A DNA stretch of 64,000 nucleotides, taken from the NCBI GenBank assembly GCA_031555055.1, contig JAVBUT010000004.1, positions 13,741 to 77,740 of the forward strand, in the 5' to 3' direction. Each line of letters starts with the position of its first letter. Positions within the stretch are counted from its first letter, which is position 1. The notes below the pieces were generated by a model. It had not been told where the DNA came from. It searched no databases and worked only from the letters and a program-made list of their open reading frames with translations. Shown here piece after piece: positions 1 through 64,000 of this stretch. The translations under genes were made by a program, and so were the position numbers. The DNA comes from Alphaproteobacteria bacterium. Its GTDB lineage: Bacteria > Pseudomonadota > Alphaproteobacteria > Rs-D84.

Positions 1-1038
1 AAGAAAGTAAACATGGAAAATCCGCTGTATATTCCGACTGCTGGCGAATTCTATTCGAAAACAGCCGCGGGCGTAATGTACAAGGAAGCCGATCACAGCC
101 TGGCTATGCAGGCCAAAGATCACGCCGGTGCGACCGAATGGCCGATTTACAGAATTTATGAAAATCTGGGCTTTGGTATTACCGACCGTTTGACTCTGCG
201 TGCCGCGATCGCATGGACCCAGGACGACGATATTGGCCGCAAAGGCATGTCCGAAGGCCGCTTGGGTCTGAACTATCGCATATTCGACGGTTCCGCGACA
301 GACGGATTCGTATGGGATATGTATGCGGACGCTTTCTTGGGTGGAATTTCCCCAATGGAAGCGGAACTGGTTGCGTCCCCGAACATGATGGGCGGCACAT
401 ACCCACTGTCATTTAACTATGACAACTATGCTAATGGTCGTTATGGCGTATGGTTGGGAACCCAGGTTGGTAAAACTTGGAACAAGTTCACAGCCGCCGC
501 ATTTGCCGAAGTTGAACGCACGTTCGGCAACGACAATACCGAAATCACTATTTCTGACAGTGCACGCACATTGATTGGTAATATGGTTGCGATGCAAACC
601 GGCAGCGCCCCTGTTGGTGCAGCATACGCCGCCGGATTACCTGAAACATTCAGTGTCGAAACAAAATCGACCTGGGAATACAGCGCCGGTATCAAAGGAT
701 TCTATGAATTCGAAAGCAACTGGGGTCTGGGTGGTGGATTTACATACAAGCACCGCAGCAGCAACAGCATCGAAGCTGTTAATCTGGAAAACTCCAGCGT
801 TGTGCCGAATGCTGCAACTGTTGCCGCAATAACCAGCAATCTAGAAGGCCAGTTCTTGGGCGATCTGCAGGACGGATGGGATGAATACATCTTTACCGCC
901 GCGGTTTCTCGCAAACTGTGCGATAATGTCCAGGTTGCGCTGTACGGCGAATATACATTCGACGATGCAGAACCAAAGTCCCAGAACGGAACTGATGTGA
1001 AAGTCGAAGGTGGCGTTCGCGTCAACGTTATGTTCTAA
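1..1038 (+). CDS. Outer-membrane beta-barrel (porin-like) protein, 5' end probably outside the window
   Basis: ORF 13..1038 stays open to base 1 in the same frame, and the first Met lacks a signal peptide. Gly/aromatic-rich alternating strands. C-terminus ...VRVNVMF has the terminal Phe typical of BAM substrates. A terminator hairpin follows. Confidence 0.7.
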   Translation, partial: KKVNMENPLYIPTAGEFYSKTAAGVMYKEADHSLAMQAKDHAGATEWPIYRIYENLGFGITDRLTLRAAIAWTQDDDIGRKGMSEGRLGLNYRIFDGSATDGFVWDMYADAFLGGISPMEAELVASPNMMGGTYPLSFNYDNYANGRYGVWLGTQVGKTWNKFTAAAFAEVERTFGNDNTEITISDSARTLIGNMVAMQTGSAPVGAAYAAGLPETFSVETKSTWEYSAGIKGFYEFESNWGLGGGFTYKHRSSNSIEAVNLENSSVVPNAATVAAITSNLEGQFLGDLQDGWDEYIFTAAVSRKLCDNVQVALYGEYTFDDAEPKSQNGTDVKVEGGVRVNVMF

Positions 1039-1067
1039 GAGGACTGTGAGTATTTATATTGGACACC

Positions 1068-1094
1068 AAACCGCCCATCCGGGCGGTTTGTTTT
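1068..1094 (+). terminator. Rho-independent terminator
   Basis: aaaCCGCCCatccGGGCGGtttgtttt: GC stem followed by a T-run directly after the stop of the upstream OMP gene. Confidence 0.8.
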
Positions 1095-1177
1095 ATCGCC
1101 CATATCAAAAGACGTTTTTACACTTTTTATCCATATGGTTTTATGATATAATACAGCATAAGAAAGATGGGAAGAGA

Positions 1178-2263
1178 ATGAAAAAAGCAGGTATTTCCGC
1201 TGTTTTGACTGCGATTGTTTTCGGGGTGCCGACGGTGTCGGGTGCCGCCTATCCGGTATATCCAGCGTATCAGAACAATAACTATGGCGTTGCCCAGCCG
1301 GTCGTCTATCAACCTGTCCCGCCGCAACAGGCAACCCAGGTTATCTATACGAATCCTTCTGCGGCCCAGCCGACGCGTATCACAGGCCAATTGCCGCGCG
1401 TGGGGTCAAATGCGACAAATTCCGGTCGCCAATATTATCAGCCGGCCGATTACGACAGGTTGGCGGACAGTGGTCTGTATTTCGGGCTGTCTGTTGCATA
1501 TTCTGCATCGGTCATGGGATCAATGAATGCCGATTATACGAGCGAGCCAAAGTCGTTCTTTGTCCCAGGTGCTTTCCAGCCCGCGGATTTCAAGGCGGAT
1601 GCGGTGATCCCAATCCAATTGTCCATCGGCGCGGCCATTAACAATGATTTTCGTGTTGATTTTTCTTATACGCGTTACGGCGGCATAGAATATCCGCAAA
1701 CAGTTGAAACATCCGACGGTGCCGGTGGCTTTGTCACGGCCCAGGCGTCCGGTGGTGCGATCACGGCGAATGCCACGATGCTGAACGTTTATTATAACAT
1801 CGATTCCTATACCGGATATATGGTTGGTGGATCATTGCGCCCATATATCGGCGCCGGTGTTGGTATCGCGTTGAACACTATTTCAGACTATGTTGTTTAT
1901 GACGGAACGTTTTATTCCGAAATGGACCCGACCCAGGCAAACGCAGGACAACTGACCGGTGTGTCGGACATTTATGCATATCACAGTGGCGGAACCAAGG
2001 AAAATCTGGCTTATATGCTGGAAGCGGGCGTAACAACCGAACTGGACGGCGGAATTAAATTGGATTTCTTTGCAAGATATTCTGGTCTGGGCAAGGTTCA
2101 AAATTCCGGCAGTATTGTCGTATCCCAAACAGAATGGCTGGGGGACGGCAATGGTGGCGAAGTCCAGGCGCCATACGACAGCGTTTATCATTATACAAAC
2201 TGGTATGAAAGTGGAAACCTGTCTACGGTTGATCTGGGTATCCGTATGAGATTACAGTTTTAA
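1178..2263 (+). CDS. Outer-membrane beta-barrel protein with Pro/Gln-rich N-terminal linker
   Basis: The internal start MKKAGISAVLTAIVFGVPTVSGAAYP is a signal peptide (ATG at 1178); the track ORF start at 1010 lies upstream of it. The C-terminus ...GIRMRLQF has the OMP signature, and the body has beta-strand periodicity. Confidence 0.75.
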   Translation: MKKAGISAVLTAIVFGVPTVSGAAYPVYPAYQNNNYGVAQPVVYQPVPPQQATQVIYTNPSAAQPTRITGQLPRVGSNATNSGRQYYQPADYDRLADSGLYFGLSVAYSASVMGSMNADYTSEPKSFFVPGAFQPADFKADAVIPIQLSIGAAINNDFRVDFSYTRYGGIEYPQTVETSDGAGGFVTAQASGGAITANATMLNVYYNIDSYTGYMVGGSLRPYIGAGVGIALNTISDYVVYDGTFYSEMDPTQANAGQLTGVSDIYAYHSGGTKENLAYMLEAGVTTELDGGIKLDFFARYSGLGKVQNSGSIVVSQTEWLGDGNGGEVQAPYDSVYHYTNWYESGNLSTVDLGIRMRLQF

Positions 2264-2311
2264 TGAAAAATAAAGAATGAAAAATGAAAAGTTTTTCGTT
2301 CAAAAATCGAA

Positions 2312-3949
2312 ATGACATTGATACAAAACAAATCTTTTCTGTTAAGTTTTTGCAAGACAGCCATTGGTTCATTTTTTGTTTTTCATTCTTCATTTTTTGT
2401 TTGTTCGCCGGCAGATGCCGCTATTCGCGTTGGGAACCAATCCCGCACTAATGCCGCCGCGTACCAGCAACTGAATCTGATGCAACAGGCCGCGTATAAC
2501 CAGGCCGTCGCACCGGCTGGCGTCAATGTTGATGACCTGGCTGTGCGCGTCGCGAACACCGATCTGGCGGAAAAAATCGCACGCGGTGATACTTCGATTG
2601 ATGTTAATAATGCGACATTGGAATCTTGCGCCGCAATTTATCCGACCGGACAATTCGCATGGGATGTGCCGACCGCCGGAACCAAAAAGGGTGGGGCGGC
2701 GACTTGCGTTGCGGTTGTTGAACTGCGCCAGGTCAAAGGAACCCAGGATATAGTTCTGGCGCGCGCAAATTTGGCGGCCGGCGACGCAATGGATTGCAAT
2801 ATCAATAATTTCCCGGAATCAGGATACACAGTTGACGCGGGTAATTTTGTATTTCCGGCGGATCGTGCGCCGACTGTTGACGACGTGATCAGCGTCATGA
2901 ACGACGAACAAAAAAAGAACGCCGGATTTAAAATCGCGGCGGGTACGGTTCTGGGCGGTGTCGGCGGAAATCTGTTAACGAAAAAAGATATAACCACCGG
3001 TAAAAAAGACGCGGGCACCACGGTTGTCGGCGCGCTGACGGGTGCGGCGATCATGGCGGGCAGTTCTTATGCAGGCAAGGTCGGCGGTGATATGATTCTG
3101 TCTTCTGGCGTCAATGCGGCGGCGGGCGCGGCGGTTGGCAATATTGTCGGCGGTGGCGAATCCGTATTGCGTATCGAAGACTGTATTGTGAATGATTCGA
3201 AAACAACATGTCTGTGGGGCGTGATCGAAGAAAGTAAAAAGTTGAACGGTGGCACCGCATACTATAATGTCGGTACCGGGGCGACCGCGGTTTGCAAAAC
3301 CAACGCGGTCGAAAGTTGCGAAAAAACGCGCCTGATCGCGATAAAGTTCGCAAATCCGTCCGACGCGGCCAAAGACAAGTCGCTGGAAGAAGCAATATCT
3401 GAACCGGCGTTTTTCAAAAATATTTCCAAAAGATTTACACTGGATGAACAGCATAATAAAATGACGCCCGGCGGTGAAGAATGGATCGAAATCAAATCCG
3501 CAGGAACCCCCGGTGATCGCACGCCGGCCATGATTTCCGGTATCAGCGACAAGACGTTTGGCCTGAAAATGAAAGACTGGTACAAAATTCGCGGAACAAT
3601 TACCGAAGGCCAACTGGCGGCGCGCAAATCCGACGGCAGCTCTTATAAGCTGGATGACAAGAAAAAATGGAATGTTAACGACTTTTATCCGATGACCGTT
3701 GACGCAACCGACGGCGGCATAATCGACATCAATAACAAGGCACGCATGTCAGGCACGCTGATCGGGGCGGGCGCAGGCGCGGGATTGGGCGCGTTCACCG
3801 CGTACCAGGGCGCGACCGAAGAAATTGACGCGCGATGGGTGTCGTCTGTCCAGGAATACAAAGATTCGTTGCAAAAGGTTTATTGCGGAACCGGCACGCG
3901 TTTTCTGTCGCAATACAACAGTCTGACCGTAATTCCAAATATGCAATAA
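2312..3949 (+). CDS. Hypothetical secreted or membrane protein with Gly/Ala-rich hydrophobic segments
   Basis: 545-aa ORF with a hydrophobic N-terminus (...FFVCSPADAA). Contains Gly-rich stretches (GTVLGGVGGNLL, GAAIMAGSSYAG, LIGAGAGAGLGAF). I recognise no family. Confidence 0.6.
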   Translation: MTLIQNKSFLLSFCKTAIGSFFVFHSSFFVCSPADAAIRVGNQSRTNAAAYQQLNLMQQAAYNQAVAPAGVNVDDLAVRVANTDLAEKIARGDTSIDVNNATLESCAAIYPTGQFAWDVPTAGTKKGGAATCVAVVELRQVKGTQDIVLARANLAAGDAMDCNINNFPESGYTVDAGNFVFPADRAPTVDDVISVMNDEQKKNAGFKIAAGTVLGGVGGNLLTKKDITTGKKDAGTTVVGALTGAAIMAGSSYAGKVGGDMILSSGVNAAAGAAVGNIVGGGESVLRIEDCIVNDSKTTCLWGVIEESKKLNGGTAYYNVGTGATAVCKTNAVESCEKTRLIAIKFANPSDAAKDKSLEEAISEPAFFKNISKRFTLDEQHNKMTPGGEEWIEIKSAGTPGDRTPAMISGISDKTFGLKMKDWYKIRGTITEGQLAARKSDGSSYKLDDKKKWNVNDFYPMTVDATDGGIIDINNKARMSGTLIGAGAGAGLGAFTAYQGATEEIDARWVSSVQEYKDSLQKVYCGTGTRFLSQYNSLTVIPNMQ

Positions 3950-3950
3950 A

Positions 3951-3974
3951 ATTCCCGCAAAGGCGGGATTTTTA
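3951..3974. terminator. Bidirectional terminator hairpin
   Basis: attCCCGCaaagGCGGGattttta lies between convergent genes 2312..3949 (+) and 3972..5261 (-). Confidence 0.7.
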
Positions 3975-5261
3975 TTTTAGCTTATACGCCAGTACCAGCG
4001 GAACAAATTTGTCGGCGTATTCGCCGATCCAGTCCCGCGGGATTTTCAAGGCATTTCTTTGGCCGGCAGACATCTTTGGCAAATGTTCGTCTGACGCGGC
4101 GTTGATTATTTCATGCAATGTGACATCGATCTTTTGATCCCCTGGCAGAATAAATGTAATTGTTGCGCCCGCACGGATTTCATTCCTTAATTCCATAACG
4201 ATATGATCATTATTAACCGCGGTAACAACACCGGCGGCCTGGTATTCGGAATTTGACCGCGTAGTATCATAATTATGCGCGTCCGGCGTCACAGGGCCGT
4301 CAAAGAACGCGGTTGTGTATCCGCGCGTCTCCAGCACGTCCAGATCACTCATAAACGGCGCAGGATCGAAATTATCAGGATCGCGTGCCCATGCGTCAAT
4401 CGCGTTGCGGTATGCACGCACGACACTGCCTACGTAATATTCGGACCGGTTGCGTCCTTCGATTTTTAAAGAATCTGGTTTCGCGGCCAGAATTTCGGAC
4501 AAGCGCGGCATCAGGCATAAATCCTTGCTGTTCATTATATACGCGCCGCGATCGTCTTCTGTTAATCCCATTTCCAGACCGGATTCAACCTCTCGCAAGA
4601 TCACATCATATTTCCAGCGACACAATTGCGCGCAAGCGCCGCGGTTCGCCGGACGACCGGTTATATAATTTGATAATAAACAACGCCCAGAATAGCTCAT
4701 ACACATTGCGCCATGGACGAATATCTCTAGACCGATATCGGGGCACTGTTCGCGGATATTTTTGAATTCCGGGAAAGATACTTCGCGTGCCAGAACACAC
4801 AGCGACGCTCCGGCGTTCTGCCAGAATTTGACCGTCGGTGCCGAACAGATATTCGCCTGGGTCGAAATATGGATCGGAATATCCGGATGATTTTCGCGCA
4901 CGTACATCATGATCCCGGCGTCCGCCACGATCAGCGCGTCGGGCTGCAGATAATTTATAACTTCGCTGACCCTGGGCAGGTTTTCGTAATCACGATCATG
5001 TGCGAACAGGTTGAACGCCAAATAAACTTTTTTCCCATGTGCATGGGCGAATTCGATACCGGCCTTCATTTCATCCACGGTGATCTTGGCCCGCGCCCGC
5101 ATTGAAAAACCGGGCAGTCCGGCATAGACCGCGTCCGCGCCATAGAGTATCGCGGTTTTCAATCCGTCCAGCGTTCCCGCCGGCGCCAAAAGTTCTGGTT
5201 TAATTCCCCTAACTCGGAGGGGTGCCAGCGCTGTTGCGGCGCGACGGGGAGGGTTAGCCAT
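3972..5261 (-). CDS. Peptidase U32 family protein (YhbU/YegQ/TrhP-like)
   Basis: 429 aa. N-terminal ELLAPAGTLDGLKTAILYGADAVYAG, and a central Cys-rich ...MSYSGRCLLSNY...GACAQLCRW motif, both typical of the U32 family. Confidence 0.85.
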   Translation of the reverse strand: MANPPRRAATALAPLRVRGIKPELLAPAGTLDGLKTAILYGADAVYAGLPGFSMRARAKITVDEMKAGIEFAHAHGKKVYLAFNLFAHDRDYENLPRVSEVINYLQPDALIVADAGIMMYVRENHPDIPIHISTQANICSAPTVKFWQNAGASLCVLAREVSFPEFKNIREQCPDIGLEIFVHGAMCMSYSGRCLLSNYITGRPANRGACAQLCRWKYDVILREVESGLEMGLTEDDRGAYIMNSKDLCLMPRLSEILAAKPDSLKIEGRNRSEYYVGSVVRAYRNAIDAWARDPDNFDPAPFMSDLDVLETRGYTTAFFDGPVTPDAHNYDTTRSNSEYQAAGVVTAVNNDHIVMELRNEIRAGATITFILPGDQKIDVTLHEIINAASDEHLPKMSAGQRNALKIPRDWIGEYADKFVPLVLAYKLK

Positions 5262-5324
5262 ATTTTGTTCTTTTTTATTTTCACGTTATTATGGCGCATA
5301 TTTTCATAAAATCAACATTTTGGC

Positions 5325-5353
5325 TTGAAATTCTGAAAATAAACAGTTATACT
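5325..5353 (+). promoter_or_regulatory. Sigma70-type promoter of tRNA-Thr
   Basis: TTGAAA, 17-nt spacer, TATACT. The -10 element ends 9 nt before the tRNA 5' end. Confidence 0.7.
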
Positions 5354-5362
5354 GCGACGCAC

Positions 5363-5438
5363 GCCGGTTTAGCTCAGTTGGTAGAGCGGCTGATTTGTAA
5401 TCAGTAGGTCGTTGGTTCAAGTCCGACAACCGGCACCA
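5363..5438 (+). tRNA. tRNA-Thr (anticodon UGU)
   Basis: Cloverleaf by eye: acceptor GCCGGTT/AACCGGC, anticodon arm GCTGA-TTTGTAA-TCAGT, T arm GTTGG-TTCAAGT-CCGAC, encoded CCA. Confidence 0.95.
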
Positions 5439-5551
5439 GGCTTCGCTCTTCAAGCTACGCCTGGCTTACGCCAGTAAGCCAGGCAGCGAGGAGTTAGCGA
5501 AGACTAGCCCGGCGAAACGTAGTGAAGCCCGGGCAGCTGAGAGCAAATATA

Positions 5552-5700
5552 ATGTTTTACGTTTATCTCATTAAAAGCATTAATTTCCCTGAATAAAAAT
5601 ATATCGGATTTTCGACAAACCCGAAACAGCGCTTACAAGATCATAATGATGAAAGGTCTGTTCATACGTGCCCATCGTAGTCTTGGTGAAGGTCGGGCCA
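5552..5700 (+). pseudogene. Decayed GIY-YIG nuclease family gene
   Basis: Translation is MFYVYLIKSINFPE*KYIGFSTNPKQRLQDHNDERSVHTCPS*SW*. This matches the GIY-YIG N-terminal pattern (YVY...YIG.T.n...RL..HN.g.s.hT...PW) but carries in-frame TAA, TAG and TGA. Confidence 0.7.
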
Positions 5701-5765
5701 GTACAGTCAGATAATGCTGTTAACGGACGCCAAAAGCGTCCGTAATTATATGTTTTTTATTGTCT

Positions 5766-6329
5766 TTAAACCAATCTTTCCCCAACCATATCCCAATTGA
5801 CCAAATGCGCCAGGTATGCATCAATAAAATCGCCGCGGCGGTTCTGGTAATCCAGGTAATAGGCATGCTCCCACACGTCAATGGTCAGTATCGGTTTAAT
5901 TCCGTGCGCAATCGGCGTATCGGCGTTTGCGGTCGTGATTACTTTTGGTTTTCCATTTTCCAAGACAATCCACGCCCAACCGGAACCGAATACAGACAGT
6001 GCAGCAGCGCGAAATTCCGGAATCAGTGATTCAAGATCAGTTGGGATTTTCGACCCGTTGTCGCGCGCCATCGTCCGAAAGAAAAAGTCATGGTTGAAAA
6101 CCTGGGCCGCATTGTTGAATATCTTTTTCGCATTTTCATCCGATGCGGATTTTACGATTATTTCATCCAGCGATAATTTTTCATATTCCGTGCCGGCAAT
6201 CAGGTCGTTCAGATTTTTTATATACGTTGCCAAGTGTTTGCCGTGATGAAAATTAATCGTGTTTTCCGACATGTATGGCTCAAACACATTTGCGGCAAAA
6301 ACCAATGGGTATTGTTCTAATTTGAACAT
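5766..6329 (-). CDS. sodB: Superoxide dismutase, Fe type
   Basis: FHHGKHLATYIKNLN, NNAAQVFNHDFFF and DVWEHAYYLDYQNRR are canonical Fe/Mn-SOD motifs. The AAQVFNH context favours the Fe type. Confidence 0.93.
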   Translation of the reverse strand: MFKLEQYPLVFAANVFEPYMSENTINFHHGKHLATYIKNLNDLIAGTEYEKLSLDEIIVKSASDENAKKIFNNAAQVFNHDFFFRTMARDNGSKIPTDLESLIPEFRAAALSVFGSGWAWIVLENGKPKVITTANADTPIAHGIKPILTIDVWEHAYYLDYQNRRGDFIDAYLAHLVNWDMVGERLV

Positions 6330-6467
6330 GTAAAACTCCTTTTTTCCATTACTGTATTTGTAGCATTTTTACCGACGATTGCAATAGGACAGTTTATTAA
6401 AAAAATATATCTTGCGCGCACTGGTTTCACTACTCTATAATCTGATCACCAAAGGAGAAAATATTTC

Positions 6468-6935
6468 ATGAAAAAAATTATGTTAAGTGCGCTGGCTTCG
6501 GCGTTATATTTCACCACTGCCGGCGCAGCCGATCTGACGCTGTATTATTCGCCGTCTTGCCCGCATTGTCACCATGCGCGCGATTTTATCAATAACGAGC
6601 TGGTATATGAATACCCGAACATCAGCGTTGATATGCTGAACCTGGGCCAGGGCGACAATATAACCGCATTCCGTGCGGCGCTGGAAAAATGCGAATACAA
6701 ATCCGGTGGCGTTCCAGTCATTGTTGCGAATGGCAAATGCTTTCAGGGATATGCTGATTTCATGAAGGACGATCTGCGCGCGGCGGTATCTGCGAATATG
6801 TCTGATGCGGACAAAACCACGGCCGACGCAAACCGCAAGGCAATGGCGGCCGATCCAGAAAAATTCCGCGCCGATCACGCAGCCAGCAAAGGAAAAATCA
6901 CAGAACGCATTGACGGCGATCAAAAAAAAAAATAA
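6468..6935 (+). CDS. Periplasmic thioredoxin-fold protein (CPHC active site), possibly frameshifted at its 3' end
   Basis: Signal peptide MKKIMLSALASALYFTTAGAA and an SCPHCHH redox motif. The ORF ends inside an A11 tract (6922..6932). The next frame continues into a TM helix plus a KKKK anchor up to 7044. Confidence 0.75.
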   Translation: MKKIMLSALASALYFTTAGAADLTLYYSPSCPHCHHARDFINNELVYEYPNISVDMLNLGQGDNITAFRAALEKCEYKSGGVPVIVANGKCFQGYADFMKDDLRAAVSANMSDADKTTADANRKAMAADPEKFRADHAASKGKITERIDGDQKKK

Positions 6936-7055
6936 CGAAGGCGATGTAACCGACAGCGATGGCACAGCGATGTATTTTTACATTCTGCTGGGCGTTTTGG
7001 TGTTGGGGCTGGTGTTCGTTCTGACAAGAAAAAAGAAGAAATAGGATCATAAAAA

Positions 7056-7847
7056 ATGTTTGATCTGACGACTTTGGATTATGTTTATCTGGGCGTGGTT
7101 CTGGCGTCGACGGTATGGGCGACAATCCGCGGCGGCGTTTATGAAACCGTTGCGACGATTTCTTGGATCGTTGCGGCGATCACCGCGCGTTTTGTGTCGC
7201 CAATGCTGGACGGGTTGTTCCAAAGCTGGTTTAAGCTGTCGGAATCGACGATCGGCACGCTGGTCGCGTCGTACTTTTTGATCTTTTTCGTGATACTGGT
7301 CATATTCGGCTTTTTTAATCAAAAGCTGCGCGATCGTATCCAGGAAAGCATGATGAAGGTAACAGACCACACGCTGGGGGTTATATTCGGCATTATCCGT
7401 GGGATCATCCTGATGGGTTTGGTCTATTGGGGCGCGCTGTGGTACTATTCCGATATGCCGACATTGCCGGACTTTGTGACAAACGCGCGTACGCGCCCCG
7501 TGATGCAGCTGACCGCGGTCAAAATCCAGGACTGGTTCATACCCGGTGAAAACAAGCTGTTGGAACGTGATATGACCGGCACGCAACAGGCCGAAGAAAT
7601 ATATAACAACCTGATTAATCCGGCGGTAGAACCCAAAAAGGAATCAGTGGTCAGTAATCAGGAACCAGTGATCAAAAATCAGGAAACAGAGCATAAGGCT
7701 GATGTGAAAAAAACAGTCGATGCGGCCCCGGTTGTCGTGCCGGAAACTGGATACAAAAGCTCTGAACGAACTGCGCTGGAAAACCAATTGTTACAGATTG
7801 AAACCGCCGCACGCGCCGAAGAAAAAAAGAACGGCATGCACGAATAA
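7056..7847 (+). CDS. cvpA: CvpA family membrane protein with repeat-bearing C-terminal extension
   Basis: N-terminal MFDLTTLDYVYLGVVLASTVWATIRGGVYE and four hydrophobic helices typical of CvpA. The C-terminal tail contains heptanucleotide-repeat-encoded SVVSNQEPVIKNQ. Confidence 0.8.
   Translation: MFDLTTLDYVYLGVVLASTVWATIRGGVYETVATISWIVAAITARFVSPMLDGLFQSWFKLSESTIGTLVASYFLIFFVILVIFGFFNQKLRDRIQESMMKVTDHTLGVIFGIIRGIILMGLVYWGALWYYSDMPTLPDFVTNARTRPVMQLTAVKIQDWFIPGENKLLERDMTGTQQAEEIYNNLINPAVEPKKESVVSNQEPVIKNQETEHKADVKKTVDAAPVVVPETGYKSSERTALENQLLQIETAARAEEKKNGMHE
7645..7693 (+). repeat. Tandem heptanucleotide array (CAGNNNN, about 7 units) inside the cvpA coding sequence
   Basis: Units read cagtggt cagtaat caggaac cagtgat caaaaat caggaaa cagagca. 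Confidence 0.8.
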
Positions 7848-7874
7848 AAAAACCGGGTTGATCCCGGTTTTTTT
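7846..7874. terminator. Bidirectional terminator
   Basis: aaaaaaaCCGGGttgatCCCGGttttttta lies between convergent cvpA and the ferredoxin gene. Confidence 0.85.
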
Positions 7875-8094
7875 ATTTTGCCGTTGGCGTGGCCGGCTTT
7901 GGCGCTGGCGGCATATCGACCGCGATTGCCATCACCGGGCATATACCCGCGCATGTTCCGCAAGATATGCATTTCGCCGGGTCGATTTTACACTTGCCCG
8001 GATTGCCGGTGTCGTCCGCAATCGCCATCACCGGGCATACGCCCATGCACGCGTGGCATCCGATACATGAATTTGGATTGATTTTATAAACCAT
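7873..8094 (-). CDS. 2x[4Fe-4S] ferredoxin
   Basis: 73 aa with two CxxCxxCxxxCP motifs (CIGCHACMGVCP and CISCGTCAGICP). Confidence 0.9.
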   Translation of the reverse strand: MVYKINPNSCIGCHACMGVCPVMAIADDTGNPGKCKIDPAKCISCGTCAGICPVMAIAVDMPPAPKPATPTAK

Positions 8095-8110
8095 TTGCTG
8101 TCCTTGTTTT

Positions 8111-8851
8111 TTAATTGTTTCTGTTTAACAGGCCCAGGATATACTGGAACATCGCGATGAACGAAATATACAGGTGCAACGCCCCCAGTACGGCCAACTG
8201 GTCTTTTTGATAATCATCGCCCATGTCGGCGTATGCGCGTTTCAAGAACTGCATGTCATACGCGGTAAACAGTGCGAATACCAGAACGCCGACCAGACAT
8301 ACGATCGTGGCGAACGTGCTGCCCAGTGGGATGAATATCGAAACAACGCCGGTGATCAGCAGACCGATCATGCCGATAAACAGGAATATGCCCAAAAAGG
8401 AAAGGTCTTTGACGGTCTTGTATCCGAACATCGCCATACAGCCGAACATCAGCGCAGCGATTATAAACGCATAAACGATCGTCATCGGGTTCATGTACAG
8501 TGCGCCCGCAATCAGTGGCGTCAGACCCAAACCAATCAATATGGAATACAGCGCCAGCATCAGCATTGCGGTTGCCGGCTTCATCGAAAAGGCGCGCGCC
8601 TGGGCCCAAATGGACAGCCCTAGTCCGCCAAACATGATAACATAGTACAGGCCCGTCAGACCGTGTGGTCCGACCAACAGCGGCCATCCGCCGAACGCCA
8701 GCATACAGAAAGTCGCAATCGCGGTCAGTCCCACCGCGCCGAACATCAAAGTGAATATGCGTTTCAGATACAGTTCGACACCGCCGCCGCGCGCCGGTTT
8801 TACAGGGGCCGGTTTAGAGGCGGTTTTCACAGCCGTCTTTTTTACAACCAT
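8111..8851 (-). CDS. Bax inhibitor-1/YccA family membrane protein
   Basis: Seven hydrophobic helices, and the C-terminal ...GALHLYISFIAMFQYILGLLN is typical of BI-1/YccA. Start chosen at MVVKKTAV (ATG at 8851), which is preceded by GGAGAA; the track ORF extends to 8929. Confidence 0.8.
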   Translation of the reverse strand: MVVKKTAVKTASKPAPVKPARGGGVELYLKRIFTLMFGAVGLTAIATFCMLAFGGWPLLVGPHGLTGLYYVIMFGGLGLSIWAQARAFSMKPATAMLMLALYSILIGLGLTPLIAGALYMNPMTIVYAFIIAALMFGCMAMFGYKTVKDLSFLGIFLFIGMIGLLITGVVSIFIPLGSTFATIVCLVGVLVFALFTAYDMQFLKRAYADMGDDYQKDQLAVLGALHLYISFIAMFQYILGLLNRNN

Positions 8852-8981
8852 AATTTTTCTCCTTGTTATTAGCAAGGGCAATATAATATAGTGACACTGG
8901 TATTTCAAGGATAAAAAAGAATATGTCATGTCCGGTAAAATAAAAACATCGGTACCATGAAATGATATAGGGGAGAAAAAT

Positions 8982-9680
8982 ATGCGAATTGCAAATAATA
9001 AAAAACAACGTCAGCCAAGGTTAAATACGACCCTGTCTGCCAAGGGACAGGTCAAAGCATCTAAAGCCAATTTGCAAAGCACACTGGTGCGTCAGCAGAA
9101 AAGACTGAAATCACAGGATATGGACGATGAAAGCGCGGAAAAGGTAAAGCGGGTCATAAAGGAAGTTCAAGAATCGCTAAGTGGCGAAAAGACTTGTGTT
9201 GGTGCAAGAAAAATTACCCGCGGACATTCCGTTGATGGTGAACGGCTATTGGCTATGCTGGGCCGGGACAAAATGAAGAAAAACAATGATCTGATCGCGC
9301 GTCTAGAAACTACAATGACAGATCAGTCAGCCGCAGGCTTGTTCGAAAAACTTATTGAAACAGCCGAAGATTTTGTCGAAAGAAATCCGGCTGCGACTGA
9401 ACTAAGAGATATTATCAAACAGGCAAAACCGATTTGCAAAGCGCGTCTGGATGACCAAAGGGCAAGACAAAAATCAGCAACCAAATCCAATTCCAAAGAA
9501 TTTGGAGAAACATTTAAAGAGTGGAGAAAATCCGAAAGGCATAAAAGTGAATTGGCCGCCAGAAAACAAAGACGCGAACAATTAAAGCAAGCCGCTAATG
9601 CTCTTGTCACAGCCAAGGTGTTTGACGCAAAAACCGGAAAATACAAATCCAAACGTGTAAATGTGGGGAATATAAAATGA
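8982..9680 (+). CDS. Hypothetical Lys/Arg/Gln-rich protein
   Basis: 232-aa ORF whose stop overlaps the lgt start by 4 nt (ATGA), which suggests translational coupling. I recognise no family. Confidence 0.55.
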   Translation: MRIANNKKQRQPRLNTTLSAKGQVKASKANLQSTLVRQQKRLKSQDMDDESAEKVKRVIKEVQESLSGEKTCVGARKITRGHSVDGERLLAMLGRDKMKKNNDLIARLETTMTDQSAAGLFEKLIETAEDFVERNPAATELRDIIKQAKPICKARLDDQRARQKSATKSNSKEFGETFKEWRKSERHKSELAARKQRREQLKQAANALVTAKVFDAKTGKYKSKRVNVGNIK

Positions 9681-10555
9681 TATTGATTGATCCTATTTCG
9701 CCGGTTGCATTTTCGATTTTTGGCTTTGATATACGCTGGTATGCGCTGGCCTATATCGCGGCCTTTGTCATCGGATTCTGGATGTTTAGACGTATGGTTT
9801 CATCTAAAGGTTCTGTTGCCTCTCACCCCGCTTGCGGGGGGAGTGACCGCAAATCGGTCAAGGGGGGCGAAAACACCACAATCACCCTTTCCAAAAAACA
9901 ATTCGAAGACCTGTTTACGGCGGTGATACTGGGGGTCATAATCGGTGGCCGGTTGGGATATGTTCTGTTTTACAATCTGTCGTTTTTTATTGCGCATCCG
10001 CTGGAAATACTTGCGGTGTGGCACGGCGGAATGTCTTTTCACGGCGGAATGATCGGAACCATTGTTGCGATACTGTTGTTTGCGCGCAAGAATAACGAAC
10101 ATGGATCGCCCGCACGTTACGCCTTGTCGATCATGGACGTCGCCGCGGTCTGTGCGCCGATCGGATTGTTTTTCGGACGCATTGCGAACTTTATAAATAT
10201 GGAGGTAATGGGCCGCGTAACAGACAAACCCTGGGGTGTTGTATTCAACGGCACCGGCGATGTTGCGCCACGCCACCCCAGCCCATTGTACGAAGCCGCG
10301 CTTGAAGGTGTCCTGTTATTCGTAATAATGTTCTGTTTGTGGAAATTCACAAAGCTGAAAAAATATCCGGGCGCGCTGTCCGGAATGGCGGCCATGCTGT
10401 ACGCGGTGTTCCGCATATTCTGTGAACAATTTCGCGCACCCGATGCCCAGATCGGATTTCTGACCAGCTGGGGCCTGACCATGGGCCAGTTACTGTCGGG
10501 TCTGATGTTTGCGGCCGGATTGGTAGTATTTCTGGTTGTTATTCGGAAAAAATAA
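9677..10555 (+). CDS. lgt: Prolipoprotein diacylglyceryl transferase
   Basis: GGRLGYVLFYN, HGGMSFHGGMIG, GRIANFINMEVMG, PRHPSPLYEA and FRAPDAQ are Lgt signature blocks. Compared with E. coli Lgt as I recall it, there is about 20 aa extra after the first TM helix. Confidence 0.93.
   Translation: MILIDPISPVAFSIFGFDIRWYALAYIAAFVIGFWMFRRMVSSKGSVASHPACGGSDRKSVKGGENTTITLSKKQFEDLFTAVILGVIIGGRLGYVLFYNLSFFIAHPLEILAVWHGGMSFHGGMIGTIVAILLFARKNNEHGSPARYALSIMDVAAVCAPIGLFFGRIANFINMEVMGRVTDKPWGVVFNGTGDVAPRHPSPLYEAALEGVLLFVIMFCLWKFTKLKKYPGALSGMAAMLYAVFRIFCEQFRAPDAQIGFLTSWGLTMGQLLSGLMFAAGLVVFLVVIRKK
9820..9871 (-). repeat. G/C-rich palindromic unit inserted in-frame in lgt
   Basis: ctctcaccccgcttgcggggggagtgaccgcaaatcggtcaaggggggcgaa. 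Its reverse complement aligns with the units at 37826..37889, 37904..37976 and 62822..62880. Confidence 0.7.
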
Positions 10556-11713
10556 ATGAAAAAGATAATAATAGCCTCTCTGGCGTTTTTAATAGTCGCT
10601 GCTGGTGTTGGCGGATGTTTTTATTATCGTGAACAAAAACTGTCCGATATGGTAGGCCAGATGATACTGGTCGGATTTCGCGGCACATCGCCCAACGATA
10701 CGTCGGTCAAAGATTTGGCCAATGATATTCGCGATGGTAAAATCGGTGGCGTGATATTGTTCAGCGTAGATGTAGAGCAGGGGCGCGCCAAAGGGTTAAG
10801 TGCCGCTGAACTTCGTGCACAATCAAAATCGCGCAATATAATCGACACCATTCAGGTTAAGAAATTAAACGCCTATTTATCCGATGCCGCAAGACAGGGT
10901 GGCCGTCCGCCGCTGTTCGTGTCGATCGACCAAGAAGGCGGGCGCGTGATAAGGCTGGGGCCAGAGCATGGCTTTGATTTCAAGATGCCATCGGCGCGTG
11001 ATATGTCAAAAATGAAAATGAAAGATATTTTCAAACTGTATACGGACCTGGGGGTGCGCTTGCGCCAACTGGGATTTAATCTGGATTTCGCACCATGCGT
11101 CGATCTGGACGTTGATCCGAAATCACCGGCAATCGGCGCGATGGGTCGTGCTTTTTCCAATGATCCGGCCCGCGTTGCCAGGTATGGCGCAATTGCGACA
11201 ATGGGATTGACAAGGGGCGGTGTGCTGTCGTCATTCAAACACTTTCCCGGTCACGGCAGTGCCGGCACAGACACGCACGACGGCATGACAGATATTACGA
11301 AAACATGGTCCGAATCCGAATTGGTTCCATACAAAACTGTGCCGAAATCTGCAATGGTCATGGTCGCGCATGTGGTTAATGAAAATTTTGATACATTACC
11401 GGCCAGCCTGTCGCCAAAGATGATCGGCGATGTTCTGCGTGGTCGTTTGGGCTTTCGCGGGGTTGTGATTTCCGATGACTTGCAGATGGGCGCGATTTAT
11501 GAAAATTACGGTCTGACCGAAACATTACGCATGGCGATTCTGGCCGGGAATGATATTTTGCTGTTGGGGAATAATTTGAAGTACACAGAAAACCTGGGCC
11601 GTGTTGCGCATGATGAAGTTATGAAAATGGTCCATGACGGTAAAATTCCCCGCGCCCGTATCCGTGAATCATATGACCGCATTATAAAAATAAAACAGAA
11701 AATAAGAGAATAG
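10556..11713 (+). CDS. nagZ: Glycoside hydrolase family 3 beta-N-acetylhexosaminidase (NagZ-like), exported
   Basis: GQMILVGFRG, VSIDQEGGRV, KHFPGHG and ISDDLQMGA are GH3 N-terminal domain motifs. An N-terminal hydrophobic anchor is present. Confidence 0.88.
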   Translation: MKKIIIASLAFLIVAAGVGGCFYYREQKLSDMVGQMILVGFRGTSPNDTSVKDLANDIRDGKIGGVILFSVDVEQGRAKGLSAAELRAQSKSRNIIDTIQVKKLNAYLSDAARQGGRPPLFVSIDQEGGRVIRLGPEHGFDFKMPSARDMSKMKMKDIFKLYTDLGVRLRQLGFNLDFAPCVDLDVDPKSPAIGAMGRAFSNDPARVARYGAIATMGLTRGGVLSSFKHFPGHGSAGTDTHDGMTDITKTWSESELVPYKTVPKSAMVMVAHVVNENFDTLPASLSPKMIGDVLRGRLGFRGVVISDDLQMGAIYENYGLTETLRMAILAGNDILLLGNNLKYTENLGRVAHDEVMKMVHDGKIPRARIRESYDRIIKIKQKIRE

Positions 11714-11716
11714 CGC

Positions 11717-12118
11717 ATGATTTTAATTAGTCACGAAATTAAATGTTCGCCAATCCATGGTATTGGGCTATTTACGAAACAAAATGTAAAAATGGGTGAA
11801 TTGATTGCACGGGCCAGCCCACAATTGGATGTTGATGTATCTGCACTAATTTTTGATTCTTTGGATTCAAAAGAACAGGCAGAAATATTATACTGGGGTT
11901 TTTATGATCCGTTGCGGGATACGTATCATGTTGCCTTTGACAAGATCAAATTTTTAAATCATTCGCAAAATGGTAATGTAACTGAAAATATGAAAACATA
12001 TGATATTTTTGCAGTGCGGGATATAAAAAGCGGTGAAGAGTTAACGCAAAATTATCTGGAATTTGAAGGCGCTGAAGATTTATTAAGCCGTGGGATTGTT
12101 GAATCTGATGATTGTTAA
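11717..12118 (+). CDS. SET-domain protein (putative protein lysine methyltransferase)
   Basis: 133 aa. GIGLFTKQNVKMGELI (GxG region), FLNHSQNGNV (a variant of NHSCxPN) and IKSGEELTQNY (the ELxxxY motif). Confidence 0.75.
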   Translation: MILISHEIKCSPIHGIGLFTKQNVKMGELIARASPQLDVDVSALIFDSLDSKEQAEILYWGFYDPLRDTYHVAFDKIKFLNHSQNGNVTENMKTYDIFAVRDIKSGEELTQNYLEFEGAEDLLSRGIVESDDC

Positions 12119-12151
12119 ATAATAACATAGTAGGCGTTTTGTAAAAATTCC

Positions 12152-12180
12152 TTGCAAATTCAATATCGGTGGGTTATGTT
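12152..12180 (+). promoter_or_regulatory. Sigma70-type promoter of tRNA-Ser
   Basis: TTGCAA, 17-nt spacer, TATGTT. The -10 element ends 10 nt before the tRNA. Confidence 0.6.
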
Positions 12181-12190
12181 ATTGCCCATT

Positions 12191-12280
12191 GGATGGGTGG
12201 CAGAGCGGTCGATTGCGACGGTCTTGAAAACCGTTGAGGATGCAAGTCCTCCGGGGGTTCGAATCCCTCCCCGTCCGCCA
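12191..12280 (+). tRNA. tRNA-Ser (anticodon UGA)
   Basis: Acceptor GGATGGG/CCCGTCC, anticodon arm ACGGT-CTTGAAA-ACCGT, long variable arm, T loop TTCGAAT, encoded CCA. Confidence 0.93.
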
Positions 12281-12471
12281 GATAAGTTGTTGATTTTAGA
12301 TTGTTTTTAATCAAATTCAATAACCCCAAATTAATCCCCGTATTCCGGGGATTTTTTGTTGTTTGATTTCGCGGTGTGACAGTGGTAAGCTGTGAATTAT
12401 CAGAAAACCGCGATTTTGGCCGACCCTACATACAATGGTCAAATTCGCACTGTCAATCCAAAGGATATACA

Positions 12472-13062
12472 ATGAGCAACGATGTAATTGATTTAAAAGA
12501 TTTTCCAAAGGTGATCAAAGGTGAACATATCGAATTGCGCTATATCGAACCAACGTTTGAAAACGCAACAGCGTTATTCAAATTAATTGGTGAAAATCGT
12601 GACCACTTGTTGCCTTGGATGTCATGGGCAAATACGGATATGAATAAAACGCCCGAAGAAGTTTTTGAATATCTGAAATCAAACGAGAAGAAATGGGCCG
12701 AAGGTACTACTTTGGACTTTGGCATATTCTTGGATGGCAAGCGTATTGGCGGTCGTTCGGCGCATTGTGTATCAGTCAACAACAAGTCTTTTGAAGTGGG
12801 TAGTTGGTTGGTCAAAGAAGCGACAAATAAGGGGTACGCAACCGAGGGTTTGAACCTGTTATTAAACGAAATGTTCAAGTTCGGTTTCAATCGCGCAGTA
12901 TTTCAATGTGATGTAAATAATGAACGTTCTGCAAAATTGGCAGCACGTGCCGGCTTTAAACAAGAAGGTTTATTGCGTCAAAACATATGGGATAAATGGC
13001 AGGGTAAATTTAAGGATACTTTGACCTTTTCCATGCTAAAATCGGAATTCAAAAAGTCGTAA
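12472..13062 (+). CDS. GNAT family N-acetyltransferase (RimJ/RimL-like)
   Basis: Start at MSNDVIDLK (ATG 12472) after AAGGA. Contains ...IELRYIEP...W..., an acetyl-CoA-binding-like segment (KGYATEGLNLLLNEMF), and the RimJ-like C-terminal DTLTFSMLKSEF. Confidence 0.8.
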   Translation: MSNDVIDLKDFPKVIKGEHIELRYIEPTFENATALFKLIGENRDHLLPWMSWANTDMNKTPEEVFEYLKSNEKKWAEGTTLDFGIFLDGKRIGGRSAHCVSVNNKSFEVGSWLVKEATNKGYATEGLNLLLNEMFKFGFNRAVFQCDVNNERSAKLAARAGFKQEGLLRQNIWDKWQGKFKDTLTFSMLKSEFKKS

Positions 13063-13064
13063 AC

Positions 13065-13811
13065 ATGCCAAATAATATCAAAATTTTTGTCGAATATGGA
13101 TTAGACTTTGATAATAACAAATACGGCTTTGGTCGCTCGACCGAAGTTGAATATGCCGACGGTACTGAATTTCGCCAAAGCGGCAGAGTGAAAATTGAAA
13201 AGTCAGATAAAATTAATCGCAGATATATACGGTTTTGGATTGGGAAATTTCTTTTCGTTGTTGGTACGGCGCGGCCGTATTTAGATTTTGTAAAAAAGAA
13301 ACGATGGAACTTTAAAATTGTTTATGGGACCAGTCGTCATGTCGAAATCAAAGAATGGAAATATGCGGCATATATTTTGCCTTTGCGTGAGATCAATGGT
13401 CAAAAACAAGTAGCATTAGCACTTTATCGTAAAAGCAATTGGCATGGTTTAATTGGCGGACGTTTGGATGATGGCGAAACACCGCGTGATGCAATGTGCC
13501 GTGAAGTTTGTGAAGAATTGGGAGACACCGCAAAGTGTATAACACATGACGCAATAGAAATTCCAAAAAAGAACGTAATCAAGATTCGTGATATTTTATT
13601 TCGCCGTGCGGAAAATGAAGAACATACTTATTTTGTCGCCCGGGTCCCAGCCGATACGAGATTGGTGTTTTGCGAGAAAGGCAACTCTGGCTTTGATGTT
13701 AAATGGATTGATTTCGAATTGTTAAGCGATGAAAAAATAATTGTAATGGAAGATATGCGCCGGTATTTTATAGACAGTGTCATCCCATTCATAAAGTCTG
13801 CTTTATCTTAA
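13065..13811 (+). CDS. NUDIX hydrolase with unknown N-terminal domain of about 110 aa
   Basis: The Nudix box GGRLDDGETPRDAMCREVCEELG (GX5EX7REUXEEXGU) is in the C-terminal half. I do not recognise the N-terminal half. Confidence 0.75.
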   Translation: MPNNIKIFVEYGLDFDNNKYGFGRSTEVEYADGTEFRQSGRVKIEKSDKINRRYIRFWIGKFLFVVGTARPYLDFVKKKRWNFKIVYGTSRHVEIKEWKYAAYILPLREINGQKQVALALYRKSNWHGLIGGRLDDGETPRDAMCREVCEELGDTAKCITHDAIEIPKKNVIKIRDILFRRAENEEHTYFVARVPADTRLVFCEKGNSGFDVKWIDFELLSDEKIIVMEDMRRYFIDSVIPFIKSALS

Positions 13812-13827
13812 ACGGAACGTCTGGTTA

Positions 13828-14244
13828 TCATTCTTTGAAAAAGATATTTCCATTTTTGGTCATGCTGGATAGGTCGGCCCACATACCAAAGTCGTTTTTA
13901 TGTGCTTCGTCTTCAATATTTTGAAACAGCTCTTTGGCGTATAGTGATTTGTCTGCGAATTCCGCGGCAAAAATCAGAACTATTTCGTGACCCAGCCCGA
14001 CAAAATTAAAAATATTTTCACGCACTTCTAGTCGTTCGCCGACAATTATTTCGATACCATATTCTTCCATGAATTCGCGCTTTAACGCGTCTGCGGCCAG
14101 TTCGCCAAATTCGACCCCGCCACCGGATAGGCGATAAAACTTGCGGTTGTTTGCGTGATCGGTAAGCTCGTTAACAAAATCGCGGCCGTCCGGGTGCTTT
14201 ATTTGCGCAAGCGCAAGGGTGCGAATATGTTTTTTCTCTGACAT
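13828..14244 (-). CDS. NUDIX hydrolase
   Basis: 138 aa with the Nudix box GGGVEFGELAADALKREFMEEYG. Confidence 0.85.
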   Translation of the reverse strand: MSEKKHIRTLALAQIKHPDGRDFVNELTDHANNRKFYRLSGGGVEFGELAADALKREFMEEYGIEIIVGERLEVRENIFNFVGLGHEIVLIFAAEFADKSLYAKELFQNIEDEAHKNDFGMWADLSSMTKNGNIFFKE

Positions 14245-14432
14245 TTTTTCTCCTTGGGATGAGAAAACTTTAGCATAGGTTTTTGTAATTGCCAGATTTA
14301 TTTGACTTTTTGGGTTGGGTCAGATATAATAATCGGGTATCAGAATTAACATCCACGGCGGAGAGCCGAATTTTTTCCATAATTTACGAACATCGCGTGC
14401 TTTCCGCTGTGAAAAGTTTGAAGGGAAGTCAG

Positions 14433-15710
14433 ATGAAAAATTTAAGCGCAGGTATAGATTTCGGAACAACTAATTCAGTCGCCGGATTGTCCAATGATGG
14501 CGATGTGTCTTTGATAGCATTGGAACAAAAACATATTGATATTCCAACTGCGATATTCTTTTCAAAATCCAAAAACAATAAAAAAATACTATTTGGTCGC
14601 CAGGCAGTTACCAATTATCTGAATAATGATGATGAAGAAAATCGTTTGATGCGGTCGTTGAAGCGTGTGCTGGGGACGCCCCTAATGAAATCGGGGACGA
14701 CTGTGTACGGTCAAAGTATGATGTTCAAAGATATAATAAATCTGTTCATGGTTCATATTAAAAACAAAATTGATATGGCGGCCGCCGCCGATGTTGAAAA
14801 TATTGTTATGGGTCGGCCAGTACATTTTCGTGATGGTGATCCATTGGGTGACGCGGCAGCGCAAAATGAGTTGGGCCAGATTGCAAAAAGTGCAGGGTTT
14901 AAAAACGTCTTGTTCCAATACGAGCCGGTTGCGGCCGCATTCGCGCACGAGGCGAATCTGCAATCAGAAACACTTGCCGCAGTAATTGATATTGGTGGCG
15001 GTACAAGTGACTTTACAATTCTGCGTTTGGGTGGTGCGAACCGCAATCGTGCCGACCGAACAGATGATATTCTGGCGAATTCTGGTGTGCGAATTGGTGG
15101 GAATGATTTTGATAAACAATTGGCACTGGATTCATTTATGCCGGAATTTGGGATGGGTACAACACATCGTGGCGCGCATGGTAAAATTCTGAACGTACCA
15201 AATACGCACTATTTTGATTTGTCAGAATGGTCGAAAATTAATTCACTGTATACGTATAAAAATATAAACATGGTGCGCGGGATTTTGATTGAGTCGTTGG
15301 CGCCCGAAAAATACGGACGATTGCTGGAAATTATAACGCATGGATTTGGACACAATATTTTGGGACGGGTCGAAGATGCAAAAATCAATTTAACTGAACG
15401 CGATAAAGTTGAAACAGTTCTGAGCTTTATGACGGACGCGCCAAGGATTATAACAACGCGTGATAAGTTCGAAAAATCAATCGCCAGCGCCACCGAAAAA
15501 GTTCGCAAAACCGCCGCCGAATGTGCGGCCATGGCCGGGGTAAATCCAACCGATGTCCAATTAATAATTCTGACCGGTGGTTCAACCGAAATTCCATATG
15601 TCTGCGAAACACTGTGCGGTGTTTTTCCAAATGCAAAAGTTTCAGGCGACAACAAACTGTCCAGTGTTGGTATGGGCCTGGCATTTGATGCATCGCGACG
15701 ATTTTTATGA
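14433..15710 (+). CDS. Hsp70-family protein, YegD-like (short, no substrate-lid domain)
   Basis: Start at MKNLSAGIDFGTTNS (ATG 14433). Actin-like ATPase motifs are present: IDFGTTNS, VIDIGGGTSDF, ILTGGSTEIP. At 425 aa it is too short for DnaK. Confidence 0.85.
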   Translation: MKNLSAGIDFGTTNSVAGLSNDGDVSLIALEQKHIDIPTAIFFSKSKNNKKILFGRQAVTNYLNNDDEENRLMRSLKRVLGTPLMKSGTTVYGQSMMFKDIINLFMVHIKNKIDMAAAADVENIVMGRPVHFRDGDPLGDAAAQNELGQIAKSAGFKNVLFQYEPVAAAFAHEANLQSETLAAVIDIGGGTSDFTILRLGGANRNRADRTDDILANSGVRIGGNDFDKQLALDSFMPEFGMGTTHRGAHGKILNVPNTHYFDLSEWSKINSLYTYKNINMVRGILIESLAPEKYGRLLEIITHGFGHNILGRVEDAKINLTERDKVETVLSFMTDAPRIITTRDKFEKSIASATEKVRKTAAECAAMAGVNPTDVQLIILTGGSTEIPYVCETLCGVFPNAKVSGDNKLSSVGMGLAFDASRRFL

Positions 15711-15814
15711 TGCGGTATTAAAAGATTCCTATCGCGGATTCGTTTGTGTTTTTTTATAGTTGCATTGGTATGCTATTTTTTTTAGAATTACACGCGATAG
15801 GGAATCAAAGTCTT

Positions 15815-18800
15815 ATGAGAGAAGGTCGTTTTATCCTTGGTTTTTTTGGGTTGGTTTTTCTTACAGTGCTGCCGTCGGTCGCGCTGGCTGTGGATTGTGC
15901 CGCTGGTAAATATTGGGACGGTACAGGATGCGCCACATGCACCAGGGGATATTATTGCACCGGTTTTTCGAATGTGACGGACCCAGCCGTTGGGCATGGA
16001 TTGACCGAATGCCCGCCGGATTATACCGATGGGGACCCCGGCGCGACAAACAAAAACCAATGCATGATAACCACGCCGCCCGGATACTATACCATGGGGT
16101 ATGGATTGCTGGTATGTTTTGAATTGGGTTATAACTGTTTGGGCAACATACGTGTGAAGTGGGGCAGTGCCGGCGGATATGCGTTTTGTCCGGTAAAGGA
16201 ATATTCGGACGTGTCGGGCGCAGTAGCATGCAAAATGTGTCCCGAAGGTTATCAAAGCAGTACCACAACCGGTAAAAAAACAATAAACCTGTGCCAGGCA
16301 AACACTGTGGCCGGAAAGTATATTGCAACTCCTTTTGATATAGAAGGGACCACATGTCCCGAGGGATCGTACTGCACTGGTGGGGTCAAGGTTAATTATG
16401 GTGAAATCGGTGGAATATCCGCATGTCCCGAAGGATATGCCGATGGCGCCAGCGGTCGAACCGCAATCGGACAATGCGCGATGAAATTGCCCGAGGGGTA
16501 CTATATAAAAACGGCCAAAGATTCTGTGCCGACAAAGTGCACCGAACCTGGATATTCTTGTCCGGGCAGCGTGGTGAATTATAGTTCGGTCGGGGGCCAG
16601 GTTATATGTTCCGGCGCCACTTATTCCGGTATACCCGGCGCGTCGGCTTGTTCGAATTGTCCGGACGGCTATAACGCCAACACCACCGCTGGCAAGGGCC
16701 TGATAACAGATTGCCAAATAAACGTTACGGCCGGAAAATATGTCGCCGATGCGACCAGTTCAACATTGACTGTTTGTCCGGCGGGATATTACTGTCCTGT
16801 GAATAAATTAAATTATGGCAGTGCGAATACGCCGACAGCATGTCCGTCCGGCTATACTTTCGGAACGCCAGGCGCGGATGATGTCAGCAAGTGCAGCATC
16901 AAAACATCCGCCGGAAAATACATAGCGACCGCAAACTCAACCACAGAGACCAATTGTCCCGCCGGCAGCTATTGCCCGCCAGCAACAGTTAACTATGGCG
17001 GCACCGGTTCTATACTCGCGTGTCCTGGCGACTATAACGATGGCGCGGCAGGCCTGTCGAACATCACCGATTGCAAAATACAGACAAGCAATGGAAAATA
17101 TATCGCGGCGTCAAACGATCTGACTGAAACCGACTGTCCGGCCGGGTATTATTGCCAAAGCCAGTCGATACAATTCGGTGGTTTCAGCACGCTGACGCCA
17201 TGTACAGGCGCAACGTATTCGTCATCCGGGGCCGCATCGTGCGCGGTTTGTCCAACAGGGTATGTCGCAAATACAGACGAAGGTAAAACAGCCATATCAC
17301 AATGCCAATTTCAAACAACGTACGGGTATATGATTGAAAATCCCGGTGATACGTTTGAAACTGCGTGTGCGGTTGCGTCTGACTGTCCGGCCACGCTGGT
17401 CAACTATGGGCATTCCAACAGCGTCACCCAGTGTACAGGCGGATTTTACCTGTCCGGTGGAAATTGCGTTTCGTGTCCGACGGGATACAAGGATGAAGAT
17501 TCTGTAAATAAAACAGCAATAACGCAATGTGCGAAAAAAGTAACCGCGGGGTATTATATTAGGACCGCAAATTCTGATGTGGAAACGATTTGTCCTGCGA
17601 ACAGCTATTGTCCTGGTGCGCTGATCACGTACGGCAGCACAGGTGGGATAATAACATGCCCGACAGGATATACCAGTGGCACAACCGGTTCTGTGACTAT
17701 AAACGATTGCAAGCTAAAAACCAATGGTGGAAAATATGTTCAAGTGGCGGAATCGTCCACGACTGTAAATTGTCCGGCAGGATATTACTGTCCGTCGGAA
17801 TTTGTAAATTATGGCAGTGTAAATACTCCTACGCCTTGTCCGGCTGGCGAATATTCCACACTTATGGCGGCGACTTGCATTTCGTGTCCCACAGGGTACG
17901 AAGCGGGACCGCCAATAAAAACAGTTCAGACGGATTGCCAGATGAACGTCAGCCCCGGTTTTTATATTTTGAATGCCAAGGATTCTGCGCCAACACCGTG
18001 TCCGGTCGGCGAATATTGTTCAGGGGGATTGATTGCGTACAACAGCAAGGGCGGTAAGCTGGCCTGTACGGGCGCAACATATTCCGATACTTTGGGTGCG
18101 TCCGAATGCAAGCTTTGTCCGACAAGATATAATTCGAACGTGACTGCCGGCAAGACATCAATCAACCAATGTCAAACAGTGGCCAATGCCGGAAAGTATA
18201 TCGCAAACGCGGGTGATACAGTCGAAACCCTGTGTACAGCCGGTCATTATTGTTCCGGCGGTCTAATAAATTTTGGCAATGTCGGAATAATCAACCAATG
18301 CATGGGTGCGACATATTCGGCCGGTGGCGCCACGAATTGCACAGTGTGTCCAACCGGGTATACGGCAAATATAGACCCAGGCAAGACATCGATTGAACAA
18401 TGTCAAATTTTGGTTAACGCAACGAAATATATCGGCACGCCATACAGCGCGACCCAAACCAATTGTCCCGCCGGCAGCTATTGTCCTTTTTATGGACCTT
18501 TGAATTATGGCAGTGTCATTATGCCGACAAAATGCACTGGTGCCACCTTCTCGTTGGGCGGAACCATGGAATGTGAAGAATGCGCGGTTGGATACAGGGA
18601 TGATCTTAGCGAGGGTAAGGTATCGTATACGGGCTGTAAAAAAATCACGACCCCCGGCGAATATATACAGGCTGCACGCGATCTGGTCGGAACACCGTGT
18701 CCAGCGGGAAAATATTGCCCGTCGGCAACGGTCAGTTTTAACAGTACCAACAGCTATATGGGTTGTCCTTTGGGCTATCTGGATGGTCCGATCGGTGCCG

Positions 18801-19186
18801 GGGCGATCACTGATTGCCAGAAACAGACAAATCCGGGAACGTATATTACAACACCCAGAAGTGTCACACTGACAAACTGTGGTGTTGGATATTATTGTCC
18901 CGCAACCTTGATAAATTATGAGAGCATAGGATCGCGATTCGCGTGCCCCGAAGGTTCAACCACGCGTGGAACCGGACTGGGCGCGGACGAGCCTGGCGAC
19001 TGTGGCCACGTGCTGAGAATTGGTGCAAACAAGCTGTATCTGCGCAGTGATAAAAAAACATCGCCATCGTTGAATCTGAATTATAACGGGACGATATATT
19101 ACGGGAACGCGACCACTGATCAAAGAAACGGCTTGAAACTGAATTCCGGTGGCGTGACATATTCGATCTATGACGATGGCATGTGA
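15815..19186 (+). CDS. Giant Cys-rich modular surface or secreted protein (about 15 tandem CPxGYYC-type modules)
   Basis: Signal peptide MREGRFILGFFGLVFLTVLPSVALAVDC. A reiterated module of about 55-75 aa reads T.aGKYI....t.CPaGyYCpg..vnYGs.gg...CP.GY..g..G...I.dC. A distinct Cys-free C-terminal domain of about 70 aa follows. Confidence 0.85.
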   Translation: MREGRFILGFFGLVFLTVLPSVALAVDCAAGKYWDGTGCATCTRGYYCTGFSNVTDPAVGHGLTECPPDYTDGDPGATNKNQCMITTPPGYYTMGYGLLVCFELGYNCLGNIRVKWGSAGGYAFCPVKEYSDVSGAVACKMCPEGYQSSTTTGKKTINLCQANTVAGKYIATPFDIEGTTCPEGSYCTGGVKVNYGEIGGISACPEGYADGASGRTAIGQCAMKLPEGYYIKTAKDSVPTKCTEPGYSCPGSVVNYSSVGGQVICSGATYSGIPGASACSNCPDGYNANTTAGKGLITDCQINVTAGKYVADATSSTLTVCPAGYYCPVNKLNYGSANTPTACPSGYTFGTPGADDVSKCSIKTSAGKYIATANSTTETNCPAGSYCPPATVNYGGTGSILACPGDYNDGAAGLSNITDCKIQTSNGKYIAASNDLTETDCPAGYYCQSQSIQFGGFSTLTPCTGATYSSSGAASCAVCPTGYVANTDEGKTAISQCQFQTTYGYMIENPGDTFETACAVASDCPATLVNYGHSNSVTQCTGGFYLSGGNCVSCPTGYKDEDSVNKTAITQCAKKVTAGYYIRTANSDVETICPANSYCPGALITYGSTGGIITCPTGYTSGTTGSVTINDCKLKTNGGKYVQVAESSTTVNCPAGYYCPSEFVNYGSVNTPTPCPAGEYSTLMAATCISCPTGYEAGPPIKTVQTDCQMNVSPGFYILNAKDSAPTPCPVGEYCSGGLIAYNSKGGKLACTGATYSDTLGASECKLCPTRYNSNVTAGKTSINQCQTVANAGKYIANAGDTVETLCTAGHYCSGGLINFGNVGIINQCMGATYSAGGATNCTVCPTGYTANIDPGKTSIEQCQILVNATKYIGTPYSATQTNCPAGSYCPFYGPLNYGSVIMPTKCTGATFSLGGTMECEECAVGYRDDLSEGKVSYTGCKKITTPGEYIQAARDLVGTPCPAGKYCPSATVSFNSTNSYMGCPLGYLDGPIGAGAITDCQKQTNPGTYITTPRSVTLTNCGVGYYCPATLINYESIGSRFACPEGSTTRGTGLGADEPGDCGHVLRIGANKLYLRSDKKTSPSLNLNYNGTIYYGNATTDQRNGLKLNSGGVTYSIYDDGM

Positions 19187-19210
19187 TTTGCGACACAATA
19201 ACAACACATA

Positions 19211-19240
19211 AAAAACGACGGTAGAATCCGTCGTTTTTTG
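19211..19240. terminator. Bidirectional terminator
   Basis: aaaaaCGACGGtagaatCCGTCGtttttt lies between convergent genes. Confidence 0.85.
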
Positions 19241-19253
19241 TTTCGTTTAATTT

Positions 19254-20000
19254 CTAGAACCGATATGACAGGCCGATTTTCAGCATCGGAATCGCGCGCA
19301 ATTTTGACACTTTGCTGGCGATCCAGTCGGATTCTTTTTGCATGTCTGCAGGGTCTATATAGAAAGCGTGCGGACCATACAGCGCCAATGATACACTGGG
19401 GTAAGAGTTTACCAAAAAGCCCAGGTCGGTCGTTATGTACAGACTGCGCCATACATTCATGTCAACACCGATGCCCAAGTATGGTGCAAAATTTTTGCTG
19501 AATCCGACGTTTCCGACCATGCTGAATCCTGGCGGCACGACATAGGTGTTGTCGCCGATCGTAACAGTTCCGCCAATGCCGACATCGCCGTGCATTTCGG
19601 AATGGTTTTTATATATTCCACCGGTTATGCGAAATACGCGTTCAAATGGGTACACGTCGATAACAGCCCCATAGGAATGATGCGAAAAATGCGCGTCACC
19701 CTGGGAAAAATCCAAGGATGTGTCGGTTTTTTTGTGAATTATGTCGTTGATCGCAGATTGCGGTATCTTTAGCGAATTCAGATAATTGAAATCGATTCTG
19801 ATCGCCAGCGTGTTCAGAACATTGTTCTTGTTATCGTAAAACGGACGATATCCGACGGACGCATTGATGCCGGATGTCGCGCCGACCCCCATGTTGACAA
19901 TGACGCCGCGCAGACTTTTTTCCGTGTCGGAAAAGTCCCAGGCATGCAAGGTTGTCGGAACCGCCATGGCGGCGATAAACAGTAAAGGTATTCTTTTCAT
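19254..20000 (-). CDS. Outer-membrane beta-barrel protein
   Basis: Signal peptide MKRIPLLFIAAMAVPTTLHA, beta-strand periodicity, and a C-terminal ...KIGLSYRF. Confidence 0.8.
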   Translation of the reverse strand: MKRIPLLFIAAMAVPTTLHAWDFSDTEKSLRGVIVNMGVGATSGINASVGYRPFYDNKNNVLNTLAIRIDFNYLNSLKIPQSAINDIIHKKTDTSLDFSQGDAHFSHHSYGAVIDVYPFERVFRITGGIYKNHSEMHGDVGIGGTVTIGDNTYVVPPGFSMVGNVGFSKNFAPYLGIGVDMNVWRSLYITTDLGFLVNSYPSVSLALYGPHAFYIDPADMQKESDWIASKVSKLRAIPMLKIGLSYRF

Positions 20001-20269
20001 AACAGGTATTTAACTATAAAAAATATGATAAATCAAATTTAAAATGAAATTCCGGGGGTGGGTGTTTTCAGCTTTAGGAGAGAGAAAAAACACATCCCCG
20101 GATGTACGTATTTTAACATACGTATCTGTTCCTATTTTTATATCAAGTTTATAAAAAAATAAATAGGTTGTTTTTCCTAGTGATAAACCTATATACTTTT
20201 GGTGTCGGGTTGGTATAATCCGATTGTCCTGTAATCAAAAATCAACAAACCAAGCAAAGGCATTTATCC

Positions 20270-21859
20270 ATGATTAAAAATATATATGAAATGCTGCATG
20301 ATGTTTGCGAACGGAATATGGACCGTATTTTTTATGTCCGTCAAAACAAAACATATGCAGACCTGTTGCGCGATGTTCAACGGCGCGCGGTAAAACTGGC
20401 GAATAAGTTCGGAATTAAAAAAGGCGATGTTGTCGCCATTCTTTCTGGGAATACGCCCGAATTTATAAACTCTTATTTTGCGGCAACCGCGATCGGCGCC
20501 CAGGTTCTGATGTTGGACACAGGTCTGGCATCGGTCGAACATGTGAACATGATGAAACGTACGAATTGTAAACTGGCACTGGCCCAGAAACAGTTCTTTG
20601 TGGACGGCGCAGCCGAAATGTACGACATAGAATCGTCTGACGACGATCAGGATGAAAAACTGTTTGTTGCCGCCGATGTTACCCGGTGTGATATCGCGAT
20701 GCTGTCGTTTACATCCGGTTCGACCGGCAATCCGAAAATCGTCGGACTGACGCATGACAATATCGTGTCGCTGGGCCAGGGCGCATTGTTCTATAATGCT
20801 GTGATCAAGCCGGGATATATTTTCTATGGCTTTTTGCCGTTGTATCATATTTATGGCGTTGTCATCAATATTATCGCACCGCTGGTGCTGGAAGGTTCGC
20901 TGTTGTTGCAGCCGGTGCTGAACCCAAAGGAGTTCCTGAAAGATTTCGCACAATTCCATCCAGAAGTTATCCCGGCGGTCCCACGCGTATGGGAAGGATT
21001 TTACAAGAACATCGTCGACAATGCGAAAAAGAAGCGTGTGTACTGGCTGATGAAAACAGTTGTCGCACTGCGCGGATTCTTGCGCCTGGTTGGTCTGGGG
21101 GGATTGGTTAAAAAAGTCACCAAGCCGATCCATGACGTATTCGGTGGTAATACGCGTGTATTGATATCTGCCGGCGCGACGCTGAAACCGACGATACGCA
21201 AGTTCTTTGAAAGTTTGGGATTTGTGGTTGGCGATTGTTATGGCTTGACCGAAACAACGGGTCCCGCGAACTTTAACTTTGAATTTCCGTTACCAAATGG
21301 CGATCGTCACTATGCCGGTCCGTTGCCGGGGAACGAAATCAAAATCCACAACCCGGACGCGGACGGTATCGGCGAAGTCTGGGTGCGCGGAAATCTGGTC
21401 ATGCCGGGATATGTCGGGAATGACGCTGCGAACGCCGAAGCGTTCCAGGACGGCTGGTTCAAAACCGGCGATTTGGGCGTGCTGGATTCTAAAAAACGTC
21501 TGACAATCAAAGGGCGCAAAAAACAGGTGATCGTTCTGGAAAGCGGAAAAAACGTGTATCCGGACGAACTGGAAGACCTGTATCTGCAGAACGATGACAT
21601 ATTGGCCGCTGCCGTTATCGAACGCGAAATTCGCGGCAAAGTCGAAGCATACGGTGTATTCCAGGTAAAACCAGGAACGTCGTTGACCAAGGTCAGTCTG
21701 TTGATCAAGGCGTCTAACCTGACAATCGCGCCATACAAATGGGTAAAGCATTTCGCGATAACTGAAAACGAACTGCCTATGACGTCTGCGAAAAAGATCA
21801 AGCATTTCGAAATCAAAGAGATGTTGGATAGGGGCGAATTCCCCAACCGCGAAGAGTAA
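20270..21859 (+). CDS. AMP-dependent synthetase/ligase (long-chain acyl-CoA synthetase-like)
   Basis: AMP-binding motif LSFTSGSTGNPKIV, plus YGLTE, GWFKTGDLG and KGRKKQVI blocks. An extended -10 element (tgGTATAAT) lies at about 20210. Confidence 0.88.
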   Translation: MIKNIYEMLHDVCERNMDRIFYVRQNKTYADLLRDVQRRAVKLANKFGIKKGDVVAILSGNTPEFINSYFAATAIGAQVLMLDTGLASVEHVNMMKRTNCKLALAQKQFFVDGAAEMYDIESSDDDQDEKLFVAADVTRCDIAMLSFTSGSTGNPKIVGLTHDNIVSLGQGALFYNAVIKPGYIFYGFLPLYHIYGVVINIIAPLVLEGSLLLQPVLNPKEFLKDFAQFHPEVIPAVPRVWEGFYKNIVDNAKKKRVYWLMKTVVALRGFLRLVGLGGLVKKVTKPIHDVFGGNTRVLISAGATLKPTIRKFFESLGFVVGDCYGLTETTGPANFNFEFPLPNGDRHYAGPLPGNEIKIHNPDADGIGEVWVRGNLVMPGYVGNDAANAEAFQDGWFKTGDLGVLDSKKRLTIKGRKKQVIVLESGKNVYPDELEDLYLQNDDILAAAVIEREIRGKVEAYGVFQVKPGTSLTKVSLLIKASNLTIAPYKWVKHFAITENELPMTSAKKIKHFEIKEMLDRGEFPNREE

Positions 21860-21967
21860 AATTAAATATAACAACGCATTTGGCGCGATTTGGGGTGGCT
21901 CGTGTATGTTCAATACACTACGCCACCCCAAATCACGCCAACTACATCGTTCTCTTTAATTTTTACA
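21858..21967 (+). repeat. Palindromic element of about 110 bp abutting a stop codon (family copy A)
   Basis: Begins at the TAA of the ligase gene. A 19-bp stem tggcgcgatttggggtggc / gccaccccaaatcacgcca (1 mismatch) encloses an inner small hairpin. About 85% identical by eye to 34345..34453. Confidence 0.85.
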
Positions 21968-22143
21968 GCCCGGTTTTTGCGTATTTGTACACTTCGCCAT
22001 CATCTCCCGGCGCCATTCATCTCATATAAATTAATTTTTTAAAGGGTCCGGTTTTGGGATGTTTTTTTTGTGCTTTTTGTATTGACAAATAATTGAAAAG
22101 TGCTATGATGTAAGTGCAGATAAATAAAGAAGAGGGAACCGGT

Positions 22144-22491
22144 ATGCTTACAAATGGATTTAGACCAACAAATTTGTTTTGGTTTATGGAATTAAAGCCT
22201 GATATGGAATATCTGGGGTTGTTGACACGCGCCAATGCTGCCAGAACCGAAGCAGGGGCCATAAGTGTTGAAATTAAAGATTTAGAGAATTATCTGATCG
22301 TTTTGGAACGTGATCCGAAAAGCACCGCCGCCGGCGCCGCGTCCGAAACGCAAGCCGATATTCATGATGCCGAGGCAAGATTGTCCATAAAAAAATCAGA
22401 AATAATGGAATTTGGGACAAAATTGTTGCATATGCGTGAAAAATACAAAACACCACGGGCACCGTTCTTGCCAAAATACAAACAACGATAA
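22144..22491 (+). CDS. Hypothetical protein
   Basis: 115-aa ORF from ATG 22144, preceded by GAGGGAA and by TTGACA-16-TATGAT at 22083..22110. A terminator follows at 22491..22516. Confidence 0.55.
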   Translation: MLTNGFRPTNLFWFMELKPDMEYLGLLTRANAARTEAGAISVEIKDLENYLIVLERDPKSTAAGAASETQADIHDAEARLSIKKSEIMEFGTKLLHMREKYKTPRAPFLPKYKQR

Positions 22492-22530
22492 AAAACGCCC
22501 GATCGGGCGTTTTTTAGTCATATGATTTTT

Positions 22531-23817
22531 CTATTCGCACACTGCGACATATGGTGCCAGTGATTTGTCCGGATCAATGCGGCCGACACCGCAATCCAGG
22601 CAATTAAATTTTCTGTTTTGAGAATGTGTTTTATCCAACGGTATTTCATAATCGGCAACCGCGGATACGCGCGCCGCATACGTCAGACTGGGGAATCCGA
22701 AATACATTGCGCGTGATGATCCTGTGCATGCGGACGCGTTCGGATAACACTTTGGGTCGGTTGTTTTGGCCGGGTCCGGCACACACATCACAGCGCAAGT
22801 TTCCTGGTCCAGTACCGCTTGTTCGCAATCTGTGCACAATGTTGCCGATATTCGCAATGTTGCGCCTATGCGCCCATGTTCGGCACCACGCGACGTCGGG
22901 GTGCATTTTGATGGCATTCTGGTCGCGACCGGGTCTTCGACACATTCCCACACCAAGTCGTTGTAATTCAGTCGTGCGATCATGCCGGCAGGGCAACTGC
23001 GTTCTTGGAATGGGTCGATACACTGCCATATGTCGTCGACCATTACGGCGGACTGTTTCGATCCGCACAGCGGACGGCGCGCGTTGTCCGCGACACATTC
23101 GCCCAGGTCCGAATCCCATATCTTGTCCCCGGCACAGTTGATTTTTGTGTTGTTCGGCACGCACTGCCACTTGCCGAACCGATAGGCTTTGATCATGCCG
23201 CCGCCGCACGTTATGTCGGCGACAACAGGCGCCGCAAAGTCTGTTTCGACATCCGGGATTTCATACATGGTCATATATACCAGCTGGCCGTTGCGCAGTT
23301 TTGCTTCTTTGATAACACCAGCGGGTATCGCGCGTTTGCCGGCGGGGCCGCCACCCAGAATTACGTCATCCAAAAATATGCCAAAAGTACCCGCTGCGGG
23401 ATAATACTTTTCAATAATTTCCAGCATATTGTTATATTCGCCATTCGGCAGAGGGGCTGTTGTAGTGACAACAAAACTGTATTCTGGTTTTCGTTTATTC
23501 GTAACCTCGCACTTTACGATTGCGCGGGATTCATTCATGCATACCATATACGTGGCGATTTCATATTGTTGCAGGCAAATATCTTCGAATATATAGTCCT
23601 TGATCGCGGCGGTTTGGGCCATGGCGGTGCATTCCGCAACGGATCGCAAATCGGCGCGCGCGATGGCGGTGTCTTGTTCGATATGTGCTATGTTCTGGCT
23701 GGGGCTGTCCATAAAATAATAGCCCGCCATAAACAAAAACACCAAAACCATGATAAAAATATTCACTTCTCTCTTGCCCTTTGGCAAAAGAATAGCTAAT
23801 ATGGCTGGGAAGTTCAA
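22531..23817 (-). CDS. Membrane-anchored Cys-rich protein, unknown function
   Basis: 428-aa ORF with an N-terminal hydrophobic helix (IFIMVLVFLFMAGYYF; the alternative start M23 is at 23751). The C-terminal half is rich in spaced Cys (CGGG..WQC..INCAGD..GEC..LCGS..WQC..SCPAG..WEC). Confidence 0.65.
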   Translation of the reverse strand: MNFPAILAILLPKGKREVNIFIMVLVFLFMAGYYFMDSPSQNIAHIEQDTAIARADLRSVAECTAMAQTAAIKDYIFEDICLQQYEIATYMVCMNESRAIVKCEVTNKRKPEYSFVVTTTAPLPNGEYNNMLEIIEKYYPAAGTFGIFLDDVILGGGPAGKRAIPAGVIKEAKLRNGQLVYMTMYEIPDVETDFAAPVVADITCGGGMIKAYRFGKWQCVPNNTKINCAGDKIWDSDLGECVADNARRPLCGSKQSAVMVDDIWQCIDPFQERSCPAGMIARLNYNDLVWECVEDPVATRMPSKCTPTSRGAEHGRIGATLRISATLCTDCEQAVLDQETCAVMCVPDPAKTTDPKCYPNASACTGSSRAMYFGFPSLTYAARVSAVADYEIPLDKTHSQNRKFNCLDCGVGRIDPDKSLAPYVAVCE

Positions 23818-23832
23818 TAGGAAATAACAATC

Positions 23833-24306
23833 ATGCGCGCGATAAAAAAAATAATTATACTTTCACTTACGCTGGCGCTGGTTTCGTGCGGATTTGCGCC
23901 AATGCGGTCCGGTGAAGCACAGATCGATGTCTATGTCGCGCCGATCAGTGGTACAAACGGGATCGATTTACGAAACGCGCTGAACGCAAAATTCGGCAAG
24001 GTGGCCGCCGCATCGGCAAAATATTCGCTGGTCGTGCACTTGGATGAACCGATAACAAAATACAAGGCCATACAGTCGACCGGCGACGCCACATGGCAAG
24101 AAGTGCAGCTGCGCGCCAGCTATGTTCTGAAGGCGGGCGACAAGGAAATTGCCAAAGGTGCCGAACGTGCGTCAGAATCCTATACATTTGTGCGATATTT
24201 GGTCGCGGCGAATGCGTCTTATAACAATGCTGTGCAGAACACTACCAAAGAGCTGTCTGAAAAAATCGGGAACCGTGTAATCGCAGAGATTAATCGCAAG
24301 CAATAA
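23833..24306 (+). CDS. lptE: LPS-assembly lipoprotein LptE
   Basis: Lipobox LALVSCGFAPMRSG (the CGF.P motif seen in alphaproteobacterial LptE). About 157 aa. The stop overlaps the holA start by 1 nt (TAATG), matching the classical lptE-holA synteny. Confidence 0.75.
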   Translation: MRAIKKIIILSLTLALVSCGFAPMRSGEAQIDVYVAPISGTNGIDLRNALNAKFGKVAAASAKYSLVVHLDEPITKYKAIQSTGDATWQEVQLRASYVLKAGDKEIAKGAERASESYTFVRYLVAANASYNNAVQNTTKELSEKIGNRVIAEINRKQ

Positions 24307-25292
24307 TGAAGTGGAAAGAATCCGATTTTAATTCCGGTATAAACGCTGTTCGCGCAGTGCTGATTTATGGCGCGGATGCCGGCCAAGTGGATGAGCTGTG
24401 CGATCGCGCAATAGAAAAATGCGAAACCACAAAAGACAATATATTCGCCGTTGATTCCAATGATCTGAAAGACAAACAAGACGCTTTGTTCGCCGAAGCG
24501 TGCAGCCAGTCCATGTTCGGTGGCCATAAAATGGTCATAGTTTCAAATGCCGGCGATTCCGATGCAAAGCTGATTGCGGAACTGGTCGAGCACCCGTCGC
24601 TGAACGCGACAGTTGTCGTCACCGCCGGCGAATTGCGCGCGGGCGGCGGGTTGCGCGCGATGTTTGAAAACGGTGATAAAATCGCTGCGCTGGCATGCTA
24701 TAACGACGATGCGCGCACATTGGCCACGCTGATCCAAAAAGATATGTTCGCGGCCGGTATCACGCAAATCACGCCGGACGCAATTGCGTACATGACATCG
24801 CACTTGGGCGGGGATCGTGGTATCACGCGCAGCTTTTTAAAGAAAATCGCGCTGTATGTCGATGATAAAAAAAAGGTAGAGTTGGACGATGTTGAAAAAT
24901 GTCTGCCGGATACGGGTGCGGCGGATGTGGATGAATTCTTGTTTTCGTTGACGGCGGGACATATACACCATACGATGACCGCGCTGGATCGGCTGTTTTA
25001 TGATAACAGCGAACCGAACATGCTGGTCCGCATGCTGGACGGACATTTCAAGCGACTGATGATGGCGGTGGTCGAAGGCCAGATGCCGCGCTTGTTCTGG
25101 AAGGTCGCGGACAAGTTTAACATGGCTGTGAAAATTTGGCCGGAATCAGAAATAACAGGTGTCTTGGTTCGTCTGAATGAATTGGAAAAACAGCTGCGCA
25201 CGACGGGAATGCCGGGCGAAATACTGTTGCGCGATTTTGCATTGAAATTATCCGTGCGCGCGGCAAAACTGTCGGTAAAAAGAAGGTATTAA
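24306..25292 (+). CDS. holA: DNA polymerase III delta subunit
   Basis: 328 aa. N-terminal ...VLIYGADAGQVDE..., size and synteny with lptE fit HolA, but sequence motifs in this family are weak. Confidence 0.75.
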   Translation: MKWKESDFNSGINAVRAVLIYGADAGQVDELCDRAIEKCETTKDNIFAVDSNDLKDKQDALFAEACSQSMFGGHKMVIVSNAGDSDAKLIAELVEHPSLNATVVVTAGELRAGGGLRAMFENGDKIAALACYNDDARTLATLIQKDMFAAGITQITPDAIAYMTSHLGGDRGITRSFLKKIALYVDDKKKVELDDVEKCLPDTGAADVDEFLFSLTAGHIHHTMTALDRLFYDNSEPNMLVRMLDGHFKRLMMAVVEGQMPRLFWKVADKFNMAVKIWPESEITGVLVRLNELEKQLRTTGMPGEILLRDFALKLSVRAAKLSVKRRY

Positions 25293-25293
25293 A

Positions 25294-26055
25294 ATGTTGT
25301 CATCTGTATACGCACCAAAAGATTTTAAAAGACTGCGCGTGGTCGGCGATATTGTCGCACGCTGTTTCGATCATATCGCGCCGTATGTGCGGGCCGGCGT
25401 TTCGACCGGCGAAATCGACCGTATGGTCGCGGAATTTCTAAAGGCGAATGACGCCAAGTCTTCGTCCCTGGGGTACCATGGATTTCCAAAGCACATATGC
25501 ACGTCCGTCAACGATGTGATCGTTCATGGAATCCCCAGCGACGACGTGATACTAAAAGATGGCGATATCGTCAATATCGATTTGACCGCAGAACACAAAG
25601 GATTCCACGGCGATTCTTCGCGCATGTTCATGATCGGTAACGTTTCACCGCGCGCACGCGAATTGGTCCAGACGTGCCAGGACGCACTGAACAGCGCGAT
25701 CGCGGTTTGCGGGCCCGGTGTGCCACTGTCAGAAATTGGCAAAACAATCGAAGCGGTTGTAAACCCGCACGGGTTTTCAATATCGCGCGACTTTGTCGGC
25801 CACGGCATTGGCAAGGTTATGCACGACGAACCGCAGATATTTCATTTCTATGACAAAAGAATGGACAAGATCAAAATGGTTCCGGGTCTGGTGTTCACGA
25901 TAGAGCCGATGATAAACACCGGATCGCCGTCTTGCCGTCTGGACGCGGACGGATGGACCGCGCGCACTGTTGACGGCGGGCTGTCTGCGCAATGGGAACA
26001 CACAATCGGAATTACCGAAGACGGCGCGGTCATATTCACGGAAAAAATGATCTGA
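25294..26055 (+). CDS. map: Methionine aminopeptidase type I
   Basis: Metal ligand blocks VIVHGIP, DIVNIDLT, HGDSSRMF, FVGHGIG, FTIEPM and QWEHT are present. Confidence 0.93.
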   Translation: MLSSVYAPKDFKRLRVVGDIVARCFDHIAPYVRAGVSTGEIDRMVAEFLKANDAKSSSLGYHGFPKHICTSVNDVIVHGIPSDDVILKDGDIVNIDLTAEHKGFHGDSSRMFMIGNVSPRARELVQTCQDALNSAIAVCGPGVPLSEIGKTIEAVVNPHGFSISRDFVGHGIGKVMHDEPQIFHFYDKRMDKIKMVPGLVFTIEPMINTGSPSCRLDADGWTARTVDGGLSAQWEHTIGITEDGAVIFTEKMI

Positions 26056-26080
26056 TTTACCGGGATGCGGGGGGGATGAT

Positions 26081-26764
26081 TTGAACGACAAGGCTGTATC
26101 TTATGGCGCGGGTCATCGGGAAAGATTAAGGAAAAAATTCCTGGCCGGGAAACTGGCTGATTACGAGCTGGTCGAACTATTGCTGGCCTATGCTATTCCG
26201 CGATGCGATGTAAAGCCGATCGCACGCAGTCTGATGAATAAGTTCGGCGGAATCCACCATATTGTATCCGCCCCGATTGATGCGCTGACCGCAACTGTCG
26301 GGATCAAGGAAAACACCGCCGTTTTAATAAAACTGATTTATGAAATCATGATAATGTCGCATCGTGGCGGTATGGCTGATACGCCGATATTCCACGACTA
26401 TCAAAGATTGTCCGATTATTGCAAAACACTGCTGACCGGCAAAACAGTCGAAGAATTTCATGTCATATACTTGGGGGCTGATTACAAACTGTTGCGCGAT
26501 GATACGCACAGTGCGGGCACGATCGACTGGGCCGCGGTGTATCCGCGCGAAATACTGAAACGCGCGCTGGAATTAAATGCAAGATCGGTTGTGCTGATGC
26601 ATAATCATCCGGTATCAAACACTTCGTTTTCGACCCAGGATATTGAAATAACAAACACCATTAAAAAATTGATGGCGTCGGTTGAAATCGATTTGTTTGA
26701 TCATCTGTTGCTGTCGGCGAACGGGATCGTTCATTCCGCCAAGAATATGTTTTTGATAAAGTGA
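26081..26764 (+). CDS. radC: RadC/UPF0758 JAB-domain protein
   Basis: TTG start after GGGGGGA. N-terminal GHRERLRKKF and the JAMM motif LMHNHPVSNTSFSTQDIEIT. Confidence 0.88.
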   Translation: MNDKAVSYGAGHRERLRKKFLAGKLADYELVELLLAYAIPRCDVKPIARSLMNKFGGIHHIVSAPIDALTATVGIKENTAVLIKLIYEIMIMSHRGGMADTPIFHDYQRLSDYCKTLLTGKTVEEFHVIYLGADYKLLRDDTHSAGTIDWAAVYPREILKRALELNARSVVLMHNHPVSNTSFSTQDIEITNTIKKLMASVEIDLFDHLLLSANGIVHSAKNMFLIK

Positions 26765-26775
26765 ACTGAATCCGA

Positions 26776-26928
26776 TTATACGCGGTTTATTTTTCCGATT
26801 TGGGCCAGCATTATTTTTATTGCACACAGATCGTTTCTTATTTCAAATAATAGTTCGTGAAAAATTTTTATTTGTTCCGCACTGTTAAGCAACTTTGCGA
26901 TTTCATCAAGCGTGAATTGTTTTTGCAT
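26776..26928 (-). CDS. Candidate small protein (50 aa), below the track cutoff
   Basis: MQKQFTLDEIAKLLNSAEQIKIFHELLFEIRNDLCAIKIMLAQIGKINRV. The ATG is preceded by GGGGGAA at good spacing, and the ORF sits directly downstream of a structured leader. There is no homology evidence. Confidence 0.35.
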   Translation of the reverse strand: MQKQFTLDEIAKLLNSAEQIKIFHELLFEIRNDLCAIKIMLAQIGKINRV

Positions 26929-26944
26929 TTTATTCCCCCGGTTA

Positions 26945-27137
26945 AATCAAGACCGCCCTTTTGGCCCAATTTAGGAGAGAGAGTAAAAAGGGCGGTTGGA
27001 GGTTTCTAACTATGCTAGATAGTGCGCCTTATTTGTGCAAGCACTTATTCGGCAGCCCTCCAACCGAGGTTGGAGCTGTTTTACGCCGGGCCCGGCGCTA
27101 GCATGGGTTAGAACACCCAACAGCAATCTCTTGCTGC
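26945..27137 (-). ncRNA. Candidate structured RNA or 5' leader (about 190 nt)
   Basis: Minus-strand TTGGAA-18-TATAAT at 27173..27144. Several mutually consistent helices: ttctaac/gttagaa, atgctag/ctagcat, a cgccgg-gc-ccggcg hairpin, and ctccaac-cucg-guuggag. Ends in the hairpin 26952..26996 followed by a U-rich tract. Confidence 0.3.
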
Positions 27138-27188
27138 TCTAACATTATATCTTATATTTTTCGTATTTTCCAATAGATTATTAAAATA

Positions 27189-27842
27189 TTAAAACAAATC
27201 AGAGACGTTGCAGATCGTGCGCAACTGACGTGATGATATAGTTTGCAATTCGTCCCCGACCAGCTTGTATACGGTGCGTACCGCCGGCGTCGGCGTATCC
27301 CACGTTTCGGACCATTCGCGCGATATTTTCGTCACCTGGAAACTGGGGGCGAGCGTAAAGCGCAGTTTTTGCAATGCGCAATCCGCGCCTTCGACGGTTC
27401 TGAATCCAGCGGGCGTTATGTCAATAAATCCGGCCGATGTGTTCAGTTCGATCTTGTATTCGTCATAGTAATGGTCTGTTCCGTTTTCAATGTGGTCGCG
27501 TGTTATGCGGTCGCGCAGGCCGTCATTGTTGATGTCGATATTCCACATGTCGCGCGATGCGATTCCCGCCCCGAATTCGTCCAGCTTGTATTCTGTTGTT
27601 GATCCAGGATTTTTCAACCCGTCGTCAAATGGATAGTTCCCGGCGTCGTGCGGCTGTGCGCGGCGCGGCGCGGATGCTTGTTCTGTTTCGATATATGGCG
27701 TGGTCTGTGTGTCTGATTTCGGTGAACGGTTTGTCATAAATGTGTACGCCATAAATCCCAGTATTAAAAACACTATGACTATCAGCACGACCAACCATGT
27801 GCCGCGTGATTTTGTTGAAGATGTTGCAACGAATTCAGCCAT
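27189..27842 (-). CDS. Membrane-anchored protein with DxNxDGxxD calcium-binding-like loop, unknown function
   Basis: N-terminal TM helix WLVVLIVIVFLILGFMAYTF. DINNDGLRDRI resembles an FG-GAP or EF-hand-like loop. Third gene of a tightly packed three-gene operon. Confidence 0.6.
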   Translation of the reverse strand: MAEFVATSSTKSRGTWLVVLIVIVFLILGFMAYTFMTNRSPKSDTQTTPYIETEQASAPRRAQPHDAGNYPFDDGLKNPGSTTEYKLDEFGAGIASRDMWNIDINNDGLRDRITRDHIENGTDHYYDEYKIELNTSAGFIDITPAGFRTVEGADCALQKLRFTLAPSFQVTKISREWSETWDTPTPAVRTVYKLVGDELQTISSRQLRTICNVSDLF

Positions 27843-27845
27843 GTT

Positions 27846-28877
27846 TTATATCCTTTGTTCGGTGCCCGGTTTCCAGCCTTCGACCTGCATGATCGCGTTT
27901 ACAACGCTTTGCAGTTGCGTGTCCGACAGCGTGTTCATCCGTGTGTTTACCGACATGCCGGTCAGCTGTTCCATGCGTCTGTGATACGCGGCCGTATCGT
28001 TTTCGGACGGTGGTGCGTAACGGCTGATTGCGCCGCCCACAGTCAGTGTGTTATAGCTTTTGCTTTTCAGCAATTCCTTGATCGCGTTGGCACCGGTGTA
28101 TTCGTCAGGAAATACCGCGAATCCGCCCGCAGACCCGATTGCGCCCATGCGTCGCGTAAAGTCGGTATAGCGCATGTTGCCGGGATTCTTGTTTCGCCAT
28201 GCGCGGGTGCCACCGCTGCGCTTGTACCGCGTGCCGTCGTGGTTGGTGTATATGACTTCATTATTCGACGCGCCGGCCATCTGTGCAGGCGCGCTCATGT
28301 TATCATTTCTGTGCGCGCCGGACGCAATGCCTGTGCCGCCGGACACTGATACCGGTATCGGTTCGATATTGCCGCCACCGGCCGCCGGCAATGCGGCGTA
28401 TGGCGCGTCGTTCGGCGACATTGCGGCCATGGCCAAATCCGCCGCGCCGGAATCGTATATGTCGAATTCTTCGTACAGGTCGTTTTCGTTATACTTTTTT
28501 AATTTTGCGTTTCGTGTGTCCAATATTTTTTGGATGTCTGCGATGGAGACTTTTATCGTCTTGCATCCGCGCGCGAAAATATCGTCGCCATATATCAGGT
28601 TTACAATCGGCTTTACCGCCGCCAGAATTCCAAATATCAGGAACAGGTTGCGTATGTTCGTCGCGATGTCGGTCTTGGCGCCGCGGATCATCGATATCGC
28701 CCATCCGAACAATAACAGGCCGGCGATAAAGCTGATCGCGATCCATGTGTAATTTATGAACGCTTCAAAACTGCGTAAAATACAAGAAGGGTCTTCGAGA
28801 ATAATAAACTGACTGTCCGACCCCAGCACGTTAAAGCCAGAGTTTTTTAGCAGTCTAAGAATCGTATCGGTGTTCAT
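27846..28877 (-). CDS. Two-TM membrane protein with conserved-looking C-terminal soluble domain (WRNKNPGNMRY motif), unknown function
   Basis: TM helices WIAISFIAGLLLFGWAISMI and NLFLIFGILAAVKPIVNLI, a Gly/Ala linker, and a C-terminal domain of about 150 aa. Lies 3 nt from the downstream gene and 4 nt from the upstream gene. Confidence 0.6.
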   Translation of the reverse strand: MNTDTILRLLKNSGFNVLGSDSQFIILEDPSCILRSFEAFINYTWIAISFIAGLLLFGWAISMIRGAKTDIATNIRNLFLIFGILAAVKPIVNLIYGDDIFARGCKTIKVSIADIQKILDTRNAKLKKYNENDLYEEFDIYDSGAADLAMAAMSPNDAPYAALPAAGGGNIEPIPVSVSGGTGIASGAHRNDNMSAPAQMAGASNNEVIYTNHDGTRYKRSGGTRAWRNKNPGNMRYTDFTRRMGAIGSAGGFAVFPDEYTGANAIKELLKSKSYNTLTVGGAISRYAPPSENDTAAYHRRMEQLTGMSVNTRMNTLSDTQLQSVVNAIMQVEGWKPGTEQRI

Positions 28878-28881
28878 TCAT

Positions 28882-29802
28882 TTATTTTTTCGATGCGGTT
28901 GTAAAAAATCCCGGGATCGAAAATTCGTCGTCATTCGCGGCGATCCCGGCCCATCCAAACAGATCGCCCATCAAGCCGGATTCTTCGCGTTTTGCCTTTT
29001 TAAACGGCAGAATATTTTTCAACTTTCCAATTTTTCCGGCGGATTCGGATTTCGGCGCTGGCGCGGATATGTCTTGGTTGGATGCAAATTCCGCGGCCAG
29101 TTTTTCCAATGTCGCGTCGGTGTCATCCATTATAACTTCGGGTTCCTGGGGCGCGATTATATTTTCCAAGCCGTGATCTTCGCGTAATGGGGCGATTTTT
29201 TCAAACAGCTTTTCCAATGTTTTTTCTTCCGGTTCCGACGGTGCGTCATCGGTCATGATGTCTGCGATCGCAATGGTTTCGGTCGTGACAGTCGGTGTTT
29301 CGGAATGCGCGTCGTGAATGGTAACTTTTTCGACAACAACGCTTTCGATTGTAACGTCGTCATTGATTTCCATTTCCGGTTCTTCTTTTTTACCGGACAG
29401 TATGGATAAAATTGGGATTATTTTTTCGGATTCCGGTGCAGCTTCTGCGACAGTATCCGTTGTAATTTCGATCTGGTCCGGTGTAATATTTTCGGCGATT
29501 GGTTCGTCAGTCTTTTTCGATTTGACGGTGGTTTTGCGGGATTTTTTCTTTGGCGCGTCAATGATTATCTGTGGTTCTGTTTCATCCAGAATGTCCAGTT
29601 CTTCGATTTCTGGCGCGGTGATCGTCATCGGTTCCGGTATTTTTACCGTCGCCAGGCCGGCATCATCAGAATCCACGGGCACGCCAAATAAAACGGTGTC
29701 CGCGGATAGGTTCAGCGCCCCGCGCACTTCGTCAAAAGCGGCGCGTATGTCCGCCGCGTCAAAGATTTCATTCCCAGAAATATAGATGATCTTGGTCTTC
29801 AT
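28882..29802 (-). CDS. Highly acidic hypothetical protein
   Basis: 306 aa, rich in Asp/Glu/Pro/Thr/Ile, no TM segment. First gene of the three-gene operon. Confidence 0.55.
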   Translation of the reverse strand: MKTKIIYISGNEIFDAADIRAAFDEVRGALNLSADTVLFGVPVDSDDAGLATVKIPEPMTITAPEIEELDILDETEPQIIIDAPKKKSRKTTVKSKKTDEPIAENITPDQIEITTDTVAEAAPESEKIIPILSILSGKKEEPEMEINDDVTIESVVVEKVTIHDAHSETPTVTTETIAIADIMTDDAPSEPEEKTLEKLFEKIAPLREDHGLENIIAPQEPEVIMDDTDATLEKLAAEFASNQDISAPAPKSESAGKIGKLKNILPFKKAKREESGLMGDLFGWAGIAANDDEFSIPGFFTTASKK

Positions 29803-29875
29803 AAAGCTCCCCCCGGATACTGCCGGATCATTATATCACATTTTGCCATTGAACGCATATAAAAAATAATATAAA

Positions 29876-30091
29876 ATGCATAATATGACAGAATTAAAAC
29901 AGCAAATATTGAAAGAGCTGAACGCGCTGGAAGACGCAGTGTTGAAACTGCGCGGTGTTGCGGCGGTCGCCGGAAAACAAACCGATCTGGAAGTAGCGAT
30001 CTTGACCGAACAAGTGCGGGCATTGCGTGAAAAAAATGATACAGCCGCAAAAATGGTCGACAAGTCCATATCAATATTAAAAAAACTGTAG
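29876..30091 (+). CDS. Small coiled-coil protein upstream of zapA (DUF4164/ZauP-like position)
   Basis: 71 aa with heptad-like LKQQILKELNALEDAVLKL...LREKNDTAAKMVDKSISILKKL. In alphaproteobacteria a coiled-coil gene typically precedes zapA. Confidence 0.5.
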   Translation: MHNMTELKQQILKELNALEDAVLKLRGVAAVAGKQTDLEVAILTEQVRALREKNDTAAKMVDKSISILKKL

Positions 30092-30151
30092 TGGGCGAAT
30101 TATATTCGCCTTGGGGCGTGTGTGTACGCCTCTACAAAAATTGGAAGTATA

Positions 30152-30424
30152 ATGAGCGTCGTATCAATACCAATTGTTAACAAAAGCTATTCCATGGGAT
30201 GTGAAGACGGCCAAGAAGCGCGTCTGATCGAACTGGGGAAAATGGTGGATGCGCGCGCGCGCGAAATTCTGGACAAGATCGGACCGCTGCCGGAAAATTC
30301 GCTGTTGGCGACGCTGTGCATTGTCTTGGCGGACGAGGTTAATTCCCGCCCCCGCGTCAGCGATGAAGGCGAATTAAAAGAAATACTGGCCAGAATCCGC
30401 CAGATTAAAAACAAGATTGGTTAA
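30152..30424 (+). CDS. zapA: Cell division protein ZapA
   Basis: Start MSVVSIPIVNKSYSMGCEDGQEARLIELGKMVDARAREI matches the ZapA N-terminal pattern (v.v.I.g..Y.l.c...qe..l..la..vd). 90 aa. Confidence 0.75.
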   Translation: MSVVSIPIVNKSYSMGCEDGQEARLIELGKMVDARAREILDKIGPLPENSLLATLCIVLADEVNSRPRVSDEGELKEILARIRQIKNKIG

Positions 30425-30450
30425 AATCCCGCGAACGCGGGATTTTTTTT
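30423..30450 (+). terminator. Rho-independent terminator after zapA
   Basis: aaaaTCCCGCgaacGCGGGAtttttttt. Confidence 0.9.
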
Positions 30451-30645
30451 GACTTTCGCTTTTGGTAAAGCTTTCGAATGTATATAGAAAACTATTGATT
30501 ATTGGACATAATTCAATTAAAATTACGCATGCATTGATGTAATTTTATTACATGGCATGGAGATGTGGCAACGTTTGTTGTTTTTCAATTTCCAGCCGCA
30601 TAAAAACCCGGTGGCTTTTTTATTTTATGAAAATAGGGGATCCAA

Positions 30646-31176
30646 TTGATATACAGAATCATATTGGTGTTAATCATTAATATTCTTGGCGCTTCGTCCG
30701 TTTATGCGAACGATTTTACAATCCAGAATATCGGCACCGCACTGCAGGTAATTGTTCCTGCATACGCGGCCGGTATGGCGATGCAGGAAGAAGGATGGCA
30801 AGGCGTGCTGGAATTTTCTGGATCATTTGCCGGCACCATGGCGACAGTGGAAATTTTAAAAGAAACGACACATGAAACCCGGCCTAATGGTGCCGACGAC
30901 AAATCATTCCCCAGCGGGCATGCCGCTGCTGCGTTTTCCGGCGCAACGTTCATTCACGCCAGATATGGTTGGAAGCGGGCGCTGGTGCCGTATGCCGCCG
31001 CTACATTCGTGGCGTATTCCCGTGTGCAAAGCGGATGGCATTATACCCATGACGTTGTTGCCAGCGCGATAATCGCGGCCGCATGGAGCTTTTTAATCAC
31101 AACAAAATATAAACCACCGATTACGGTTTCTGCCGATACTTCGGGATTCATGGTATCCGGCAGGGTTCAGTTTTAA
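30646..31176 (+). CDS. PAP2-family phosphatase (lipid phosphate or lipid A phosphatase-like)
   Basis: TTG start after AGGGGA, with a signal or anchor sequence. PAP2 motifs KETTHETRP, PSGHAAAAF and SRVQSGWHYTHDV are present. Confidence 0.85.
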   Translation: MIYRIILVLIINILGASSVYANDFTIQNIGTALQVIVPAYAAGMAMQEEGWQGVLEFSGSFAGTMATVEILKETTHETRPNGADDKSFPSGHAAAAFSGATFIHARYGWKRALVPYAAATFVAYSRVQSGWHYTHDVVASAIIAAAWSFLITTKYKPPITVSADTSGFMVSGRVQF

Positions 31177-31280
31177 TGATAGATTCCGATATTTCTAGGT
31201 GCGCATTTTTGTGCGAGAGAAAATAAAACCCTCCCCGTTTTTTGGCGGTGCAAAAAAACACCCCTCCGTCAGAGGGGAAT

Positions 31281-31301
31281 TTATCTGGTGGCCTTGATCG
31301 G
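31281..31301 (-). repeat. Orphan copy of the tRNA-Leu(CAA) 3' end (oldest)
   Basis: ttatctggtggccttgatcgg matches the acceptor 3' strand plus CCA of the tRNA at 31670. Flanked by the hairpin cacccctccgtcagaggggaa. Confidence 0.75.
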
Positions 31302-31462
31302 CCCCGGCCTGGCCCCACCCACGAAAATTTTCAATTTCCGTGGGGCCCGTGGTGCCGGGGTGACAACAAATTGCTGACGCAATTTATTTCCACAACTGCG
31401 TTGTGTAAATATTCCGATCAATTCCTATTTCAGAAACAAAAAACCACCGCAAGGGTGGTTTT

Positions 31463-31488
31463 TTATTTCTGGTGGCCTTGATCGGAAT
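31463..31488 (-). repeat. Orphan copy of the tRNA-Leu(CAA) 3' end plus flank
   Basis: ttatttctggtggccttgatcggaat is identical to 31663..31688, exactly 200 bp away. Preceded by its own terminator hairpin aaaccacccgcaagggtggtttttt. Confidence 0.85.
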
Positions 31489-31669
31489 GTTCGCCTGCGC
31501 TGTGCGCACCGTGGCTAAACGCCACTGGCTCACCATTCCCAGTGTTTCACTGCGCCGCTGGCATATGCGGCTTGTGAAACTTTGCTCTTATGCGAACCGA
31601 TCGGTTCGATTGCATATTCTAAACCACAAAAATAAAAGAATGACCCAAAAAGGGTCATTCTTTTATTTC

Positions 31670-31754
31670 TGGTGGCCTTGATCGGAATCGAACCGATACT
31701 CCTTTCAGAACTTGATTTTGAGTCAAGCGCGTCTACCAGTTCCGCCACAAGGCC
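31670..31754 (-). tRNA. tRNA-Leu (anticodon CAA)
   Basis: Minus strand: acceptor GGCCTTG/CAAGGCC, anticodon arm CTTGA-CTCAAAA-TCAAG, long variable arm, T arm ATCGG-TTCGATT-CCGAT, encoded CCA. Confidence 0.92.
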
Positions 31755-31826
31755 AGAACAGGAATCAGTTTTAAGTTATCAGAAATCAGTATTATAAAAT
31801 CTGATTCCTGGTTCCTGATTCCTTGT
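31755..31826. repeat. Heptanucleotide-repeat block with internal inversion (caggaat cagtttt ... ctgattc ctggttc ctgattc)
   Basis: 7-nt periodicity readable by eye. The two halves are reverse complements. Lies between the rpmB stop and the tRNA-Leu 5' end. Confidence 0.75.
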
Positions 31827-32192
31827 TTACTTTTTCTTTGCTGCGACTTTTTTAACCAAGCGTGCGCTGCGTGCCGGTTTGCGGACAGGTTTCGCAGCCG
31901 GTTTTGCCGGTTTGCCCTGTTTCTTGTCGATCGCTTTTTTAACGGCGGCCATTTCCGGCGTCAGACGGGAAATAGGCTTTGCCATTACATAGGCGTCCAA
32001 ACCGCCGTGCTTGGTCAATGTGCGCAGACCACTGGTCGAAATGCGCAGTGAGAAATCGCGTCCCAAAATATCGCTGTGGAACTTTAAAATCTGCAAATTC
32101 GGCAGAAAAGTGCGCTTTGTGCGGCGATGAGAGTGGGATACGTTCATCCCAACCTGGGTTTTTTTACCTGTAACCTTACATACACGTGGCAT
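31827..32192 (-). CDS. rpmB: 50S ribosomal protein L28 with Lys/Ala/Pro-rich C-terminal tail
   Basis: MPRVCKVTGKKTQVGMNVSHSHRRTKRTFLPNLQ is the canonical L28 N-terminus (ATG at 32192; the track ORF start at 32339 is spurious). The tail reads KKQGKPAKPAAKPVRKPARSARLVKKVAAKKK. Confidence 0.93.
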   Translation of the reverse strand: MPRVCKVTGKKTQVGMNVSHSHRRTKRTFLPNLQILKFHSDILGRDFSLRISTSGLRTLTKHGGLDAYVMAKPISRLTPEMAAVKKAIDKKQGKPAKPAAKPVRKPARSARLVKKVAAKKK

Positions 32193-32284
32193 AGTATAAT
32201 CCTTTAATTGCTGGCATAATCTATAATAAAAAAGATTGAAAGTCAAGAAATAATAACTATATCGGGTGAAAAAGAGGTGTGAAT

Positions 32285-34342
32285 ATGAACCCAGACGAAA
32301 TGCAGGAAACGCCAGAGCAGGCAATCGCGAAATACACAACTGACTTTACAAAACTGGCTGCGGACGGCAAACTGGACCCTGTGATTGGGCGCGATGAAGA
32401 AATCCGCCGCACGATCCAGGTCTTGTCGCGCAGAACCAAAAACAACCCGGTTCTGATCGGCAACCCCGGTGTTGGTAAAACCGCGATCGTCGAAGGACTG
32501 GCCAATCGTATCATATCGGGTGACGTGCCGGAAAATCTGTTAAAGAAAAAACTGTTGTCGCTGGATATGGGTGCGCTGATGGCGGGCGCGATGTTCCGCG
32601 GACAATTCGAAGGACGTTTAAAAGCAATACTGAAAGCGGTCAAGGATTCCGACGGCCAGATTATCTTATTCATCGACGAACTGCATACTATGGTCGGGGC
32701 AGGCAAGGGCGAAGGGTCCATGGATGCCGGCAACTTGCTGAAACCGATGCTGGCGCGCGGAGAGCTGCACTGTCTGGGGGCGACAACGCTGGACGAATAT
32801 CGCCAGTATATCGAAAAAGACCCGGCATTGGCGCGACGCTTTCAGCCCGTCTATGTCGATGAACCGACTGTGGATGATTCAATATCAATTCTGCGCGGGT
32901 TAAAGGAAAAATACGAAGGACATCACGGCGTGCGTATAGCCGACGCCGCGATTGTGGCCGCTGTGCGATTGTCTGACCGCTATATCACGGACCGATTTCT
33001 GCCGGACAAGGCAATCGACCTGATGGACGAAGCCGCCGCGCGTGTTCGTATCGAAATCGCTTCAAAGCCGGAAAAACTTGATGAAGTCGACCGCCAGCTG
33101 ATGCAATTAAAAATAGAGCACCAGGCGCTGAAAAAAGAAAAAGACGAATAATCAAAAAAACGCCTGAAAGACTTGGAAAAATTAATTGAAAAATATGATG
33201 CCGAATCAAAAAATCTGACTGGGCACTGGCGCGATGAACAAAAGAAAATGCACGGGCTGTCTGACGCAATGGCTGCACTGGACGCGGCCAAGGCCGAAGT
33301 AGCAATCGCAATGCGAAACGGCGATTTTGAAAAAGCATCCGCGCTGCAGTATGGAAAAATCCCAGAACTGGAATCGGATATACAAAAGCTGAACACGGAA
33401 TCGCGCGAATATAAAACCGTATTGCCGGAACATATCGCAGCCGTAGTGTCCAAATGGACCGGTGTGCCGGCGGACAAGCTAAGTACCGAAGAACAATCAA
33501 AGCTGATGAATATCGAAGACGAACTGCGCAAACGCGTCGTAGGCCAGGATCACGCACTGAACATTATCGCGCGCGCCATACGTCGTTCACGCGCCGGATT
33601 GTCTGATCCGCGCCGGCCGTCGGGATCATTCATGTTTCTGGGGCCGACGGGCGTTGGAAAAACCGAAGTGGCCAAGGCCCTGGCGGAATATCTGTTCAAC
33701 GATGACGCCGCCATGACGCGTATCGATATGTCCGAATATATGGAACCGCATTCCGTCGCGCGCCTGATTGGCTCGCCCCCGGGTTATGTCGGGTATGAAG
33801 CGGGTGGGGCGCTGACCGAAAGCGTGCGCCGGCGTCCGTACCAGGTTTTGCTGTTCGACGAAATCGAAAAGGCGCATCCGGATGTGTTCAATGTGTTTTT
33901 GCAGATTCTGGATGATGGTCGTCTGACAGACGGCCAGGGCCGTGTTGTGAACTTTACAAACACGATCATAATCATGACCAGCAATATCGGCGATATGGAT
34001 AAAGTGCGCAAACATTTCCGCCCGGAATTCATAAACCGAATTGATGAAATCATATTCTTTGATCAATTGGGCAAAAATGTTATGGACGACATTGTAAAAA
34101 TCCAGCTGCGCGGTTTGGAAAAACGTCTGGGCGAACGTCGCATAAATCTGCACGTGTCGGACAAGGCGATCGCATGGCTGGGCGAGCATGGATATGATCC
34201 GGTGTACGGTGCGCGACCGCTGCGCCGTCTGATCACGACCGAAGTCGAAGATAAAATCGCGGACCTGATTCTGACCGGCCGCGTGACAGACGGCACAACC
34301 GTCGGCGTGGATGTCAAAGGAAAGAATTTGGTTGTGGAATAA
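32285..34342 (+). pseudogene. clpB: ClpB disaggregase lacking the N-domain, interrupted by one in-frame TAA (33149..33151)
   Basis: Track ORFs 32279..33151 and 33173..34342 are in the same frame. Read-through gives ...LKKEKDE*SKKRLKDLEKL..., collinear with E. coli ...[20 protein letters not shown]. Both Walker A sites ([16 protein letters not shown]) and the coiled-coil M-domain are present. The protein starts at the position of the E. coli ClpB-80 internal start. Confidence 0.8.
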
Positions 34343-34344
34343 AA

Positions 34345-34453
34345 AAATTAAATATAACGGCGAATCTGGCGCGATTTATGGTGGCTCATGTACGTCTTGT
34401 ACACTACGCCACCATAAATCGCGCCATCTACACCGTTCTTTTTAATTTTTACA
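34345..34453 (+). repeat. Palindromic element of about 110 bp abutting a stop codon (family copy B)
   Basis: Starts 3 nt after the clpB TAA. Perfect 19-bp stem tggcgcgatttatggtggc / gccaccataaatcgcgcca. Differs from copy A by paired (compensatory) changes gg>at and cc>at. Confidence 0.85.
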
Positions 34454-34490
34454 TCCAAGATTCAAAGAATTGTTTTTTTATAAACCACGA

Positions 34491-34716
34491 TCTTATTTGT
34501 TTATACGAATTGTTTCTGCAGTACATGCCTCTTGCCGTCATACCGGCGAACGCCGGTATCCAGTAGTTTTAATTTTATATAAGATGATAAATACAAGGTC
34601 TTGAAACTTTATACTTCTGGACCCCGTCGTTCGACGGGGTGACGACAGGGGTGAAATGTTTTTATTTATTACAAAATACGAATATATTTTATTCAAAATA
34701 CAAATTTTGGGAAACA
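34491..34716 (+). repeat. Composite repeat of about 215-225 bp, copy 1
   Basis: Collinear with 58541..58753. Contains the hairpins ataccggcg-aa-cgccggtat and ccccgtcg-ttcga-cgggg and the conserved tail gaaatgtttttatttattacaaaatacgaat. Confidence 0.85.
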
Positions 34717-34722
34717 GATTTT

Positions 34723-35859
34723 TTATTTTATCTTGTTGTCCGTTATTTTGTATTTGGTGTTGGGGTGCTTGTCCAGCAGCAGCTTGTCCGGGCCCAGCCG
34801 TACCGTTTTGCCGTCGTGCATTGACAGTATCAATTCGGTTCCTTTTTCCATGGCGTCCTTGATATTCGGCCCCAGATCGCGACCGTCTGGCAAAAACACT
34901 TTGCATACTTTTTTATCGTTACCTGTTCCGGTTGTTTCATATCCAGCAATCGCGAATATTTTGTCATTGAAAAACATAACAGGTTCTTCGGTCAGCAGAA
35001 AATTGTGCGCAACCAATTTATTGTTTATGCGGATATTCGTATATTTATTGAAGCTGTGCGTATCGCGGATATGATCGGTTTCAATCCTTACCAGATTAAC
35101 CGGGTCGTTTGAGTTATCATAAAACAGTTTTGCATCCAGTTCTGGTAGCGGCTGTTCAGACTGATGTGCGGTTGGCTTTGGCGATTGCGGTAATTCTTGC
35201 GCCTGTTTTTTTGTAGAGTGTGATAATTTCTTGGGTGCGGCGGCGTACAGTCTTCGCCTGGGGGTCACAGGTTCGGAATCTGGCGCTTCCTTATCTTGTT
35301 CTGGTTTTGTTCCGGTCACGCGCGCCGCGGCGGAAACAAGAGAAGTATCATCAAGTTGCATCAATGGAATTTTATCAATACCGGCATCCGTTACAATAAA
35401 TGTAGAATCCAGAAATGTATACGAATAAAGTCTGGTCGCATATCTCAGTGCACCGTCCATGTCTGTTATTTTTATTGGTCGGCCCAGTTCAAAGAAAAAT
35501 TTTGTGGGCAGTCTGTCCGCGCCAAACGGACGCAGGAGTATCCGATCGCCTTTGCGATTGAAGTGCAGTTCATACGCGCCCAATCCGCCGGGTGTCATCG
35601 AATTCCCATTCTTGTAATCCACAGCGTAAAATGACACTCGTCCAGTTTTACTATGCTTGCGCAGGATTGCGAATTCGTCGCGCAAAGATATCATAACTAC
35701 GTCGTATTTGGCGACGCCGGCCCCGGTTCCGGCCACCCTGCTTAACAAACCTTTTTTATTGCGAAAATAAACGTAATAATTTTTGTCGATTTGCTTTGAC
35801 ACCAATGGCATGTCCAGGGTTTCGACAGGAAAGTCTTTGTTAATTTCTGATGTGGTCAT
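34723..35859 (-). CDS. Hypothetical protein (378 aa)
   Basis: Long ORF without a TM segment or any motif I recognise. Has a central Pro/Lys/Glu-rich linker. Confidence 0.55.
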   Translation of the reverse strand: MTTSEINKDFPVETLDMPLVSKQIDKNYYVYFRNKKGLLSRVAGTGAGVAKYDVVMISLRDEFAILRKHSKTGRVSFYAVDYKNGNSMTPGGLGAYELHFNRKGDRILLRPFGADRLPTKFFFELGRPIKITDMDGALRYATRLYSYTFLDSTFIVTDAGIDKIPLMQLDDTSLVSAAARVTGTKPEQDKEAPDSEPVTPRRRLYAAAPKKLSHSTKKQAQELPQSPKPTAHQSEQPLPELDAKLFYDNSNDPVNLVRIETDHIRDTHSFNKYTNIRINNKLVAHNFLLTEEPVMFFNDKIFAIAGYETTGTGNDKKVCKVFLPDGRDLGPNIKDAMEKGTELILSMHDGKTVRLGPDKLLLDKHPNTKYKITDNKIK

Positions 35860-35914
35860 AACAGCCTCCCTTGAGACTTTTTTATATTTCGCTCTCTGTG
35901 TAAGTTAAAGCTCT

Positions 35915-37720
35915 TTATTTTTTCTTTTTTTCTTTAAATTGAATATCGCGCAGCTTTTTATATTCACCGTCCAGTTTTACCAGTTCGGCGTCTGTGCCAC
36001 GTTCGACAATTTGCCCATCCTTGATCACACAGATCAGGTCGGCATCCAATATGGTTGATAATCTGTGCGCGATAACGAATGTCGTGCGGCCACGCATCAG
36101 GTCGCGCAATGCGGCCTGGATCAGCTTTTCACTGTTTGTGTCCAGCGCCGATGTTGCTTCATCCAATAACAATATAGGCGCGTCTTTCAATATCGCGCGC
36201 GCGATTGCGATGCGCTGTTTTTGGCCACCAGACAGCAATGATCCGCGTTCGCCGACATTGTTATTATATTTTTTTGGGAACTTTATGATAAACTCATGCG
36301 CGTTGGCAGCGCGTGCAGCGGCTTCGACTTGCTCTTTGGTTGCATTTGGCGCGCCGTATTTTATGTTGTCGGCGATCGTGCCATTGAACAGAAAAACATC
36401 CTGGGAAACTTCGGCGATATTCCGGCGCAATGAGGCCAGCGTATATTTCTTGATATTGGTACCATTTATATCAACATGCCCATGCTGGGGGTCATAAAAT
36501 CTTTCCAACAGGTTGAACATTGTGGTCTTGCCGCCGCCGGATGGCCCGACCAGCGCGCATACCGCGCCCGCAGGAACCGTCAGGTTGACATCGCGCAGGA
36601 CCGGTTCGTCCGGATTATACGCAAATATAATACTGTCGAATTCTATGGACATTTTGCCACGTTTAAGTTCTTTTGCGTTTGGCGCGTCAACGATGTCCGG
36701 CTTGCTGTCCAGGAAATCAAACAAGACTTCGGCCGCCAGCAATCCGTGCTGGACCGTATTCCCAGTGCCGGTGATGTTTTTTGCAGGCTTGTACGCCGCG
36801 GTCAGCGCCAACAAGAACGCCACAAAGTCACCCATGGAAATCGTGCCGTTGATAATAAATGTACCGCCAACGACCAGCGCCATCGCCAAGCCGATCGAAA
36901 TCATGATTTCCAGCAACGGCGACTGTAATGCGCCTGCCTGGGTGTTCTTATAAGAATTGCGTACAGAATCACCCAGAACGCGCCCGAATTTTTCCGTCTC
37001 GGACCCTTCGGTCGCAAATGCCTGGATGGTTTTTATTCCGTGCAGAGTTTGGTTTAAGTGCTGGGATACACTGTTGGCAATGCCAAAGGACTCGCGTGAC
37101 AGACGACGCTTTTTCCGCATGATCAGAACCATCGGAACCATTATCGCCGGCACCAGGAATAACAGAACCGCGCACATCTGGGGCGCATAATAAATCATAA
37201 TGCCCAACGTGATGATCAGTGTCGCGATATTCTGGACTACGTCAATAATCGTGTTGGTAACCAGGGACAGTACGGCGTTCGCCTGGACCGTGAAATAGTT
37301 CAAATTTTTGCCGATGCCGTCGCCATAGAACTTTGACACATTCATATGGACCATGTGTTCATAAATACGCTTTTGCAGGCCGGCGTGCGCGGACAGCCCC
37401 GCCTTGGCCATGGTCAAAGATTTTGCATAGCTGAAAATACCTTTGGCGCCGAACGCCGCGATAATCTGCAGCCCCAGCATGTACATGGAATGTATGTTCT
37501 TTTCGATGAATGTGCGATCGACAACCTTTTGTACGATTGTGATTGTGTATCCTTCGGCGCCCGCGGCGGCGATGGTGCACAAAACCCCCGCCAGCAGCCA
37601 TTTCCAATAAGGTTTGCCGATTTCGCGCCAAATACGGCCATACAGCGACCATTTGATACGCGCATTTTTTTCATCGCCCCGAAACAGGGATTTAATCTTT
37701 TTGGATATTTTCTTAAACAT
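35915..37720 (-). CDS. ABC transporter, fused permease/ATPase (MsbA-like lipid exporter)
   Basis: Six N-terminal TM helices. Walker A GPSGGGKTT, signature LSGGQKQRIAIARA, Walker B ILLLDEATSALD and the H-loop IAHRLST. Confidence 0.9.
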   Translation of the reverse strand: MFKKISKKIKSLFRGDEKNARIKWSLYGRIWREIGKPYWKWLLAGVLCTIAAAGAEGYTITIVQKVVDRTFIEKNIHSMYMLGLQIIAAFGAKGIFSYAKSLTMAKAGLSAHAGLQKRIYEHMVHMNVSKFYGDGIGKNLNYFTVQANAVLSLVTNTIIDVVQNIATLIITLGIMIYYAPQMCAVLLFLVPAIMVPMVLIMRKKRRLSRESFGIANSVSQHLNQTLHGIKTIQAFATEGSETEKFGRVLGDSVRNSYKNTQAGALQSPLLEIMISIGLAMALVVGGTFIINGTISMGDFVAFLLALTAAYKPAKNITGTGNTVQHGLLAAEVLFDFLDSKPDIVDAPNAKELKRGKMSIEFDSIIFAYNPDEPVLRDVNLTVPAGAVCALVGPSGGGKTTMFNLLERFYDPQHGHVDINGTNIKKYTLASLRRNIAEVSQDVFLFNGTIADNIKYGAPNATKEQVEAAARAANAHEFIIKFPKKYNNNVGERGSLLSGGQKQRIAIARAILKDAPILLLDEATSALDTNSEKLIQAALRDLMRGRTTFVIAHRLSTILDADLICVIKDGQIVERGTDAELVKLDGEYKKLRDIQFKEKKKK

Positions 37721-37735
37721 GGTGATTATTATAAG

Positions 37736-37770
37736 CAGTCAATAGTAATTAGTCAATAGTCGATAGTGGG
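37736..37770. repeat. Heptanucleotide tandem array (cagtcaa tagtaat tagtcaa tagtcga tagtggg)
   Basis: 7-nt periodicity, intergenic, directly upstream of the ABC transporter start. Confidence 0.7.
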
Positions 37771-37805
37771 TTAGTGCATAGTTGGTTAAAAAGCACAGAA
37801 CTAAT

Positions 37806-37980
37806 ACCCCCCCCTTGAGCTCAGTTCTAATTACTCCCCCCTTGAGGGGGAGTCGGCGCGCGAGTTTGCGTGCCGGTGGGGGGGGTATAGTTTCAAATTA
37901 TAATTATCCCCCCCCCACCGCATCGCTGCGATAACAGCAGCTCTGCGACTCCCCCTCAAGGGGGGAGTAATTAGACCCCA
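37806..37980. repeat. Inverted pair of G/C-rich palindromic units
   Basis: tctaattactccccccttgagggggagtcg (37826..) and cgactccccctcaaggggggagtaattaga (..37976) are reverse complements. Each half also carries a poly-C/G block, ccggtggggggggtata and tatcccccccccaccg. Same unit as in lgt and the RlmD-like gene. Confidence 0.85.
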
Positions 37981-38009
37981 GTTTTATAGTGGAACTAATC
38001 GTTTTTCAT

Positions 38010-38038
38010 TTGACATTTGTTACAAATATGTATAGAAT
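38010..38038 (+). promoter_or_regulatory. Sigma70-type promoter of tRNA-Ala
   Basis: TTGACA, 17-nt spacer, TAGAAT. The -10 element ends 11 nt before the tRNA. Confidence 0.7.
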
Positions 38039-38049
38039 TCGTTCACTTT

Positions 38050-38125
38050 GGGGATATAGCTCAGTTGGTAGAGCGCCTGCTTTGCAAGCAGGATGTCGCA
38101 GGTTCGAGTCCTGTTATCTCCACCA
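38050..38125 (+). tRNA. tRNA-Ala (anticodon UGC)
   Basis: Acceptor GGGGATA/TATCTCC includes the G3:U70 identity pair. Anticodon arm CCTGC-TTTGCAA-GCAGG, T loop TTCGAGT, encoded CCA. Confidence 0.95.
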
Positions 38126-38243
38126 CCAATTTTCGTTATCGGCGGTGCCGATTAAGAAAATTGAGTGCCCACCGAAGCCCGCAGGGCGAAGGTCGGGCGG
38201 ATCAATAAATACAAATACAAACGGTAAAGGGGGTGACAAACCC

Positions 38244-38450
38244 ATGGTAAAAGTTCTTGTACGTGATAACAACGTAGAACAGGCATTGCGCGTTGCAAAA
38301 CGTAAATCGCAAAAAGAAGGCCTGTACCGCGAAAGCAAGGAACGTCAGTATTTCGAAAAACCGACGACCCGCCGCAAGCGTCTGAAAGAAGAAGCCGTGC
38401 GTAATGAAAAAAAACGCCAATCTAAACAAAGAATGGTTTTTGGTTTCTAA
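38244..38450 (+). CDS. rpsU: 30S ribosomal protein S21
   Basis: MVKVLVRDNNVEQALRVAKRKSQKEGLYRESKERQYFEKPTTRRKR is canonical S21. The track ORF 37989..38450 runs through the tRNA and is an artefact upstream of 38244. Confidence 0.93.
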   Translation: MVKVLVRDNNVEQALRVAKRKSQKEGLYRESKERQYFEKPTTRRKRLKEEAVRNEKKRQSKQRMVFGF

Positions 38451-38452
38451 AT

Positions 38453-38480
38453 AAATAACCACCCAATTGGGTGGTTATTT
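38453..38480. terminator. Bidirectional terminator
   Basis: aaataACCACCCaattGGGTGGTtattt lies between convergent rpsU and the lipoprotein gene. Confidence 0.85.
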
Positions 38481-38877
38481 ATTTTTGGATTTCCAAATTC
38501 TTGGCTAATTCTATATATCTGGCCTCTATACTGTCGCGTTCAAAACGATACAGGAATTTAGAGTATTCGGCCGGATTTTTAACATTCAGCTTTCCAGCGA
38601 ACATCGGTTTATCTTTCAGGCTGGAATAATTATTGCTGAACCCAAATTTTTTATCCAACTGCTTGTTAGATGCCAAATAATCGCCACTGTACGCCATATA
38701 TGCGCCTATTCTGGCGTTCAATGTGGAATCGTTCAATGCATCAACGGCGGCCTTTTGCTTTGGTGTCAGACTGGTCCCGGGGGTATAGGTCAAATGGTTG
38801 GGCCCCATACAGCCGGCAAATAAAACCATGTTTGCTGCAATAGTTAAAAATACTGTCTTGATGTTGTTTTTGTTCAT
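38479..38877 (-). CDS. Lipoprotein, unknown function
   Basis: Signal peptide with lipobox ...NMVLFAGCMGP. 132 aa. Confidence 0.65.
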   Translation of the reverse strand: MNKNNIKTVFLTIAANMVLFAGCMGPNHLTYTPGTSLTPKQKAAVDALNDSTLNARIGAYMAYSGDYLASNKQLDKKFGFSNNYSSLKDKPMFAGKLNVKNPAEYSKFLYRFERDSIEARYIELAKNLEIQK

Positions 38878-38982
38878 TTTTTATCCTTGTTTAATTGAAA
38901 TATAGTCCAAAAAGATGATTTTGTCAAGTTTTTTTACCTTGTTATTTTTTTTCAAATGTTTTAAATTCTGGGCTATGAGTTT

Positions 38983-39037
38983 GTAGGGGCGCATATTTGC
39001 GCCCAAAATTACCTGGGCGCAAATATGCGCCTCCTAC
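38983..39037. repeat. REP-like hairpins, two copies in inverted orientation (GTAGGGGCGCATATTTGCGCCC family)
   Basis: gtaggggcgcatatttgcgccc ... gggcgcaaatatgcgcctcctac. Each copy is itself a 7-bp stem with a 4-nt loop. Other copies at 47974..47995, 48578..48599 and 57884..57901, with a related one at 45971..45997. Confidence 0.85.
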
Positions 39038-39063
39038 GGGTTTTCGAGGCAAGTTGGAAAATT

Positions 39064-41304
39064 ATGGCGAAAGAAGTTAAAGAAATTGTTGAGAATATTG
39101 ATAACCAGCAGCTGGCCGATGCGCTGTCGGAACGGTACCTGTCGTACGCAGTATCGACGATTGTCGCGCGTGCATTGCCGGATGTGCGCGACGGGCTAAA
39201 GCCTGTGCATCGCCGTATACTTTATTCCATGCTGCGCCAGAAATTATCCCCGACCGCCGCGTTCCGCAAATGCGCAACCGTGGTCGGCGACGTGCTGGGG
39301 CACTATCACCCCCACGGCGACAGCAGTGTTTACGACGCAATGGTTCGTCTGGCCCAGGATTTTTCCGTTCGATATCCGTTGGTTGACGGCCAGGGCAACT
39401 TTGGTAATATCGACGGCGACCCCCAGGCAGCGTATCGTTACACCGAATCCAAAATGACCGAGGCCGCCATGTTAATCATGGAAGGCCTGGACGAAGACAG
39501 CGTCGACATGATGCCGAATTTTGACGGCACTACGCTGGAACCGACTGTTATGCCAGGCGCATTTCCGAACCTGTTGGCGAATGGCGGCATGGGTATCGCC
39601 GTCGGTATGGCGACGAATATTCCAACGCACAATGTCGCGGAAATCTGTGACGCATTGAACATGGTTATTGACAGGCCGGACGCCACCACCGCCCAGATCA
39701 TGAAAAAGCTGGTCGGTCCGGATTTCCCGACCGGCGGCGTGCTGATTGATGACTTTGACACTATTGTAAAAAACTATGACACTGGTCGCGGCGCATTCCG
39801 CATCCGCGCAAAATGGGAAGTCGAAAAACTGGACCGCGGTGCAGAACAGGTCGTTATCACGGAAATCCCGTACGGCATTGTAAAGTCGCGCCTGGTCGAA
39901 CAAATCGCCAGCCTGATCGACGCCAAGAAATTGCCGCTGGTCGATGACATTGTCGACGAATCCACGACGGATGTTCGTATCGTCATTACGCCAAAGTCCC
40001 GCAATGTGCCGGCTGATAAAATGATGGCGCACTTGTTCGCGATGACGGATTTGGAATCGCGATTCAATATGAACTTTAACGTGATTGATTCTGCTGGGGT
40101 TCCGCGCGTGATGAAAATCGGTGAGGTTTTGGGCGAATTTATCGCGCACCAGAAAATCGTCTTGCGCCGCCGCACATCATGGCGTCTGGGCAATATCGCG
40201 CGCCGGTTGGAAATCTTGGGCGGTATGCTGATCGTGTATCTGAATCTGGATCGCGTGATCGAAATTATCAGAACCGAAGACGATGCCAAAGCAGTCTTGA
40301 TTGCGGAATTTAACCTGACTGAAATCCAAGTCGAAGCGATCCTGAACACGCGTCTGCGTCAATTGCGTAAACTGGAAGAAATGGAAATCCGTCGCGAAGA
40401 TAAAGAACTGCGGGCGGAACAAAAAAAGCTGCAAGAATTATTGGCCAGCGAATCCGCGCAATGCGATCAGTTAAAGGCTTGGTTCGCGGATATCAAAAAG
40501 ACATATGACAAGAAAACCACGTTGGGGCGTCGTCGCACCGTTTGGGATCATGCAGTGGAAGATATCGTCGTCGATGCGGATGAATTTATCGAAAAAGAAC
40601 CAATGACGATCATACTGTCCACAATGGGATGGATTCGTGCGGCCAAAGGCCACCTGGATTTGTCGGGCCTGGATGTGAAATTCAAAGAAGGCGACGAACT
40701 GCAATCCGCTTTCCACGCAATGAGTACGGACAAGATAAACCTGTTCGCGTCGGGCGGAAAAATGTTCACTTTGTCTGCGGTTGACCTGCCTTCGGCGCGC
40801 GGATTCGGTGAGTCTGTCCGCATGATGGCTGATATTGGCGCCGGCGAAACAATCATACGCGCGTTTGTTTTGAACCAGTCCGCAAAATATCTGTTGGTTG
40901 CAAAACATGGCACGGGCTTTATTGTGTCTGGCGAAAACTGTCTGGCCCAGACAAAATCCGGCAAACAGGTTATGAACGTCGATGAAAAAAATCCGGCGGT
41001 TTTATGTGTTGATGTGACTGGTGAAAATATCGCATTGTCCGGATCGAATGATAAACTGTTGATATTCCCGGCAAATGAAATTCCGGAAATGGCGCGCGGC
41101 AAGGGCGTGATACTGCAAAAATATAACGCCGATCGTACTTATGTGATTGACGCAATGTTCTTTGATGCGGCGGACGGATTCGGTTGGACGACGGGTCGCG
41201 GCACGACCAAGTTGGATGATTGGACCCCATGGATCGGCAAGCGTGCAACCCAGGGACGCACGATACCGGTCGGATTTCCCCGGAATGGACGGTTTGGAAA
41301 GTAA
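39064..41304 (+). CDS. parC: DNA topoisomerase IV subunit A (ParC; GyrA paralog)
   Basis: Start MAKEVKEIV (ATG 39064). [37 protein letters not shown] and the catalytic RYTE are present. About 746 aa with no GyrA-box (QRRGGKG) seen, which favours ParC over GyrA. Confidence 0.8.
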
Positions 41305-41405
41305 AATTCTATGGACGCTTGTCGTGTTCACATCCCCTCGTGTACGTCTGTGTACACGTCGGGTCTGATGAACACTTCCAATCGTCACATATAATTTTAT
41401 TTTAA
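41302..41405 (+). repeat. Palindromic stop-codon-abutting element, divergent copy C, plus the start of a truncated fourth copy (41405..41430)
   Basis: Begins at the parC TAA (taaaattct...). The central cgtgtacgtctgtgtacacg matches the core of copy B, catgtacgtcttgtacac. The outer stem gtgttca.../...tgaacac is different but still self-complementary. It is followed by aaaatattaaatataacgttgcgcc, which repeats the 5' end of copies A and B. Confidence 0.65.
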
Positions 41406-41483
41406 AAATATTAAATATAACGTTGCGCCGGTTTCGCATAAACTGATTTTAAAATAAATAACCCGCCGGTTGGCGGATTTTGT

Positions 41484-42071
41484 TTATCTTGTTTTATAAT
41501 ACGCGTTATTATATTTTCGCATGGAAATATATATTTGGGTGGCAATCTGATTATTGCTGTAATTTAATTCTTTCGTTTGCCCATTGAAATATAACGTGAT
41601 TGATGCGTCGCACCAATTTCGATCGTATTCGCCGCCATCGTTTTCCACCGCGGTTATTCGTATCCCCCGAACCGCGGTCGCAAAAGAATTCAACGGCGCA
41701 TTATAAACACATGATGCGTTAAATACCCGTTTTCGTGAACTGCGTTCAATCATTACGTCATATGTCAATGTTTTGCCGAATCTTATACATTCGGGTTTGA
41801 TTTTATATTGGTTTAAATATTTTTCGGTAAATGCGATTGGGCATTGTTCGGCAAGTTTGCCGATAACGGCAAAATCAAAAAAAGTTGATATTTCGATTTT
41901 CAAGTGGCTTTTCTCTTTCCAGAAGCCATCTTGAATTTCATTTATTCTTTGATTGCACAGTTTCTGCATTTCTGTATTATTTTCACCCATTTTCTGATTC
42001 AGATTTTGGATTCGGTTGGCAAGTAACTTGTTCGCATCAAATAATTCCGCGTATGTTTTCTTTTTTCGCAT
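41484..42071 (-). CDS. Hypothetical protein (195 aa), AT-richer than neighbours
   Basis: ORF with an N-terminal coiled-coil-like segment. I recognise no family. A terminator lies downstream at about 41455..41483. Confidence 0.5.
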   Translation of the reverse strand: MRKKKTYAELFDANKLLANRIQNLNQKMGENNTEMQKLCNQRINEIQDGFWKEKSHLKIEISTFFDFAVIGKLAEQCPIAFTEKYLNQYKIKPECIRFGKTLTYDVMIERSSRKRVFNASCVYNAPLNSFATAVRGIRITAVENDGGEYDRNWCDASITLYFNGQTKELNYSNNQIATQIYISMRKYNNAYYKTR

Positions 42072-42129
42072 TTTGACTCCATTTGCTTTTGGTTAATAAA
42101 AAAACCGCCGGATGGCGGTTGATTAATCT

Positions 42130-42309
42130 TTAGTGAGGCATTTTAGCTTCGGTCATAACGACATGCTTGCGCAGTTTCGGGTCGTACTTGCGGAACTTCA
42201 TCTTGCCCTGGGTGTTTTCAGATTTGGTGTTTTTAGCAGTTGTGTAAAAATAGCCGGTTTCTTTGTTTTCCAGCTTTACAATTTCTTTGCTACCTTTTTT
42301 TGATGCCAT
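42130..42309 (-). CDS. rpmG: 50S ribosomal protein L33
   Basis: Not in the track (59 aa). Translation MASKKGSKEIVKLENKETGYFYTTAKNTKSENTQGKMKFRKYDPKLRKHVVMTEAKMPH matches the L33 pattern (...G.FYTT.KN.......K...RKYDP..RKHV.f.E.K). The terminator aaaaaaaccgccggatggcggtt lies downstream. Confidence 0.9.
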   Translation of the reverse strand: MASKKGSKEIVKLENKETGYFYTTAKNTKSENTQGKMKFRKYDPKLRKHVVMTEAKMPH

Positions 42310-42548
42310 TTTAATCTCGTTTTGTTACTTGCTGGGCTATCTTATGACAAATTTTACTGGAAATCAAGTAATTTTTATAATAACATTCAAATCCTGGGCA
42401 TATGGCGAATCCGAGTATATGAGAACGAGCTGTTATCGCGAAGTTCAAATAACTAGGAGGATACGCGAGCAAAGCGAGCGAAATTTGTAGACGCGCGTCG
42501 GTTTCCAACGAACAATTTGTTTTGTTGGAAATAAATATCTACATCATT

Positions 42549-42633
42549 GGGCATATGGCGGAATTGGTAGACGCACTGGATTTAGGTTCCAGCGGAGAAA
42601 TCCATTAGAGTTCGAGTCTCTATATGCCCACCA
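42549..42633 (+). tRNA. tRNA-Leu (anticodon UAG)
   Basis: Acceptor GGGCATA/TATGCCC, anticodon arm CTGGA-TTTAGGT-TCCAG, long variable arm, T arm TAGAG-TTCGAGT-CTCTA, encoded CCA. Confidence 0.93.
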
Positions 42634-42651
42634 AATTCTTAGGTTCATATT

Positions 42652-42933
42652 ATGAATAGTAAAAGTTCTCATAAAAATTATTGTGAAAATTATGCCGGAA
42701 CACTGCGTGATTTGGCTGTTGATATAGGGGCTATGACACATGGTGCCAGGGCGGAATTTTTTGATGCTTTGGCTGATTATGTAGAGCATCAGCATGATTC
42801 GGATTTGGCATCTGGACGCTTCAAGTATGCAAAAAAATTAAAAGAAGTTTCAAATCTTTTAAAACAGATAAAAAAATTAGAATATGACGCATGGGACATT
42901 TGCAAATCAAAAACAAATATTGTTTCCAAATAG
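42652..42933 (+). CDS. Hypothetical protein (93 aa)
   Basis: ORF starting 19 nt after tRNA-Leu and ending before a strong terminator. The SD is weak. No family recognised. Confidence 0.45.
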   Translation: MNSKSSHKNYCENYAGTLRDLAVDIGAMTHGARAEFFDALADYVEHQHDSDLASGRFKYAKKLKEVSNLLKQIKKLEYDAWDICKSKTNIVSK

Positions 42934-42938
42934 AATCT

Positions 42939-42971
42939 AAAAAATAAACCGCCGTTTGGCGGTTTATTTTA
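42939..42971. terminator. Bidirectional terminator
   Basis: aaaaaataAACCGCCgtttGGCGGTTtatttta. Confidence 0.85.
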
Positions 42972-43508
42972 TTTCTTTGCGTTGCTGCGCATTTTGATAA
43001 TTGTATCAGGGTCTTTGACCGTGCCGCTGCCTGGGGCGCCACGCTTGATCTTGTCAACGAATTCCATGCCGGATGTAACTTCGCCCCAAACGGTATATTG
43101 ACCGTCCAGAAAACGTGAATCCCGGAAGCATATAAAGAACTGGCTGTCGGCGCTGTCGGGATCCGCCGCGCGCGCCATCGATACCGTGCCGCGCATGTGC
43201 GGCGCCTTGGAAAATTCCGCTTTTAGGTTTTTGCCGGAACCGCCCATTCCTGTGCCTGTCGGATCGCCGGTTTGGGCCATGAATCCTTCGATAACGCGGT
43301 GGAATTTAATGCCGTCATAGAAACCGGAATCGGCCAGTTCTACAATCCGGGCGACATGTTTCGGCGCCAAATCCGGGCGCAGTTTGATTGTTACCGTTCC
43401 GTCTTTCAGTTCCAGGTTTAGCATTGTGGCCTCCGTCTTGGCTGCATAAGAATTAACAGATATAAAGATTGTTGCGATTAAAACCAATAGGTTTCTAAAC
43501 AGTTTCAT
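42969..43508 (-). CDS. Periplasmic peptidyl-prolyl cis-trans isomerase, cyclophilin type
   Basis: Signal peptide MKLFRNLLVLIATIFISVNSYA. FHRVIEGFMAQTGDPTGTGMGG and SQFFICF are cyclophilin motifs. Confidence 0.92.
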   Translation of the reverse strand: MKLFRNLLVLIATIFISVNSYAAKTEATMLNLELKDGTVTIKLRPDLAPKHVARIVELADSGFYDGIKFHRVIEGFMAQTGDPTGTGMGGSGKNLKAEFSKAPHMRGTVSMARAADPDSADSQFFICFRDSRFLDGQYTVWGEVTSGMEFVDKIKRGAPGSGTVKDPDTIIKMRSNAKK

Positions 43509-43531
43509 TTTTCCCCCCGTTTTATGAAAAA

Positions 43532-43651
43532 TTAATAAACCGGATAATTACGCGGAAATTCCGGGTTTCGTTCCAGATTTGACTTTACGCCACAGCCGAC
43601 CAGTGTTCCGATCGCCGCGATGCACAGTAAAACAAGAAATATTTTTTTCAT
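43532..43651 (-). CDS. Small lipoprotein (39 aa), LptM/YifL-like
   Basis: Not in the track. MKKIFLVLLCIAAIGTLVGCGVKSNLERNPEFPRNYPVY has the lipobox LVGC followed by G.K, as in the small LptM/YifL-type lipoproteins. Confidence 0.55.
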   Translation of the reverse strand: MKKIFLVLLCIAAIGTLVGCGVKSNLERNPEFPRNYPVY

Positions 43652-43748
43652 GGTGGGATTATATATCGTCCCGACGGATGTGTCAAACTCTAATCACGCG
43701 CCAGTTTGGCGGACATTTGAATCAATCATAAAATTATAATGCCGACAC

Positions 43749-43777
43749 TTGACAAGTGCCGATCTGCAAGATATAAT
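43749..43777 (+). promoter_or_regulatory. Consensus sigma70 promoter of tRNA-Glu
   Basis: TTGACA, 17-nt spacer, TATAAT (a perfect consensus), 22 nt upstream of the tRNA. Confidence 0.8.
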
Positions 43778-43799
43778 TTGCCAGCGTTTGAGCAGTTAT

Positions 43800-43875
43800 G
43801 GCCCCATCGTCTAGAGGCCCAGGACACCGCCCTTTCAAGGCGAGAACACCGGTTCGAATCCGGTTGGGGCTGCCA
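43800..43875 (+). tRNA. tRNA-Glu (anticodon UUC)
   Basis: Acceptor GGCCCCA/TGGGGCT, anticodon loop CTTTCAA, T loop TTCGAAT, encoded CCA. A terminator hairpin aaaccgggtttatcccggtttt follows. Confidence 0.92.
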
Positions 43876-44069
43876 AAAATTCAAACCGGGTTTATCCCGG
43901 TTTTAATTTTTGAAATACCCAGATTGAGCATGAGAACCGACCGGTTCGACAAGGAGTCCAAGAGCGCAACGCGCGATTGGGAGTTCGCGTACGCGAACGA
44001 TACAACTGCCGCGATGCCCCCAAAGGGCGAGCGAATCCGGCTTTGCCCACCGAAGCTTTGGCGAAGGTG

Positions 44070-44084
44070 GGTTGGGGCTGCCAA
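44070..44084 (+). repeat. Orphan copy of the tRNA-Glu 3' end
   Basis: ggttggggctgccaa is identical to 43862..43876 and is followed by its own hairpin plus T-run (atgcccgcaattcgtgggtattttt). Confidence 0.7.
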
Positions 44085-44363
44085 GCATTAAATGCCCGCA
44101 ATTCGTGGGTATTTTTATTGTAATTTCAATAAGTTATTATGGTTATAAAAGTTTATTTTTATATATGCATTTTTAGACCAAAAACCATGATTATAACACT
44201 ACTTTACAATCATTAATGAATTGATTGTTCTATATTTTATATAGGGTTCTAAAAAACGGTCCGGGGTATCGTTATTGCCTCTCGATTTATCCTTATTTAT
44301 GTTTTTTTATTTAAAGCCCCTAAACATTGACAACGTATTAATCTGTGTTAAAATAACTCCAAA

Positions 44364-45470
44364 ATGACAGTCAAATCAAAATACGTTCCAGAAATAAAAT
44401 TCTATCAATCCCCAGATGCGGGAGTATTTTTTATATTACGAGAACTTTGTCATAGAAATATCGGCGCTTTTCATTTAACAAGCGTTCCTATTCAAATGAT
44501 TCAAAAATTTCCACATAAAATTATTGCATCATATTTTAAAGACACTATGCGCCGCTGCAATTATATGAAACTGGATCAAGTCTATTCATTAATGAATATC
44601 TGGAAAGATCCTGTATTTTTTAATGAAATGTATGCACAAAGTGTGGATACTGGTGTCTCATTACAAAATTCAAACTTGGACAAAGAAACAAAACAATCAT
44701 TTGATAAATTAAGCAAGCTTTATAAACGCGATTTATGGGTTCCAAATTTAAAGACAACGCAAAAGCTTGCCTCTGTCCTGGATACAGAAATAAATAGCAA
44801 TGACAGATTCTTTTCAAAGATGTCAGAGTTTTATGATTATAATATCAATAATCTATCTAGTATGGGCATTGCAGTAATTCCAGCAAACAACAGTGTTACC
44901 GGCGGATCAATAGCCACCCATACAATTGATCCCAAGACCAAAAATTCAAAGATGATTTTAACTTATAATTATGATGCTGACATCATTATTAATAAATTAT
45001 TCAGCACGATAGTTCACGAAATAGGACATCATTATTATGCCAAACTTGGTGACTTTGATATAATAAATTTAAAGCCTGGAGAAAAAGAGCTTTGCGAGAT
45101 TATTAAAGACCCTAATTATGCCTACTTGTATATAAACGAAGCGTTTTCGGTCGCATGGCAAAATATGTTCCATAATTATTTATGCGCGGTAGATAAAATA
45201 AAAGAAAAAACTAACTATTTACATTCGTATGGCATAGGAAAAATGGATCATAATAACCCTGCAATGAGTATGGTGGCTCCTATGATGTTTAATGGCAGCA
45301 TTATCACATATCTTTCCGAATACATCTTTTATGATATGATGAATTCATATCAAAAGAATAAGAAACCAAATCGTGATACATGCGCTGTAAATGCCGTAGA
45401 AAAATTATATAAACAAATTCCAAATATAGCTGAACAATTTGCAAATACATTTGCAAGAGATTCTAAATAA
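44364..45470 (+). CDS. Hypothetical protein with HExxH (HEIGHH) zinc-metalloprotease-like motif, AT-rich
   Basis: 368-aa ORF containing TIVHEIGHHYY. TTGACA-16-TAAAAT lies about 30 nt upstream. Composition is clearly AT-richer than the core genes. Confidence 0.55.
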   Translation: MTVKSKYVPEIKFYQSPDAGVFFILRELCHRNIGAFHLTSVPIQMIQKFPHKIIASYFKDTMRRCNYMKLDQVYSLMNIWKDPVFFNEMYAQSVDTGVSLQNSNLDKETKQSFDKLSKLYKRDLWVPNLKTTQKLASVLDTEINSNDRFFSKMSEFYDYNINNLSSMGIAVIPANNSVTGGSIATHTIDPKTKNSKMILTYNYDADIIINKLFSTIVHEIGHHYYAKLGDFDIINLKPGEKELCEIIKDPNYAYLYINEAFSVAWQNMFHNYLCAVDKIKEKTNYLHSYGIGKMDHNNPAMSMVAPMMFNGSIITYLSEYIFYDMMNSYQKNKKPNRDTCAVNAVEKLYKQIPNIAEQFANTFARDSK

Positions 45471-45638
45471 GATTATTAAATCTTAGCATATAATCGTATT
45501 CATTTTTTATCCGGAAAAATCATACACAGATTCTCGGCAATGGCGCAGATTTCTGGTAAAAAGTTTCTAACAAAATCGCTCTGGGTTGCCAAAAATTAAA
45601 CCGACCATTTGGTCGGTTTTTTGTTTGATTTGGAATTT

Positions 45639-45890
45639 TTAATAACAATCGCATGATTCCAGCCAGGCGCGATTGGCTGCGGCTTCATCATTTTCTGGCG
45701 CCGGTGCATCGCGTCTGGGTGTGGCACGATCGGTGGCTTTCTTTTCAGTATCAGAATCATCGGTGACAACGACGACTGTTTCAGTGACTTCGACCATCTC
45801 GGTTTTTGTGGTTTTTTGTTCTGGTTTGTTTCTGTCACATGCACTGATGACCAAGACAGCGACGGCCAATACGATAATTTGGATTTTCAT
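45639..45890 (-). CDS. Small lipoprotein (83 aa)
   Basis: MKIQIIVLAVAVLVISACDRN is a signal peptide with a lipobox. A terminator lies downstream at 45598..45623. Confidence 0.65.
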   Translation of the reverse strand: MKIQIIVLAVAVLVISACDRNKPEQKTTKTEMVEVTETVVVVTDDSDTEKKATDRATPRRDAPAPENDEAAANRAWLESCDCY

Positions 45891-45970
45891 GATCTCTCTC
45901 CCTTTTTTTTACTATGATTATATCGGATTCTATAAGGGCAGGGTATGGGAAGGTATTCCAGATTATGAAT

Positions 45971-45997
45971 GTAGGGGCAGATATCATCTGCCCCTAC
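45971..45997. repeat. Perfect 12-bp palindromic hairpin of the GTAGGGGC...GCCCCTAC family
   Basis: gtaggggcagat-atc-atctgcccctac, about 40 nt downstream of the restriction endonuclease gene stop. Confidence 0.85.
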
Positions 45998-46036
45998 ATT
46001 GTTTATTGGATAAAAAATAGTTAGAATTGAAATTAT

Positions 46037-46648
46037 CTATTGAGATATCCCGATAATAACCAAAGGGACCGCCGGTGTATTTCTTCCCTGTCTTATAACG
46101 TTATATACTTCGCCTTCGTAATAAGCAACACCGGACGACATATTTTGAGAAAGCTCTTTCATCGGTAAGATTTCAATTCCTACGTCAATTTTATTTCCAA
46201 TATAAAAAGCCATATGTTTTACAAAAAGGTCATATGCCACGAAAGAATACTTTCCAAACTGAACTTCTATAGCAACTCGCTCTTTAACAAAATCTGTTTG
46301 ATTATACGTAAATAGTGCGGTTTTTCCAGCGGCTTCGATAATTTCTTTCTGTTGTTTTGCATCTAATGTAAGAGTTTCTCGGGCTAGTTTTACATCAGCA
46401 GTTACATAATACTGGGTTCTGGATTCCTCCCACCCTTTTTCTTCCAATTGTTTTTTGAACTCATTATTCATATCAATAGGACTAAATAATATTTTTCCTG
46501 CTTTTGTTTTCTCTTTTGAAATTTTTGTTTTGCATTTTTCAGCATCGATATTTTCAATAATTGCTGTAATTTCTTTCCAAATATGAGGCAAATGTACTTG
46601 TATGTACTCCATTCCATTTAAATGCGAATATATTTCTTTTATTTTCAT
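46037..46648 (-). CDS. Type II restriction endonuclease, BglII/BstYI-like
   Basis: ERVAIEVQFGKYSFVAYDLFVKHMAF and ILPMKELSQNMSSGVAYYEG resemble BglII ...TLVEVQFSNYPFLLNN... and ...ITKGHMFPASNSSLYYEQ as I recall them. The N-terminal IWKEITAIIENI and KILFSPIDMNNEFKKQLEEKGW resemble BglII LWKEIEETLLKM and SLIFDPVGTNQYIKDELVPKHW. The preferred start MKIKEIY gives a TAATG overlap with the methylase stop; an alternative start is at 46675. Confidence 0.7.
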   Translation of the reverse strand: MKIKEIYSHLNGMEYIQVHLPHIWKEITAIIENIDAEKCKTKISKEKTKAGKILFSPIDMNNEFKKQLEEKGWEESRTQYYVTADVKLARETLTLDAKQQKEIIEAAGKTALFTYNQTDFVKERVAIEVQFGKYSFVAYDLFVKHMAFYIGNKIDVGIEILPMKELSQNMSSGVAYYEGEVYNVIRQGRNTPAVPLVIIGISQ

Positions 46649-47580
46649 TAAGCTGTCCTTTTTTCTTTTATCCATTCAATGGGAAACTTGGCTGCGGTTT
46701 CATTTTTTGGGGTATGTATTGGTGTTCCGATTTTCCTTGTTTTTAGCTTTCCGTCAAGTTCTGCTTTAATTCTTTCTTTGCCTATATTGATATATTCCTG
46801 TATTTTATCCACGCCAAATGCTTTTCTATTATGGCGGACAGCGGCAATTAATGATGAAGCAACGCCGGCATATGGATCATATACAATATCATTTTCATTT
46901 GTTAAGGCGAGAACACAGCGCTCAACCAATTCGACGGGAAATTGACAGGGGTGAGGTGTTTTTTCTGGATGATTTGATTTTACATTTGGAATTTCCCAAC
47001 ATTCAGAAGCCCATTCGTTCGACATAAATTCCCAAAAATCAGATGGATTTTTGCCATTTGGATTACCAGACAATTGTCCCTTTTTGTGTCCCTTGTAATG
47101 TTTTTTTCCAGGATACTTTGATGGGATTCTAACGCTATCTAAATTAAATGTATAATTATCTGATTTTGTGAACCATAATATGGTTTCGTACCTTCCGGAG
47201 AATCGCTTGCTGGCATGGAGCCCATGGCCAAAGTGCCAGATCATTCTGTTCCTTAGCTTCATCCCTAGGTCCTTGAATATTTCATAATAATAAATATCCA
47301 ATGGAAACACTTCTCCTTTATCAATATAATTTCCCACTTGCCAACAAATACTTCCCGTGGGGGACAATACCCGAATTAGCTCTTTTATAAGCTTTTCTTG
47401 CGTTTTTAGATATTCTTGAATTGAAACTCGCGTTTCATAAGATTTCCCGATATTATATGGAGGTGATGTGATAATTAGTTCAACAGAGTTGGACGGTAGC
47501 TTTTTTGTAAACTCCAAAGAGTCGTTTTTTTCTAAAACGATAATAGAAGAAGGTTTGTATTTATTATCAACGGATTTCAT
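46648..47580 (-). CDS. DNA methyltransferase, beta class (N4-cytosine or N6-adenine), SPPY motif
   Basis: Catalytic motif IV IITSPPYNIGKSY precedes the AdoMet motif I IVYDPYAGVASSLIAA (beta-class order). 310 aa. Confidence 0.88.
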   Translation of the reverse strand: MKSVDNKYKPSSIIVLEKNDSLEFTKKLPSNSVELIITSPPYNIGKSYETRVSIQEYLKTQEKLIKELIRVLSPTGSICWQVGNYIDKGEVFPLDIYYYEIFKDLGMKLRNRMIWHFGHGLHASKRFSGRYETILWFTKSDNYTFNLDSVRIPSKYPGKKHYKGHKKGQLSGNPNGKNPSDFWEFMSNEWASECWEIPNVKSNHPEKTPHPCQFPVELVERCVLALTNENDIVYDPYAGVASSLIAAVRHNRKAFGVDKIQEYINIGKERIKAELDGKLKTRKIGTPIHTPKNETAAKFPIEWIKEKRTA

Positions 47581-47770
47581 TTAATCTCTCTGCTTTTTGC
47601 GCATTATAAGCTTTATCTTTGCAAAAATAAAGAGCTAAGTAAGGTCTAAATTTTATATCTTTTGTCGCTTCGTCCGGGGTGACAAAACAGAACCTGTGCG
47701 GGTTCGTCGTCCCGAATATATGCTCGTTCAGAAATAAAAAAATGACCCTGGCGGATCATTTTCTTATTTC

Positions 47771-47847
47771 TGGCGGGATTGACGGGACTCGAACCCGCGG
47801 CCTTCTGCGTGACAGGCAGACGCTCTAACCAGCTGAGCTACAACCCC
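47771..47847 (-). tRNA. tRNA-Asp (anticodon GUC)
   Basis: Minus strand: GGGGTTGTAGCTCAGCTGGTTAGAGC..., anticodon arm TCTGC-CTGTCAC-GCAGA, T loop TTCGAGT, encoded CCA. Confidence 0.93.
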
Positions 47848-47868
47848 AGAACTGTTACCAGCCCGCCA

Positions 47869-47897
47869 ATTCTATACTGTGTCGTTTGTAAAATCAA
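47869..47897 (-). promoter_or_regulatory. Sigma70-type promoter of tRNA-Asp
   Basis: Minus strand: TTGATT, 17-nt spacer, TAGAAT, about 21 nt upstream of the tRNA 5' end. Confidence 0.65.
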
Positions 47898-48117
47898 GCG
47901 GTTTTTTGGGTATGGTGTTGTTTTTTATTTTACCCTTTCGCGCCCCTGGGGCAAAGGGGAATTGATGACGTTAGTAGGGGCGCATATTTGCGCCCTGGGC
48001 TTATGCACAATACGCCCATACAATTTTGCCCCCCCACCGCAAACGTGGTGAGGTGCGATGGAGCGAAGTTGTAATAATTTCATAGATTTTTAAAAGATAA
48101 TGGATTATAATCGGTGG

Positions 48118-48310
48118 GCATCAGGTGACGCTTGATGTGGAGTTTCAAATCTCCGTATGACGTTGCTTAAAGTCAAGAGCATAAAAATGCGCACTCGATA
48201 GTGTTTATACACGGTCGGGTGGTGCAAAATAAGGCTTCGGCTGAATATGCACACTATTCGTCGTAATAGATTTGAACACCCGACCGCCCTTCGTCACGGC
48301 GGTATTTTTT
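48118..48310 (+). ncRNA. Candidate structured RNA or attenuator leader upstream of the HTH gene
   Basis: TAGATT-17-TATAAT (the -10 at 48106..48111). Local hairpin ggagtttcaaatctcc. Long-range pairing ggtcgggtg (48213..21) with cacccgacc (48277..85), abutting the terminator accgcc-cttcgtca-cggcggt plus T7 (48283..48310). Confidence 0.3.
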
Positions 48311-48331
48311 ATAACCAAAAAGGAGAGAAAA

Positions 48332-48559
48332 ATGTGCGAAAAGGAAGCAGGCGACAGGTATGTCGGTCAAAAATTTAAGGAGGCACGGCGTGCGCTTAAC
48401 GTGTCGCGATACGATTTGGCCAGAAAGTTGGGAATAAATAAAAAAGATATATTAAGATATGAAATCGGAACGCTGAAGATTCCCGAAGATATATTGGTTG
48501 ATTTGTTTTGTGGTGGGATTTTTGCTGAAATGAATGGGAAACGAATCTATAAACGATAG
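48332..48559 (+). CDS. XRE-family helix-turn-helix protein (75 aa)
   Basis: Start MCEKE after AAAGGAGAGAAAAATG. VGQKFKEARRALNVSRYDLARKLGINKKDILRYEIG is a classic XRE HTH. The REP-like hairpin at 48578..48599 serves as a shared terminator with gap. Confidence 0.75.
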   Translation: MCEKEAGDRYVGQKFKEARRALNVSRYDLARKLGINKKDILRYEIGTLKIPEDILVDLFCGGIFAEMNGKRIYKR

Positions 48560-48599
48560 TTTTTTGAGTTAAAAAAAGGGCGCATATTTGCGCCCCTAT

Positions 48600-49598
48600 C
48601 TATATCAATTTTCCGATTGCGGCCGCGGTGTCGCACATGCGGTTCGAAAATCCCCATTCGTTGTCGTACCATGCCGTGATGTGCGCCAATTTTCCGCCAA
48701 TCACCTTGGTCTGGGTGCCGTCAAAGATAGAGCTGCGCGGGTCGTGCGTAAAGTCAATCGAAACCAATGGCTTTTGGTTATAGCCAAAAGTTTTTGATTC
48801 CGCCGCACGCATCGCCGCATTGATGTCCGCCAGCGTTGTTTCTTTTTCCAAATTCACAACCAGTTCGACAACCGATACGTCCGGGGTCGGAACGCGCATG
48901 GCCATGCCGTCCAGCTTGCCCGCCAGTTTCGGCAGAACCAAGCCGATCGCCTTGGCGGCGCCGGTGGATGTCGGGATCATGGACATGGCCGCGGCGCGGG
49001 CGCGGCGTGGGTCCTTGTGATTTTTATCCAGTAAAACCTGGTCGCCGGTATATGCGTGGATCGTTGTCATCCAACCGCTTAGCACGCCGAACTTTTCATC
49101 CAGTACCGACAAAACCGGCGCCAAACAATTTGTCGTGCACGACGCGTTAGAGATGATTTTGTCGTCGGCGGTCAATGTGCCTTCGTTAACGCCGAACACG
49201 ATCGTCTTGTCGGCGCCGGCGGACGGTGCGGAAACCAATACGCGTTTTGCACCACAGTCCAAGTGTACCTTGGCCTTGTCTGCATCGGCGAAAACGCCAG
49301 TGCATTCCATTACGATGTCAATGCCCAGTTCGCCCCAAGGCAACTTTGTCGGGTCTTTTTCAGAAACGCATTTGATTTTTTGGTTGCCGACGATGATGTA
49401 TTCGCCGTCCAGCTTGACATCCATTGGCAATTTTCCGTGAACGGAATCATATTCCAACAGGTACGCGTTCTGTTCGGCCGGGGCCAGATCGTTCACCGCA
49501 ACGAATTCGATATCGTCGCGTCCTGATTCCAATGCGGCACGCAAAACCAAGCGTCCGATACGTCCAAAACCGTTTATTGCTACTTTTACTTTTGACAT
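48600..49598 (-). CDS. gap: Glyceraldehyde-3-phosphate dehydrogenase
   Basis: INGFGRIGR, SNASCTTNCLAP (active-site Cys) and WYDNEWGFSNR are present. Confidence 0.95.
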   Translation of the reverse strand: MSKVKVAINGFGRIGRLVLRAALESGRDDIEFVAVNDLAPAEQNAYLLEYDSVHGKLPMDVKLDGEYIIVGNQKIKCVSEKDPTKLPWGELGIDIVMECTGVFADADKAKVHLDCGAKRVLVSAPSAGADKTIVFGVNEGTLTADDKIISNASCTTNCLAPVLSVLDEKFGVLSGWMTTIHAYTGDQVLLDKNHKDPRRARAAAMSMIPTSTGAAKAIGLVLPKLAGKLDGMAMRVPTPDVSVVELVVNLEKETTLADINAAMRAAESKTFGYNQKPLVSIDFTHDPRSSIFDGTQTKVIGGKLAHITAWYDNEWGFSNRMCDTAAAIGKLI

Positions 49599-49691
49599 TT
49601 ATATCCTTCCTTTGTTTTCAGTTATGACATCTTAACACCATAAGATTATAAAATAAATGGATTTTTTTGGATAAGGGTTTATAATCCGGCC

Positions 49692-50561
49692 ATGTCAAAA
49701 AACAGTTACATTATCGCCGGCCCGACCGCGTCAGGAAAATCGGATTTCGCGCATGCGTTGGCAAAACGTATCAGCGGTGTCGTGATAAATGCCGACAGTG
49801 TTCAGATTTATCGCGGAATAGAGAATATCAGCGCCAGCCCGATGGCGGGCAATAGCCAAGAAATTGATGGTGTTCCGTACAGATTATTTTCGATACTGCC
49901 GCTGGGCGAGCAGATTAGTGTTGCGGATTATCTGGAAATGGCACGTCGCGAATATGACGATGCGATTGCCAAGGGCCAGGTGCCTATATTCGTTGGCGGC
50001 AGTGGATTTTACATAAATGCGCTGGTTAACGGAATTTCACCAATGCCAGAAGTAAGCCCAGCCAATCGTCGCCGTGCGCGCGAAATGATAAAAAATGGCG
50101 CGACGTTGCCGGACGGTTTTATCATGCAGGACCCCCAGCGTTCCGCACGCAGTTTGGAAGTGTTTTTGGAAACTGGGCGACCGTTGTCCGAATGGCAGAA
50201 ACAGCCCCGGCGTGGCGCCATTGTGCCGACGCCGTTCAAGATACTGATAAATCCGTCGCGTGATGAATTGCGTGATCGTATCGCGACACGTGTCCCCCAG
50301 ATGATATCGGCCGGTGCGCTGGACGAAGCGCGTGCGGTAATCGCAGCCGGATGGGATGAAAAGCGCGCAATCGGCGCATCGGAACTGTGCAAAGTGATGC
50401 GCGGTGAAGAAAATATGGACACCGCGATTGCGAACTGGGTCACGCGTACAAACCAGTATGCAAAGCGCCAGCAGACCTGGTTCCGCGGACAATACGCAGC
50501 CGATCTGGAAATAAAAAACGTCCCGACGGACCAGGACGTTGATTTGGTGATTTCCGCGTAA
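49692..50561 (+). CDS. miaA: tRNA dimethylallyltransferase
   Basis: P-loop IIAGPTASGKS, DSVQIYRG, and the C-terminal RTNQYAKRQQTWFR typical of MiaA. Confidence 0.9.
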   Translation: MSKNSYIIAGPTASGKSDFAHALAKRISGVVINADSVQIYRGIENISASPMAGNSQEIDGVPYRLFSILPLGEQISVADYLEMARREYDDAIAKGQVPIFVGGSGFYINALVNGISPMPEVSPANRRRAREMIKNGATLPDGFIMQDPQRSARSLEVFLETGRPLSEWQKQPRRGAIVPTPFKILINPSRDELRDRIATRVPQMISAGALDEARAVIAAGWDEKRAIGASELCKVMRGEENMDTAIANWVTRTNQYAKRQQTWFRGQYAADLEIKNVPTDQDVDLVISA

Positions 50562-50563
50562 AT

Positions 50564-51175
50564 TTACTTTTGCCAGTGTGATTTGTAAAATTGGTTCAGG
50601 CGTGGATTATGTGGCTGTTTTGCAACATATTCCGCCATTTTGTTTTCTTCGTGCTTTACATCACCCAGAATTTCGTGCATTACCTTATCAGTGGTCATTC
50701 TTATCGTGGTAAAGCGTACAAAATAATCGGACAAATACTTTGCGACGTCGCCGGCAAACAATTCCAGAAAAATCTTGTTCCCGTGATTGTATGCAAAGTG
50801 CTTGTTCAATGCGCCTGATATTTCAGGTGGTAGTTGAAATCCAAAACGTGATGGCAATGGATCAAAAGATATGACATCCAATAATCTGATCAACTTGTAT
50901 GTTTCATCGATTATGAAGTTTGTTGTTCTGATTGATGGTTCTATGCGATGGCGCCAGTCGCCGTTGACACGGTTGATTTCCTGTTTGTCTGATAACAGGT
51001 TTAGTTCGACCAGTTTTTCCATATATGGAATATAAACATGATCAAGCAGAGCCGATATGATATCAATCTCTGGCGTGCCATATTTCTGTACGCCAAATTC
51101 CGGAGATGTGGTCGATGAACCGCAAAATTCGGCGTTGCTGATAATTCTTTGACGTTTTGGTTTTGGCGTCTTCAT
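50564..51175 (-). CDS. Hypothetical protein (203 aa)
   Basis: ORF with an AT-richer composition. No motif recognised. Confidence 0.5.
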   Translation of the reverse strand: MKTPKPKRQRIISNAEFCGSSTTSPEFGVQKYGTPEIDIISALLDHVYIPYMEKLVELNLLSDKQEINRVNGDWRHRIEPSIRTTNFIIDETYKLIRLLDVISFDPLPSRFGFQLPPEISGALNKHFAYNHGNKIFLELFAGDVAKYLSDYFVRFTTIRMTTDKVMHEILGDVKHEENKMAEYVAKQPHNPRLNQFYKSHWQK

Positions 51176-51291
51176 ATTTATCCCTCTTTTATTAATCTAT
51201 GTGTAAATATAGGCCAATATTTATATTTGTCAATATATTTTTTAACTTTTTATATATTTACAGTCTGCGAAAAAACGTTAATAATAACGGC

Positions 51292-53949
51292 ATGTTTAAG
51301 CCAAACGATATTGTGAAAGTCTTGATTCCGAATGTTGCCAGTTCGGGGTATGACTATCGTTTGAACGAATCTGCGGAAATTGGCGCGTTTGTGCGCGTAT
51401 CCGTCATGAACAGGCCATATGTCGGCGTGATCATCGGCGCCGGCGACAGCGGTCTGGGACCGGAAAAAATCAAGAATGTCCAAGAAGTTATCAAATGGGC
51501 GCCGGGACTGTCGGCCGCGGACATGCTGTGGATTTCAAAAATGTCAGAATGGACGATGATGCCGATGGGCGCGGTTCTGCGCCTGATTGTTAATGTCCCG
51601 GATGCGTTTTTACAGCCAAAACAGGAACAACTGTATTCCGTGGCACTGGGCGAAGATATTCGAATGACCAATGGGCGCCAGTTGGTTCTGGACGCGTTTG
51701 CGTCGAATGATAACGAACCGATGTCCGTGTCGGATATTCAAAATATCGCACATGTCAGCGCTGCGGTGGTTAACACTATGATTCGGGCGGGTGCACTGGC
51801 CGCAGTGGCGACCAGAAATCAGGAATCAGTAATCAGGGATCAGTATAATTATTTCGATACAGGTTCTGTAAAATTAAACGACGAGCAACAGCGTGCCGCG
51901 GATGAGATATCGGCAGGTTTTGGTTCCCCTCTGGAAGAGGGGTGCCCGCAGGGCGGGGTGTCGATTAAGAAATTACCAGAAAATCCTGACTTAAAAGAAC
52001 GTGCAAAAGAATTGCGTAAAGCCGGCAGTCTTCCTGAAGCATTGCTGTGGCCCGAAATAAGCGGAAAAAAGATTAATGGGCTAAATTTTGACCGACAAAA
52101 AGTTATCGGAAATTATATAGTTGATTTCTTTTGCCCAACGAAAAACGTCGTAATAGAAATTGATGATGCGGCGACCCATGATTATAAGGGAAAGTATGAT
52201 GAAAAACGTGATAATTTCTTAAAAAAATTAGGTTTAACAATTATTCGTTTTTCGGCAAAAGAAATTTTAAAGGAAATGAATGAGGTTGTTGAATTTTTAA
52301 AACGACACCCCGCCCTGCGGGCACCCCTCTGCCAGAGGGGAACCGATACGTTCCAGGTTTATGTTCTGGACGGTATAACCGGATCGGGCAAGACCCAGGT
52401 GTATTTTGATTCCGTCTTGCGCGCGTACCAGAATGGAAAATCGGTTTTGCTGATGATGCCGGAAATCGCGCTGACTGCGCAATTCATGCACCGATTTGAA
52501 AAACGTTTCGGCGCCAAGCCGGTTGTATGGCACAGCAATCTGACCGCGGCGCGCCGACGTGAGATTTGGCGCGGTGTGGCGCGCGGCGATATTCGCATTA
52601 TTGTCGGAACGCGCAGTGCACTGTTTCTGCCGTGGCAGAATCTGGGTCTGGTTGTTGTTGATGAAGAACATGATGGATCGTACAAACAGGAAGACATGGG
52701 AAATTACCATGCGCGCGACATGGCGATACTGCGCGCGGCGATCGCAGGTTTTCCGATAGTGCTGGCCAGTGCGACGCCGTCGGCGGAAACGATGAAAAAT
52801 ATTCATGCGGGCAAATATAAGTGTCTGCGTCTGACTTCGCGTTTTGGTGGCGCGACATTGCCGCACGTCGAAACAATCGACATGCGCAAAGAGAAATGTG
52901 AGGAGTATAAATTGTCGCATCTCACCCCCACAGGGGGGCAGACGTGCCTCGGGCATTTGTCGCCAACATTATGCGATGCGATTGCGGAAACGCTGCATGA
53001 TAAAAAACAGGTCATGCTGTTTATAAATCGTCGCGGATTCGCGCCGATCGTGCAATGCAAAAAATGCGGATGGGCCGCGCAATGCCCGGACTGCAGTGTG
53101 GGCATGGTTTATCATAAAGGAATCAGAAACCAGGAACCAGGAACCAGTAAATTATTATGCCATATCTGTGGACATACTGAACCGTTGCCGAAAAAATGTC
53201 CGGACTGTGGCGGTGAAATTTCAACGCGCGGAATGGGTCTGGAAAAAATCCAGGAAGAAGTGAACGCAAAATTTCCACATGCGAAAACGGCGTTGGTGTC
53301 ATCTGACACCATGATGTCGCGCCAGGCGTTGGAACGGCTGGTGTCGCAGATGGAATCCGGTGAAATAGACATTGTCATCGGGACCCAAATTCTGGCCAAG
53401 GGACACCACTTTCCGAATCTGACGCTGGTCGGTGTCGTTGACGCGGACATGGGGCTGTTCGGATCGGATTTTCGTGCGGGTGAACATACGTTCCAACAAT
53501 TGTTCCAGGTTGCCGGCCGTGCCGGACGCGGCGAACATCATGGGCGCGTCATGCTGCAGACGTATCAGCCGGAACACCCGGTTATGCGCGCGATATGCGC
53601 AGGTGACCGCGACACGTTTATGGCGAATGATATGGAATCGCGTCGGATTGCAAAAATGCCGCCGTACGGAAACCTGATCGCACTGATCGTCGAATGCGAA
53701 AAAGAAAACATCTTGCAGGAATATTGCAAAAATCTGTCGGCGGTGGCGCCCGTGCTGGCTGGTGGCAAAATCATGGGGCCGATCATGGCCCAGCTGTACC
53801 AGGTCAGAAACTGGTATCGAATGCGGTTTTTGGTGTCGGGGGACGAACGCGCAAATCTGCAGCCGGTCGTGCGCGCGTGGATCGCCAAGATAAAGCAGCC
53901 CGCCAGCGTGCGCGTAAAGATCGATGTGGCGCCGCAAAGCTTTATGTGA
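51292..53949 (+). CDS. priA: Primosomal replication-restart helicase PriA carrying in-frame insertions
   Basis: Start MFKPNDIVKVLIP (ATG 51292). LNDEQQRAADEI, Walker A LDGITGSGKTQVY, DEEHDGSYKQ, the zinc-binding CKKCGW..CPDC...CHICGH...CPDCGG, and C-terminal blocks. Without the 141-aa insert the length (about 744 aa) is typical for PriA. Confidence 0.92.
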   Translation: MFKPNDIVKVLIPNVASSGYDYRLNESAEIGAFVRVSVMNRPYVGVIIGAGDSGLGPEKIKNVQEVIKWAPGLSAADMLWISKMSEWTMMPMGAVLRLIVNVPDAFLQPKQEQLYSVALGEDIRMTNGRQLVLDAFASNDNEPMSVSDIQNIAHVSAAVVNTMIRAGALAAVATRNQESVIRDQYNYFDTGSVKLNDEQQRAADEISAGFGSPLEEGCPQGGVSIKKLPENPDLKERAKELRKAGSLPEALLWPEISGKKINGLNFDRQKVIGNYIVDFFCPTKNVVIEIDDAATHDYKGKYDEKRDNFLKKLGLTIIRFSAKEILKEMNEVVEFLKRHPALRAPLCQRGTDTFQVYVLDGITGSGKTQVYFDSVLRAYQNGKSVLLMMPEIALTAQFMHRFEKRFGAKPVVWHSNLTAARRREIWRGVARGDIRIIVGTRSALFLPWQNLGLVVVDEEHDGSYKQEDMGNYHARDMAILRAAIAGFPIVLASATPSAETMKNIHAGKYKCLRLTSRFGGATLPHVETIDMRKEKCEEYKLSHLTPTGGQTCLGHLSPTLCDAIAETLHDKKQVMLFINRRGFAPIVQCKKCGWAAQCPDCSVGMVYHKGIRNQEPGTSKLLCHICGHTEPLPKKCPDCGGEISTRGMGLEKIQEEVNAKFPHAKTALVSSDTMMSRQALERLVSQMESGEIDIVIGTQILAKGHHFPNLTLVGVVDADMGLFGSDFRAGEHTFQQLFQVAGRAGRGEHHGRVMLQTYQPEHPVMRAICAGDRDTFMANDMESRRIAKMPPYGNLIALIVECEKENILQEYCKNLSAVAPVLAGGKIMGPIMAQLYQVRNWYRMRFLVSGDERANLQPVVRAWIAKIKQPASVRVKIDVAPQSFM
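51813..51847 (+). repeat. Heptanucleotide array in the priA coding sequence (cagaaat caggaat cagtaat cagggat cagtata)
   Basis: 7-nt periodicity, encoding ...RNQESVIRDQY... Confidence 0.7.
51922..52344 (+). mobile_element. 423-bp DUF559 (Vsr-like endonuclease) cassette with 42-bp terminal inverted repeats, inserted in-frame in priA
   Basis: The left end ggttcccctctggaagaggggtgcccgcagggcggggtgtcg (51922..51963) matches the reverse complement of the right end (52303..52344) at 41/42 positions. 423 = 141 codons, and the element starts on a codon boundary. The interior encodes ...AKELRKAGSLPEALLWPEISGKKINGLNFDRQKVIGNYIVDFFCPTKNVVIEIDDAATHDYKGKYDEKRDNFLKKLGLTIIRFSAKEI..., matching the DUF559 pattern. 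Confidence 0.85.
52921..52940 (+). repeat. Mini G/C palindrome inside the priA coding sequence
   Basis: ctcaccccc-aca-ggggggca resembles the ctcacccc...gggggg core of the unit in lgt. It encodes ...HLTPTGGQT... in a region that looks like an extra loop. Confidence 0.5.
53124..53151 (+). repeat. Heptanucleotide array in the priA zinc-finger region (cagaaac caggaac caggaac cagtaaa)
   Basis: Encodes GIRNQEPGTS between the two Cys pairs. The E. coli PriA sequence I recall is about 7 aa shorter here. Confidence 0.65.
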
Positions 53950-53978
53950 TATACAATGTCGAAAACAGGAATAAAATC

Positions 53979-54698
53979 ATGAAGAAAATGTTAGTCAGTC
54001 TATTATGCGCGTTTGTGCCGACACGCAGGCTGCGGCACGCGGTGCGCAATTGCTTTACATATACGTCCGGTCGCGGAAATAAAATAATCATTGTTAAAAA
54101 TGGTCGCGAAAAAATATACAAAAACAAATCCGTTCCGGGTCTGGTTGTGCATATTCATGGCGACAACAATACCGTCAAAATCCATCTGCCGAATTATTTC
54201 AGCCAATGCTTTATCGATATCGACAGCAATGATGCATACGTCGAAATTGGCGAAAATGGCAAGATAAGCAAAATGAATCTTTTTATGAAATGTGGTGCGG
54301 GCCAGAAATTTAGAATCGGAAAAAAATTCGAAGTCGGTGGCATGAATGTATTTTGCGATGAAACCGCAGACATCAGTATTGGTGACGATTGTCTGTTTTC
54401 GTTCGGCATAAATATTTGGGGCACTGATGGCCACAGCATAATTGATCGCGCCACCGGAAAATTGATAAACGCGGTGTCGGGCAAATTGGTCATAGGGAAT
54501 CACTGTTGGATCGGCCAGGATGTGAAAATCATGAAAAGCGCGTGTTTGCCAGACAACACCATTGTCGGCGGTGACAGCGTAGTCACCAAAAAGTTCGACG
54601 AAAGATATACTGTGATCGCGGGCAATCCGGCGCGCGTGATAAAAACAAATGTCGATTGGAATTTTTGCAACCCATACTTTTACAACAAAAAGAAATAA
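53979..54698 (+). CDS. Hexapeptide-repeat (LbH) acyl/acetyltransferase
   Basis: Start MKKMLVSLLCAFVPTRRLRHAVRN (ATG 53979; the upstream part of track ORF 53694.. overlaps the priA 3' end). Left-handed beta-helix repeats IGDDCLFSFGINIWG and IGNHCWIGQDVKIMKSACLPDNTIVGGDSVV. Confidence 0.8.
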   Translation: MKKMLVSLLCAFVPTRRLRHAVRNCFTYTSGRGNKIIIVKNGREKIYKNKSVPGLVVHIHGDNNTVKIHLPNYFSQCFIDIDSNDAYVEIGENGKISKMNLFMKCGAGQKFRIGKKFEVGGMNVFCDETADISIGDDCLFSFGINIWGTDGHSIIDRATGKLINAVSGKLVIGNHCWIGQDVKIMKSACLPDNTIVGGDSVVTKKFDERYTVIAGNPARVIKTNVDWNFCNPYFYNKKK

Positions 54699-54700
54699 TT

Positions 54701-55723
54701 ATGAAATTGCTGATAAACATAATTTGTGCGATGTTTCCAAACCGGCGGACGCGGCGCATGGTGCGTACGCGACTGATGCTGTTCTTTTATTCCGGGCGCA
54801 TGAACCGCACATGGAAAAAGTATCCGAATCTGGCGGACAAGTTTGTCATTTCAACAAACGGTGGTCTGGCGGACCAGTTTACCGAACTGTTCGCGATGCT
54901 GGAATTAAAGAAAAACAGATGCAAGGTTGTTTTTAATATGGCCGGATTAAAGACCAATCTGCCGGTGTCCGATCGTCTGTACGAATTTTCAGAAATTGAA
55001 AACATGTTCGGAAATCTGTCGCGCGAAATCGTTGACGGTTTGGCCCGCACGCCGTTCGAATTGCATAAATACAAAATTGACTGGAACGGGATATTGTTCG
55101 CAAACCTGCCGCGTGAAATCAAAGATAACTGTAACATGATCGGAATCGCATTGTCGGAAATAGACGATCGTACAAAACGCTTTGCGCCGCTGTATCTGGA
55201 TGGTGTCGGGGCGATACCGGCAAAGTCCGGACTGTTGGCGAAATATAAAAAGTTTTTGGAAAATGTCGAAATAGCGTATAAATTGGATCGAAAAAATTTT
55301 AAAAAGTTGTCGGAAATCCGCGGTGTTAAAAATTCAATCTGTGTGCACATCAGACGCGGCGACTATATAAATTTCTGGGGTGGGAAAACGGTGTCCGCAG
55401 AATATTTTCACAACGCAATCGCCGATGTCGTAAAACGCGCCAAATGGAAAAGCGCGACATGCTTTGTATTCAGCGACGATTGGAAATGGGCGCGCGACGC
55501 CGTTGACTATTCCGTGCCGGGCGCCGATGTGTCCGTGGACTTTGTCGCAATAAACAAGATCGATGATCCCCAGAGCGAGTTGGAGCTGATGCGCGCCTGC
55601 AAACACTTTGTTGCATCGGTCGGATTTTTTGGCCGGCTGGCCTATGCGATGTGCGACAATCGGGACAAGAAATTGATCGCCCCCAGCGATGATGATTTTG
55701 TTACTGTGTCGGTGGAAAAATAA
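54701..55723 (+). CDS. Glycosyltransferase family 11 (alpha-1,2-fucosyltransferase-like)
   Basis: Start MKLLINIICAMFPNRRTRRMVR (ATG 54701). The HIRRGDY motif and the downstream FSDDWKW and ELELMRACKHFVAS blocks are typical of GT11. Confidence 0.75.
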   Translation: MKLLINIICAMFPNRRTRRMVRTRLMLFFYSGRMNRTWKKYPNLADKFVISTNGGLADQFTELFAMLELKKNRCKVVFNMAGLKTNLPVSDRLYEFSEIENMFGNLSREIVDGLARTPFELHKYKIDWNGILFANLPREIKDNCNMIGIALSEIDDRTKRFAPLYLDGVGAIPAKSGLLAKYKKFLENVEIAYKLDRKNFKKLSEIRGVKNSICVHIRRGDYINFWGGKTVSAEYFHNAIADVVKRAKWKSATCFVFSDDWKWARDAVDYSVPGADVSVDFVAINKIDDPQSELELMRACKHFVASVGFFGRLAYAMCDNRDKKLIAPSDDDFVTVSVEK

Positions 55724-55725
55724 AC

Positions 55726-56130
55726 TTATTTCTGTTTTTGTTTCGCGGCGGATTTGATCGCCGGCCAGATTTTTTCTTCGAATTCTTTGTTACGCGCCAA
55801 ACCGCGCAAATGCGGGTACTTTTGAAATATGGCGTGCGTGTCCCACAATTCTGTTACCGCGCGGCCAACTTCGGATTGCAGTTTTTGCACATCGTCCAAG
55901 TTGCGTTCGTAAAAAGCGTCCCCAGCAAGAGTCTGGATAACAGTGGCAAAATCCATATTTTTCGAAAACATATCGATCAGCCATTTTGCGACCTGTTGGC
56001 GCGCGGCGTCGTCAATCGATGTCAGTCCGTCCAACCGCAGCGAATATCCAATAGAGATCAGCCACGCATGCAGTTCCCGGTCAAACCCCAGGATGTAATA
56101 GCAAAAAACAGCACGGCGAAACTTGTCCAT
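55726..56130 (-). CDS. Hypothetical protein (134 aa)
   Basis: ORF; ATG at 56130 (MDKFRRAV...) is preferred over the TTG at 56157. No family recognised. Confidence 0.45.
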   Translation of the reverse strand: MDKFRRAVFCYYILGFDRELHAWLISIGYSLRLDGLTSIDDAARQQVAKWLIDMFSKNMDFATVIQTLAGDAFYERNLDDVQKLQSEVGRAVTELWDTHAIFQKYPHLRGLARNKEFEEKIWPAIKSAAKQKQK

Positions 56131-56198
56131 GTGGCTACGATAGCATATAAAAAACAAACAGGTAAAGAGGTATGAGGGTTGAAGTTTGAAGTAGGAGG

Positions 56199-56275
56199 TT
56201 TGAAGTAGGAGGTTTGAAGTTTGAAGTTTTAAGTCATCTCACCTCAAACTTCAAACTTCAAACCTCCTACTTCAA
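56199..56275. terminator. 29-30-bp perfect hairpin built from heptanucleotide repeats, directly after the VirB11-like gene
   Basis: ttgaagtaggaggtttgaagtttgaagtt - loop - aacttcaaacttcaaacctcctacttcaa. The right arm ends 1 nt before the stop codon at 56276..56278. 7-nt periodicity (gtttgaa gtaggag). Confidence 0.7.
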
Positions 56276-57253
56276 TTAAACAACTTCTGTAACCGCACGC
56301 AGGGACCCGTCGCGCGATAACTGTACCACATGCAATTTCTTTTTCATTTCTGTGATCAGCTCGCTGCGATTATATGCCGGTTGGGTATGCAGAATACGGT
56401 CTGCGAATGCGCTGAACGCGGCCTCGGCACTTTCGGCGTGAATGGTTGTATAGAAATGATCGTGGCCCGTGCCCATCATTTCCCACAGGCTGGACGCATT
56501 GTCCGTTGAAACTTCGCCGCCGATAATAACGTCAGGCGTCATGCGCACCACCAAGTCCAGTAAACGCGCGTAATTGAAATCGTTCGTCTGTTCCGTGCGC
56601 GACAGCACAAAGTGCACGCGGTTCGCCTGGGGGACGTTGATTTCACGCGCGTCTTCGACGGTGATTACGCGGCTGTTCTGGTCGATCAGCGTCAGCATAT
56701 GGTTCAAAAAAGTTGTTTTCCCAGTCGATGTTGCGCCGCTGATCAAAATTGGACTGCCGTCATTAATCGCCTGCATCAGGTTTTCATACGGATCATCGGG
56801 GCGCTTTTTACCACGCGGTTTGACTTTTAATAATTTTTTGCCCTTGGCCAGATGATATTTGCCAAAGTCGGAAATGGTCGCGCCGCCGCCGCGAATGTTC
56901 AGCGCCACGCCACCGGTGATGTCACGGTCATCGTACTGTACGTTCGGGCCCGCGATTGCCGTAAATCGGTGATTGCCCGGCAAAGTCGCGTAAACCACAG
57001 GCATGCCGTGAATCGGATCAAACGGGCGTTCGTAAATATTCGCAACCGTATGGATTAAATCAACCAAGTATTGTTTGGATAAAATTTCGGAATTATACGC
57101 AACCCATGGCACGCGCGCACCGTGCAGTCGCATCCAGACTTCGCCCGCGTGGTTTATCGCGATTTCTTCGACAAAGCTGGGCTTGTAAAATTCTTCCAGC
57201 GGGCGCAATAAAGATTCTAGAACAACGTTGCTCATATCGTTATATTCTATCAT
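56276..57253 (-). CDS. VirB11-like type IV secretion ATPase (orphan)
   Basis: Walker A ILISGATSTGKTTFLN, RVITVEDAREI, Asp/His boxes ...VRMTPDVIIGGEV... and GTGHDHFYTTIHAESA. 325 aa. No other vir/trb genes are in the window. Confidence 0.8.
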   Translation of the reverse strand: MIEYNDMSNVVLESLLRPLEEFYKPSFVEEIAINHAGEVWMRLHGARVPWVAYNSEILSKQYLVDLIHTVANIYERPFDPIHGMPVVYATLPGNHRFTAIAGPNVQYDDRDITGGVALNIRGGGATISDFGKYHLAKGKKLLKVKPRGKKRPDDPYENLMQAINDGSPILISGATSTGKTTFLNHMLTLIDQNSRVITVEDAREINVPQANRVHFVLSRTEQTNDFNYARLLDLVVRMTPDVIIGGEVSTDNASSLWEMMGTGHDHFYTTIHAESAEAAFSAFADRILHTQPAYNRSELITEMKKKLHVVQLSRDGSLRAVTEVV

Positions 57254-57312
57254 AAATCGACGCTTGAATCAAAAGGCTTTATTTGCTACAATTTAACCAA
57301 AAGGTGGGAATT

Positions 57313-57870
57313 ATGAAGAAATTTTTAGCGCTGTGCTTGGTTCCATTGGCGTTGGCCGCATGCAACACAGGCGAAGAGGCCCCGTATAACCAGGCCGACT
57401 TTGCCCAGGGCGGGCCGGACGCGCCGATGTACAACGAACGTACCAGCACATTTATGCAACCGGACAACCAGTATTCGAACATTGATTCATACAGACCAAA
57501 GACCGAGGCTGAAAAAGAAGCCAATGACAAGCGCTGGAATACTTCGCGCATGGAAACAAGATGGCAGGAATATAAGGGCGTTATGGTCCGGGTCCAGGTT
57601 TTGCTGGGGAATACCGATATGCGCGAAATGCGTCTGCGCATAATGCAGAATGCCGATGGTGCCGACGTTGACGGTGATTACAGAACAATTCTGGCCAAGG
57701 TTGCAGATTACGAGATGAAGCGCGTATGCGGTCGTAACACGGAAAACATTGTTGTAGTATATGACCAGCCGTCATTTGACGTCATGCGTCCAACACCTTA
57801 TTTTGACTATCGCGTCGAAGCCGAAGGCGCCACCATGCGCGAATACGGTTTCAGGTGTGTTTATAAATAA
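57313..57870 (+). CDS. Lipoprotein, unknown function
   Basis: Start MKKFLALCLVPLALAACNTGEE after AAGGTGGG. A lipobox is present. 185 aa. Confidence 0.7.
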   Translation: MKKFLALCLVPLALAACNTGEEAPYNQADFAQGGPDAPMYNERTSTFMQPDNQYSNIDSYRPKTEAEKEANDKRWNTSRMETRWQEYKGVMVRVQVLLGNTDMREMRLRIMQNADGADVDGDYRTILAKVADYEMKRVCGRNTENIVVVYDQPSFDVMRPTPYFDYRVEAEGATMREYGFRCVYK

Positions 57871-57934
57871 TATAATTAAAAATGGGCGCGAATATGCGCC
57901 CATACAATTGGAAATAAAAAAAAGGTAAACTAAT

Positions 57935-58177
57935 ATGACTGATAAAATTATTAATAAAGATGTTCAAATTGATAATTGGTACCAAGAAGAATTGGCCGCA
58001 ATTGAAAAAAGATTTATAAATCCTGTCACGAAAAAACCAACTAATCCAGAAGCATACAAACAAGCAATAGAAATCCTCGAACGGAATTTACAAGCCAGAT
58101 TGAAAGAAAAGGCCCGTTCCACTATGGAAATGGTTGGTTTCGGATTTAATGTGCCCCAGGGAAAAGACGAAAGATAA
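57935..58177 (+). CDS. Hypothetical small protein (80 aa) on a 344-bp segment flanked by 19-bp direct repeats
   Basis: ORF MTDKIINKDVQIDNWYQEELAAIEKRF..., preceded by aaaaaggtaaactaatATG. AT-rich. Confidence 0.4.
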   Translation: MTDKIINKDVQIDNWYQEELAAIEKRFINPVTKKPTNPEAYKQAIEILERNLQARLKEKARSTMEMVGFGFNVPQGKDER

Positions 58178-58540
58178 AAACTTTTGTCGACAATTGCCAT
58201 GTACGCCGCAGTTTCAGGTGTGTTTATAAGTGATTTTTGATTCCCCTTCGCTAAAGCCGAAGGGAAAATTTGCTTTTCGTAGTACATAAAGCTTTGTTTT
58301 TTATTTTACAAATACCCAGGCCGGGGTATGGGTGCGCAAATTACTGCAAATAAAACCATTTGGATGATTCCTTGTTAGGTGCAGTGCCGTCGAGAATGCT
58401 GTCTGCGGTCGCATAAATTTTTAATTTCCAAAGTAACCAAAGCAGGCGGTTGTTTTTAACAAGCAAATGAGAATGGGTATTGTCTATTTTTAAATAAAAC
58501 ATTCTGTTCCACAGCCTGGTTCTTTTTTACAAAATCCGCT

Positions 58541-58753
58541 CTTGTTTATTTATACGACTTGTTTCTGCACTACGCACATCTTGCCGTCATACCGGCGAAC
58601 GCCGGTATCCAGTAGTATTAATTATAAATACAAGGTCTTGAAACTTTATACTTCTGGACCCCGTCGGACGACGGGGTGACGACCAGTGTGAAATGTTTTT
58701 ATTTATTACAAAATACGAATGCGGTTTATTCAAGATATAAATTGTGGAACAGA
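58541..58753 (+). repeat. Composite repeat of about 215-225 bp, copy 2
   Basis: Collinear with 34491..34716, with the same two hairpins and the same AT-rich tail. Confidence 0.85.
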
Positions 58754-59112
58754 GTGAAATAAAAATATATTAAATAATTTCCTGTAATTTTTACATACGG
58801 TATTGCTTATGGATAATGTCAATTAACCTATTTTTGATTTTTGTGTTTGCAAAACTTTTCAATAATGTTATCCTGTGTTTGAATCCAAGGAGATGTGGGT
58901 TCGGGACCTTAGAAAAGTCCATGTTCAGGACAACACCTGTCGGTGTTGCGATCTCGTTTTTAGTGTTTAAGTACACACCCGACTTTGGTCGGGGCTCTGT
59001 TGGTTATACAACAGGGTTCGCCCAAAAGCCAACGGGGGCATCTGAACATGCTTTTTCTAAAACCCCGACCGCCAAATTCTTTGGCGGTTTTCTAGTTACA
59101 CGGAGTTTAGAG

Positions 59113-59847
59113 ATGAAGAGAACACTATCTGCAATTTTTGTGGCCGCGGCGTTGTTTGGCGTGCATTTTGACGGGGCTTTTGGCTGGCCATGCCCGGAAC
59201 GCATGTGTTCGTATGAGGAAGTGATTGAGAGATGTGGTGGTTGGTACCCTGATGTGGAATGTGCAATAACGGATATGCTTGAACCTGGCTGTGAAGCGCG
59301 ATACGATGCTTGTAGATGTTATAATAATCTTGATCACATATTTATCTATGGAAAAGGGTGCGTATGCAGGGAGGGTAAATACAGTATATATACTGGTGGA
59401 GAGTGTTATGATTGTCCTGATGGCGGTATGGCTGATTCGGTAAATAATATACGCGGTGTAAGTGGATGTTACAAAACGGGGATCATGCATTCCGATTCAG
59501 CGCATGCAACAGTCGGTCAAATATGTTACAATACTGGTTTTGATAACAATCCTGGTTCTTATTCAAACTGTACTGTTAGTTATATTATTTCTTGTGATCC
59601 TGGGTATTATCGTCCCACGCCAACCAGTCTATCGTGTGTTCCGGTTGGTGGAAATTATTACAGCGTATCGCCATTATCGCGCGCGCTATGCCCGACATAT
59701 ACAAATCCATCCGGTGGTCAGTCATACGGTATTACAACCGGATCCGGAACCGGTGCGGATGCAATAACAGATTGTGCGATACCGCCAACAGAAGTTTTTA
59801 ATGATGGCGTTGGGACTTACAATTATCCGGGATGTTGGTATTCGTAA
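59113..59847 (+). CDS. Secreted Cys-rich protein related in style to the 1123-aa modular protein
   Basis: Start MKRTLSAIFVAAALFGVHFDGAFG (ATG 59113) after GGAG. Dense spaced Cys, with CDPGYYRPTPTSLSC and GADAITDC echoing the CPxGYYC / I.DC elements of 15815..19186. Confidence 0.7.
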   Translation: MKRTLSAIFVAAALFGVHFDGAFGWPCPERMCSYEEVIERCGGWYPDVECAITDMLEPGCEARYDACRCYNNLDHIFIYGKGCVCREGKYSIYTGGECYDCPDGGMADSVNNIRGVSGCYKTGIMHSDSAHATVGQICYNTGFDNNPGSYSNCTVSYIISCDPGYYRPTPTSLSCVPVGGNYYSVSPLSRALCPTYTNPSGGQSYGITTGSGTGADAITDCAIPPTEVFNDGVGTYNYPGCWYS

Positions 59848-59938
59848 AGATTGTTTCGCCCATACTCTGGTCTGCGGCCGCCTATTTTCCAATGGGAAAG
59901 GGATTTTGTTTTCCGTAGTGCGATAAAGTTTTGAGTTC

Positions 59939-60763
59939 TTAAATTGCGATGATGAAAATTTTTAATTTGTTGGCGGTTTTTATGACGTCGGCCTTGTCAA
60001 CGATGAAACATGTTTTTGCATTGACAACGATCCCGCGTAAATTTGCAGCCGCCACAGATTTTACAGTATCGACGCCGATTGCGGCCGCATCAATGCGGAT
60101 GTCCTGACCAGGCTTGGTCATTTTTGCAAACACGCCGGATTTCGTTTGTTTCTTTCTGTTTTTTCGGAACTCGATCACACGGTCCAGCATGCGGTGCGTG
60201 CCTTCGGCCGCTTCGACCGCGATTACCTGTTTATCAACAACGACGGACGCGCCAATGTCTTCGCGGCCCATGACGTGCGATACGTGTACGGCGCGGTCAA
60301 TGTCGCGCTTGTCCGCGGCGGTTGGTTTTAACGTCGTCTGGACACCCGGTTTTTCAAATGCCAATTCCGGCGCCAATGTTTGTGCGGCAACCACAGTAAA
60401 CCCCTTTTTTTCAAGTGCATGGATAAAAGACACGGCCATAGAATCATATCCACGCTGGTTTTTCATGACGGACAGCAGAATGCTGATCGACCAGAAATCC
60501 GGCCAAATATCGCCCAGATTTATATGCCCCAGCGCCCCGACAAAGGTCAGCTTTTTTATGCCGCGCTTTTTGCATTCGCGTGCCGCCGTGCCGCCACCGC
60601 CCAGGCGTATCACCAAGTCCGGTTTCAGCGCCGGATCATAAAACCCGTGCAGCCCTATTACAAAAACATCCCAGCCCGCGCGCCGCAATGCGTCGCGTGT
60701 CAAAAACGGCAGTTTAAGGGCGCCTGCGAACAATGCGATTTTTTTGTCGTTGTCTTTTTTCAT
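59939..60763 (-). CDS. lpxI: UDP-2,3-diacylglucosamine pyrophosphatase LpxI (DUF1009)
   Basis: Start MKKDNDKKIALFAGALKLPF (ATG 60763). The N-terminal iAG.g.lP pattern and the C-terminal DIRIDAAAIGVDTV...ANLRGIVVNA... block fit LpxI. Confidence 0.75.
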   Translation of the reverse strand: MKKDNDKKIALFAGALKLPFLTRDALRRAGWDVFVIGLHGFYDPALKPDLVIRLGGGGTAARECKKRGIKKLTFVGALGHINLGDIWPDFWSISILLSVMKNQRGYDSMAVSFIHALEKKGFTVVAAQTLAPELAFEKPGVQTTLKPTAADKRDIDRAVHVSHVMGREDIGASVVVDKQVIAVEAAEGTHRMLDRVIEFRKNRKKQTKSGVFAKMTKPGQDIRIDAAAIGVDTVKSVAAANLRGIVVNAKTCFIVDKADVIKTANKLKIFIIAI

Positions 60764-60851
60764 TTGTTTAATATTACGCCGAATTCCTGCTGGAATCAAG
60801 TTGGATTTTGTGATAAAATTCAATATAGTGTAAAACAACGGGTTTAAAATA

Positions 60852-61613
60852 ATGAAACGCATATTAAAATCATTTTTCGTTTTTCATCTTTTTTCATTTT
60901 TCATTCTTGCCGCCAACGCCGGGTATGATAACGAGCGTCTGCGCCAGGAAGTCGCAACCGGTCTGGATATCCATGTCGCAAACGTCAGCGACGGCGGTCC
61001 CGCGCATGGCGAAATGGGTCAGGAAGTCTATCAGTCCGCAAATTCCCAGGATCGGCGCGACTATTCTGTCTATATTCCAAACACGATGTATGTTCGTGGC
61101 GGCGCGGGAATGAATCTGGGGTTCTTGTCCAGCGACGCAAAGCAGGGCGATGACAGTGTCGGAATAAAGAACGGCTGGCTGGCCCAGATGGGATTGGGGT
61201 GGAATCTGTCTTCATACGTTCGCACAGAAGTTGATTTCCAGGTTGCGAAATTCGGGTTCGACGATACCGATCTGATTGCGAATTCGCGCGAAATCGGCGG
61301 CACATTGTATTTTGACTTTGCACGCCGATATGTGCGCAGCGGGGATATAACAATACGCCGAACATTCGTGCCATACATGGGGTTGGGCGCGGGCGTCGGC
61401 ATGTATGACTTTGACGGCGCGAACGGTGCGGATGGCGCGTTTATTGCGCCGCGCGGCGTTCTGGGGCTGAACATAATGCTGACCGATCTGATCGGGATCG
61501 ATATCGCGTATCAGTACGAGCTGATGATTGGCGATGGATTCGGATGGAATACATCCGGAACCAGCGTCACCGGTATCAGCAACATAATGACTTCGTTCAG
61601 ATTTAATTTCTAA
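60852..61613 (+). CDS. Outer-membrane beta-barrel protein
   Basis: Signal peptide MKRILKSFFVFHLFSFFILAANA and a C-terminal ...MTSFRFNF. Confidence 0.8.
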   Translation: MKRILKSFFVFHLFSFFILAANAGYDNERLRQEVATGLDIHVANVSDGGPAHGEMGQEVYQSANSQDRRDYSVYIPNTMYVRGGAGMNLGFLSSDAKQGDDSVGIKNGWLAQMGLGWNLSSYVRTEVDFQVAKFGFDDTDLIANSREIGGTLYFDFARRYVRSGDITIRRTFVPYMGLGAGVGMYDFDGANGADGAFIAPRGVLGLNIMLTDLIGIDIAYQYELMIGDGFGWNTSGTSVTGISNIMTSFRFNF

Positions 61614-61616
61614 GGT

Positions 61617-62264
61617 ATGAAAATGAAAAAATATTTCTTGTCTATTATTTCTTGTCTCTGTGTTATTGGTGCGGCAGACGCCACAGTCGTATACAGCGCA
61701 GAGCAGCGCGGCGCGACCGAGGCGCGCGCGGAATCAACCGAAACTTTTGCGTCAGAGCATCGGTTCTATGTCGGCGGCGCGTACAACCTGTCGTTTTGGA
61801 ATGACGGCGCTGATGAAAATGTTTCTGTATCCGGTGGTGATACTTCTTCGTTCGAAGTTATGGCTGGCGTGCGTTTGTGGGATACTTTTCGTCTAGAGGC
61901 GAACTATGCCAGACTGAGCGCGGATTGGGATGCGTTTTCACTGACGGGTGATGCGATAATGGTCAACGCGATCGTGGACGCGCGCATCGACAGTCTGTAC
62001 AGAATTTTTCGTAAACAGACGCTGGTTCCGTATATCGGATTCGGTGCGGGCGTATCGTTTAATTCCGCAGACGGCGCGATCATAGAAAACGAGACGTCGC
62101 CGGTAATGGCCGGAATGTTTGGTATCGCGCTGGAGATGGGTGAACGTTTCGCGCTGGACCTGGGGTATCGGTACATGTATATGTTCACGCCAAAGTTTGA
62201 TGTCATTAATGATTTCGCGCCGACCGCGCACCAGTTGCGTCTGGGGGCACGATTTAATTTTTAA
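61617..62264 (+). CDS. Outer-membrane beta-barrel protein (paralog-like of the preceding gene)
   Basis: Signal peptide MKMKKYFLSIISCLCVIGAADA and a C-terminal ...LRLGARFNF. Shares the YIGFGAGV / YMGLGAGVG strand motif with 60852..61613. Confidence 0.8.
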   Translation: MKMKKYFLSIISCLCVIGAADATVVYSAEQRGATEARAESTETFASEHRFYVGGAYNLSFWNDGADENVSVSGGDTSSFEVMAGVRLWDTFRLEANYARLSADWDAFSLTGDAIMVNAIVDARIDSLYRIFRKQTLVPYIGFGAGVSFNSADGAIIENETSPVMAGMFGIALEMGERFALDLGYRYMYMFTPKFDVINDFAPTAHQLRLGARFNF

Positions 62265-62267
62265 ACG

Positions 62268-63281
62268 ATGAAACAATGTCCATTATTTAACAAGTGTGGC
62301 GGATGCAGATTCGATTTTTCGTCCGATGATTATCGCGAATCAAAATTAAAATTATTGCATGGTTTGCCGATTACAAATGATCCGGTTTGGATTGATACTG
62401 GCAATCGCCGGCGCGGCGACTTTGCGTTCTGTGACGGCGTGTTCGGATTCTTTGAACGCGGCACCAAGAATGTGATTCCGGTTCGAAATTGCCCGGCCAT
62501 GACCGATGCGGTTAATAAAATATTGCCGAATGTCGCCACTATGCCGTGGACCGGCGCCGGCAGCGTTTTGATCACGGAATGCGCGAACGGAATCGATATT
62601 GCGGTGACGTCCGCCGTGCCGTATTTTACATCCGAATTTAAAAAGGCCGCGGATAAATCATCGGCGATACGCATAACATGGAATGGTAAAGTTGTATCAC
62701 AAACCGTGGCGCCAATCATCAGGTTTGGCGACGTAATCGTACCGTATCCAGCGAACGCGTTTCTGCAGCCGAGTGTTGCAGGTGAAAACGCATTGCGAGA
62801 TTTGGTTGTCTGTGCTGCAACTATACCCCCCACCGACGCACGAAACAGTGCCGTCGACTCCCCCGCAGGGGGGGAGTTTATTCATAAGAAAAAAATTGCG
62901 GATTTGTTTTGCGGTCTGGGCGCATTTACGTTTGCATTAAATGCGGATGGTTTTGATATTGATGTGGGTGACAGTGCGTCTGTCGCACGTCCGGGAATGT
63001 TTACCGTGCGCGATTTATTCAAGAAACCGCTGATGGTTCAGAATTTAAAGAAATACGATTGCGTTGTTATGGACCCGCCGCGCGCGGGTGCAATGGAACA
63101 AAGCAAAGAATTGGCAAAATCAGATGTTCCGCGCATTGTGTATGTATCGTGCAATGCGGACACTTTTATGCGCGATTTGGAAATCTTGAAACGTGGCGGA
63201 TATCGCATGACTGCATTGACCCCGGTGGATCAGTTCGTTGGCACAGCGCACTGGGAACTGGTCGGTGTGTTTGAAAAATAA
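62268..63281 (+). CDS. RNA (uracil-5)-methyltransferase, RlmD/TrmA family, without TRAM domain
   Basis: N-terminal CPLFNKCGGCRF Fe-S cluster motif, AdoMet motif DLFCGLGAFT, VVMDPPRAG and the catalytic YVSCNADTFMRDL. Carries an in-frame G/C palindromic unit just before motif I. Confidence 0.82.
   Translation: MKQCPLFNKCGGCRFDFSSDDYRESKLKLLHGLPITNDPVWIDTGNRRRGDFAFCDGVFGFFERGTKNVIPVRNCPAMTDAVNKILPNVATMPWTGAGSVLITECANGIDIAVTSAVPYFTSEFKKAADKSSAIRITWNGKVVSQTVAPIIRFGDVIVPYPANAFLQPSVAGENALRDLVVCAATIPPTDARNSAVDSPAGGEFIHKKKIADLFCGLGAFTFALNADGFDIDVGDSASVARPGMFTVRDLFKKPLMVQNLKKYDCVVMDPPRAGAMEQSKELAKSDVPRIVYVSCNADTFMRDLEILKRGGYRMTALTPVDQFVGTAHWELVGVFEK
62822..62880 (+). repeat. G/C-rich palindromic unit inserted in-frame in the methyltransferase gene
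   Basis: tataccccccaccgacgcacgaaacagtgccgtcgactcccccgcagggggggagttta aligns with 37904..37976 (tatcccccccccaccgcatcg...gcgactccccctcaaggggggagtaatta). Confidence 0.8.
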
Positions 63282-63344
63282 TATCATAAAACTGGACTTT
63301 TTATACATATTTGATACAATTTGCATCGTAATAAAGGGCGCAAA

Positions 63345-63950
63345 ATGGTCTTGAAAAACAAGCTGGATATTAAAAGTCAGGTCGTGCTGAACAAGGCGGA
63401 AGAACAGATCAGCAAACAAAAAGCGAAACTGTTATTTGACAGCGGAAAAATTGATAAAATCAAAGTTGGAACTTTTTCAGGGCTGGCCCAGATTCATAAA
63501 TTTTTATTCGGTGATATTTATGATTTTGCCGGTAAAATCCGCGATGTGAATATTTCCAAAGGGAATTTTCGTTTCGCGCCTTTGATGTATTTGGAACAAT
63601 CGCTGAAGCATATTGATAAAATGCCGCATGGTACATTTGATCAAATTATTGAAAAATATGTCGAAATGAATATCGCGCACCCGTTCCGCGAAGGCAATGG
63701 TCGCGCGACACGCATATGGCTTGATTTAATATTAAAAAAAGAATTAAAAAAAGTTGTCGATTGGGACAAGATTGATAAGGCCGATTACTTGTCCGCGATG
63801 GAGCGCAGTGTTGTAAAAGATGTAGAGATCAAGCAATTGCTAAAAGGTGCGCTGACCGGAAAAATAAACGAACGTGCAGTGTTTATGAAAGGTATAGACG
63901 TCAGCTATTACTATGAAGGTTACGACGAATTTAAAACCGCTGATTTGTAA
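63345..63950 (+). CDS. fic: Fic-domain protein (AMPylase family), class-III-like
   Basis: The Fic motif HPFREGNGRATR (HxFx[DE]GNGRxxR). The C-terminal ...DVSYYYEGYDEF fits the inhibitory [ST]xxxE[GN] motif in a C-terminal helix. ATG 63345 after AAAGGG. Confidence 0.85.
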   Translation: MVLKNKLDIKSQVVLNKAEEQISKQKAKLLFDSGKIDKIKVGTFSGLAQIHKFLFGDIYDFAGKIRDVNISKGNFRFAPLMYLEQSLKHIDKMPHGTFDQIIEKYVEMNIAHPFREGNGRATRIWLDLILKKELKKVVDWDKIDKADYLSAMERSVVKDVEIKQLLKGALTGKINERAVFMKGIDVSYYYEGYDEFKTADL

Positions 63951-64000
63951 TCGAAATCGGTCGGTGTGTTTGAAAAGATTGTAAAACAATTTTTGTCATT

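Follow-up and report, generated by a model that had tools for sequence, protein, structure and literature searches.

The helicase gene priA is interrupted by a 423-bp segment in a 64,000-nt stretch of alphaproteobacterial DNA, hereafter designated the window. We asked whether this segment belongs to PriA or entered the gene from elsewhere, what kind of element it represents and how it persists within an essential gene. The original prediction had taken it for a small mobile endonuclease cassette, autonomous now or in the past, that survives by preserving the reading frame. Our analysis suggests that the segment is probably a copy of a minimal selfish element, in which a nuclease of ~130 aa (DUF559, Vsr/EDxHD-like) is placed between inverted units of ~42 nt, each comprising two hairpins.

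Results

The segment is an in-frame insertion upstream of the Walker A motif of PriA

A single ORF passes through the segment, which starts 630 nt (210 codons) past the priA ATG, and ends at 53949 (Table 1). The cassette itself lacks both a start codon and a stop codon. The length of the insert is divisible by three, the frame of the nuclease is that of priA and the terminal units are devoid of stops in this frame; PriA would thus acquire the cassette as an additional translated domain. ORF analysis is therefore in agreement with the stop-free insert of 423 bp and 141 codons that had been proposed. The priA product carries the full set of PriA domains according to Pfam (3'BD, DEAD/ResIII, Cys-rich region, Helicase_C and PriA_C) and matches the structures of PriA from E. 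coli and Klebsiella. The insertion point is flanked by '...LNDEQQRAADEISAGF' and 'DTFQVYVLDGITGSGKT' and lies directly 5' of the stretch matching 'AADTFSAWLLAGVTGSGKT' in E. coli PriA, i.e. where the winged-helix domain meets helicase lobe 1, with Walker A following ~12 codons further on. The comparison with E. coli PriA confirms the predicted site just before the Walker A segment, and the best reading is that the cassette is tolerated in the linker preceding this motif.

Table 1. Features of the window discussed in the text (positions refer to the window)
Feature	Position	Strand	Remarks
Host gene priA	51292..53949	+	885 codons including the insert; ATG at 51292
Inserted cassette	51922..52344	+	423 bp = 141 codons, in frame
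Left terminal unit	51922..51963	+	Order: GGTT, outer hairpin, T, inner hairpin, GGGGTG TCG; translated GSPLEEGCPQGGVS
Left unit, outer hairpin	51926-51942	+	CCCCTCT GGA AGAGGGG
Left unit, inner hairpin	51944-51954	+	G CCC GCA GGG C
DUF559/Vsr-like nuclease domain (predicted)	51991..52296	+	Insert residues 24-125
Catalytic-type motif	52156-52182	+	E79-I-D-D-A-A-T-H86-D87
Right terminal unit	52303..52344	-	Reverse complement of left unit, 41/42; + strand translation RHPALRAPLCQRGT
Right unit, hairpins	inner 52312-52322, outer 52324-52340	-	
Half unit	31259..31281, hairpin 31261-31277	-	Outer hairpin only; AATT and TG flanks; T7 run follows
Doublet of sibling type	37826..37975		150 bp; perfect 30-nt inverted termini; upstream of tRNA-Ala
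Solo unit of sibling type	~62826..62880	-	

The segment is absent from all 119 PriA orthologues among the matches listed, which are at most 75% identical and comprise 717-774 aa. No PriA relative of more than 75% identity was present among 5.8 billion proteins. The interior of the cassette has a GC content of 32.7% as compared with 52.6% in the rest of priA. Orthologues lacking the segment, its foreign GC content and the 41/42 match between its ends together establish that the cassette was inserted into priA. An ancestral PriA domain without terminal inverted repeats would have refuted the original prediction, and none of the listed orthologues provides one.

A CAGGTTT repeat around the priA insert was considered as an apparent target-site duplication, but the frames of its copies differ and their distances are asymmetric, and it was treated as a chance occurrence. 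Separately, a mini-element was found in one PriA orthologue.

It could be objected that a repeat was misplaced in the assembly, as the contig apparently belongs to a metagenome-assembled genome of an uncultured alphaproteobacterium and read data are not available for the junctions. However, the flanks are colinear halves of one priA gene with the frame exactly kept, and analogous in-frame cassettes occur in more than 30 independent assemblies. We therefore regard an artefact as scarcely credible.

The insert is predicted to encode an intact DUF559 nuclease

The insert matches the Pfam family DUF559 (PF04480) with E=2.4e-28 and 98.6 bits (cut-off 20.6), in line with its proposed DUF559/Vsr-like identity. 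This is the sole Pfam domain in the cassette; a recognised transposase was not detected, and the window contains only this one DUF559 gene. The sequence also matches that of PDB entry 3HRL (E=8e-18). An AlphaFold model, which was calculated for the insert alone rather than for full-length PriA, reached a pLDDT of 80. When compared by Foldseek, this model matched 3HRL with a TM score of 0.83 (rmsd 2.4 Å, 94 columns) and the homing endonuclease I-Bth0305I (3R3P) with a probability of 1.00 and a TM score of 0.70 at 19% identity. The priA copy retains each of the 27 invariant columns of an alignment of 40 family members, and residues E79, D81/D82, H86 and D87 of the insert all fall into such columns. 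As far as can be judged from sequence, the insert thus encodes an intact DUF559 nuclease, though no activity has been shown for any member of the family. Disorder is predicted for the peptides that the two terminal units encode, including residues 4-14 from the left unit, and these peptides would accordingly act as linkers.

The cassette is bounded by inverted units with two hairpins each

The 42-nt left end has one further match in the window, which is the right end on the minus strand with a single mismatch; none was expected from shuffles. A looser inverted repeat reaches slightly beyond (63 nt, 87%). As single-stranded DNA, either strand of the cassette ends folds into two hairpins, CCCCTCT-GGA/GGC-AGAGGGG and CCC-GCA-GGG, with free energies of -12.1 to -12.4 kcal/mol and z scores of -3.2 to -4.4. 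Repeat search and folding hence both reproduce the 41/42 inverted repeats with two hairpins each that had been noticed.

Inverted repeats may also delimit a programmed invertible segment, and proteins with DUF559 or other endonuclease domains are indeed enriched among predicted inversion targets (PMC9881135). However, the reverse complement of the cassette contains 9, 2 and 5 stops in the three frames, so that inversion would truncate PriA. Moreover, the survey scored inverted repeats only, and terminal units occurring throughout the family, as described below, explain the enrichment without any inversion. There is consequently hardly any reason to assume that the segment inverts.

The original prediction further mentioned a related hairpin at 31258..31278. 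A hairpin with the flanks of the outer hairpin does exist at this place, but it represents merely half a unit: the inner hairpin is absent. This half unit adjoins a repeat of the tRNA-Leu 3' end and looks like a terminator. Better evidence in the window for a dispersed family is provided by three units of a sibling type, which form the doublet and the solo unit listed in Table 1. These share the layout TAATTA-CTCCCCCC..GGGGGAG, followed by a variable inner hairpin and a G run. Rfam searches returned only tRNAs and noise, both for the region with E values of up to 10 and for the whole window at gathering scores.

Structured ends are a feature of the DUF559 cassette family

The priA cassette is not singular; it is one member of a very large family. 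Judged by sequence comparison, the family comprises thousands of representatives in many phyla, and structured ends are found family-wide. For DUF559, 17,131 cluster representatives (clustered at 50% identity) were matched with E values of 0.001 or below. We inspected 80 metagenomic DUF559 loci, which were chosen by protein similarity alone. A unit, or at least its outer hairpin, was present on at least one side in 77 of these 80 loci (left side, 60/80; right side, 60/80). The left unit of the priA cassette matches the family consensus, in which the outer hairpin CCCCTCC/GGAGGGG is invariant while the inner hairpin covaries and carries mostly GNA loops. An inner stem of at least 3 bp was formed by 254 of 282 distinct units as compared with 24% of shuffles. 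The 63 distinct stems contain 964 Watson-Crick pairs versus 8 G-T pairs. Covariation of the inner hairpin amounted to 0.207 versus 0.083 in shuffles (0/500 as high), it did not exceed 0.039 for slid partners, and 99% of the cells were paired. The near-absence of G-T pairs and the GNA triloops argue for a structure formed by DNA rather than by RNA.

These data also bear on the idea that the segment is spliced out, as intein, intron or otherwise, and never appears in mature PriA. Nucleases of the same fold reside in group I introns or beside split inteins (PMC2677866, PMC3239194), and the ends of the cassette could pair in RNA. However, the inner stems are nearly free of G-T pairs and carry GNA triloops, and no intron or other RNA family was detected by Rfam even at E up to 10. 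At the protein level, Pfam reported no Hint/intein match, and nucleophiles are missing at the junctions, since the insert begins with GSPLEE and ends with CQRGT, followed by D. Pfam and junction residues thus concur with the absence of intein motifs stated earlier. The junction residues also vary between hosts. We consider splicing very unlikely.

The peptide encoded by the right unit ends 74 of the 120 closest homologues, and the signature HPALRAPL..G forms the C-terminal close of most free-standing family members. Free-standing copies carry an ATG 2-5 nt past GGGGTGGT. Embedded copies lack this ATG and, having lost their own start codon, rely on the host gene being translated.

Embedded cassettes are common, conserved and found at alternative sites

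Residence within host proteins is common in the family and special neither to helicases nor to priA. Further hosts that read through a cassette in frame are QueA, TsaB, fumarase C, HsdR, HsdS and methyltransferases of the type ISP, Eco57I-like and N6_N4 groups. Among the best 150 cluster representatives, approximately 57 are proteins of at least 250 aa with an internal DUF559 domain. QueA harbors cassettes at two or three sites, including one gene with two cassettes, and solo units occur in frame in QueA as well.

The embedded cassettes are under purifying selection, with a median dN/dS of 0.11 and one pair displaying a dN of 0 at a dS of 0.30; for the priA copy the ratio could not be measured, since dS to its relatives is saturated.

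Of itself, purifying selection on embedded copies would also fit a domesticated domain, or merely the requirement that the insert fold without damage to its host protein.

The insert might accordingly have become a functional domain of PriA that benefits the cell, e.g. as a nuclease acting at stalled forks. The intact ORF, the retention of all family-invariant residues and the strong purifying selection on cassettes elsewhere would be compatible with domestication, and PriA works on branched DNA, a plausible substrate for a structure-specific nuclease. However, none of the 119 listed orthologues contains the insert, and the cassette is also present in QueA, TsaB and fumarase, where a nuclease function would make no sense. 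In addition, the composition of the insert is unameliorated and its ends are nearly identical, which points to a recent, selfish insertion. We thus judge domestication improbable and favor the selfish element.

Mobility is suggested by the queA genes of loci L055 and L056, which are 91-93% identical; they carry a cassette (88% identical) at site 1 and site 3, respectively, and locus L059 has cassettes at both sites. Units, nuclease and even the downstream spacer shift together between the queA sites. This polymorphism and the like cassettes in other genes and sites support the proposed mobile or formerly mobile cassette that preserves the frame, and it is by keeping the frame that the cassette would persist inside priA.

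The queA polymorphism could alternatively have arisen without gain, if two cassettes present in an ancestor were lost differentially.

Units also occur without the nuclease gene

Units are found alone as well as in the form of ~100-bp doublets. We identified 13 doublets of 89-168 bp, some of which retain the start of the nuclease ORF. In viral contigs, 48 stretches with solo units or doublets were counted versus one cassette, and in Balneatrix an array of alternating units surrounds a single DUF559 gene. Of 75 cassettes and doublets, 74 had enough flanking sequence to be compared; their direct repeats were no longer than in shuffled pairings, i.e. no target-site duplication was detectable, although one of 2 nt within the ATT/AAT ends cannot be excluded. 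The DUF559 genes recovered by a tblastn search of plasmids were all distant (no more than 41% identity) and carried no mobile-element annotation.

The units may therefore be viewed as REP/BIME-like repeats that are moved by another enzyme or by host processes, with DUF559 being a passenger, or a nuclease that processes the units or serves in repair, which happens to lie between two units and does not drive mobility. The excess of solo units and doublets in viral contigs, the Balneatrix array, the lack of both a target-site duplication and transposase-like chemistry, and the sibling units in the window, which have no cognate nuclease gene, all speak for this possibility. It is difficult to reconcile, however, with the presence of units at 77 of 80 loci that were picked by protein and represent several phyla, with the joint movement of units, nuclease and spacer between the queA sites, and with the remnants of the nuclease ORF start in doublets, as deletion derivatives would have them. 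We consider this explanation unlikely, while conceding that it has some support.

Discussion

The preferred reading, a selfish cassette composed of nuclease and structured ends, allows a mechanism of movement to be proposed, which remains inferred throughout. The terminal units may function as DNA hairpins or cruciforms, of which the outer hairpin would be recognised by sequence and the inner one by shape. The nuclease would nick or cut at or near units or vacant sites, for which neither activity nor target has been shown. Host recombination and repair could then copy the cassette; strand-transfer chemistry has likewise not been shown. As no target-site duplication was seen, such movement would resemble homing and not cut-and-paste transposition. 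Internal deletion and recombination between units may give rise to the ~100-bp doublets and solo units. For the priA copy, it is inferred that insertions breaking the gene were purged by selection, leaving the tolerated one. A hydrolytic nuclease of ~130 aa cannot join DNA on its own.

On a broader scale, the cassettes may constitute a new and widespread class of autonomous elements of ~430 bp, whose ends combine an invariant hairpin with a covarying GNA-loop hairpin and which have their niche inside host proteins without splicing and generate solo and doublet derivatives akin to Rickettsia palindromic elements, the nuclease recognising the extruded unit and a nick inducing copying. We put this forward as a tentative proposal that is somewhat more apt to be revised than to hold in full.

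No published description of such cassettes was found in the literature, and the family is apparently undescribed; related known kinds are Vsr-like homing endonucleases, REP/MITE elements and Rickettsia palindromic elements. Vsr-like or EDxHD homing endonucleases such as I-Bth0305I are known from 'fractured genes', and stand-alone inserts without intron or intein have been reported for this family (Dassa et al. 2009, PMC2677866; Taylor et al. 2011, PMC3239194). They share with the cassettes the nuclease fold, the acidic-His motif and the invasion of conserved host genes by selfish genes. However, they are larger and multidomain, and they are located in group I introns, between halves of split inteins, or split the host into two ORFs, whereas the priA cassette is read through with neither splicing nor fracture of the host gene. 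Bounds of inverted two-hairpin units are also lacking, and solo or doublet derivatives have not been reported for them. The DUF559 proteins NGO0050 of Neisseria gonorrhoeae (PDB 3HRL) and YcjD of E. coli belong to the same Pfam family and fold as the cassette protein; their function is unknown, and nothing is said about terminal repeats in the published entries. 3HRL is without the N-terminal helix region in which LPxNPxLKxRAKELRK is conserved.

Rickettsia palindromic elements, reportedly described by Ogata and colleagues in 2000, are likewise palindromic selfish DNA inserted in frame in genes, including essential ones, where they add peptide loops. The priA cassette fits the pattern of these elements, a palindromic in-frame insertion that is absent from orthologues, with the solo units in QueA and the mini-element in a PriA orthologue as further examples, and the solo units and doublets of the family behave like them. 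Rickettsia palindromic elements are not known to encode a protein or to have an autonomous partner. The analogy drawn in the original prediction to these elements and to free-standing homing endonucleases is apt, albeit without a sequence comparison to Rickettsia palindromic elements.

REP/REPIN elements and their RAYT transposase, said to have been reported by Nunvar in 2010 and by Bertels and Rainey in 2011, resemble the family in that hairpin units occur singly, as inverted doublets and in alternating arrays, and that the associated gene is placed between two inverted units. RAYT is an HUH/Y1 single-strand transposase and REPs are extragenic, whereas the cassette family encodes a hydrolytic nuclease of the restriction fold and its units frequently lie within genes, in frame. 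MITEs and the insertion sequences (IS) from which they derive are comparable in that an autonomous form with terminal inverted repeats is accompanied by non-autonomous derivatives with internal deletions; unlike them, the cassette encodes neither a DDE nor a serine/tyrosine transposase, shows no detectable target-site duplication and, at ~430 bp, is far smaller than any known IS. Inteins are in-frame intervening elements in essential genes as well and may carry an endonuclease, but splicing blocks are missing from the cassette, as are nucleophiles at its junctions, and the protein most likely retains the insert.

If this interpretation is correct, the cassette would rank among the smallest self-contained mobile elements known and would provide a nuclease-bearing 'parent' for in-frame palindromic insertions, which have been puzzling since the Rickettsia palindromic elements. 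It would also assign a concrete and testable role to DUF559, a large domain of unknown function. The enrichment of DUF559 and restriction-modification genes among 'predicted programmed inversions' would find an explanation, and terminal repeats may confound such predictions. That essential enzymes such as PriA, QueA, TsaB and fumarase accept a domain of 140 residues at defined loops is relevant for protein engineering and for the origins of domain architectures, and in genome annotation proteins such as the cassette-bearing PriA would have to be regarded as chimeras of host gene and parasite.

An in-frame DUF559 cassette in priA

The original prediction, a mobile-type nuclease cassette with hairpin ends lying in frame in priA, proved essentially right: the segment is absent from the listed orthologues and its ends recur family-wide. 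Within the 64-kb window the 42-nt left end (GGTTCCCCTCTGGAAGAGGGGTGCCCGCAGGGCGGGGTGTCG) has only one second copy, on the minus strand at the right end, with a single mismatch placed in a hairpin loop, confirming the proposed near-perfect terminal inverted repeats. No match is expected from dinucleotide-preserving shuffles, and a looser 63-nt inverted repeat reaches slightly past the ends. Two small hairpins per end had also been proposed; indeed, folding as single-stranded DNA yielded -12.1 to -12.4 kcal/mol on either strand (z -3.2 to -4.4). As predicted, the 423-bp cassette is stop-free and in frame; exactly 210 codons of priA, counted from its ATG, precede it, and a single ORF runs through it. 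Misassembly is considered unlikely. The HMM search proposed for the interior was carried out and detected DUF559 in the insert (Pfam, E=2.4e-28), surrounded by a complete PriA domain set.

Searching with PriA minus the insert gave, besides the window's own protein, 119 listed orthologues (68-75% identical, 717-774 aa) that come from alphaproteobacterial and 'Rickettsiales' MAGs, and none of these 119 listed matches contains a DUF559 domain. In the suggested orthologue alignment (13 sequences), the orthologues lack the 141 residues and a short variable linker (AADEIxxHIxxxFSVxLLDG) takes their place. Comparison with solved PriA structures locates the site where the winged-helix domain meets helicase lobe 1, the insert end directly preceding the E. 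coli PriA stretch AADTFSAWLLAGVTGSGKT. GC content is 32.7% in the cassette interior, 52.6% in the rest of priA and 74-76% in the two ends. The segment is thus an insertion and not an old PriA domain.

The insert matched the Neisseria DUF559 structure 3HRL in sequence (E=8e-18), and an AlphaFold model built with 40 homologues reached a mean pLDDT of 80. Residues 4-14 and 138-141, which are encoded by the terminal repeats, fall below 50 and are thus predicted to form disordered linkers. In Foldseek searches with this model 3HRL ranked best (TM 0.83), followed by the catalytic domain of the homing endonuclease I-Bth0305I (3R3P; prob 1.0, TM 0.70); a weaker match was E. coli Vsr, with which DUF559 has been grouped (PMC3424549). 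The priA copy retains 27/27 family-invariant alignment columns, including E79, D82, H86, D93 and R96. Several mitochondrial ribosome proteins of Toxoplasma and Tetrahymena also matched the model (prob up to 1.0), consistent with DUF559-like folds reported in apicomplexan proteins (bioRxiv 10.1101/2023.06.05.543710).

Of note, priA harbors further repeats. A second, 45-nt in-frame insert (SHLTPTGGQTCLGHL), with two small hairpins, lies between copies of the 7-nt direct repeat TTGTCGC. The orthologue P0127 has an in-frame mini-element at this very codon (after YKL), in which two CCCCTCC..GGAGGGG hairpins occur (PPPLEGASRESAMGEANADTPLQGRGEL). Short tandem heptamers of the GGAAYCA/GAATCAG type add peptides containing RNQE to PriA at two positions, and orthologues lack these additions.

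The ends are a structured unit common to the family

The closest DUF559 homologues of the insert are 49-71% identical. Free-standing homologues from Gammaproteobacteria, Desulfobacterota, Planctomycetota and Firmicutes terminate in HPALRAPLQRRG or HPALTGTPPEEGN, which represent the right unit in two reading frames, and some open with SPPLEGCPQGGVV, the left unit. In the Balneatrix alpica locus, the ATG is closely preceded by the left unit, and the ORF has the right unit as its 3' end. Among 80 metagenomic loci picked solely by conserved nuclease peptides, 60 have a complete left unit, 60 a complete right unit and 48 both; at least the outer hairpin is present on one side in 77.

The unit follows the consensus (A)ATT-CCCCTCC-N3-4-GGAGGGG-T-[G-stem-GNA-stem-C]-GGGGTG-GT. 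The outer hairpin does not vary in sequence over 282 distinct units, which is partly built in, since the search pattern fixed 5/7 of its pairs. The inner hairpin keeps its shape and varies in sequence: its stem has at least 3 bp in 254/282 units vs 24% of shuffles, 63 different stems occur, and GAA, GCA, GTA and GGA predominate as loops. A formal covariation count on 54 equal-length units found 99% of inner-hairpin cells paired, changes on both sides in 3/4 inner pairs, and a score of 0.207, as compared to 0.083 in shuffles (0/500 as high) and at most 0.039 with slid partners. Stem pairs in the 282 units comprise 964 Watson-Crick but only 8 G-T pairs, and C-GNA-G minihairpins are exceptionally stable in DNA; we therefore infer that it is DNA, and not RNA, that forms the structure. 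In 48% of cases, vs 16% of shuffles, none of the six frames of the unit has a stop. The unit has no Rfam family. Taken together, the ends are a structured unit shared by the whole family.

In-frame residence in other host genes

In GTDB genomes, eight close relatives (57-66% identical) were found, all in rumen or gut alphaproteobacterial MAGs and all embedded in queA as read-through inserts (two or three loop sites), often accompanied by in-frame solo units (SPLARGVxGETRRGVA); one queA has two cassettes. Across all loci, 57/96 DUF559 matches lie in frames open at least 40 codons past the cassette. Pfam identified type I HsdR (nine loci, all at the same site), HsdS, type ISP, Eco57I/MmeI-like and N6_N4 methyltransferases, fumarase C and QueA as hosts, and TsaB/YeaZ is a further one. 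When 1.84 billion cluster representatives were searched exhaustively, 17,131 matched at E <=1e-3 and 3,654 at E <=1e-10; among the best 150, about 57 have at least 250 aa with the domain internal. The priA cassette finds its best full-length match (65%) within a QueA, where the end peptides are nearly the same (GSPPLEGCPQGGV...HPALQAPLHRRGT). In free-standing copies an ATG follows 2-5 nt past GGGGTGGT, so that the left unit appears to supply their ribosome-binding site with its inner end; this ATG is missing in embedded copies, the priA cassette included. In-frame residence is thus a habit of this cassette family.

Restriction-modification genes predominate among the hosts. In the colonised queA genes (Table), up to two DUF559 cassettes and several in-frame solo units occur per gene, and a conserved 'CFGFQ' spacer travels with the cassette.

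DUF559 and restriction-modification genes are enriched among predicted inversions (PMC9881135). As these categories are also those of the hosts, some of the predicted 'programmed inversions' may be cassette terminal repeats. For priA itself, programmed inversion is unlikely: read in reverse complement, the cassette meets stops in each of the three frames, and turning it around would truncate PriA.

Table. Positions of units, related repeats and cassette hosts
Feature	Position or loci	Strand	Context
priA ORF	window 51292-53949		
Left unit, priA cassette	window 51922-51963		
Right unit, priA cassette	window 52303-52344	minus	
45-nt insert	window 52912-52963		in priA
Mini-element of P0127	L143 about 1380-1475		in priA orthologue
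Tandem heptamers	window 51813-51840, 53120-53147		in priA
Heptamers, same type	window 31801-31821	minus	adjoining tRNA-Leu
Half unit (outer hairpin, then T7)	window 31259-31281	minus	beside tRNA-Leu(CAA) 3'-end copy
tRNA-Leu(CAA) 3'-end copies	window 31284, 31469, 31668		
Sibling-type doublet, 150 bp, perfect 30-nt inverted termini	window 37826-37975		just upstream of tRNA-Ala (38050)
Sibling-type solo unit	window about 62826-62880		
Outer-hairpin array	L135 about 2600-3000		downstream of cassette in Eco57I-like methyltransferase
hsdR hosts	L076, L080, L086, L091, L092, L098, L102, L124, L125		just upstream of helicase motif I
hsdS hosts	L061, L081, L103, L115		central conserved region, repeatedly occupied
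queA hosts (rumen/gut alphaproteobacterial MAGs)	L052, L054, L055, L056, L058, L059		heavily colonised, three loop sites

Derivatives and related repeats

Besides cassettes, units occur solo, as convergent doublets (89-168 bp; 13 in the gathered loci) and in alternating arrays. Balneatrix doublets retain a remnant of the nuclease ORF start. In a pattern scan of viral contigs only 1 of 48 unit-bearing stretches had a nuclease. The main rival explanation is that the units are REP-like repeats moved by something else. One array consists of about 11 tandem outer hairpins alone, read as SPPLEEQEVV(I/T).

A sibling repeat type in the window shares the architecture of the unit: it has TAATTA-CTCCCCCC..GGGGGAG as outer hairpin, followed by an inner hairpin that varies and then GGTGGGGGGGG; no cognate nuclease gene was found for it in the 64 kb. 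The related hairpin originally predicted near tRNA-Leu is present, but comprises only the outer half of a unit. The tRNA-Leu(CAA) 3' end (TCTGGTGGCCTTGATCGG) occurs there three times, one copy beside this half unit and the other two each preceded by a different terminator-like hairpin, which looks like serial integration at tRNA-Leu.

Selection and mobility

For 82 pairs of queA-embedded cassettes the median dN/dS was 0.11, and one orthologous pair had dN 0 at dS 0.30; the nuclease domain is therefore kept intact while embedded. As an account of the priA insert, domestication is considered unlikely. The queA genes of two loci (L055 and L056) share 91-93% nucleotide identity but differ in where the cassette lies: along with its conserved spacer and one more left-type unit (88% identical), it occupies site 1 in one gene but site 3 in its counterpart. 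Short unit-like remnants are present at the 'empty' sites, and in a third genome both sites are filled. This polymorphism amounts to gain or loss within the time span over which species diverge.

At 74 of the 75 cassettes and doublets, the ones with enough flank for testing, target-site duplications did not exceed chance; queA cassettes are often flanked by direct left-unit copies. The nuclease has the fold of Vsr-like/EDxHD homing endonucleases, which are known from group I introns, beside split inteins and as gene-splitting ORFs (PMC2677866, PMC3239194). Because of this shared fold, the lack of target-site duplication and the flanking direct copies, we favor nuclease-initiated, homing-like copying over movement of REP-like units by something else, albeit the mode of movement is not shown. 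Were a solo unit broken, the direct left-unit copies would supply homologous sequence to either side of the break.

The segment in priA represents one copy of the element; it happened to land, or to be kept, in frame within a permissive linker. PriA would then carry an additional nuclease domain, flexibly tethered, splicing out of the insert being unlikely. No published account of DUF559 genes with structured inverted units, miniature derivatives or in-frame residence was found in the open-access literature, which does not prove that none exists. The finding is real and its significance is wider than one odd priA: the window cleanly exemplifies a widespread and apparently undescribed kind of minimal nuclease element living inside proteins.
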